NCBI GenBank assembly: GCA_003345545.1
Contig: PRDH01000041.1
Location: 1 to 27,679, forward strand
Length of the DNA stretch: 27,679 bases
Direction: 5' to 3'
Origin: Candidatus Thorarchaeota archaeon
Lineage (GTDB): Archaea; Asgardarchaeota; Thorarchaeia; Thorarchaeales; Thorarchaeaceae
Part shown: piece after piece, positions 1-27,679 of the stretch
Layout of the letters: the number at the start of each line of letters is the position of its first letter
Position numbering within the stretch: the stretch's first letter is position 1
Position numbers and translations under genes: made by a program
The notes under the pieces: model-generated
Database searches by the model: none
What the model was told of the DNA's origin: nothing
What the model saw: the letters and a program-made list of their open reading frames with translations, nothing else

Positions 1-2
1 AA

Positions 3-842
3 GAGATGATGGAGCGATTCGTTTCCGATTCTAGAGTCGGGGCAGTCGTCTGGTATGGTGACAGTGATGTTGGTTTGAAGCTCTGGTCCGATGCAGTAGG
101 AAGACGAACTCAGATGGCTCCTGAGTTGGCCGGTAGTGATCCATGCTTTGTCTGGGGAAAAGATGTAGATCTTCGAAAGGCTGCTGAGGTCATTACAAAG
201 GGCCGTTTCCTCGGCAGTGGACAGGCATGCATGGCTATTAAACGATTGATTGTGCAAGACTCATTGTACAGCGAGCTGGTATCGCTACTGGTTGAAGAAG
301 CCAAGAAGCTCAAGGTTGGCCTTCCATCCGACCCGACGGTATCACTCTCTCCGGTTGGCATCACAGCACTCTACCTTCTGATAGATCAGATGAAGGATGC
401 TGTGGCAAAGGGCGCGAAGATTGAAACGGGCGGATATCGAGTCAACTATCTTGATGAGCCTGATCCTGCAGGATTGTTCTACAAGCCCACGATAGTCACG
501 AATGTCAGCCTAGATATGCGCCTGATGACTGAAGAGGTATTTGCCCCCGCACTGCCAGTATACCCTGTGAAGAGTGTCGATGAGGCAATTGCTGTGGCTA
601 ATCAATCGCGCTTTGGCCTCAGATCCAGCGTGATCACTGATGATATAGAGATTCGACAGAGGTGGATCAAGGAGATCGAAACAGCAGGCGTTGGCACTGG
701 AGACGATCACCTGTATTACGACCCCTATATGCCACATCTCGGTGGATACAAGGATTCCGGGATCATCGGAGGAAAATACTTCACGACCATGCTCTCACGA
801 ATGAAGTACGTGCATGCTGGTCCCGAGACCGGATTTCTCTGA
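3..842 (+). CDS. NAD(P)-dependent aldehyde dehydrogenase family protein (5'-truncated by window edge)
   Basis: ALDH motifs ELAGSDP (general-base Glu), GQACMAIKR (catalytic Cys), EEVFAP, ANQSRFGL and GGYKDSG. The frame is open to the window start. Confidence 0.93.
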   Translation, partial: EMMERFVSDSRVGAVVWYGDSDVGLKLWSDAVGRRTQMAPELAGSDPCFVWGKDVDLRKAAEVITKGRFLGSGQACMAIKRLIVQDSLYSELVSLLVEEAKKLKVGLPSDPTVSLSPVGITALYLLIDQMKDAVAKGAKIETGGYRVNYLDEPDPAGLFYKPTIVTNVSLDMRLMTEEVFAPALPVYPVKSVDEAIAVANQSRFGLRSSVITDDIEIRQRWIKEIETAGVGTGDDHLYYDPYMPHLGGYKDSGIIGGKYFTTMLSRMKYVHAGPETGFL

Positions 843-900
843 TATTCCAGCTATTGAATACGTTCATCTAGTGCTCTTGATGTACTCTGTATGAGAGCAG

Positions 901-2235
901 ATGACCAACACTCCAGACAACAAACGAATCTCCAATGACCCAGAGGCGATCAAAGAAGCCCTAGAAGCTCTGCTCAAGTATCAGAACTCATCAATGTCAA
1001 TGAGACGTGTCTTGCGAGAGATGCGAACAGAGTCAACATCCGAGCAATATGCTCTTCATGAGCCGCTCGCCCTCGGTGTCATCAGATATCTGAACACGAT
1101 TGATTTCCTGCTGGCTCGTTCTCTCGGTTCTATCAGGCCTCAAGACTTGACACCCTGTGATAGAAATCTACTGCGCCTAGCTATCTATGATGTCCGTTGG
1201 CTGGGTTCAGCTGGCGTTGTGGAGTACACCAAAGGCTTGAATTCTTCTCTATGCGAGGCATTAGACAAGGCAATCAATCTCGATTTTGATGCTACAATCA
1301 AACCACTGCCAAAGGTGAATCAGGAGAGTCTACGATATTCTCACCCCACCTTCATAATAGAAACCTTACTTGAGCACTTGGGAGAGCGCGACACATATCA
1401 GCTTCTCTCCGCCAACAATAGGTCTCGTGTCTACTATCTACGACCGAATAAACATCGAGAAGGATATGAAGAGTCAATCAAGAAGGTGCAGGAACTAGGG
1501 GTGCGTTTGATACCTGATTCGAGTGTCAAGGATCTGTTCCGTATCTCGGGTGATGTCAATGCAGTTGTTTCTTCTGATCTATTTCAGAACGGAGATATAT
1601 TGATTCATGACAAAGCAAGTATATTGACTGTAAAAGCACTTCACGCTTCCCAGGCAGAGATCATCTGGGATGCCTGTGCAGCACCAGGCATGAAAACGCA
1701 TCTTCTCACCGAGGTGATGAATAATACTGGCAGGATTGTTGCTTCTGATGTATACACAGATCGTGTTAGGTCTGCCAAAAAGCGGTCCGAATTCCTTGGT
1801 ATGAGAAATGTATGTTGGGTGCAGGCTGATGCCTCTATGATGAAGGTGAAGGGAGCTCGGAGAGTCCTCATTGATGCTCCATGTTCTTCCACAGGCATGA
1901 TTCAAGGCCATCCCTCATTCAAATGGCGGCTTAATAAAGAGGTTCTCATGTCTATCATGTCGGTACAGCATAAGATACTCGACGGTGTCCTGAGGTCCTA
2001 CAGAGATGAACCGGGCACAGAGATCGTCTATGCAACATGCTCGATTCTTCCTCACGAAGGTGAATCTCAAATAGATTCTGTCATGAGTACGCATAACATC
2101 GAACTCATTGATACAGAGATAAGAGGAGACCCAGGTTATGATGGTTTTCAATGTTCTGAAATGGTCCGAAGGCTGTTTCCGCACAAGCATGAAACAAGTG
2201 GGTTCTTCATAGCTCGGATGCGGATTGTCCAGTGA
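901..2235 (+). CDS. RsmB/NOP2/NSUN-family RNA m5C methyltransferase with NusB-like N-terminal region
   Basis: DACAAPGMKT (SAM-binding motif I), LIDAPCSSTG (motif IV Cys), YATCS (motif VI Cys), C-terminal PHKHETSGFFIA. The N-terminal RNLLRLAIYD is a NusB-like helix. Confidence 0.93.
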   Translation: MTNTPDNKRISNDPEAIKEALEALLKYQNSSMSMRRVLREMRTESTSEQYALHEPLALGVIRYLNTIDFLLARSLGSIRPQDLTPCDRNLLRLAIYDVRWLGSAGVVEYTKGLNSSLCEALDKAINLDFDATIKPLPKVNQESLRYSHPTFIIETLLEHLGERDTYQLLSANNRSRVYYLRPNKHREGYEESIKKVQELGVRLIPDSSVKDLFRISGDVNAVVSSDLFQNGDILIHDKASILTVKALHASQAEIIWDACAAPGMKTHLLTEVMNNTGRIVASDVYTDRVRSAKKRSEFLGMRNVCWVQADASMMKVKGARRVLIDAPCSSTGMIQGHPSFKWRLNKEVLMSIMSVQHKILDGVLRSYRDEPGTEIVYATCSILPHEGESQIDSVMSTHNIELIDTEIRGDPGYDGFQCSEMVRRLFPHKHETSGFFIARMRIVQ

Positions 2236-3163
2236 TTCTTCTTTCAATGGACTCCATTACTCGTCGAGCGAACTCCCTGTCATCCTTGAATGACCATGGT
2301 ATCTTGAGGAAAAGCTTGTTGGCACTAATCATCATATCTTCGTCGCGACTTACAAGGGCTTTGAAGAGAATCTTTGTCCATACGAAACAAGGATGTTCCT
2401 GAAACTCCTGATTCTTCTTAGAGGTGGCTGCGATCTCAGTCAGGTATGCAATTCCCTCCTTGGGTTTGCCCAACATCAGGTCTGCGAGTGCTCCCATACA
2501 AGCCAGGATTACTGCATTCTTAGTCATCCCTGACTCAATGTACGACTTCGCTCCATCCTTGTACTCCTCAGCCTTCTTTTCATAGAGCGCCCTGCCGTGA
2601 CTTATGATGAGGTCTTTGCCTTCGTTCCTATCCGCCTTCTTTAGTGAGGCGCCCCCGTGGATCGCGGCTTTGAGCTCTACCTGCATATCACTCATTGGAG
2701 TTGCTTCGTTCAGTTTACGCGTCTTCTCCACTATATCCGTGCCGGCCTTCACAAGCATCTGTTTGATTACGGGATTGTTCAATGAGATGTCTTTCTTCTG
2801 CAATCCGTTTTCATATGCCACCCGTGCGGCTCTGAAGAAGTCATACGCTCTGTCAGTGAGATTATTCTTGTTTGCGAACTCGATAGCTTTTATGTATGCC
2901 AGAATCGCATTGTCTGTTTCATCCAGATTCTCAAACTGCCCTGCTGCTTCAATGATCCAAGGAAACGCATCTGTGCTATTCATATCGATTGCTTGTTGTG
3001 CCCTTGAGAGAGAACTATAGGCATCAACGCAAATCGTGGCAATGTCAGGTTTTTGGCATTTTGCAGCCATTTCGACTCTTGAAAGGCTCACCCCTCTAAG
3101 TCTGCACATGCTGGCTCCTGTTTCCTTGATGCCAAACCAAGTGCAATTTTCATCGCCTGACAA
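2207..3163 (-). CDS. Alpha-helical TPR/SNAP(Sec17)-like protein with 4-Cys N-terminus and internal WH2-like motif
   Basis: TTG start after a GGAGTG SD. Ala-rich paired helices (EAAGQFENLDETDNAILAYIKAIEF). The C-terminal FQEHPCFVWTKILFKALVSRDEDMM resembles the alpha-SNAP C-terminal bundle. ELKAAIHGGASLKKA at aa 163-177. The ORF is solid; the family call is tentative. Confidence 0.6.
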   Translation of the reverse strand: MSGDENCTWFGIKETGASMCRLRGVSLSRVEMAAKCQKPDIATICVDAYSSLSRAQQAIDMNSTDAFPWIIEAAGQFENLDETDNAILAYIKAIEFANKNNLTDRAYDFFRAARVAYENGLQKKDISLNNPVIKQMLVKAGTDIVEKTRKLNEATPMSDMQVELKAAIHGGASLKKADRNEGKDLIISHGRALYEKKAEEYKDGAKSYIESGMTKNAVILACMGALADLMLGKPKEGIAYLTEIAATSKKNQEFQEHPCFVWTKILFKALVSRDEDMMISANKLFLKIPWSFKDDREFARRVMESIERRITGQSASEL

Positions 3164-3276
3164 CAGATTTCACTCCAAGCATCACTATCATTCTGTCCTC
3201 TGAGTTAAAAAACAAACCCTCGTTATATCGTTACCTTTAAACCCTAACCTAGAGGGCAATTAGTGAGGTTTCCAGG

Positions 3277-3684
3277 GTGTCAGACGATGATACCGAGCTT
3301 GCAATCATCCGCCGTAAGAAAATGGCTGAATTAGTGGCGCGAGAGAAGAGATTGCAGGAAACAAGAGAACAGAACAAGAAAATCGGTGTAGAACGCGAGA
3401 AGATTCTGAAGCGTTTTCTTGACCCTGATGCTGTTTCATATCTTGAGGGCCTCAAAACACGTGAACCTGCAGTGGGTAGTAGGGTACAGGATATAATTCT
3501 CTATCTAATAGTTAATCGTGGTCTACGCGAAACAATCACACACACTGATGTGCGATACATTGAACGGCAAGTCAAGGGTGAGGAACCAACAATTCGTGTA
3601 CAACGCGATGGCGAGATCTCTGACTTTGGTTCATATGTGCGTGAAGCCATGAAAGAGAATAGCAAAGATTCAGAATCAGGTTAG
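3277..3684 (+). CDS. PDCD5/TFAR19-like double-stranded DNA-binding protein with C-terminal extension
   Basis: DDDTELAIIRRKKMAEL N-terminus and ILKRFLDPDAVSYLEGLK...VQDIILYL match the PDCD5 pattern. GTG start with a GAGG SD. Confidence 0.8.
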   Translation: MSDDDTELAIIRRKKMAELVAREKRLQETREQNKKIGVEREKILKRFLDPDAVSYLEGLKTREPAVGSRVQDIILYLIVNRGLRETITHTDVRYIERQVKGEEPTIRVQRDGEISDFGSYVREAMKENSKDSESG

Positions 3685-4583
3685 CCCAGGGCTTGTGCAC
3701 GAGCATTCCATTCCCTAATCATATATTGTAGTTCCTCTACACTACCCGAGTGTTTCTTCCAGGAATCCGCGGTTCTCCTCATCTGGAAGATAAGAGCTCC
3801 GCCTCTAGCGAGTTTCTGCTCTAGAACCTCGACCACTGTCTCTATTGCGAGGACAATGTTCCTGCTATCATCTGTTTTCTGCAGGAAAGCCTCAAGCCTT
3901 TCAAAGACTTCGGATGGGTCGAGTTGCAGCCATTCATCCCTCGGCATGATCACTTCTCTGTACTTAGCCGCTTGACGAATGGTATGACTATCTCTTATCT
4001 CAACTTCGCCCTCAGCCTGAAGGGCTTCGATATAATCTTGAGCTTGCATCATATCTAGGCCAAGGCTCGAAGCGACCTCCTCCAATAACACAGCTTTTCG
4101 ATTTTGGACCATACTCAGGATTCGGTATTTTGGGTCTCCGAATTCCAGCAAGACCTGCCTTAACTTCTCGTAGGCACCATCTTCCTGATTTAGGACTGAT
4201 GTGGCAGCCTGTGAGACGGATCTCAAGTCTTCCGTCAGCTTCTCAATGTTCATCTCTGCAAGTGCCAAGTTCTCTTTCAGAGACGAGTTCTCTGACTGTG
4301 GTTGTTTCTTTGCTAGAATCTGTATCTGCTCAGATTTGATACCTTGCATCTCCTTGCCAACTGTTTCAAGCGCTCCCTTTGTTTTTGCGAGCTGAGATTC
4401 GAGCATCCTAATCTGAGAATCACGTTCAGCAAGAGATGCCTCCAATCCAGCGACTTGGCTTCCTAGCTGATTCGCTCTCTTTTGAGACCCGTTGAGCTGA
4501 GCCTGCAGAGCATCTACCTTCTGATTAAGGGAAGCAATCTGCACAGTCTTCTCGCGAATTCGTTGGTTGATGTCCTCTGACAT
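3681..4583 (-). CDS. Coiled-coil protein with central winged-helix domain and helical C-terminus
   Basis: About 130 aa of heptad repeats, then PKYRILSMVQNRKAVLLEEVASSLGLDMMQAQDYIEALQAEGEVEI (wHTH pattern). Start placed at the second ATG (4583); the ORF track start is 4610. Confidence 0.7.
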   Translation of the reverse strand: MSEDINQRIREKTVQIASLNQKVDALQAQLNGSQKRANQLGSQVAGLEASLAERDSQIRMLESQLAKTKGALETVGKEMQGIKSEQIQILAKKQPQSENSSLKENLALAEMNIEKLTEDLRSVSQAATSVLNQEDGAYEKLRQVLLEFGDPKYRILSMVQNRKAVLLEEVASSLGLDMMQAQDYIEALQAEGEVEIRDSHTIRQAAKYREVIMPRDEWLQLDPSEVFERLEAFLQKTDDSRNIVLAIETVVEVLEQKLARGGALIFQMRRTADSWKKHSGSVEELQYMIREWNARAQALG

Positions 4584-4647
4584 AGCAATTCCACTAGTTT
4601 GTGCATCCATCGATAATTAAAGGAGCTTCGTCTAAACGTAGAGTCGT

Positions 4648-5415
4648 GTGGCGATTCTGCAATTGATTCTATTTGACGCTCACACTCATATCGACATGGC
4701 GCAGTTTCAAAAAGACTTGGAGAGTGTGGTTCAGAGAGCCCATGACGTAGGACTCCTAGGAATGGTGTCATCTTCCATGGGTCCTGGTTCATTTCGAAGA
4801 ACACTAGGCATCATGAGGAAGCACAACGGCTTCATCTATCACTCTGCAGGATGCTCTGTATCTCAGCTCACCGAACAAGATGCTACTAGGATTATCAACC
4901 TCGCCCAGAAACACACAAAGGAGATTGTGGCAATTGGTGAGGTCGGTCTGGATTACTATTGGATAAAGGATGCTCGCGGGCGAGAAGCACAGGAGCCCCT
5001 GTTTTCGCATTTCATCGAGCTTGCAAAGGAGATGAACCTGCCAATTGTCATTCATTCGAGGAAGGCTGAGGAAAGGGCCACGGAAATGCTCGAACGTCAG
5101 TTTTCAGGTGATGTGCTCATGCACTGCTTTGATGGGTCACCTCAAGTGGCTCGACGTATTGCCGATGATGGATGGAATATGACACTTCCAGCGAACTTTG
5201 ATAGATACCAAAATCGGATTGCTGCTGCAAAGATTATTCCTCTCGAGCAGATTCTACTGGAAACCGATGGTCCCTATCTCTCTCCTACTCCCGACCGCAA
5301 TGAACCCGCGAACGTTCAGTATGGTTGCGAGGCATTGAGTGGTATTCTCGGTATCTCGGTCGATGATGTCGCTATGGCCACGACTAACAATGCAAAACGA
5401 TTTTATCACTTGTAG
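4648..5415 (+). CDS. tatD: TatD-family metal-dependent DNase
   Basis: DAHTH, GEVGLDY, IVIHSR, HCF and LLETDGP motifs. The true start may be the TTG at 4663. Confidence 0.95.
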   Translation: MAILQLILFDAHTHIDMAQFQKDLESVVQRAHDVGLLGMVSSSMGPGSFRRTLGIMRKHNGFIYHSAGCSVSQLTEQDATRIINLAQKHTKEIVAIGEVGLDYYWIKDARGREAQEPLFSHFIELAKEMNLPIVIHSRKAEERATEMLERQFSGDVLMHCFDGSPQVARRIADDGWNMTLPANFDRYQNRIAAAKIIPLEQILLETDGPYLSPTPDRNEPANVQYGCEALSGILGISVDDVAMATTNNAKRFYHL

Positions 5416-5454
5416 TCGATAGTACAAGAATGCACTGTTGCGGAAGGTCCCAAT

Positions 5455-6246
5455 ATGTACCAGCGTCGATACTTAAAAGTGAACGGCGAATCTCTCAGGC
5501 GGCCCGTAGCTCTTGTCGGTTTCCCCGGGATTGCAGATGTCGGTAGAATTGCCGTGGAAACCCTGATTCGGGTCCTAAAGGCAAAACGCATGTGCGATCT
5601 CTTTAGTAAGGACCTTCCACCACGAGTGCTAGTGCAGAATGGCATAAGTGAGATTCCGAGGGCGAGTATCCATCTATATCGGGCTGCGCCTGATGAGCCA
5701 CACGACCTACTGATTCTCACAGCAGACTACCAGCCATCAACGAGTGCAGGTGTCTATGAGTTTGCAGATTTCATAGCTGGCGAATACAGCGCGCTTGGAG
5801 TCAAGGAATTGTTTGCTCTTGCTGCCTATGAACAGAGCTATGAAGACTACTTCAACTCGTACCCCGCGCCTCCACGAATCTATGTGTCTGCTAGCTCAGA
5901 GGAAATGCTTGGTAGACTTTCAGCGTCGGGCAATGTTGTAGTTCTTAAAGAGGGCTCGATTGTTGGAGCAAATGGTGTAATACCCTCATGGGCCTCAACC
6001 CTATACAGCATAGATGGAGCGTGCTTGCTAGGCGAAACACTTGGAGTGATTAAGACTGATTACCGCGCTGCAAAGGCTGTTCTGGAAAAGGCAGCGAGTA
6101 TCATCGGCATAACCGCGGATTTTGACGAAATGGACTCCGAGATTTCAAAGGTAACTCAACTTATAGAATGGGCAAGGCAAGAAATCAGCCAGAAAAAGGA
6201 ACCATCTAAAGACGATAGCAGTCCTTCAGACCTGTACATTGGATAG
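5455..6246 (+). CDS. PAC2-family proteasome assembly chaperone (archaeal PbaA/PbaB-like)
   Basis: LVGFPGIADVGRIA, LLILTADYQP, IVGANG, CLLGET, DYRAAKAVLE and the C-terminal LYIG (HbYX-like) typical of the family. Confidence 0.9.
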   Translation: MYQRRYLKVNGESLRRPVALVGFPGIADVGRIAVETLIRVLKAKRMCDLFSKDLPPRVLVQNGISEIPRASIHLYRAAPDEPHDLLILTADYQPSTSAGVYEFADFIAGEYSALGVKELFALAAYEQSYEDYFNSYPAPPRIYVSASSEEMLGRLSASGNVVVLKEGSIVGANGVIPSWASTLYSIDGACLLGETLGVIKTDYRAAKAVLEKAASIIGITADFDEMDSEISKVTQLIEWARQEISQKKEPSKDDSSPSDLYIG

Positions 6247-6247
6247 C

Positions 6248-6439
6248 CTATTCGACAGAGTCCGGATGAAGAATATCAGTGATCCATGCCTGACTATCAA
6301 GATTAATGTAGAAATGATGCTCCTCATGCTTGACCTTGACCGTGTATGGAAACCTGCTCGCTTTCTTTAGCACGTCCGGAGGTACTCTGAGCAACGTTCT
6401 TTTCTGGCAGACAGGACATTTTGCATATCTTTCAAACAT
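6248..6439 (-). CDS. Small putative Zn-binding protein (CxxC...HxxH)
   Basis: CPVC plus HEEHH, followed by a beta strand FYINLD. ATG preceded by GAGGGG. Resembles small domains common in Asgard genomes. Confidence 0.7.
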   Translation of the reverse strand: MFERYAKCPVCQKRTLLRVPPDVLKKASRFPYTVKVKHEEHHFYINLDSQAWITDILHPDSVE

Positions 6440-6459
6440 AGTTACCCCTCGTATTGATG

Positions 6460-6861
6460 CTACACGATTTTCGAGTCCTTGCTCAGAATGAGCAGTGCAT
6501 TGTTAGTTTCAGGTTCTTCAAGCGCCTTTGTGAACGCTCGAATCACAATCTCGGGCGATTGTTGAGCCAGTTTTTCGGAGTCCGTGGCAACTATTCTGAG
6601 GTTCTCGTAGATGCCTGTTTCCGCAAGCACTCTAAACTCAGAATCTTCATTCCTTACATGCAGAATCAGGAAGCCAGCAAAGTCCTTGAACTCGTCTTTC
6701 GGTCCTCTGAGTCGTGCTGACACCCTCTCGACTCTCCCTTTCTCCTTCATGCCATTTAGAAGGTATGCTCGAATCACTTGGTTTCCGACCTTTCGCCTAA
6801 TGTCAATGAATTCTTCAACAGATGAGTCCTCATTGACGAGTTTCCATGTCGAGTCGGATAT
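6460..6861 (-). CDS. Hypothetical protein (probably ~133 aa, extended start)
   Basis: The ORF track gives GTG at 6777. The frame stays open upstream (SDSTWKLVNEDSSVEEFIDIRRKVGNQ) to an ATA at 6861 preceded by GGTG. Co-oriented with the Zn-binding gene, 20 bp apart. Confidence 0.65.
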   Translation of the reverse strand: MSDSTWKLVNEDSSVEEFIDIRRKVGNQVIRAYLLNGMKEKGRVERVSARLRGPKDEFKDFAGFLILHVRNEDSEFRVLAETGIYENLRIVATDSEKLAQQSPEIVIRAFTKALEEPETNNALLILSKDSKIV

Positions 6862-7005
6862 AGTCTTACACCATCATACCACCAATCAGGAGCAAATATA
6901 GAGATTGCCCGGGCGTATTGAATCACCTGTGAATGCTGCGGAATAACCTTATCTATTAGCGCGCAATCCAGTTTAGTTCAGAAGGACAAGGATGTAGTAG
7001 TTGCC

Positions 7006-7713
7006 ATGATGCAGACTGTAGACATGATTATCCGAGAAGTCCAAGCGGGACTATGGTTTCTCGTTGTTGGCTATTACTTCTTCATCTTTATCTTCTTGTT
7101 GTTTTTCAGATGGAGAAACACGAGGAATCCATTTCAGCTTGCCATGGCTCTCTTCTTCCTCCTATTGGCCATAGGCCGATGTTTCTACTTTGTTGGCGAT
7201 TTCTATGCTGATCCAAGAAGTCTAGCAGAGGGTCTTACTCCCTATCTTGGTGTTTCAGACTTCTGGCTGATGGCAGGATCCTTTTTCCAATGGATGGCTT
7301 TGGCAATCCTCTCCGCAACAGCAGGTTTTATGATTCTGGGGAAACGATGGGCGGAGATTGCGTTTGCGGTGCCCGCTGTATCTATCGGAGTTGTTCTTGG
7401 TTTTGTGCCTTTGGATGCTACAACCAGAGGACTTCTCGCTGGAGGCGCAGGAGCTGTCTATGCACTCTTTATACCGTTACTCTTCTGGTATCTAGCCTGG
7501 CAGTCTGGAGGGAAATTGCGAAGGTCGAATGCTCTCTTAGGATTAGGTTTCTTTATTCTCTTTGCAGGTAGAGTAATTCACTCGATCAGATATCCGATAG
7601 CCGATGCCTTTTTTGGAGGTTCAATCGCAATACCCGGCGTAATTGCACCCGGTCTCGAAGTCATTGGTCTCATTGTGATTGCCACAGGAAATGAATGGGG
7701 GCAGTCAGTATAG
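7006..7713 (+). CDS. Seven-transmembrane-helix membrane protein of unknown function
   Basis: Seven hydrophobic segments of ~20 aa, basic loops (RWRNTRN, GGKLRRS) and no soluble domain. Confidence 0.75.
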   Translation: MMQTVDMIIREVQAGLWFLVVGYYFFIFIFLLFFRWRNTRNPFQLAMALFFLLLAIGRCFYFVGDFYADPRSLAEGLTPYLGVSDFWLMAGSFFQWMALAILSATAGFMILGKRWAEIAFAVPAVSIGVVLGFVPLDATTRGLLAGGAGAVYALFIPLLFWYLAWQSGGKLRRSNALLGLGFFILFAGRVIHSIRYPIADAFFGGSIAIPGVIAPGLEVIGLIVIATGNEWGQSV

Positions 7714-7778
7714 TCTAACTCACGGCAGATAGTGACGTTAGAATCTCAATCGGGGGAATAGGGAACAGGAAAACTGAC

Positions 7779-8390
7779 TCAACCTATCTCTTTCCATTCG
7801 AGCATTCTCATATCCTCGAGCGTGTGAAGCGACTTCTGGACTTCCTTCATGTGTTTACCAAGTTGATCAGCGATGTTTTGGGCTGTCAACATGCCTTTGC
7901 ACATCTTGGCCACATCATACGTATCTTGGCTCATTTGGCCGAGTCTCACAAGCATCGGTGATACTTTTCCTTTCAGCACCGGTACAACAATTCTAGTTTC
8001 AGAGGCATGTCCTTCTTTTGTGATTTCATCGAGATTCTTGTAGAACTTCTCGAAAGGCTCCAAGTTGCCGTCCCAAGATGCAAGCATCGATCCGTACTTT
8101 CCAACGAATTCACTGTTGACCTCAGCTAGAACAGCCATTGCTGCGTTTCCGTCATCCACCTTGTCCACAGTTGCTGCGACTATGACATTATCTTTGAGAG
8201 AGAGGCAAATATCGAAGGCACCAAAGTCAATCACATGGACTCTGTTTCCATCACTTAATTCTCGACCAAACTGAATTAGAGCAGTCAGAAATCCACTGAT
8301 CAAGTTGGGATCCATGTCTGCCGACCCATATTTTCTATCTAGAACACAAAGACCACTGTCAGCGACCAATATGTAGACAGCTTGAATCAA
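7779..8390 (-). CDS. Longin-like domain protein with C-terminal winged helix
   Basis: MIQAVYILVADSGLCVLDRKY..DPNLISGFLTALIQFGREL plus three strands and a helix (EFVGKY) fit the longin/sigma-adaptin topology. The C-terminal LTAQNIADQLGKHMKEVQKSLHTLEDMRMLEW is a wHTH. Confidence 0.75.
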   Translation of the reverse strand: MIQAVYILVADSGLCVLDRKYGSADMDPNLISGFLTALIQFGRELSDGNRVHVIDFGAFDICLSLKDNVIVAATVDKVDDGNAAMAVLAEVNSEFVGKYGSMLASWDGNLEPFEKFYKNLDEITKEGHASETRIVVPVLKGKVSPMLVRLGQMSQDTYDVAKMCKGMLTAQNIADQLGKHMKEVQKSLHTLEDMRMLEWKEIG

Positions 8391-8491
8391 TGCAAATCTC
8401 CCACTGCTTTACTTTGAAAAGGATTAGCTCGCGTTTCTTTATAGAACTTTATGTGGTCGCCTCATTCTATTGGAGAGGTTTATCAGCGCGC

Positions 8492-9217
8492 ATGCCTTCG
8501 CAAGAAATGGTGACTGGATTGGACACAGCAAAGGATGCCAGGATTCTTGTCATGGAGGATGCGCTGCATCGGCTCAATGGAATTGTCGTGAATAGAAGAC
8601 TGAAATTTCACGCCGAGTATTCCAAGCTTTCAGAAATACTCCAGAATGCCGGCAGTCTGCTTTACGAGGTGAAATACTCCTATTTGACCGCAGAACAGGT
8701 GGCAGACCTTGAATCAACACGGAAGATTGTCGAGAGCATTGCAGGCCTCAAGAAAACAATAGAACAGTCCATTAAGTCAGCAGGATACAAGCCTGCGACG
8801 CCAAAAGAATCTCTTGTCCAAGCTGAACTGTCTTATTCTTTCAGGATTGTTGAGGGATTTCAAATCAGGCTCCGAAACTATGACGATGACCCGGCTCATG
8901 CAGTGGATATCCTTGCCGTTGAGATTAGTCAGAGTCAGTCCATCCCCGATTCAAAAAACCTCACAGAATGCCGATGCACCGACGGTACCAGAATCTGGAG
9001 GATTGTGACCAATATCACTGGGCTCAAGAACGGCACAAGATTGGCTTGCGCAGTTCTCCCTCCTGTCGACATGATGAACACGGTCAGTGAGGCTATGTTT
9101 CTGGGCAGCGCGCCTCTGCCGACATCCACTGGGCTTGGCGTTCTCAAGAGTCCATCACCATCAGTGCTCGACCAAGCGCGAGCTCAAACGATTCATATCA
9201 TCAAGAGGATGACATAG
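8492..9217 (+). CDS. Archaeal tRNA-binding protein with C-terminal EMAP/Trbp111 OB domain (COG2517-like)
   Basis: LDTAKDARILV N-terminus, LYEVKYSYL, and OB motif IVTNITGLKNG..ACAVLPP...VSEAMFLG. ATG 8492 follows GGAGAGG; the ORF-track start at 8390 overlaps the divergent gene. Confidence 0.85.
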   Translation: MPSQEMVTGLDTAKDARILVMEDALHRLNGIVVNRRLKFHAEYSKLSEILQNAGSLLYEVKYSYLTAEQVADLESTRKIVESIAGLKKTIEQSIKSAGYKPATPKESLVQAELSYSFRIVEGFQIRLRNYDDDPAHAVDILAVEISQSQSIPDSKNLTECRCTDGTRIWRIVTNITGLKNGTRLACAVLPPVDMMNTVSEAMFLGSAPLPTSTGLGVLKSPSPSVLDQARAQTIHIIKRMT

Positions 9218-9559
9218 ATGCAATTCAGAGAGATACAAGCGAGGCTCGATGCTTTTGAGAAGTCGCGCGGCTGGAACAAGTTCCCCGCCTCCCTTGTCTT
9301 TACTCATCTCATTGAGGAACTGGGGGAGATATCAAGATACATCACGGTAGAGGAAGGTTACAAAGCCATAGGTCTTGGTCACAAGGCACCGGAGAACTCC
9401 GAGCTACATAGAGAGTTCGCACAGGTGTTCAATCTATTCGCACAACTTGCCAATCATTTCGAGATTGATCTGGAGGATAGCATTCTCTCAGAGCTCTCTA
9501 TAATGGAAGAGCGATTCTCTGCAAAGGAATGGTCTGAGTACATGAAGAATCGTCAATAG
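9218..9559 (+). CDS. MazG-like all-alpha nucleotide pyrophosphohydrolase
   Basis: HLIEELGEIS...LHREFAQV..LANHFEIDLE pattern. Abuts the previous stop (TAG ATG). Confidence 0.85.
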   Translation: MQFREIQARLDAFEKSRGWNKFPASLVFTHLIEELGEISRYITVEEGYKAIGLGHKAPENSELHREFAQVFNLFAQLANHFEIDLEDSILSELSIMEERFSAKEWSEYMKNRQ

Positions 9560-9561
9560 AA

Positions 9562-9996
9562 CTAACTCAGTTTTCTGCTTGTTTCAAGTGCTTTCTTGGC
9601 CATGTCTTCAAGATCCTTTGTTGCTGCAAGGAGACCGAGGGCCTTATTGCGAACCTGAGTAATGTTCTTCTCCTTTGCCCATTGAGCCAGACCTGTTACT
9701 AGCGGTCCAAGCGCTGTTCTCGCAGCCTCTACAGTTCCCACTGCCTTGCCAAGGAGTTCAACACCATGCTTCTTGTCCTTTCCTGCCTCAGCCACTCTGA
9801 GCCAGACAAGTGCGTGGATCATGTATAGAGCGTCCAGCATTAGGGTGGGTGATTTAGGATTGTCTTGTACCTTTTTTAGGAGCCGTTCCTGTCGGTCTTC
9901 GAATACGTCCTTGAAATAGCCGAATGCCTTACTATCATTCCCTTTGTCAAGTTCGATGATGCCCTTCTGTAGTTTTTCGTCACTCTCTGACAACAC
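9562..9996 (-). CDS. Hypothetical all-helical (TPR-like) protein
   Basis: GTG start after AAGGAG. Amphipathic helices, KGIIELDKGNDSKAFGYFK. Confidence 0.7.
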   Translation of the reverse strand: MLSESDEKLQKGIIELDKGNDSKAFGYFKDVFEDRQERLLKKVQDNPKSPTLMLDALYMIHALVWLRVAEAGKDKKHGVELLGKAVGTVEAARTALGPLVTGLAQWAKEKNITQVRNKALGLLAATKDLEDMAKKALETSRKLS

Positions 9997-10167
9997 TGTA
10001 ACACTCCTTGGTCAGAATATCTGTATAGATAGATGACTATGAACTCATCTATTATGATTTTCGACTCTCTGTTTAAGTGTGTGTAACACCCCTTCTTCTG
10101 CTCGCAAGACTATTATGGAGGATTTTTTCAATAGGCAAGCGTCGAATACGTATTTGGAGGCCAACGA

Positions 10168-11760
10168 ATGGTTAAGACTACTCTCACTTTCGAGGATTTG
10201 AAGAGGACCAATCATCTAGAAATCAAAGAGATGCAGGAGAGGAAGTTCCGTGCATTCATACGATATCAGATCTGGCCTAACCATCCTTATTATCGCCGTC
10301 TTTTCAAGGAAAACAAAGTTGATCCCTTCAACATCACTTGTTTTGAGGACTGGGCCAAGTACAATATTCCCCTCGTCAGAAAGGTCGAGTACAAGGACCA
10401 TCTGCGGGAATTCGTACTGAATCCCTCTCAAGTAGATGGCGTGGATCGAGCCCCAGCTGAAATCATTAGGAATGTGATGACCTACTCAAAAGAGGCAGGA
10501 AATGATGATGAATACAGGTTCCTCCGCAACAATGGTGCTCGGGTCAAGCTTCACCTTGGCGCCGAATCTGCAATGAAACGACTCAAAGGACGCATGACCT
10601 ACAACTATGCACCCCTGCAGTTTTGGCTCAGTTCAGGAAGAGCTTCCGGCCTCCCCTCGCCCGTCTTCCTAACACGATATGACAACGATTTACTTGAGAA
10701 GAACAGCGCGAAATGTGGCCAGCTTGCCATTGATAAGTTTGCCAATGAAGGATGGGAAGCGTCCTCCATGAACTTATTCCCATATGCACCTCATCTCGGC
10801 TGGCATGCTGTCAATGCTGGTCTGAGGCAGATAAGCAAGTTCTACATTGCCACGAGTGCTGGTGGAGCAATTCCAAGCGAAAAACTCGTTGATCTGGCGA
10901 AGGCCTTCAAGGCAAATGCTTTCGCAGGAATGCCAAGCTATCTCAGAAACCGTTTCTTCAAAGCTGTGGCAGAGGCCGACTACGAAGCCCCGGAGAAGGT
11001 TGTTGTGCTCCTAGCGGGAGAAAAGATCTATCCGCGTGTCGCCGAAGATATTACTCAGATACTGACAGACAAAGGGGCGAAACAGATACACCTTGTAGGA
11101 GGATATGCCTCTTCAGAGAGCAAGGTTTCATTTGCAGTGCAATGTGACTATCATGGCCCTTATCATAATCTGTCACCTGAGATCATGTCGTGGGAGTTCG
11201 TCAGACTAAATGATGATGGCACCTACGAGTTTGTGGATGAGGATGAGCCAGGACATACCGTTCTGTTCCATTTGGACAGCACTGGGACTGTATTCGAAGG
11301 TTTCCTTTTGGGAGATGTGGCCTCGAAGCATGAGGCCGGAAAATGCCCATTATGTGGTCTTGACGGCCAATTCTTCTGGGACATCGGAAGAACGAATGAT
11401 GCTCAGGCGCAAATGGAAGTCATGGGTCTCGCTGAGAAGAAGATCAAAGGAGCGACTGTGAATCTTACTGCGCTTCGTGCTGACCTCCTGAGCCTAGGTG
11501 AGGTTGAGGAAGTGCAGGTCGAAGTTGCTAAGGAAGATATGTCTGACCCCTATAGCATGGATGTGCTCAATTTGTATATCGCACCGAAAGGCCCCAAGAC
11601 CTCAGACTACTCCTCGCTGATAGCTCGAGTTCAGAAAATCACAAAGGAAAGCACTGAGGTGACTCCCAGTGTTGTGATTATCGGATTTGAGGAATTAGTT
11701 GAGAAAGCTGGCGGCATGAAGTTCATGGAGATCATCGACAGTAGACCGAAGCCTGCATAG
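10168..11760 (+). CDS. Phenylacetate-CoA ligase (PaaK)-like adenylate-forming enzyme
   Basis: HPYYRRLF..IPLVRK N-terminus, SSGRASG (P-loop variant of SSGTTG), GMPSYL, LAGEK, GGYASSE, LGD, CPLCG, IGR, KIKGATV and C-terminal IIDSR. GGAGG SD. Confidence 0.8.
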   Translation: MVKTTLTFEDLKRTNHLEIKEMQERKFRAFIRYQIWPNHPYYRRLFKENKVDPFNITCFEDWAKYNIPLVRKVEYKDHLREFVLNPSQVDGVDRAPAEIIRNVMTYSKEAGNDDEYRFLRNNGARVKLHLGAESAMKRLKGRMTYNYAPLQFWLSSGRASGLPSPVFLTRYDNDLLEKNSAKCGQLAIDKFANEGWEASSMNLFPYAPHLGWHAVNAGLRQISKFYIATSAGGAIPSEKLVDLAKAFKANAFAGMPSYLRNRFFKAVAEADYEAPEKVVVLLAGEKIYPRVAEDITQILTDKGAKQIHLVGGYASSESKVSFAVQCDYHGPYHNLSPEIMSWEFVRLNDDGTYEFVDEDEPGHTVLFHLDSTGTVFEGFLLGDVASKHEAGKCPLCGLDGQFFWDIGRTNDAQAQMEVMGLAEKKIKGATVNLTALRADLLSLGEVEEVQVEVAKEDMSDPYSMDVLNLYIAPKGPKTSDYSSLIARVQKITKESTEVTPSVVIIGFEELVEKAGGMKFMEIIDSRPKPA

Positions 11761-11795
11761 TACTTTGGACCCGCATCGACTAATCATGTATTGAT

Positions 11796-12137
11796 TTAGG
11801 TGGCACTCCTGAATCTCTCTTTGATGTCAGGCAGGTTCAGGTAGACTACTATTATGGCCGACAGGATGACTCCAATCCAATTCCCCCCGAACAAGAAGAG
11901 CGCGAATCCGATCATATTTAGGATGACTGCCCAAGTCCATGCGTATCCTTGCATAGTAAACAATCCATAGGCAATGAAGAAACCAAACAGACCTGCTATG
12001 GCGAAAGGTATCGCAATCAACAGCCCAAGAATCGGTATCAGTAGGAACGGGGCGCCTGTGAGGAGTACTCCGAGGGCTTGAAGTGTCTGCAATACTGCTA
12101 GAATCAGTACTCCAATGGGTAAGTTCTTCTGAGTCAT
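11796..12137 (-). CDS. Small integral membrane protein (~4 TM)
   Basis: PIGVLILAVL...AYGLFTMQGYAW...IIVVYLNLPDIKERF. ATG after a GGTGTG SD. Confidence 0.8.
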   Translation of the reverse strand: MTQKNLPIGVLILAVLQTLQALGVLLTGAPFLLIPILGLLIAIPFAIAGLFGFFIAYGLFTMQGYAWTWAVILNMIGFALFLFGGNWIGVILSAIIVVYLNLPDIKERFRSAT

Positions 12138-12266
12138 TGATAGTCACACCGAATACATCTCTGAACATGACCTGCTAATAATCATACGTAGTTATTGCCA
12201 GTGCATCAAGGCGTTTCTCAAGAATGTGAATTCGCCTGGGATAAGATATCCCCGGCGGTGGAACAT

Positions 12267-13598
12267 TCACTTCAGATTATGTTTCTTCACAAACTCGGTC
12301 AAGACATCCACAAGGTCCGGTTTCCCGATCTCCTGCAAGTTATATCTGACTCTGACACTAGGCTTGGTGATTTTGACTACGCGATTCAGGTCAATCGGTG
12401 TCCCGATTACCACTGCATCCACATCCGAGTTATTGATGGTTTCTTGGAGTTCAGAGATCTGCTTCTTGCCGTACCCCATTGCGGGAAGAACATTCTCAAG
12501 ATGACCGTATTTCTCGAAAGTGTCTCTGATACTTCCAACAGCAAACGGCCTTGGATCCACAATTATGGCTCCGGCCTTCCTTGCAGCTATGAACCCAGCA
12601 CCATAGGGCATCTCCCCGTGCGTTACGGTGGGTCCGTCCTCTACTACAATGACTCTTTTTCCGCGAATCGATTCCATCTTTTCGATTATGAGGGGTGATG
12701 CTCCATCGATGATGATTGCCCTGGGGTTTACGGCCACAATATTCTCTCTAATCTCTTCCACATTCTCATAGTCTGCAGTGTCAATCTTGTTGATGATAAC
12801 TACATCCGCCATCCTAAGGTTTGTTTCGCCTGGGTAGTATGATACTTCGTGACCGGGCCTGTGAGCATCAGTGATGACAATGAGTAGGTCTGGCTTGTAG
12901 AACGAGAAGTCGTTGTTTCCTCCATCCCATGTGATGACATCCGCTTCTTTTTCTGCCTGTTCAAGAATCTTGCCATAGTCTACTCCCGCGTAGAGAATGA
13001 CTCCCATATTGATCATGGGCTCGTACTCCTCACGTTCCTCTATCGTGCACCTGTACTTGTCCATGTCCTCTAGGTTCTCATACCTCTGTGCAATCTGCGT
13101 TGTCAGGTCTGGATCATATGGCATCGGATGCCTGATGTTGACTGGTTTGAGACCCATATCCACTAGAATCTGATTCACGCGTCTTGAGGTCTGGCTCTTA
13201 CCACAACCTGTCCGGACAGCACAGATTGCTACAACTGGCTTCTTGCTCTTCATCGAAGTCGTCTTCGGCCCCATGAAACGAATATCAGGGCCGAGCTTAT
13301 TGACCCAAGCTATCTTGTGACCAACCACCTCATATGGAAGATCCGAATAGGCGAGAATACACTGCTCAACATCGAACTTCTTGACTAGTTCGGGTAGTTT
13401 TCCTTCAGGATATATCTTGATACCCTTTGGATAGAGTGGCCCTGCAAGTTCTGGAGGGTACATTCGATCTCCAATTCCGGGGATTTGTTCAGCAGTGAAG
13501 GCCACAACCTCATAGTCTTCGTTATTTCGGAAGTAGACATTGAAGTTATGGAAGTCGCGACCAGCGGCGCCCATGATGATTACTTTCTTCTTGCTCAT
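12267..13598 (-). CDS. COG2403 P-loop protein (cyclic 2,3-diphosphoglycerate synthetase-like / arginine synthetase-like)
   Basis: KKVIIMGAAGRDFHNFN, AVRTGCGKSQTS (P-loop), RHPMPY, TIEEREEYE, WDGGNND, VEDGPTVTHG, LPAMGY. ATG 13598 follows GGAGTGG. Confidence 0.88.
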   Translation of the reverse strand: MSKKKVIIMGAAGRDFHNFNVYFRNNEDYEVVAFTAEQIPGIGDRMYPPELAGPLYPKGIKIYPEGKLPELVKKFDVEQCILAYSDLPYEVVGHKIAWVNKLGPDIRFMGPKTTSMKSKKPVVAICAVRTGCGKSQTSRRVNQILVDMGLKPVNIRHPMPYDPDLTTQIAQRYENLEDMDKYRCTIEEREEYEPMINMGVILYAGVDYGKILEQAEKEADVITWDGGNNDFSFYKPDLLIVITDAHRPGHEVSYYPGETNLRMADVVIINKIDTADYENVEEIRENIVAVNPRAIIIDGASPLIIEKMESIRGKRVIVVEDGPTVTHGEMPYGAGFIAARKAGAIIVDPRPFAVGSIRDTFEKYGHLENVLPAMGYGKKQISELQETINNSDVDAVVIGTPIDLNRVVKITKPSVRVRYNLQEIGKPDLVDVLTEFVKKHNLK

Positions 13599-13770
13599 TT
13601 TGAGTCCACTCCAGTTGTTGGTGGATTTACAGTACTTCGACCCATTAGGCAGGTTAAGTAATTGTTGGTCCATTCAACAGTGTAGAATGCACAGTGAGTC
13701 TAGCATTCTAGCACGACTGTGTGGGGACTATCGGACAGTTTTACTAGAATTGATTAATAGTGAGTATGCC

Positions 13771-13833
13771 TTCGGAAAATCGCAGTCAAAATCCTCCGAA
13801 GATGGATTCGGAAAATCGAACCGATTCCGGGAA
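13771..13833. repeat. Array of direct and inverted TTCGGA(A/G)(A/G)AT repeats; putative operator
   Basis: TTCGGAAAATCG at 13771-13782 and 13807-13818. Inverted copy ATCCTCCGAA at 13791-13800. Related GATTCCGGGAA at 13823-13833. Confidence 0.65.
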
Positions 13834-13838
13834 CAATA

Positions 13839-13853
13839 CAAAGCATTAAATAC
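13839..13853 (+). promoter_or_regulatory. Putative archaeal BRE/TATA promoter of the E2F/DP-like gene
   Basis: Purine-rich CAAAG followed by ATTAAATA, upstream of GGGGTG SD and the TTG start at 13921. Confidence 0.4.
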
Positions 13854-13920
13854 GCGGTGCTTCTATTATGAAAGAAGAGCGCTTTTCTGAGCCCATCGCC
13901 GGATTGATAAGTGGGGTGCA

Positions 13921-14475
13921 TTGTTGAAGCTAGTTGAATTGGCTCTGGAGTCAGTCAGGATTCTGAAGGATGCAGGGGAGGCCGGTATCAAGAGCGACAT
14001 ATTGGCTCAGCGGCTCAATACTCCTAAACGCAGAGTGTATGATGTCATCGCAGTTCTGAAGGCTCTAGGCCAGGTGGATACAAGCAGAAAGTTCGATGGG
14101 ACAACGATTGTATGGATAGATCATTCGAAGGATTTCATCCCAAAGCAAAATCACGAAGAACTGCGAGTCCGGCTGAATCAAGAAAGTGAGGAGCGCAAGC
14201 AGTTTCAAGTTCAAGTAGCAGAACTAAAAGAGCAACTCAGAATCACAAAATCCAAACTCAGACGAGATGTCCAAGCTATTGAGATGGCAAATAAGACGGA
14301 GTTCCTGACGACACAACTTCGGGTACGTGCCCTATCGAGTAATGGAATCAAGAAGGTCGAACATTCCGGAATCGAAGTGCTCATTGAAACTCATGAATCC
14401 GGGATGGTCGTTGACCCGACTGAACTAGAGGTTGACGAAAACGCAGCTCTTCTGAAGAATCTGCAGCGCATATGA
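13921..14475 (+). CDS. E2F/DP-family-like winged-helix transcription factor with coiled coil
   Basis: LAQRLNTPKRRVYDVIAVLKALGQV...TIVWID carries the RRxYD signature, the following VL..(L/I)G and the wing W of E2F/DP DNA-binding domains. A heptad region (aa ~77-120) and a beta-rich C-terminus follow. Confidence 0.8.
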   Translation: MLKLVELALESVRILKDAGEAGIKSDILAQRLNTPKRRVYDVIAVLKALGQVDTSRKFDGTTIVWIDHSKDFIPKQNHEELRVRLNQESEERKQFQVQVAELKEQLRITKSKLRRDVQAIEMANKTEFLTTQLRVRALSSNGIKKVEHSGIEVLIETHESGMVVDPTELEVDENAALLKNLQRI

Positions 14476-14480
14476 TCATG

Positions 14481-14867
14481 TCATAATGTCTTGATGTGCA
14501 CCATGCTACCTCTTCTTACGCCCCTAAGGGAATTGATTCGGCTCACATCTGACGTTACCTTACCCAGAACATTGACTTGACTATAGGTATGTCCATCATC
14601 CAGGTAGATACAGAGTGCATCTCCAAGGGGCATATACGCAATGTCACCCCTCTTCACTTCATTCGTAGGTTTGGCGTTTCCCTTTGATATGCCCAAAGTG
14701 ATTTGCATCTCATTTCGTACGAGTGCGGTTCGTCCTTCCAGAGGGAGTCTGAATTTTATCTCCTCCACTATGAGAGGGGCATGAATTCTGTTGATGATTC
14801 CTTCAATAGCAATGCCCCCTTCAAAGTTGAACTCAAGATGGACATCCGTATCACTGAGATCTGGCAT
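14481..14867 (-). CDS. Cyclophilin-like fold protein (DUF369/TM1367-like)
   Basis: APLIVEEIKFRLPLEG, EVKRGDIAYMPLGDALCIYL and VNVLGKV motifs. GAGG SD. Confidence 0.8.
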   Translation of the reverse strand: MPDLSDTDVHLEFNFEGGIAIEGIINRIHAPLIVEEIKFRLPLEGRTALVRNEMQITLGISKGNAKPTNEVKRGDIAYMPLGDALCIYLDDGHTYSQVNVLGKVTSDVSRINSLRGVRRGSMVHIKTL

Positions 14868-14938
14868 ATGTCTTCCTCGGTGTATCGCCTTAAAATGTGC
14901 TGCGCTTGGTTCTTCGGCAAAGGCTTAATTGGACACAA

Positions 14939-16093
14939 ATGGTGCTAGATTTGGAGAGAACGAGACTGCCATCAACCAAGCTCAATGTCGCATTTGTTGT
15001 CGACACAACTGGATCAATGAAAGATGATATCAAAGCAGTGAAGGATAGTCTCTCTGAAATAGTGCGCCATATCACATCACGAACGAAAGACCTAGAGATC
15101 AAATTCGGAATCGTTTCGTATCGTGACCATCCTCCACAAGACAGGTCCTACGTGACCAAGTCTTTCGACTTTGCAGACAATGTGAAACGAGTCCAGAAGA
15201 TTATTGCTGATCTTCAACCGTCTGATGGAGGTGACACTCCCGAAGCGGTTGCTGATGGTCTTTTTGATGCGCGTACAAAACTATCGTGGGAGAAGGATGC
15301 CTACAAAGTGCTGCTTCTTGTCGGAGACGCACCTCCACATGGGCGAAAATACAACGCTCTCGGTGATGATTACTTTGCTGATGGCTGCCCAGATGGTCAT
15401 GATCCAATTGAGGAAGTCCAGCAGTTAAGAAAGGATTTTGGTACTGCGATGTTCATTTTCGTATGTGGCTGCAACCCTCTTGTTGAAACAGCATTCCGAC
15501 AGATTGCGGACTCTGTTGAAGGTGGCAAGTACTACTCGTTGTTGGAGGCGCATGAACTTCCGGAAGCAATTCTGAAAATACTTGAGGGAGTCAGTAACCT
15601 CATTGAAGCCGATAGGAAAGTCTTGTCCTACTACCAAGCTAATGATGGAACGTTCGATATGGGTGAGGCCGCGTCAAAACTCTGCCTTGAGGTCCGCGAA
15701 CTGAAGACCTCTCTATCTAGACTTCTCGAGCTGGGCAGAATTGTACGTTGGCCAAAGGGAAGACCTCTGGCATCAGAGCAAATCGGCATCTCTGTGAGTC
15801 TTGGTGAGATACCAAATAACATCGTCGCTGGAAAGGCCTTCAACTACTCTATCCGAGTCAAGAATCCAAGTGCGGCTATTGGGAACATCAGGGTGATAGC
15901 ATCACTCGTCACAGCTGAGGGCGTATCTGAGGTAACGAATGAAAGTCATGACATCGCAGCGAAATCTGATAAGATGCTCGAGCTCAAGCTCGTCCCGATG
16001 ACTGATGTGAGAGGGAAAGCAACGCTCCGAGTTGAGGTCTTCTATGGTTCAAAATCCATTGCAACTGAAATCTACTCAACACGTATCTATTGA
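14939..16093 (+). CDS. vWA domain protein (intact MIDAS-type motif) + winged helix + C-terminal Ig-like domain
   Basis: NVAFVVDTTGSM, GIVSYRDH, GGDTPEAV, LLVGDAPPHG. wHTH FDMGEAASKLCLEVRELKTSLSRLLELGRI. Beta-sandwich tail (FNYSIRVKNP..LELKLVP..LRVEVFY). ATG 14939 preferred over 14897. Confidence 0.85.
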   Translation: MVLDLERTRLPSTKLNVAFVVDTTGSMKDDIKAVKDSLSEIVRHITSRTKDLEIKFGIVSYRDHPPQDRSYVTKSFDFADNVKRVQKIIADLQPSDGGDTPEAVADGLFDARTKLSWEKDAYKVLLLVGDAPPHGRKYNALGDDYFADGCPDGHDPIEEVQQLRKDFGTAMFIFVCGCNPLVETAFRQIADSVEGGKYYSLLEAHELPEAILKILEGVSNLIEADRKVLSYYQANDGTFDMGEAASKLCLEVRELKTSLSRLLELGRIVRWPKGRPLASEQIGISVSLGEIPNNIVAGKAFNYSIRVKNPSAAIGNIRVIASLVTAEGVSEVTNESHDIAAKSDKMLELKLVPMTDVRGKATLRVEVFYGSKSIATEIYSTRIY

Positions 16094-17262
16094 TGGGAGG
16101 ATTCTCTTTGATTCTAATCGCCAAACAGGGACGAAATCAGAAAGGTCTCTGCTTTGTGCCAGCTGACGAACCTTCATGTGAACCGGGTGTCTACGAACTG
16201 AGCTTTGGGGAATCCAGACTGCTTGCCGATATACGCAAGTCAGCTCAGGTTTTCAATCGCATGATCATTCTGGATAGTCGTGTTTTCACCATGATGAATT
16301 GTGAAGATGGCTCGGAAATATCATTAACCAGAATCTGCGACGACTTGCCCATCTGCAGAGAACTTGGGCTTGCTGTGGCATCCAAGAAGTCCCTAGATAA
16401 TACTGCAGTTGCTGATGCGATTTCCAAAAGAGTCAATGATCTTCAAGAGGATTTTGACGGATTAGTGCTAACAAAAAGCCAGAAGATATCGTTGGAAAGG
16501 CTTGGAGTCCAATTCACTGTGGGCTTTCTCAAACCGATGGATGACGGAAACCTCTCTTGTCGACTAAGATGGAGCAGTCTAGAGAAGATACACCTTGACC
16601 CAGCATTAGAATCTCCTGCCTACAATCTCATTTGTGTGATTGAGCTTGGAGCAGCAGCCCAAATTAAAGATGTCCGGCAATCCTCTGTAGACGGCGACTC
16701 GATTTCAGTTTCTCGACACTCTGCTGCAATTGAACTTCTACGTCAGATTGAACTAGGTTACCCGGGATATGGCACAGGAGCTCAATTCTCAGGCATTGTA
16801 TATTCGGAAGAGGTAGCAACCTACCCGATGTTTGATACAGAGACAGGTGAACAGGTCGAGACATCATCGCTTCACTCGGGATCTATCTTGGAATCATTCA
16901 AAAACTGGGTTCGCGAAGTAGCTTCCACCCATGGCCGCAAATCCTCGAATCCCGGTGCCGCATTGAGTATCGCAATCGAGCGTGCCTTGAGCTTGCCAGA
17001 TTCATCTAATCACCCTACTATTGTAGTTCTAGTTTCAAGCGGTACCCACTCATCTGGCCCCAATCCATTGAAGACTGTGAAAAAGAAAACGGAGAACAAG
17101 TCTGTACCAGTCTTATGTTTTTGTCTGGGAGAAGATTCAAACAGGGATATGATGAAGGCAATTGCAGAGTACACAAAGGGAATTGCAGTCGAAATCACCA
17201 ACATGGGTCAGGTGAGTATGGTCAATGAATGGCTTATGGAGTGGTTTCGAGATAGGAGTTGA
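16090..17262 (+). CDS. Cdc48/NSF-N-like domain + degenerate vWA protein
   Basis: IILDSRVFTMMNCEDGSEISL (double-psi-barrel-like). vWA strands NLICVIELGAA, SNPGAALSIA, PTIVVLVSSG and VLCFCLGEDSNRDMMKAIAEYTKG align with 23085-24374 but lack DxSxS. Start may be TTG 16108 after GGAGG. Confidence 0.7.
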   Translation: MMGGFSLILIAKQGRNQKGLCFVPADEPSCEPGVYELSFGESRLLADIRKSAQVFNRMIILDSRVFTMMNCEDGSEISLTRICDDLPICRELGLAVASKKSLDNTAVADAISKRVNDLQEDFDGLVLTKSQKISLERLGVQFTVGFLKPMDDGNLSCRLRWSSLEKIHLDPALESPAYNLICVIELGAAAQIKDVRQSSVDGDSISVSRHSAAIELLRQIELGYPGYGTGAQFSGIVYSEEVATYPMFDTETGEQVETSSLHSGSILESFKNWVREVASTHGRKSSNPGAALSIAIERALSLPDSSNHPTIVVLVSSGTHSSGPNPLKTVKKKTENKSVPVLCFCLGEDSNRDMMKAIAEYTKGIAVEITNMGQVSMVNEWLMEWFRDRS

Positions 17263-18425
17263 TTCCTGTGACGGACGATTTGCCAACACGACTTCAGGCT
17301 ATGTTCCACAGTGGAGAGATTACTGAATTCATCTCTGCACAGATGCCAATAGAGAAGCTCAGCACGGGATGGATGGAACAAGGTCTTCTCCTCAAGGGCT
17401 TCACTGGAAAGCTGGAGGACAGAAAGAACCAAGAACAACTCATCATTCCTGCTGACAGATTTGCACGTTTGACAAGAGACCTCGAAGGCGTAGCACGACC
17501 ATTTGTCGGTATGTTGATCCTAGGCAGTCAAGGTTTAGTCACCCCCAAGTTATGCATCGTAGTATACGATACACTCGAGGAGAACAGCAAGCCAATGATG
17601 ACTGTGGCCTTCTGGACCAAGAACTTGGACTTCGCTGAAATCACTCGTATCATAGCACGGCATGTGCTTGGACATGGCTATTCTACTGGCGAGTCTGAGC
17701 CAGACTTGGATTATTTAGAACAACTTAGAGCAGATGTTTCCTCTGGTGAAGTTCGACGTCTTCTCTCTCTCAAGATTCCCGCAGAGAAGCAGAACGCCGC
17801 AGAATGGATCCGTGATTCCATAAGACAAGTGAATGAATCTGAGAGAGTAGTTGCGGCTGCAGGAGACGTGAACGGTCTATCGAGAATCACACTTCTTCTC
17901 ACTCGCTGGTTGACAAGCCTCGACGTCTTCAAGAGAGCCAAGAACAATATCGCTGCTATCCTCTTCAAATTCAGTGACAGAACAGAACTCTGCTTGTGGG
18001 ATAACCCTCATGGCATAGCTTCGTTTGCTACATTGAACGGAACCGACATTGACAGCATGATCGATAGATATGTGACGCCGCTGTGGTCCGGTTCACAGGA
18101 TCTTGCCGTTTCTAATGTACGTGCTCCAGAGGTTGTGGTCGGAAAGAGAGCAAAACCGCAAGAAGTAGACCGCAAGTCGAAAGCCATGGTTTCCCATCAG
18201 ATAGATTATAGTGTCCTGAGTCAGATTAGAACAAGACTGGAAGTGCTAGAAACTCGGCTTCAGGCCCTAGAAAACGCACCACGAGATAAGACAGTCACTA
18301 CTGACCAGTCAATAGCAATAGTACAAACCAAGCTTGCAGAAACGATTGACCGTCTTGAGTCTGCTGTGGTCAGATTGAGCGACCTCGAAGCGCGCATAAA
18401 GCGTGTGAGCAAGTCTGGGGGGTGA
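17259..18425 (+). CDS. Hypothetical protein: globular N-terminal region + C-terminal coiled coil
   Basis: Overlaps the previous stop (start possibly GTG 17268 after AGGAG). C-terminal heptads IRTRLEVLETRLQALE and LAETIDRLESAVVRLSDLEARI. Confidence 0.8.
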   Translation: MIPVTDDLPTRLQAMFHSGEITEFISAQMPIEKLSTGWMEQGLLLKGFTGKLEDRKNQEQLIIPADRFARLTRDLEGVARPFVGMLILGSQGLVTPKLCIVVYDTLEENSKPMMTVAFWTKNLDFAEITRIIARHVLGHGYSTGESEPDLDYLEQLRADVSSGEVRRLLSLKIPAEKQNAAEWIRDSIRQVNESERVVAAAGDVNGLSRITLLLTRWLTSLDVFKRAKNNIAAILFKFSDRTELCLWDNPHGIASFATLNGTDIDSMIDRYVTPLWSGSQDLAVSNVRAPEVVVGKRAKPQEVDRKSKAMVSHQIDYSVLSQIRTRLEVLETRLQALENAPRDKTVTTDQSIAIVQTKLAETIDRLESAVVRLSDLEARIKRVSKSGG

Positions 18426-18432
18426 TTAATGG

Positions 18433-18723
18433 GTGAAGAGTCATTCAGATGAAGCAATCAAAGAGCTAGGTCGAATCGAAGATGAAACACGCATTCTCGA
18501 GGAGCTATCTGAGCGTCTGAAAAAGATGGAACGGCAGATGGAAGACATCTCTTCAAAGCACTCGAGCACATCATCAATCGATGCTGAATACATCCAAGTA
18601 ATAGTCACGAAGATATCCGCACTGCGCGACCTAATTGATAAGGTGGAAGTGGAGATGGACCAGCTGGATTCCAGAATCGGTGATATCGAGTCACTTCGCT
18701 TCAAGCGTCGAACTCAGGAGTAG
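18433..18723 (+). CDS. Small two-segment coiled-coil protein
   Basis: Two heptad runs separated by an S/T-rich linker (SSKHSSTSS). GGGGGTG SD. Last gene of the 14939-18723 operon. Confidence 0.7.
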   Translation: MKSHSDEAIKELGRIEDETRILEELSERLKKMERQMEDISSKHSSTSSIDAEYIQVIVTKISALRDLIDKVEVEMDQLDSRIGDIESLRFKRRTQE

Positions 18724-21364
18724 AACTAGCTGGTACAAGTTCTTCAATGACATCGAGAATGCGCCCGATGAAGGTCTGTGAAGAAAATGAGTCCAACGGT
18801 GTGACTCCTGCATTTACTTCCTTCAAGAATCTCAAGGTGTCCGTAGGGGGTCCATCTTTCTCCAAGGTCACGAACTCGATTTGATATCTCTCACGTTCTT
18901 TAATAGCTTTGATGAATGGGATATGTTCCTCGTCTTCTCTTCCCACGCCCCCTGAGAAAACGAGTACCAACGTTGGCCGTGAGGCCCCGAAATCGTCAAG
19001 ATATTCCGCAATGGTTCTATAGGCCCCGGTCATGTCTTCTCGACCTGCACTATCTTTCACAGAATCGAGAATCGAGTAAATCAAAGACACAAGAACTTCC
19101 TCTGATTGAACGTCTCTGAGAAACTCCACATATGACTTGATCTCGCTACCGTGTTGGACGGAGAACTTTGCAGGTCCCTCTGCGAACGTGGCAAAGCCCA
19201 ACCTGCCCTCAGTCTGATTGTGTCTGAAGAGATTGATGACCAGCAATGCCCCCAGTGCCGCAATCTCTGATCTTGACGCATTCTCAGTGAGGTTATCAAG
19301 GAACACCCTCAACTCCCCTATTCGCCTTGCGAGAGGCTCAAGTTCTCTTGTTGCCGCGCGAATAGTTTTCAGTTTCATGTCACGTTTGCTCATGTCCTTG
19401 CACGTGGAGATACAGAGTACAACATTCAGTTCGCGAAAAGCCTGATTTGGTCTTAAGAACACCTCATCTTCTGGAATGACGCCAATCTGATCTGAAACGA
19501 GCTCTGGTTCTGTCTGTGTTATATTGAGAGTTACCGGAAGCTTCTCTGAACCCACGAAAAGTCTGGAACTGGAACCAACCAGTCTTCCTCTTATCCGGTC
19601 AAGAACCTCGCTTTCATTCAGATGGATCCAGGAAAACAATTCTTGATTGGATGTTTGTTTGTCTGAGGAGTACGCCATCACCATCCTTCGGATATCCGAG
19701 ATTTCCCCTTGGAACTTGACAATGTTAACAACTGAAGACGTACTGAACCCATAGATCTCTGCGTCAGTTTCTGAGATGACAATCAGTCTTTCGGCGCGCA
19801 TATCATGTTCTCTCACTCGGCCGGCGCACCATCTCCCAGTTCTTGTGCCAAGTGCTAAGACATAATCATCATTCGATACATTTAGCGATTCCATATCGGA
19901 AGAGGCCATAAGGAATACCCCGGGTCTCGTCCTCGCAATCTCGACTCCAAAATGAAGAGCAGCCACGAGTTCCTTGCGGTCTTCCACCTGGAGACAGGAG
20001 AGCAATGCATCATCAAATTGAGCTAGGTGTGCTGGCAAGCCAAAGGCGGGGCCGTCAAGTTTTGCACTTGCACGCACAAGGGTCTGCAGTAGAATGCTGT
20101 CCCTCTTTGATATGCTTTCTGTAAATGCCTTCTTCCATCCTGAAACCATCACGGCACCGTTCTTTTCTAGCATGATTGATATGCTTGTCCCTTTCTCGCC
20201 ATTTGGTCCGGTCACTGTTACAACGACGCTATCCAGCTGGACCGTTCCACCCTCGTCATCAACCATGTGGTCAACTGATACTACCCTCAGAATCTTCTTT
20301 GCATCAAGCAGTTGCAGCAGTCGAACAATCTCATTCATGGCGGCTTTTCCAAGACTCTCTTCAGCCATGACCGATGTCTTATTCTCCGTATATACTAGGA
20401 ATGGGGGTCGCGGAGGCAGTAATGATAACATGTTTCCACCAAGAATTCTCTGCACTTCCTCCGGCGAGGCTGCCAGATTTCTGCTCAAGAGGTAACTGAT
20501 TATCTCTGATACGCTATCCCCCAATTGCGTTTCCGGATAGGATGATGCAAATATAAGCCGCCTAGACCAGAGCGGGTCCTTTTGCTCACTCTTCATGTAA
20601 CTGATTGAAGTTGAGAGAGACGATATCGATGCGCCTGCCGTAAGGAGCCTGCTGTCTGGAATGTCAAGAAGGCGAGTGATGGATTTTCCCCACTCCTTCT
20701 GGCTTCTCACTTTCAGCACGAGTTTCGGAGCCGTTAGACCTGCTTCTTTGAGAAGTACCAACCACTCAAGAAGAAGATCCAGACTTTCTGGAGAGGCGAG
20801 TTCCATAAACACAGGTCTCTCAGATTTGATGATGTCAATCAGATCAGTCCGGTTCGGCCCCTTCAGTGCGAGAGGTAAATTGACTGAGCGCAGGATACAA
20901 CCCCATCCTTGTGGTGTTCTCCGGTTCTGCCTCATATCTTGCAGATGATATACTCGAGGGCTTGTGGGGGGAACTGTTGACCATCTGTAGACAGACTCAG
21001 TATTCGCATTCTGTTGGGCGACCGGGAGGGCTGTTTCACCTAAATCGATCAGTGGGTTTGCGACAAGAAGATCAACCAGCCAACTTGACTGAGACAACTC
21101 CGATGCATCGAGAGAGAAGTCGGTAAGAAATCTGGGCTTCTTTAGATAGTCATAAGCCCTTCTTGGAACGTACCTGAAGGCTCCAGAATAACCGGCAGCA
21201 AAGTCGTGAAGCTGATTCTCAACCATATTATAGTATGAGAATGCCCTGTCAGGGTCGAATGTTCGTATATACGTTCCAGCCCGTACGATGCCAAGTTGTA
21301 AGGATGCGTCCACAACAAAGAAGCGACGAATCTCGTTTGCTTCAATGTCCTCCACAACAATCAT
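18701..21364 (-). CDS. Fusion protein: inactive amidohydrolase-like barrel + accessory domain + Cdc48-N-like domain + degenerate vWA
   Basis: The N-half aligns with 21510-23015 (VVDASLQLG, WLVD, WSRRLIFASSY, YLLSR, VQRILGGN). The C-half aligns with 23085-24374 (NVVLCISTCKDM, SRSEIAALGALL, DDFGASRPTLVLVFSGG). ATG 21364 after GGAG; the ORF-track start is TTG 21373. Confidence 0.82.
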   Translation of the reverse strand: MIVVEDIEANEIRRFFVVDASLQLGIVRAGTYIRTFDPDRAFSYYNMVENQLHDFAAGYSGAFRYVPRRAYDYLKKPRFLTDFSLDASELSQSSWLVDLLVANPLIDLGETALPVAQQNANTESVYRWSTVPPTSPRVYHLQDMRQNRRTPQGWGCILRSVNLPLALKGPNRTDLIDIIKSERPVFMELASPESLDLLLEWLVLLKEAGLTAPKLVLKVRSQKEWGKSITRLLDIPDSRLLTAGASISSLSTSISYMKSEQKDPLWSRRLIFASSYPETQLGDSVSEIISYLLSRNLAASPEEVQRILGGNMLSLLPPRPPFLVYTENKTSVMAEESLGKAAMNEIVRLLQLLDAKKILRVVSVDHMVDDEGGTVQLDSVVVTVTGPNGEKGTSISIMLEKNGAVMVSGWKKAFTESISKRDSILLQTLVRASAKLDGPAFGLPAHLAQFDDALLSCLQVEDRKELVAALHFGVEIARTRPGVFLMASSDMESLNVSNDDYVLALGTRTGRWCAGRVREHDMRAERLIVISETDAEIYGFSTSSVVNIVKFQGEISDIRRMVMAYSSDKQTSNQELFSWIHLNESEVLDRIRGRLVGSSSRLFVGSEKLPVTLNITQTEPELVSDQIGVIPEDEVFLRPNQAFRELNVVLCISTCKDMSKRDMKLKTIRAATRELEPLARRIGELRVFLDNLTENASRSEIAALGALLVINLFRHNQTEGRLGFATFAEGPAKFSVQHGSEIKSYVEFLRDVQSEEVLVSLIYSILDSVKDSAGREDMTGAYRTIAEYLDDFGASRPTLVLVFSGGVGREDEEHIPFIKAIKERERYQIEFVTLEKDGPPTDTLRFLKEVNAGVTPLDSFSSQTFIGRILDVIEELVPASSTPEFDA

Positions 21365-21509
21365 CGTGTACAACTCCGAATGTAAAGAGCCAATTTGCAG
21401 AAGATGATATATGCCTAATGCAGACAGTAGTTTCTACTAGCTTGAAGGCTTGTAAAGAAATAGTTTATCACTCAAACAGGCCGAACACAAATGGAGGACT
21501 AATCTGTAC

Positions 21510-23015
21510 ATGCTCATCGTCCGAGCAGTTGAGGACCAGCCATCAAGAGGCATAAGGAAGGGTGATGAATTCAGGCTCTACATCGTAGATGCACATCACC
21601 ACATGGGGAAAGAGAAAAGCCATAGAAACACGCCTTCGGGTGCCTACGCCTTCTACTCCCAGCTATGGTTTGAGATGCAGAAGCTTGCTAAGGCCCTTAG
21701 AGAAGAGGATGCTCTTCTCTTCGAACCGATTGGAATAGCAGCTGGTGATTTTGCCGACCGCTGTTTCAAAAGCCAAAAGAGCTGGGAGCGGCTGAATCAT
21801 GGTTGGCTAGTAGATAGGACAGTTGTATTCCCCTATACTGATGACTATTCCACCCCCGAATCAGCCAATGAGCCTTCGTTCAGAGTATCAAATGATAAAA
21901 TCGCAGGATGGACAACTCGTGCACCACATTCGACGCGGCTAGTCGGATTCGCACGGGTCAATCCCCTAGATGGTGCAGGGAACCGGAATGCTGCTGTGGG
22001 TGAGCTCGAACGTAGTGTTCTGAGCCTCGGACTACGTGGCCTTAAACTGCACCCTCTTGCACAGCTCTTTCTTGATTCCATTGAAGGCGAACTGACAAGG
22101 AAAGTTGTGAAGCGAGCTGGTGAGTTAGGAATCCCTGTTATCTTCGATACAAGGAATATTGGCACAGTCATACGAATCAAGAGTCTTGTGGAATCGATAC
22201 GGAATGATCCCAACTGCGGAACAGCCATCAGGGGGCTCAGGGTGATTCTTGCTCATTGTGGAATGTCCCCTGGTGATCCACATCTCTTCGACGCGCTACG
22301 TGATCCGGCGATTTTTGCGGAAACTTCAACACTCCATGACCTCGATGTCCCTGTCCTGTTCGAATCTGCAATCGAGCGTCTTGGCCGACTTGGTACGCCA
22401 TGGTCGGAGAAAATCCTCTTCGGCACAGACTACAGCTTTCTGTCCATTCAGGCTGCTGATGTCATTCTCTATCTGCTCTCACGAAAATTCTCTGGAACCC
22501 TGACCGATGTTCAACGAATATTGGGTGGAAACGCACTGATGTTGGTCCAAAGACCCTTCGCAACAACCGGCGGAGCTCCAACTCCTCCTGTCGAATACGT
22601 CTGTCTGGACAATGATGGGTCCAGACAGATTCTACTGGAGAATTCGCTGCTGTCGCTCATCACGCAGGATGTCTGGGACCTCAGTTCTCTCGATTTAATG
22701 CTGCCTCCGAATGGAACTTGGCCCGAACTGTCGCCTATCTCAAGAGGAGGCTTCAATGGTGTCTATCTTGACTCCTACGTGTTGAGTCTAAGGGCGCGAA
22801 CGGGGAATAGAGAGATTCACGTCTGGATTCGTAAGGGCCCAAACAGCTCTCTCACTTGTTCACTCTTAAGTACGTCCGGGATGATACGACTTGAAACCAC
22901 TCAGAATGCGTCTCAGAGTATCAATCCCGTGCTAATGCGGTCTCTGAGAGATCATTCTATTGCATTGAAGACAGGTAAGGATTTACAGGATCATGTGTTG
23001 TCATACTTTGACTAG
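21510..23015 (+). CDS. Amidohydrolase-superfamily (amidohydro_2-like) metal-dependent hydrolase with C-terminal accessory domain
   Basis: IVDAHHHMG (HxH), LVGFARVNP, GLRGLKLHP, VILAHCG, KILFGTDY, ILGGNA. GGAGG SD. Confidence 0.9.
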   Translation: MLIVRAVEDQPSRGIRKGDEFRLYIVDAHHHMGKEKSHRNTPSGAYAFYSQLWFEMQKLAKALREEDALLFEPIGIAAGDFADRCFKSQKSWERLNHGWLVDRTVVFPYTDDYSTPESANEPSFRVSNDKIAGWTTRAPHSTRLVGFARVNPLDGAGNRNAAVGELERSVLSLGLRGLKLHPLAQLFLDSIEGELTRKVVKRAGELGIPVIFDTRNIGTVIRIKSLVESIRNDPNCGTAIRGLRVILAHCGMSPGDPHLFDALRDPAIFAETSTLHDLDVPVLFESAIERLGRLGTPWSEKILFGTDYSFLSIQAADVILYLLSRKFSGTLTDVQRILGGNALMLVQRPFATTGGAPTPPVEYVCLDNDGSRQILLENSLLSLITQDVWDLSSLDLMLPPNGTWPELSPISRGGFNGVYLDSYVLSLRARTGNREIHVWIRKGPNSSLTCSLLSTSGMIRLETTQNASQSINPVLMRSLRDHSIALKTGKDLQDHVLSYFD

Positions 23016-23084
23016 CTTGAACCTCATATTCTTTATAACAATACGAACAGATGAATTCACGTTCTACAAGAGGAGGCATTAGCC

Positions 23085-24374
23085 ATCACCAAGAAATTCC
23101 AATTAGAAATCGTGGATGGCGGAGACCTTAGGGGCTTTGCTAATCTCCATCCAAAGACTGCCGATTCACTTGATGCAGACATTGGCTCAATAGTCATTTT
23201 CGAGGATCCCCAAAGTAGTTTCTGGGGAGCAGCAGAGGTTCGAAAGAGCAATGATCCATCAGAAGGCCAGATTGTGGTTGACACACTTGTTCTCGAGGCG
23301 TCACTGCTTATGGAAGGTGATACCGTCGAGGTCACGCTATATGATGAGGACATGGTTGCTCTCGAATATGTTGAGTTTGGATTGAAACCCCTAACCGAGG
23401 ATGCCAATACAGAGGACCTAGTTTCAAGGGCTGCTGAGAAGGTCAGTTCACTGGAGAATATCATAGGCGGGCGCCTTGTTTACCCCGGAATGTCTTTCAA
23501 TTGGCCTGAACTTGATGTCAAGGTCGAGATACTCAATACAAGACCGACTCTCTCAGGAAAGAGCTTTGCAAAGCTTGCCTTTGAAGCTCTTCGGGAACGA
23601 ACTGGGTATGAATTCAAGACAGTAGGGATTGCAACTCCTTTCAATGCAGTGCTATGTATCGATACTAGTGGCTCTATGAAGACGACCGATGTCCCGGTCC
23701 AGGACATCGCTCATGCTCGTGAGGGTTTGAAAGATTTGGCTGGCGATAGTCCCGAAGTGCAAGCATTTCTGGGACGTTTTGAGGAGGGCAAGAATGTCAG
23801 CCGTGCCGAGGCTGCAGCAATGGCAGTGCTTCTCTATCTTGCCGAGAAGGTCGGTCGTGGCTACGGTGAAAAGGTTGGAGTAATAACCTTCGAGAAAGAT
23901 GTCAGTGAAATGACCTTTCTGAACTCCCAGACTGGTGAGGCTCAACCATTCGTAGAATGCACAGGAAGAGAAAAGGCACTGGGCCTACAGATAATCAGCA
24001 CTCATGTCGTGGACAAAGTGGAAGAGGGTGGAACGCTGACTGATATGGGGTCAGCTCTAGCAAAAGCTAGCGACATAATTGATGAATTTGGAGACCCCGA
24101 AAAGCCCACAATGCTCATCATGCTCACTGACGGAATGACGACTTCAGGTCCTCCTCCTTTGAAAGTGCTCAAGGAGAGATTTCCTGATAAGTCAAAACTG
24201 GTGATATATAGCATAGGTCTCGGGGAAAGAAGCGAAATTGATGAGGAATTGATGCTGGCCATTGCTCAGTATGGAAATGGTACCTACCGTCATGTGGACA
24301 ACATGAGAGACCTTCTTGAATGGTATGGCAAACTTGCAGGTGAATTTGCTGTAGTAATACGTGGCGCTGGATAG
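23085..24374 (+). CDS. Cdc48/p97/NSF-N-like domain + vWA protein with intact MIDAS
   Basis: RGFANLHPKTADSLDADIGSIVIF...EGQIVVDTLVLEASLLMEGDTVEV (double-psi barrel) and GRLVYPG...VEILNTRP (Nc subdomain). vWA: DTSGSM, T of GTLTDMG, LTDG, YSIGLG, IAQYGNGTY. Start extended to ATC 23085 after AGGAGG; the ORF-track start is GTG 23112. Confidence 0.85.
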   Translation: MTKKFQLEIVDGGDLRGFANLHPKTADSLDADIGSIVIFEDPQSSFWGAAEVRKSNDPSEGQIVVDTLVLEASLLMEGDTVEVTLYDEDMVALEYVEFGLKPLTEDANTEDLVSRAAEKVSSLENIIGGRLVYPGMSFNWPELDVKVEILNTRPTLSGKSFAKLAFEALRERTGYEFKTVGIATPFNAVLCIDTSGSMKTTDVPVQDIAHAREGLKDLAGDSPEVQAFLGRFEEGKNVSRAEAAAMAVLLYLAEKVGRGYGEKVGVITFEKDVSEMTFLNSQTGEAQPFVECTGREKALGLQIISTHVVDKVEEGGTLTDMGSALAKASDIIDEFGDPEKPTMLIMLTDGMTTSGPPPLKVLKERFPDKSKLVIYSIGLGERSEIDEELMLAIAQYGNGTYRHVDNMRDLLEWYGKLAGEFAVVIRGAG

Positions 24375-24381
24375 GATCAGA

Positions 24382-25530
24382 TTAGCGGGGCTCCAAGGCT
24401 TGAGCAAGCCCTTCGAGGGTCTCCAAATCCATTTCCTTGATCTGTTCCTCAGGTATTCCCTCCAACATCACCTCAGGAATAGAAACTAGAATCGCAGCTT
24501 TTTCCTTCCCGAATTTCCTCGTGAATTCAGCCATTCTGGGGTCTTCGGCTTCCGCTTCTGCTATCGGTTCTTTAGTGGGTTCTTCAACTGCCTTGCTGCC
24601 GCTTGTCGAAGCAAGTAGTGCCTCCAACTCCTCAATGCTGAGGGTCTTCAGTGTTTCATCTGATACTGACTCTCGAACTTCCTTCGGCAGTTTCTTGATG
24701 AGATCGTCGCGAGTTGGTCCTGGAGTCCTCTTCTTGACTGTTGTTACTTTGCGGACTTTGACAGTTTTCTTCTTCTTTGCTGGAGGTGGCATTGGAGCCT
24801 TGAGCTTGGAAACCAACTCTCTAGCAGATTTTGGGGTCAATCGTTTCAGGTCTTCAGGTGGCAGAGTAGCGATTACTTCTTCCGGCAGTTCAGCTAGGAT
24901 CGATTCCACATCTTTGGAGAGCCCAGGAACTTCAGGCTTTGCCTCCGAGATCCTTCTCTCTTCAGTCAAAAGAATGGGCGTGGCTTCTAGCTCCTCGACC
25001 AATGCGCTTCTATCAATCTCAACATCGAAGCTGCTGGATCGCCATCTAAGGAACCTATCGATGGCATCTGGCCTCATCTTGATGGAAACGAGCAGCCTGT
25101 TGATGCCTTCATCGGGCATGTCTGGGAAGTTATTCAGTATTGTATCGATATTGTCTTTGGATACCCGTGCCCATATTGGCCCATTCAACAGTCTTGAAAG
25201 TCCGGAAGCACAATGCGATCTTACCCACGTGTTCGGGTCCTTCAGTCCTTTCATAAGAACCGGAATTGTGCGTGGCTGATGATAGAATGCCAATGCTTGA
25301 GCTGCTGCGATTCTGACATCGGCAACATCGTCCTCCATGACCTTGGCGATTTCATTCACAAGTGCAGGATCTGCTGCCTCAATCGCGGCAATCAAAGCCC
25401 GTTCCCGAACAACATCCGATGTGTCTGCGAAAGCACGAATGAGAGCTTTCATCTCCTTCGGATCTGTTCTGGCGAGAAGCCCAATCTCGTCTGTATTGAA
25501 TTCCAATAACAGTCTTCTGGTTTCGGGCAA
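24382..25530 (-). CDS. HEAT-repeat protein with Pro/Lys-rich linker and three C-terminal helical repeats
   Basis: HEAT/PBS-type units DTSDVVRERA, DDVADVRIAAAQAL and DPNTWVRSHCASGL. TTG 25530 follows GGAGGA; the ORF-track start is 25548. Confidence 0.82.
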   Translation of the reverse strand: MPETRRLLLEFNTDEIGLLARTDPKEMKALIRAFADTSDVVRERALIAAIEAADPALVNEIAKVMEDDVADVRIAAAQALAFYHQPRTIPVLMKGLKDPNTWVRSHCASGLSRLLNGPIWARVSKDNIDTILNNFPDMPDEGINRLLVSIKMRPDAIDRFLRWRSSSFDVEIDRSALVEELEATPILLTEERRISEAKPEVPGLSKDVESILAELPEEVIATLPPEDLKRLTPKSARELVSKLKAPMPPPAKKKKTVKVRKVTTVKKRTPGPTRDDLIKKLPKEVRESVSDETLKTLSIEELEALLASTSGSKAVEEPTKEPIAEAEAEDPRMAEFTRKFGKEKAAILVSIPEVMLEGIPEEQIKEMDLETLEGLAQALEPR

Positions 25531-25728
25531 TGATTCTCCTCCATGCACTACGAATCTAATTCGTATAGGGATATAATTATCATGCCAGCTACCTAGCCAA
25601 CCCTTGTTCGCTCCGATATAGCTGCTTGCTTATATCAGTTCTCACTGTATATTTACTCTTCTCTGATGTCCCAATCCCTTTCCTTCAACCACATCAGTTT
25701 TAGGCATGTATGAGCGCCAAAAGAATGA

Positions 25729-26538
25729 GTGATAGAGGTGAAAAGAGATCCCGGGTACGAAGCCCTGATGATTATTCTGTTCATGGCACTCATGCTGTTG
25801 ATTGTTGAGATGTCCCCAATTCTCTCTGGGTTCTTTTCCGGTGAGCTCTACGAACTGGTGGCCACAATCACCTTCTTAGCAACCTTCGTGTTGATGTACC
25901 TAGTGATTGATGCCTTCGCTCGGTCAGAAGAATCGTCAATAGGAAGGCTTGGAATCAGCATTGATGAGACTACTTTTCACGACATGATTATCGGTGCGGT
26001 AGCAGGCACGATTGCTGCCTCAGTCGTGATTCTGTTCGCCTTCTATTTCGGAGGTCAACTACGACCGATTGAGCAAATGACTGCTGACCTGCTTGTTTCA
26101 GAGGTGATAATAACTGCTCCAACTGCGGTCTTTGAAGAACTTGCGCACCGCGGGTACATTCTCCCTCATCTTGAGAGTCTCGCAGGAAAGGGGCGTGCCA
26201 TCATTATCGGTTCACTATTCTTCTCACTCATTCATTTCAGCTGGTGGGCTACTCCTGGGTTTCCGGTGCACCTCATTCTGATCTTCACATTCAACATCTT
26301 TCTTGGTGGTGTTGTGCTATCATTGAGCTACTACTGGTCGGGCAGAAGACTCTGGGTGCCTATTTCCTTCCATTTTGCCTGGAATATGCTTGCGTATATC
26401 ATATTCCCAGTGTACCCTCGCGTTCAAGTCGTTCTTCCTGAAATATTCCAGATTGAATGGGGGCTCACAACAATTGCTGGATTCTTGATTGGACTGTCTG
26501 TCCTCTTCGGACTTCTTAGCAGCAGAAAGAGAGAGTAG
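25729..26538 (+). CDS. CPBP/Abi (type II CAAX-like) intramembrane glutamic endopeptidase
   Basis: FEELAHRGY (EExxxR), FSLIH (FxxxH), HFAWN (HxxxN) and multiple TM helices. Confidence 0.92.
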   Translation: MIEVKRDPGYEALMIILFMALMLLIVEMSPILSGFFSGELYELVATITFLATFVLMYLVIDAFARSEESSIGRLGISIDETTFHDMIIGAVAGTIAASVVILFAFYFGGQLRPIEQMTADLLVSEVIITAPTAVFEELAHRGYILPHLESLAGKGRAIIIGSLFFSLIHFSWWATPGFPVHLILIFTFNIFLGGVVLSLSYYWSGRRLWVPISFHFAWNMLAYIIFPVYPRVQVVLPEIFQIEWGLTTIAGFLIGLSVLFGLLSSRKRE

Positions 26539-26568
26539 AGAAGGTGTCGGTAAAGCCGACACCCTCTT
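26538..26568. terminator. GC-rich hairpin between convergent genes; putative bidirectional terminator or RNA-stabilising stem
   Basis: GGTGTCGG (26543-26550), loop TAAAG, CCGACACC (26556-26563). Pairing extends a few bases after one mismatch. Confidence 0.55.
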
Positions 26569-26573
26569 CGCTA

Positions 26574-27287
26574 TCACTGTTCGTGACCTATTAGCACGTC
26601 CTCAGGGCGCGAAACAATCATCGTCATGCCTATGATGTCCACTATCACAACCTTCTCTCCATTCTTTATCGGAGGTCCAGTTGTTCTCGCCCACCAGATC
26701 TCAGCGCCAGTCTTCACTTTGCCTCTTGGGTTGATGTCTGAAATAGCATGGATATCGGCGTACTTCATCTGTGAGTAAGCTGGCCATTTATCGTAGTTTC
26801 GAAGGAACGCGAAGTAGAGAGCCATCATGCCAATTACACTTCCAGCCATAATGTACACGGTCAGTTTGTTCGTTGGGTCTATGAGCATCGATAGGAATAT
26901 GGCAATACCATAGACTGGAAAGAGTTTCAGGGATACTTTCGCATCCATAAAACCTCCCTCCACAAAACTGCTGCCACCTGTGAACATCATAAAGAGAATG
27001 TACAGTATGGCTCCTATCACAAACAACATCCAGTAAGGAAATGTCACTGGCACTGGGCTATATATACTGGTCATGAAAATCTCCATGACAAAGAGGATGA
27101 CTACTAATGGAACTGTGACTTGGGCCATCGCCTTACCGGTTGCTGGCTCAAGTGTAATGACGAGCAGAGTCGTAATGACCGCGAAGAGTATCAAGCCAAC
27201 CAGGGGATCCACAAGGAAAAGCGTCATGACCATGCTCAATGCTGAGAACATGATCATGACGAGAAAGATCTTGATCCAGGCATCCAT
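26574..27287 (-). CDS. NfeD-like membrane protein (multi-TM + C-terminal OB fold)
   Basis: About six TM helices, then INPRGKVKTGAEIWWART..PIKNGEKVVIVDIIGMTMIV (NfeD C-terminal OB). ATG 27287 after GGAGG. Directly downstream of a stomatin gene. Confidence 0.85.
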   Translation of the reverse strand: MDAWIKIFLVMIMFSALSMVMTLFLVDPLVGLILFAVITTLLVITLEPATGKAMAQVTVPLVVILFVMEIFMTSIYSPVPVTFPYWMLFVIGAILYILFMMFTGGSSFVEGGFMDAKVSLKLFPVYGIAIFLSMLIDPTNKLTVYIMAGSVIGMMALYFAFLRNYDKWPAYSQMKYADIHAISDINPRGKVKTGAEIWWARTTGPPIKNGEKVVIVDIIGMTMIVSRPEDVLIGHEQ

Positions 27288-27312
27288 AATAACGTCCTCC
27301 AATCATAGATGC

Positions 27313-27678
27313 TTACTCTTCGGGTGATACCGTACCCTTGTTTGCGGGTAGCTTAAGCCCTCCAGTTCCTGCTGATATAGCTGCAGCAACCCCGGTAGTC
27401 GTGCCAACTTCTGGTATATTCGTCGGTACCATGATGATTAGGTTGGCGTTCTTTGAGATTTCCTGCATGATGTTCCATGTACGAAGGACAAAACCGACTT
27501 GTGACTCTTCATACCTCTTTGCAGCCTTGAGCATGTTGTCGGCAGCTTCTTGCTCTGCTTGTGCCAAGATGATTCTAGCCCTCCCTTCTCTTTGAGCCTG
27601 AGCCTCCCTGCTCATCGCATCCTGAAGTGCTGACGGGATGACTACATCACGGATTTCAACACTGGTGACTTTGACACC
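27313..27678 (-). CDS. SPFH/band-7 stomatin-like protein (C-terminal part; 5'-truncated by window edge)
   Basis: The frame is open to the window end: GVKVTSVEIRDVVIPSALQDAMSREAQAQREGRARIILAQAEQEAA, the stomatin signature region. Confidence 0.92.
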   Translation of the reverse strand, partial: GVKVTSVEIRDVVIPSALQDAMSREAQAQREGRARIILAQAEQEAADNMLKAAKRYEESQVGFVLRTWNIMQEISKNANLIIMVPTNIPEVGTTTGVAAAISAGTGGLKLPANKGTVSPEE

Positions 27679-27679
27679 C

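Follow-up and report, generated by a model that had tools for sequence, protein, structure and literature searches.

A Thorarchaeota gene of the Asgard E2F/DP homologue family, with a predicted self-pairing tail and E2F-type DNA sites conserved upstream of thyA and MCM

The Thorarchaeota gene at 13924-14475 on the forward strand of the window (the whole stretch of 27,679 nucleotides that was analysed) probably belongs to the published Asgard family of E2F/DP homologues, i.e., it encodes a small sequence-specific DNA-binding protein with predicted self-pairing. E2F and DP form the eukaryotic switch for entry into S phase. Asgard homologues of these factors were first pinpointed by de Mendoza and Sebé-Pedrós (2019) and were included in the analyses of Eme et al. 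(2023, Nature 618:992, PMC10307638; Supplementary 4.1.5, ESP table, arCOG02749), where the entries labelled 'E2F/DP PF02319' include at least 20 orthologues from Thorarchaeia that have the same tail segment, and where the archaeal homologues are said to lack a dimerisation domain. Jordarchaeia members are named 'E2F family transcription factor' by NCBI. The doubt raised in a preliminary description of this DNA, whether such homologues had been reported, is thereby answered: the Asgard E2F-like family and its DNA-binding domain are already known, and the gene itself is not news. The protein is of the same family, and its DNA-binding domain and base-contact residues fit the account given in those supplementary sections. 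The tail departs from that account, being predicted to pair with itself and carrying a coiled coil collinear with that of E2F, and the same sections make no mention of E2F-type sites before thyA or MCM.

Gene, start codon and promoter

The features of the gene and its upstream region are as follows:
13771..13818, forward strand: two TTCGGAAAATCG copies (13771-13782 and 13807-13818), near-palindromic, upstream of the TATA box (repeat finder)
13845..13852, forward strand: TATA-like box ATTAAATA, of putative function, some 70 nt ahead of the start codon
13913..13918, forward strand: Shine-Dalgarno-like GGGGTG, 5 nt ahead of TTG 13924
13924..14475, forward strand: E2F/DP-family transcription factor gene, stop codon included, 183 aa from TTG 13924

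In the list of open reading frames the gene appears as 13921-14475(+), with 184 aa and a TTG start. The second TTG, at 13924, is probably the real start, because a Shine-Dalgarno-like sequence lies shortly before it and because in most orthologues the codon that aligns with 13921 is a stop and the protein opens with MKLV. The block GTGGGGTGC was nearly invariant, and GGGGTGC was found in 29/29 aligned upstream regions. The open reading frame is a real gene by comparative evidence, since 179 homologues were found and since it is single-copy, with length and synteny conserved, in 72 of 81 genomes from the same GTDB family.

A (T/C/A)TAAATA-type box occurred at the equivalent position in most of 30 orthologous promoters, and about 26 of the 30 carried a TCG(R)(W)AAATCG-type element between -101 and -128. 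The TTCGGAAAATCG repeats are a candidate operator and not an E2F-type site; the E2F-type motif was absent from the promoter of the E2F-like gene in 30/30 loci. Genome-wide, the motif TCGRWAAATCG was not over-represented (nine found vs. 7.3 expected), and therefore it defines no regulon and was rejected as a regulon marker. Two further candidates were also discarded, a GCGC-centred palindrome at 13873-13888, which orthologues do not conserve, and an apparent hairpin or palindrome in the 5' leader (GTGCTC-N4-GAGCA), for which RNAalifold gave no supported structure. In the window, and likewise in seven of 12 distant Asgard loci, the E2F-like gene has a cyclophilin-like gene (PF04126) as its neighbour.

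DNA-binding domain

The following parts were located in the coding sequence:
13921..14121, forward strand: winged-helix DNA-binding domain of E2F_TDP type, residues 1-67 (Pfam, hhalign, PDB profile search, AF2)
14029..14043, forward strand: RRVYD, base-contacting motif opening the recognition helix (translation; conservation)
14143..14292, forward strand: long helix, residues 75-124, predicted parallel in-register coiled coil (AF2, pLDDT up to 96; homodimer model)
14296..14418, forward strand: four-strand beta module, residues 126-166, with strands 133-137, 143-148, 153-157 and 162-166 (AF2 model m500d21d91913, pLDDT 75-90)
14437..14469, forward strand: C-terminal helix, residues 173-183 (DENAALLKNL; AF2)

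Sequence comparison identified the N-terminal winged helix as homologous to the eukaryotic E2F DNA-binding domain, with the RRxYD motif and the wing tryptophan kept. The Pfam profile PF02319 (E2F_TDP) matched residues 13-66 at 32.5 bits against a cut-off of 25.7; it also matched 36/36 diverse relatives (best E 8.1e-13) and was the top-scoring family in all of them. Aligned with eukaryotic E2F winged helices by hhalign, the domain reached a probability of 98.7% (E 2.5e-16). An exhaustive profile search through 1.84 billion representatives returned 51 matches, which were the archaeal family and eukaryotic E2Fs only, and ten eukaryotic matches that were checked all carried E2F_TDP at 57-190 bits. 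When the family profile was run against the PDB, the only DNA-binding proteins that it retrieved were E2F8 (4yo2, E 4.9e-13), E2F4 (1cf7_A, E 1.1e-8) and DP2 (1cf7_B, E 0.0044). The motif that had been noted in the preliminary description, together with the peptide quoted there, is present, with R37-R38-V39-Y40-D41 exactly at nt 14029-14043; it aligns with RRIYD of E2F4 and E2F8 and with RRVYD of DP2. Among the 36 diverse archaeal relatives R37, R38, D41 and W65 were invariant and Y40 was at least 90% conserved. The winged helix was modelled by AF2 at pLDDT 81-91. E2F_TDP exceeded its cut-off in 123 of 301 Asgard genomes vs. 0/14 control genomes. The earlier reading as an E2F/DP-type winged helix with RRxYD and a wing tryptophan, for which a HMMER comparison with E2F_TDP had been suggested, was thus borne out by Pfam, hhalign and PDB profile matches alike.

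With DP (1CF7 chain B) the protein shares the literal RRVYD of DP2, and the profile match is significant. This match was, however, much weaker than those to E2F4 and E2F8, no DP was among the 51 matches of the exhaustive search, and the Pfam DP dimerisation domain was lacking.

It is very improbable, and largely refuted, that the protein is an ordinary prokaryotic winged-helix regulator (TrmB, MarR or HTH_11 type) whose RRxYD likeness arose by convergence. It does share with TrmB-type and other archaeal winged-helix regulators the generic fold and the character of a small, probably dimeric archaeal regulator. Weak TrmB matches were obtained in 18 of the 36 relatives, one of them over the cut-off at 26.7 bits, in a protein that scored 40.4 bits with E2F_TDP. 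In Foldseek, the full-length model gave generic winged-helix matches with E2F4 at rank 46, below Z-alpha, ArsR and MarR chains, and assignment to a family by fold alone was therefore rejected; the highest identity among the Foldseek matches was nevertheless that of 1cf7_A (28%). A better match to TrmB had been named beforehand as evidence that would overturn the E2F reading, but TrmB (PF01978) reached 14.1 bits against a cut-off of 25.6 and E2F_TDP was better throughout, and neither the exhaustive nor the PDB profile search gave any TrmB, MarR or ArsR protein.

Recent transfer from a eukaryote, or eukaryotic contamination of the bin, would agree with the finding that eukaryotic E2Fs are the sole relatives outside the family. 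Such an origin is also extremely unlikely: the family was present in 35 of the 70 sampled Asgard genera, with named members in Thor-, Hel-, Odin-, Baldr-, Jord-, Ran- and Heimdallarchaeota, and synteny with archaeal genes was kept in 29/29 family loci. Moreover, the promoter and the Shine-Dalgarno sequence are of archaeal type, the best eukaryotic match in the exhaustive search reached only E 1.5e-7 with the remaining eukaryotic ones weaker, and the tail differs.

C-terminal tail and self-pairing

In the AF2 models, the elements follow each other in the order claimed in the preliminary description, i.e., winged helix (residues 1-66), long helix (75-124), strands (133-166) and final helix (173-183). 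The protein ends 18 residues past the beta module, and the final helix was found only in the Thorarchaeota branch, being missing in Helarchaeota, Jordarchaeia, Baldrarchaeia and Heimdallarchaeota relatives. The family can do without the heptad region: about 12 related clusters of 113-137 aa fuse the winged helix straight to the beta module. The module is thus conserved in long and short forms, the latter including a Heimdallarchaeota member, while other lineages carry the E2F domain with an altogether different tail.

The predicted coiled coil aligns collinearly with the E2F one, at an equal offset from the DNA-binding domain (hhalign columns 8-43 vs. 9-44). Its hhalign probability was 74% with a score of 22.7, compared with 13.2 when reversed and no more than 22.4 among 60 heptad-block shuffles; coiled coils match easily, and a resemblance to the E2F coiled coil is weakly suggested by these values.

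The protein is predicted to pair with itself through the parallel coiled coil and the beta module. The homodimer model reached an ipSAE of 0.50 vs. 0.00 for the best control, with three runs sharing at least 95% of contacts and a pLDDT of 79; the model was built with the authors' own alignment, and this pass may partly reflect model memory of solved E2F-DP structures. Of 30 proteins solved as homo-pairs, 20 attained the mark of 0.50, as did one of 23 solved as single chains. The modelled interface comprised the coiled coil at 81-116, nearly all of residues 124-166, and the helices 3-12 and 40-51, with in-register contacts at 99:99, 102:102, 106:106 and 109:109. The gene is the sole E2F_TDP gene of its source genome (92.9% complete), with no second E2F/DP gene, so that a heterodimer of paralogues of the E2F-DP type was not indicated and a homodimer was predicted instead, as had been thought probable at first.

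The preliminary description had also recognised the whole layout of winged helix, coiled coil and marked box in this protein. The winged helix and the order of the parts stood and the coiled coil did so weakly, but the marked box did not, since no Pfam, profile or fold likeness to it was detected. The profiles PF16421 (E2F_CC-MB) and PF08781 (DP), with which comparison had been proposed, gave no match in the query (E up to 10) or in ten relatives (E up to 1). PF16421 was over its cut-off in 0/301 Asgard genomes, and its weak matches there sit in unrelated long open reading frames. In hhalign the beta module, formerly taken for the marked box, obtained a probability of 0.3% when compared with the E2F marked box; across three alignment modes (local, global and low-mact), 19-31 of 60 column shuffles equalled its score. 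The family profile retrieved no coiled-coil/marked-box chain from the PDB, and a tail-only AF2 model yielded no marked-box fold match by Foldseek, VIA-align wide or Atlas shape search. An E2F_CC-MB match in the ESM Atlas (0.77, residues 118-184 taken from the whole protein) was discarded; it was leakage from the winged-helix context, because it was gone when the tail was given alone, which then matched unrelated phage proteins (0.85). A 180-aa protein with both E2F_TDP and E2F_CC-MB (P0164) was unusable as an archaeal intermediate, as it lies on a 694-bp metagenome contig of unknown origin.

These results bear on the proposal that the whole E2F/DP architecture is pre-eukaryotic and that the beta module represents the marked box in a minimal, homodimeric ancestral form. 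Both proteins have the same order of winged helix, coiled coil and beta-rich pairing module, and the collinear coiled coil is accompanied by HMMER alignments of the archaeal profile to eukaryotic E2Fs that reach profile positions 106-131. The strands of the marked box lie in the E2F-DP dimer interface (PDB 2AZE), and the archaeal beta module lies almost wholly inside the modelled dimer interface. Against this, the profile, shuffling and PDB searches and the vanished Atlas match gave nothing for a marked box, short forms keep the beta module without the coiled coil, and the tail is different in other lineages. The proposal is therefore considered unlikely, and present evidence does not allow the beta module to be named a marked box. 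It may rather be described, from the models, as a pairing module that the archaeal family conserves at its C-terminus, and the tail as a whole is predicted to fill the place and role of the coiled-coil/marked-box region of E2F, the coiled coil alone having any sequence likeness. It should not be cited as established that the protein has the complete layout of winged helix, coiled coil and marked box.

Compared with typical E2F (E2F1-6; 1CF7 chain A, 2AZE chain B), the protein shares the RRxYD winged helix with the wing tryptophan, a coiled coil directly after it and a C-terminal pairing module, and the candidate archaeal DNA sites fit the E2F consensus TTTSGCGC. It differs in having no DP partner, with a homodimer predicted, in showing no detectable marked-box likeness and in lacking a transactivation or pocket-protein-binding tail. 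It is also shorter, at 183-184 aa vs. about 300-540 aa in the full-length eukaryotic E2Fs retrieved.

E2F-type sites upstream of thyA and MCM

Two E2F-type sites were located in the source genome before genes of DNA synthesis:
G000, C54, 7369-7380: perfect TTTGGCGCGAAA, 105-116 nt upstream of thyA
C78, 27304-27311: TTTGGCGC, 107-114 nt upstream of MCM

An E2F-type 8-mer was present at -93 to -137 in 25/30 orthologous promoters of thyA and 24/30 of MCM, vs. 4/30 of FEN1; the FEN1-proximal site is unconserved and served as the control. At both thyA and MCM the flanks, and even the orientation, vary around the conserved 8-mer. The family loci, 414 kb in all, contained 66 sites (0.16 per kb overall), of which about 50 were those of the thyA and MCM promoters. 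Genome-wide, eukaryote-type E2F motifs and GC cores showed no intergenic enrichment. Conservation of the thyA and MCM sites goes beyond the published literature on Asgard E2F/DP homologues. The MCM promoter sequence that bears the site is GGCGCCAAAA, and TTTGGCGCC, beside TTTGGCGCGAAA, is a candidate binding sequence for the E2F-like protein.

We infer that the targets of the E2F-like protein include TTTGGCGC(G/C)-type sites upstream of thyA and MCM. A less likely alternative is that these sites belong to another factor and that the E2F-family protein acts elsewhere, e.g., in autoregulation or in connection with the cyclophilin-like neighbour. The promoter of the gene itself would agree with this, as it has the conserved near-palindrome TCGRWAAATCG, in two copies here, and no E2F-type site, and the cyclophilin-like gene is its neighbour in distant Asgard loci as well. 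Furthermore, family f12, which has the E2F domain with a different tail, showed MCM promoter sites in only one of 18 cases. On the other hand, it is the a-priori eukaryotic consensus TTTSGCGC that is conserved before two DNA-synthesis genes, the base-contact residues of the protein are invariant, and the motif in the promoter of the gene itself shows no genome-wide enrichment. A comparison of families with and without the factor for presence of the sites did not discriminate and was set aside, as the sites were absent from the E2F-lacking family f9 (MCM 0/29, thyA-like 0/21) and nearly so from the E2F-bearing family f12. Family f14 yielded no ThyA match for this comparison.

Implications

Returning to the reading of the protein as an Asgard E2F/DP homologue that acts at thyA and MCM, two copies would pair via the parallel coiled coil and the four-strand beta module, as modelled. 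This pairing would place the two recognition helices next to each other, like those of the E2F-DP heterodimer, and therefore a symmetric GC-core site should be read. The protein may thus regulate DNA-synthesis genes, including those of thymidylate synthase and MCM. The most far-reaching version, in which the core of E2F G1/S control is pre-eukaryotic, with a homodimeric Asgard E2F, a divergent beta module ancestral to the marked box, TTTGGCGC-type sites, and control of thyA and MCM in Thorarchaeia, is quite unlikely to hold in full.

Beyond the published text, the analyses add the predicted self-pairing of a conserved tail and the conservation of a textbook E2F site before both thyA and MCM. 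If the E2F-like protein does bind the thyA and MCM sites, part of the E2F target logic would be older than the eukaryotes.

Gene, start codon and distribution

The E2F-like ORF is a real gene, and its extent was confirmed as first described, as was the exact position of the RRVYD motif (residues 37-41, nt 14029-14043). The start was judged from two features of the window:

13921-14475, + strand: E2F-like ORF, 184 aa, TTG start
13913-13918, + strand: conserved Shine-Dalgarno-like GGGGTG, 5 nt before a second TTG (13924)

The protein probably begins at this second TTG (183 aa), because of the spacing of GGGGTG and because the codon aligned with 13921 is a stop in most orthologues, whose proteins begin MKLV. 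The gene is single-copy in the source genome (2.69 Mb, 92.9% complete) and was found in 72/81 genomes of the GTDB family to which the source genome belongs, with the surrounding synteny kept in 29/29 family loci. Homologues numbered 179, and those listed with a taxon name were all Thorarchaeota, except one Promethearchaeota. Pfam E2F_TDP was above cut-off in 123/301 sampled genomes of the phylum (35/70 genera), with a sharp contrast between families (68/76 in the source family, but 0/68, 0/28 and 0/21 in three others), and in 0/14 control genomes. The named members of the archaeal E2F-like family span Thor-, Hel-, Odin-, Baldr-, Jord-, Ran- and Heimdallarchaeota.

Identity of the winged helix

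The preliminary description read the N-terminal part as an E2F/DP-type DNA-binding domain, and this reading was borne out. A winged helix was modelled at residues 1-66 (AlphaFold2, 35-sequence alignment, pLDDT 81-91), and the protein matched E2F_TDP with 32.5 bits against the curated cut-off of 25.7. Membership of TrmB, which would account for the domain as an ordinary prokaryotic winged helix, could draw on TrmB matches in 18 of the 36 diverse relatives scanned, but these were weaker than E2F_TDP every time, the latter being the top Pfam family in 36/36. When the archaeal family profile was scored against all 1.84 billion representative proteins (E up to 0.001), only 51 were retrieved, ~38 archaeal clusters and ~13 eukaryote-type E2Fs, with no TrmB, MarR or ArsR protein among them; all ten eukaryotic matches scanned carried E2F_TDP (57-190 bits) and most carried E2F_CC-MB too. 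From the PDB sequences, a broader family profile returned E2F8 (E 4.9e-13), E2F4 (1.1e-8) and DP2 (0.0044), the remaining matches being coiled-coil noise only, and the archaeal and eukaryotic winged helices agreed in profile-profile comparison with 98.7% probability (E 2.5e-16). Throughout the archaeal family, residues R37, R38, D41 and W65 do not vary. The family is nearer to E2F than to DP, although it is DP that shares the literal RRVYD motif with the E2F-like protein. The assignment to E2F/DP rests on sequence, because the fold alone is that of a generic winged helix, with E2F4 only at rank 46 in the Foldseek comparison.

Layout and affinity of the tail

The order of elements proposed at the outset, i.e., winged helix, long helix, beta segment and final helix, is real according to the AlphaFold2 models. 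The 35-sequence model contained one long helix at residues 75-124 (pLDDT up to 96) and left the tail poorly defined, and the tail-only model (62-sequence alignment, mean pLDDT 79) placed strands at 133-137, 143-148, 153-157 and 162-166 and the last helix at 173-183; this final helix is confined to the Thorarchaeota branch. Three architectures emerged from the archaeal cluster alignment. In the long form (160-185 aa) the winged helix is followed by a coiled coil and then by the four-strand beta module; in the short form (113-137 aa), to which a Heimdallarchaeota member belongs, it runs straight onto the beta module; and in the third form the tail is an unrelated one. Since the short form keeps the beta module without the coiled coil, the former is the conserved C-terminal unit and the latter optional.

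Small-genome Asgard lineages have an E2F-type winged helix (EKKRRIYD or EKRRLYD) with a different, probably helical tail. A PF01984 dsDNA-binding (PDCD5-like) gene adjoins the E2F-type gene at 3/3 of the following loci from such lineages, and a Ras-family GTPase gene is among the neighbours at L050:

L041 4221-4667, - strand: E2F-type gene with other tail
L050 4341-4784, + strand: E2F-type gene with other tail
L043 4223-4708, - strand: E2F-type gene with other tail

For comparison, 26 eukaryotic E2Fs from red algae, plants, oomycetes, Acanthamoeba, haptophytes and animals were aligned and the parts compared separately. The coiled coil matched that of E2F collinearly (columns 8-43 on 9-44) with 74% probability and a score of 22.7, against 13.2 for the reversed control and at most 22.4 for 60 heptad-block shuffles. 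Coiled coils resemble each other anyway, and this weak positive hints that the claimed coiled coil may be of the E2F kind.

The marked box, the C-terminal beta dimerisation domain of eukaryotic E2F, which the preliminary description had also assigned, was unsupported. The beta module matched it with 0.3% probability in profile-profile comparison, and 19-31 of 60 column shuffles scored equally well in three alignment modes. Neither Pfam E2F_CC-MB nor DP matched the E2F-like protein or ten relatives, and E2F_CC-MB was above cut-off in 0/301 genomes of the phylum. The tail-only monomer model had no Foldseek match at E < 1 and retrieved its own family only in an Atlas shape search; as the native tail is probably an intertwined dimer, these monomer searches speak neither for nor against a marked-box fold. 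Residues 118-184, taken in whole-protein context, had E2F_CC-MB clusters as their best language-model matches (0.77). This is no evidence for a marked box, because the same residues submitted alone lost these matches and returned unrelated phage proteins: the earlier matches had leaked in from the winged helix.

A protein of 180 aa, P0164 (locus L033, 132-674, + strand), matched E2F_TDP with 67.9 bits and also E2F_CC-MB, with 39.4 bits (above cut-off). It is one intron-less ORF on a 694-bp metagenome contig, and its compactness would suit a prokaryotic gene.

Pairing

Homodimerisation, as first suggested, is probably right by structure prediction. The source genome (92.9% complete) has no second E2F/DP gene, and the predicted homodimer scored 0.50 in three runs vs 0.00 in three controls, a mark reached in the calibration of the method by 20/30 solved homo-pairs and 1/23 solved single chains. 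The runs shared at least 95% of contacts (pLDDT 79). The closest predicted contacts (99:99, 102:102, 106:106 and 109:109) are those of a parallel in-register coiled coil, and the interface takes in nearly all of residues 124-166. Further contacts involve helix 1 (3-12) and, in the recognition helix, its C-terminal half (40-51). The winged helices of E2F4 and DP2 in PDB 1CF7 pack through these last two surfaces, and the pass may for this reason be partly the model's memory of that complex.

Promoter and neighbours

Conservation of the gene's own promoter lies in blocks, i.e., the near-palindrome, the TATA-like box, GGAAG..GTGCTC, CGCCGGAT and the Shine-Dalgarno-like element, with no E2F-type site among them. 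In the window the region comprises:

12267-13673, - strand: divergent upstream neighbour, 468 aa, only a weak CobW/HypB/UreG-type GTPase match
13771-13782: near-palindrome TTCGGAAAATCG, upstream of the TATA-like box
13807-13818: second exact copy, 36 bp apart
13845-13852: TATA-like box of the E2F-like gene
13860-13920: leader with conserved blocks GGAAG..GTGCTC, GAGC, CGCCGGAT and GTGGGGTGC
13873-13888: short inverted repeat AGAAGAGC/GCTTTTCT in the leader
14481-14867, - strand: cyclophilin-like gene (PF04126), tail-to-tail with the E2F-like gene

In ~26/30 orthologous promoters a near-palindrome of the type TCG(R)(W)AAATCG precedes the TATA-like box by ~30 nt, at the same place as here; it is not over-represented elsewhere in the source genome, and is a candidate operator. 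Short inverted repeats recur in the leader with sequences varying between genera, and a common RNA structure was not supported by RNAalifold.

The 468-aa neighbour is kept in 28/29 family loci, the contig of the 29th ending short of the gene. A PF04126 gene adjoins the E2F-like gene in 7/12 loci of distant Asgard lineages, with a CxxCxxCC-domain gene upstream in five of these. This pairing suggests a functional link between the two genes, because it recurs in lineages whose E2F-like proteins have diverged much further than those of the source family.

Candidate target sites

Two genes on other contigs of the source genome (C54 and C78) are preceded by E2F-type sites:

C54 6641-7264, - strand: thyA (thymidylate synthase)
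C54 7369-7380: perfect palindromic eukaryote-type E2F site TTTGGCGCGAAA, 105-116 nt upstream of thyA
C78 25125-27197, - strand: MCM helicase gene
C78 27304-27311: TTTGGCGC, 107-114 nt upstream of MCM and ~35 nt upstream of a TTAAATA box

TTTSGCGC occurred in 25/30 orthologous thyA promoters (-93 to -129), with TTGGCGC at the same place in the other five, and in 24/30 MCM promoters (-99 to -137; inverted in one genus). In the FEN1 control promoters it was found in 4/30 and was not conserved, the source-genome site being 214 nt upstream, and in the E2F-like gene's own promoter in 0/30. Flanks and orientation differ among the thyA and MCM sites, which make up ~50 of the 66 TTTSGCGC-type sites counted in 414 kb of DNA retrieved from the family. 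Intergenic DNA across the source genome shows no enrichment of the motif, and the other sites there adjoin genes with no relation to DNA synthesis or to each other's function (TBP, glutamate dehydrogenase, Alg14, radical SAM proteins, EMC3-like). The phyletic pattern ties no sites to the factor, because they are missing both from an E2F-lacking family (MCM 0/29, thyA-like 0/21) and from a family having the E2F domain with another tail (1/18). From the invariant base-contact residues and an a-priori consensus, we infer that the thyA and MCM sites may be targets of the E2F-like protein.

The sole TTTSGCGC-type 8-mer in the window, GCGCCAAA (25714-25721), lies 11 nt before an ORF at 25729-26538 (+) and 170 nt upstream of a gene at 24382-25548 (-).

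Standing of the family

Whether such homologues had been reported was left undecided in the preliminary description. The archaeal E2F-like family is already known, both published and annotated. E2F homologues in Asgard genomes are mentioned in a passage of a review (PMC7617429), and according to Supplementary Information 4.1.5 of Eme et al. 2023 (PMC10307638), most Asgard groups have E2F/DP homologues in which the DNA-binding domain and base-contact residues are conserved; its reference 44 is de Mendoza & Sebé-Pedrós 2019. Under 'E2F/DP PF02319', the ESP sequence table of the same paper has at least 20 Thorarchaeia orthologues that share the tail segment; the exact sequence of the E2F-like protein was not among the entries compared. 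Jordarchaeia members are named 'E2F family transcription factor' at NCBI. The predicted self-pairing tail would contradict the published statement that the Asgard homologues lack a dimerisation domain. The remaining interest of the family lies in this tail, as predicted, and in the conservation of E2F-type sites upstream of thyA and MCM.

Follow-up and report, generated by a model that had tools for sequence, protein, structure and literature searches.

The window (the whole stretch of 27,679 nucleotides analysed here) raises the question of what a large protein does that resembles, in one chain, the products of the two genes opposite it and no longer carries the residues with which these bind metals. 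This protein (F) is an ancient fused paralogue of the hydrolase A and the adaptor V that has lost both metal sites; we suggest, with a probability of roughly 0.6, that it has been selected as a non-enzymatic binding or scaffold component of an Asgard module.

Layout of the locus

The open reading frames of F, A and V lie where the preliminary description of this DNA had placed them, and the spacer between F and A does measure 145 bp.

18701..21373, minus strand: gene F, fused, presumably catalytically dead paralogue (stop codon 18701-18703)
20384..21373, minus strand: F residues 1-330, amidohydrolase-like (β/α) barrel, assigned by hhalign to the A family and by motif columns
19952..20383, minus strand: F residues 331-474, α/β domain appended to the barrel
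19439..19951, minus strand: F residues 475-645, Cdc48/p97 N-domain-like module (double-psi barrel plus second β subdomain)
18719..19438, minus strand: F residues 646-885, vWA fold with degenerate MIDAS
21365..21509, divergent: F-A spacer of 145 bp, with GGAGG at 21494-21498 upstream of the A start
21510..23015, plus strand: gene A, Amidohydro_2 (PF04909) metal-dependent hydrolase of 501 aa, all metal ligands intact
23085..24374, plus strand: gene V, Cdc48N-like plus vWA protein, MIDAS intact

F comprises 890 aa when read from TTG 21373 and 887 aa from ATG 21364, the start found in most of its relatives; V comprises 429 aa from the conserved ATC 23085 (GGAGG at 23072-23076) or 420 aa from GTG 23112. 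Both promoters, that of F and that of A, presumably lie within the 145-bp spacer, and in the Thorarchaeia this spacer probably serves to co-regulate F with the A-V operon.

F is a fused copy of A and V

F is one polypeptide in which a helical linker connects a copy of an Amidohydro_2 enzyme (barrel with appended domain) to a copy of a Cdc48N-vWA protein. Alignment of family profiles with hhalign matches F 4-414 to A 1-454 (probability 99.9%, E 2e-36) and F 484-863 to V 7-398 (probability 100%, E 1e-41), and pairwise BLASTP is significant for F 269-411 against A 298-451 (E 1e-8) and for F 515-827 against V 38-356 (E 2e-13). The collinearity of F with A and then V, as originally proposed from the sequence, is borne out by both kinds of alignment; the motif pairs quoted at the time all fall into aligned columns of the F/A and F/V profile alignments, and the junction of the two halves at F ~472-478 (~nt 19950) agrees with the position given then.

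Homology between the N-terminal half of F and A extends over ~410 residues and relates this half to the Amidohydro_2 barrels (ACMSD, LigW, IDCase, LigI, LigJ), and strands and helices alternate in the model of residues 1-330. A is a member of this family with the HxH/His/His/Asp ligand set (PF04909, E 5.5e-12), although its nearest PDB sequence match, 3nur, reaches only E 0.003. F differs in that it lacks every metal ligand and stays below Pfam thresholds: F alone gives zero Pfam hits, and the distant copies L037 and L036 reach PF04909 only with E 0.004-0.01. Two features are common to A and F: an insert specific to the subfamily (GWLVD...W.T..P.S.R) and, behind the barrel, an additional domain of ~100 residues. 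The latter is the C-terminal domain of A, and its shared part is F 331-414 and A 350-454. No similarity to the A tail (455-501) is detectable for the linker region F 415-483 (E 0.11), including the helical linker proper (415-474).

The predicted structure of F (pLDDT 88.6, pTM 0.81) suggests that the protein folds as one compact body. Its residues 475-645, matched to V 7-170 by hhalign, and V 1-170 each contain a double-psi barrel and a second β subdomain, as does the N domain of Cdc48/p97/NSF; in F and V, a vWA domain takes the place of the AAA+ ATPase domain. Foldseek finds isolated p97 N domains with both proteins (E 7e-9 to 1e-8, TM 0.60-0.71 normalised by target; for F and 4rv0_A, TM 0.63 on the same normalisation), and the Pfam CDC48_N hits of this module lie below the curated cut-off. 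F 646-885 has the α/β fold of vWA domains. The vWA/MIDAS adaptors already known (Rpn10, TFIIH p44/Ssl1, BatB, ITIH, archaeal ArnB) differ from F in possessing a MIDAS, and the combination of a Cdc48N-like two-subdomain module with a following vWA domain, found in V and F, is not described for them.

Both metal sites have been lost

In the A family, the D-x-H-x-H motif (residues 27-31), His181, His249 and Asp307 are kept in 24/24 sequences, and in the V family D184-x-S-x-S, the conserved Thr (invariant column Thr310) and Asp340 are kept in 19/19. F has S/L/Q in the HxH region, no His ligands, and ‘ASSY’ where A has ‘GTDY’; in its vWA part, ‘STCKD’ replaces D-x-S-x-S, ‘FSGG’ replaces ‘LTDG’, and the conserved Thr is missing. 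This loss of both sites, already noted for the window protein, extends to every F examined (28 from loci and 11 further representatives from a library of 1.84 billion proteins). The amidohydrolase ligand set (the HxH of strand 1, one His each from strands 5 and 6, the Asp of strand 8) is absent from the F protein of the window and from the 38 others, and the MIDAS is degenerate throughout. Relics survive in just three proteins, as an HxH motif in L037 and as one remaining His in each of L036 and L038; in the Thorarchaeia, the strand that bears His181 in A has been deleted from F.

F might still be an enzyme with a new active site, for instance for a metal-independent reaction in the barrel, a reading that we consider very unlikely. 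LigI is a metal-independent member of Amidohydro_2, and it has kept the conserved His/Asp positions of the family; F has none of them. A few invariant polar residues of F (D22, D101, N124, N314) could be seen as part of such a site, but the invariant positions retained in F (D22, G28, W98, D101, N124, R140, W269, N314) are common to A and lie outside the metal site. Purifying selection on F that matches that on A would also suit a new activity.

F is retained by selection

The dN/dS ratios between the window and its relative G103 are 0.139 for F, 0.106 for A and 0.024 for V, and those between L004 and L050 are 0.122, 0.117 and 0.030, respectively; F is thus under purifying selection about as strong as that on A. 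Full-length F is present in 70/76 genomes of the window's family, its relatives form 114 clusters at 34-100% identity, and the earlier claim that F is a retained gene is supported. As judged from sequence, F qualifies as a pseudoenzyme in the operational sense: an enzyme homologue with lost catalytic residues that is kept by purifying selection. Pseudoenzymes and gene fusions are known kinds of proteins; here, one protein joins dead copies of two different neighbours. Amidohydrolase-fold barrels without metal ligands that are conserved in binding roles or as structural spacers of larger proteins are represented by CRMP/DPYSL and by the inactive DHOase-like domain of fungal Ura2/CAD, which are eukaryotic and belong to other families of the amidohydrolase superfamily than F. 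To our knowledge, none of these carries a fused dead vWA adaptor or lies opposite its own active paralogues, and our literature search found no paper describing the F/A/V architecture.

The notion that F is a decaying pseudogene or an artefact of assembly or annotation, to which its lack of Pfam hits might lead, has a negligible probability and is refuted by the ~2.65-kb frame, which is intact across more than 100 clusters and in 70 genomes. The dN/dS ratios of 0.12-0.14 and the confident fold speak against it as well, and so does the recovery of the same F sequence in independent wetland metagenomes from different studies. In a wetland metatranscriptome, small identical contigs of F, A and V were found; the RNA library may contain DNA, and these contigs are a weak hint of expression of the three genes.

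A single, ancient origin

The F halves from Thorarchaeia and Jordarchaeia each form one clade, apart from all A and all V proteins, respectively (SH-aLRT 93 and 99), which places duplication, fusion and inactivation before the split of the two classes. F arose, according to these trees, by a single fusion event prior to the divergence of Thorarchaeia and Jordarchaeia, and the joined copies of an enzyme and a metal-site adaptor have been conserved since then. The ancient duplication and fusion initially postulated is upheld in this way, whereas its local form, an inverted duplication of the present neighbours, is contradicted by F halves that are clades of their own across both classes. A library search for an active fused form (an A-V fusion with intact sites) found none, and from unrooted sequence data the order of events, fusion first or fission first, would not be readable.

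Among the families searched, the Thorarchaeia families f1 and f2 are the only ones with the head-to-head layout of F and A-V; F is not adjacent to A-V in Jordarchaeia or in other lineages, including L085 and L086. Jordarchaeial F adjoins an SPFH gene and a gene for an unrelated 350-390-aa protein, with no module gene beside it, and in L085 and L086 F is divergent from a Y-Z-G ligase operon.

Relationship to DEPDC5/Iml1

DEPDC5/Iml1 appears to have the same domain order as V and the C-terminal half of F: its NTD has been described as NSF/Sec18-N-like and the following SABA domain as Sec23-like (PMC8534245). The Cdc48N-vWA proteins (V with its paralogues, and the C-half of F) might be archaeal counterparts of the NTD-SABA core in GATOR1/SEACIT, an interpretation that we regard as doubtful. 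On equally slender odds, longin-type GAP proteins and small GTPases would use them as a platform, and their function would not lie in metabolite or protein modification. The best Foldseek PDB matches of V are indeed DEPDC5/Iml1 structures (9o5e_H with E 5.9e-11, 9v0j_C, 8fw5_A, 9xzy, 7t3a_A, 8ae6_W; 415-456 aligned columns, 13-14% identity), and that of F is 9xzy (E 2e-11). However, these matches have TM values of only 0.26-0.28 and an rmsd of ~15 Å, and p97 N-D1 scores almost equally well (1.8e-9), so that their cause may be a like succession of two widespread folds. The likeness would be one of fold and architecture, with no sequence similarity: a V profile run against PDB sequences does not reach DEPDC5 even at E 10. 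V possesses a MIDAS motif and ends after the vWA domain (420-429 aa), so that the SHEN, DEP and C-terminal domains of DEPDC5 are missing.

NPRL2-like proteins have been reported from most Thor MAGs, with no DEPDC5 counterpart (bioRxiv 10.1101/2020.10.19.343400). Beside such longin proteins, the Cdc48N-vWA proteins could, although this is a long shot, supply the third component that has been missing from an archaeal GATOR1-like assembly, with F as a degenerate, enzyme-derived platform such as DEPDC5 became. Against this, the best hit for IML1 (PF12257) in the genome has E 0.3, lies elsewhere and is below the cut-off, NPR2 (PF06218) gives nothing in the genome at E 1, and the conserved neighbourhood has no longin or Rag-like gene. 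Asgard proteins with Cdc48N-like and vWA-like domains are of interest with regard to the origin of eukaryotic machines with the same folds (Sec23/24, DEPDC5, Rpn10 and p97 adaptors).

Partners and proposed role of F

The fusion is a natural pointer to hydrolase A and adaptor V working together. By this Rosetta-stone logic, binding of A to V had been predicted, and a model of the A+V complex points weakly in this direction: it scores 0.50 against 0.00 for the best control, which is rated as weak support; the mark for this rating is reached by 58/80 solved complexes and 2/110 mismatched pairs (own alignments; 60% or more of the contacts common to the runs; partner pLDDT of 74 or higher).

It had also been proposed that active and inactive proteins form heterodimers. 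F would then be an obligate partner, its dead barrel pairing with A and its dead Cdc48N-vWA part with V; the function of these heteromers would be to regulate the active proteins or to position them. The head-to-head arrangement with a common spacer throughout f1 and f2 fits this model, as do the conserved non-catalytic surface positions common to A and F and the fact that in f1 all genomes with A also have F. It is weakened by three Thorarchaeia-family genomes of 95-98% completeness (G005, G016, G055) in which F is kept and A and V were not found, by the separation of F from A-V in Jordarchaeia and in L085/L086, and by the many Asgard families that have A (with the ligase G, often also with V) but no F. 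We therefore view obligate partnership as rather unlikely. Since F is kept in these three genomes, where A and V and, in two of them (G005 and G016), also G were not found, F appears to have a role of its own; phyletic patterns single out no partner of F.

According to our preferred reading, F, as its sequence suggests, would no longer be catalytic and would act by binding, serving an Asgard-specific module as a scaffold, a sensor or a decoy. Active in this module would be the hydrolase A, the MIDAS adaptor V, which would hold an acidic ligand or a protein, and the putative YbdK-like ATP-dependent carboxylate-amine ligase G, together with accessory proteins.

The ligase and further neighbours

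In seven further Asgard families, A adjoins G, a GCS2/YbdK-like carboxylate-amine ligase. G matches YbdK (E 3e-10; PF04107; PDB 1r8g, 1tt4) but is larger, with 470-1230 aa and large extra regions; in the genome of the window it is encoded on another contig (C19), and one protein, P0263, is a natural V-G fusion. The association of A-V with this ligase in most Asgard families had escaped the preliminary description. Together with the F fusion, the ligase linkage outlines an Asgard-restricted and apparently undescribed module, in which the dead fusion accompanies the ligase, the hydrolase and the MIDAS adaptor and which has ~185 representative proteins among 1.84 billion. In practical terms, it offers four to six defined proteins that could be co-expressed, studied structurally and screened for activity.

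The remaining genes around F, A and V are as follows; the context of the last four is conserved in relatives.

14897..18723, plus strand: three genes for ~390-aa proteins and a gene for a 96-aa coiled-coil protein, convergent on F
24382-25548, minus strand: HEAT-repeat gene
25729-26538, plus strand: Rce1-like protease
26574-27302, minus strand: NfeD
27313-27678, minus strand: SPFH/Band_7 C-terminus, cut by the end of the window

The third of the ~390-aa proteins has no family match, the first contains a vWA domain with a MIDAS-like motif, and hmmsearch identifies the second as a V paralogue (E 3e-24). The HEAT-repeat neighbour also occurs in places where F is absent.

Gene models of the locus

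The fused protein F, in which an amidohydrolase-like barrel is joined through a linker to a Cdc48N-vWA-like half, lies head-to-head with its neighbours, the hydrolase A and the Cdc48N-vWA protein V.

Genes and start region at the locus
18701-21373, minus strand: F, 890-aa open reading frame; 887 aa from the ATG at 21364, the start found in most relatives
21510-23015, plus strand: A, 501-aa open reading frame; Pfam Amidohydro_2, E 5.5e-12
23112 (GTG)-24374, plus strand: V, 420-aa open reading frame; Pfam vWA families
23072-23111: upstream start region of V; GGAGG at 23072-23076, ATC at 23085
14897-18723: convergent on F; three genes in tandem, each about 390 aa, plus a 96-aa coiled-coil gene

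The Pfam scan returned no family for F. Upstream of V, a GGAGG motif, a spacer of 7-8 nt and an in-frame ATC or ATT codon are present in 21/21 loci, i.e., the window and 20 relatives (L004, L006, L036, L046-L052, L054-L063). The codon four positions downstream of ATC/ATT, which serves as the gene-caller start in some relatives, is ATG or GTG in eight of these 21 loci and GTA, CTG, CTC, TTC, ATT, ATC, GCG, TTA or CAG in the others; translation of V probably starts at the conserved, non-canonical AUC/AUU codon. A and V share a frame and might be taken for a split gene, but TAG (23013) and TGA (23052) intervene, so that the 972-aa 'open frame' reads through stops, and the frame is common to a minority of relatives only. 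No A-V fusion was found among the longer proteins searched with A, which is weak evidence.

Of the three tandem genes, the first codes for a protein that has a vWA domain at its N-terminus, with DTTGS as a MIDAS-like motif. The product of the second is clearly paralogous to V (hmmsearch, E 3e-24), and no family was detected for the third. In relatives, synteny with the locus extends to two further genes, one for an E2F/DP winged-helix protein (13921-14475; PF02319, E 7e-8) and the other for a protein of 468 aa that weakly matches CobW/G3E GTPases (12267-13673).

Homology of the fused protein and loss of its metal sites

Even as single sequences, F 269-411 aligns with A 298-451 (BLASTP, E 1e-8) and F 515-827 with V 38-356 (E 2e-13). 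When family alignments taken from related loci (28 F, 24 A and 19 V sequences) were compared by hhalign, F 4-414 matched A 1-454 (probability 99.9%, E 2e-36) and F 484-863 matched V 7-398 (probability 100%, E 1e-41). All F/A and F/V motif pairs of the preliminary description fall within the aligned columns, and the junction that it proposed is found near F residue 475, at about nt 19950. The intervening helical linker (F 415-483) has no detectable similarity to the tail of A.

The D-x-H-x-H motif, His181 (KLHP), His249 (AHCG) and Asp307 (GTDY) of A are invariant in 24/24 sequences, other Asgard families included, and the MIDAS of V (DxSGS, Thr and the Asp of LTDG) is invariant in 19/19. Both sets of motifs are missing from every F examined, as had been noted for part of them in the window's protein; the relics are an HxH in one F from Jordarchaeia and one His each in two more F sequences. 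A profile search (E up to 0.001) retrieved just 185 relatives among 1.84 billion representative proteins; no active fused form was found among them, and the fusions of about 830-900 aa that were checked are all without intact sites. Among PDB sequences, the A profile matched 3nur alone (E 0.003).

Evolutionary history, conservation and fold

Full-length F-type fusions also occur in families outside Thorarchaeia, to two of which NCBI gives the names Jordarchaeia/Freyarchaeota. In a Cdc48N-vWA tree rooted with another paralogue, all F sequences fall into a single clade (SH-aLRT 93) and all V sequences into a second (99); in the barrel tree, F is one clade (99) among A lineages. The two trees agree in their inner order: the Jordarchaeia families group with each other, and f2, the sister family, is placed beside the window's family. 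One F clade with a matching inner order in both trees indicates that duplication, fusion and inactivation is a single occurrence, before the Thorarchaeia/Jordarchaeia split. The local inverted duplication proposed earlier does not fit, since F, as a separate clade in both trees, is no copy of its present-day neighbours; the head-to-head F/A-V layout is limited to the window's family and f2.

Full-length F is present in 70/76 genomes of the window's family (31-93% identity), and F sequences make up 114 clusters at 90% identity. Nei-Gojobori dN/dS values between the window and genome G103 are 0.139 (F), 0.106 (A) and 0.024 (V), those of a second pair 0.122, 0.117 and 0.030, and within-family identities are 32-59% (F), 48-64% (A) and 80-89% (V). 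At the sequence level, V is much more constrained than A or F. The AlphaFold2 model of F (61-sequence alignment) has a mean pLDDT of 88.6 and a pTM of 0.81, which suggests that F folds as a single compact body; V modelled alone has a pTM of 0.61. Near-identical sequence is present in wetland metagenomes from several studies, and in one wetland metatranscriptome run four short contigs match F, A and V identically; strand, ends and level are not readable from these contigs, which may be DNA carry-over.

The best two-domain PDB matches (Foldseek) are DEPDC5 and Iml1 of GATOR1/SEACIT, for both V (E 6e-11) and F (E 2e-11). A review characterises the DEPDC5 NTD as NSF/Sec18-N-like and its SABA domain as Sec23-like (PMC8534245); one study reports NPRL2-like proteins, and no DEPDC5 counterpart, in Thorarchaeota MAGs (bioRxiv 10.1101/2020.10.19.343400). 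The Pfam IML1 and NPR2 models gave nothing significant against the window's genome; at the related locus L037, a weak NPR2 match (E 7e-4) to a protein of 313 aa, encoded 5 kb away from F, overlaps generic winged-helix matches. In the ESM Atlas, a feature search with V gave generic vWA clusters only, and the literature on Asgard archaea and the protein families concerned (vWA, Cdc48, amidohydrolase, carboxylate-amine ligase) yielded no account of the locus in the searches made.

Candidate partners of the fused protein

Within the window's family all genomes with A have F, and the converse fails: genomes G005, G016 and G055 (95-98% complete) carry F, while A and V were not found. This phyletic pattern argues against F being a mere obligate subunit of A or V, and it weakens the earlier proposal of active/inactive heterodimers. 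In G016 and G055, the F locus also lacks a block of the 14897-18723 type. In all three genomes F directly follows a HEAT-repeat gene; this was rejected as a common partner because it also occurs in genomes without F, and its Thorarchaeia product is unrelated (hhalign, E 0.25) to the 350-390-aa protein encoded beside F in Jordarchaeia.

The preliminary description had also deduced, by Rosetta-stone logic, a complex of A and V. The predicted A+V complex scored 0.50 (best control 0.00), in a range (0.60 or below) where predictions are often wrong, and received a 'weak support' rating; it was built from custom alignments, with at least 60% of contacts agreeing between runs and a partner pLDDT of at least 74. 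Of 80 solved complexes 58 reach the score mark, as do 2 of 110 mismatched pairs.

D22, W98, D101, N124, R140, W269 and N314 are invariant in both A and F, and from these shared positions F has probably retained some of the surface with which A binds a ligand or partner. We conclude that F is most likely a non-catalytic, binding-type paralogue within an Asgard-specific ligase-hydrolase-adaptor module; co-regulation of F with A-V via the 145-bp spacer between F and A is probable in Thorarchaeia.

The proposed ligase module and the neighbourhoods of F

Outside Thorarchaeia A adjoins G, a 470-1230-aa relative of E. coli YbdK (E 3e-10) with a GCS2 domain. G lies beside A in most Asgard families searched, often together with V and a coiled-coil protein of about 190-260 aa, and seven further Asgard families show the gene orders A-G, A-G-V and A-V-G. 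The G of the window's genome (1144 aa) is encoded on another contig, C19, with a 236-aa coiled-coil gene after it; no G was detectable in G005 and G016.

Loci with G
Window's genome (G000), contig C19 (L068:1815-5960)
L043, L041, L044, L045, L069-L079, L082, L083

The 962-aa metagenomic protein P0263 (L087:6001-8889) fuses a V-type Cdc48N-vWA part (8-409) to a GCS2-like ligase (452-902). Its gene is located at the end of a contig, beside QueC, QueF and TGT (queuosine-type), TIR, SLATT and methyltransferase genes. Some V-family variants of 670-830 aa (P0213, P0241, P0220, P0190, P0271) have two or three tandem Cdc48N-like domains before vWA.

In two more divergent lineages (L085, L086), F is divergent from an adjoining Y-Z-G operon. 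Y combines an Ig-like (CarboxypepD_reg) domain with a weak C-terminal EAP30/Vps36-family match (E 1e-5, just below the cut-off), and a Y-type protein of 550-784 aa leads the ligase operon in some lineages (L085:3500-5836; L086:3408-5762; L041:11360-13015). The window's genome has a match to the C-terminus of Y in a 788-aa frame (G000:C19:66902-67318).

In both Jordarchaeia families the divergent neighbour of F is an SPFH/Band_7 gene, in G016 F is abutted by NfeD, and in the window NfeD and SPFH lie about 5 kb from F, at the locus end.

SPFH/Band_7 or NfeD genes near F
26574-27678, in the window
L037:4841-5857
L039:4150-5097
L064:3184-3906
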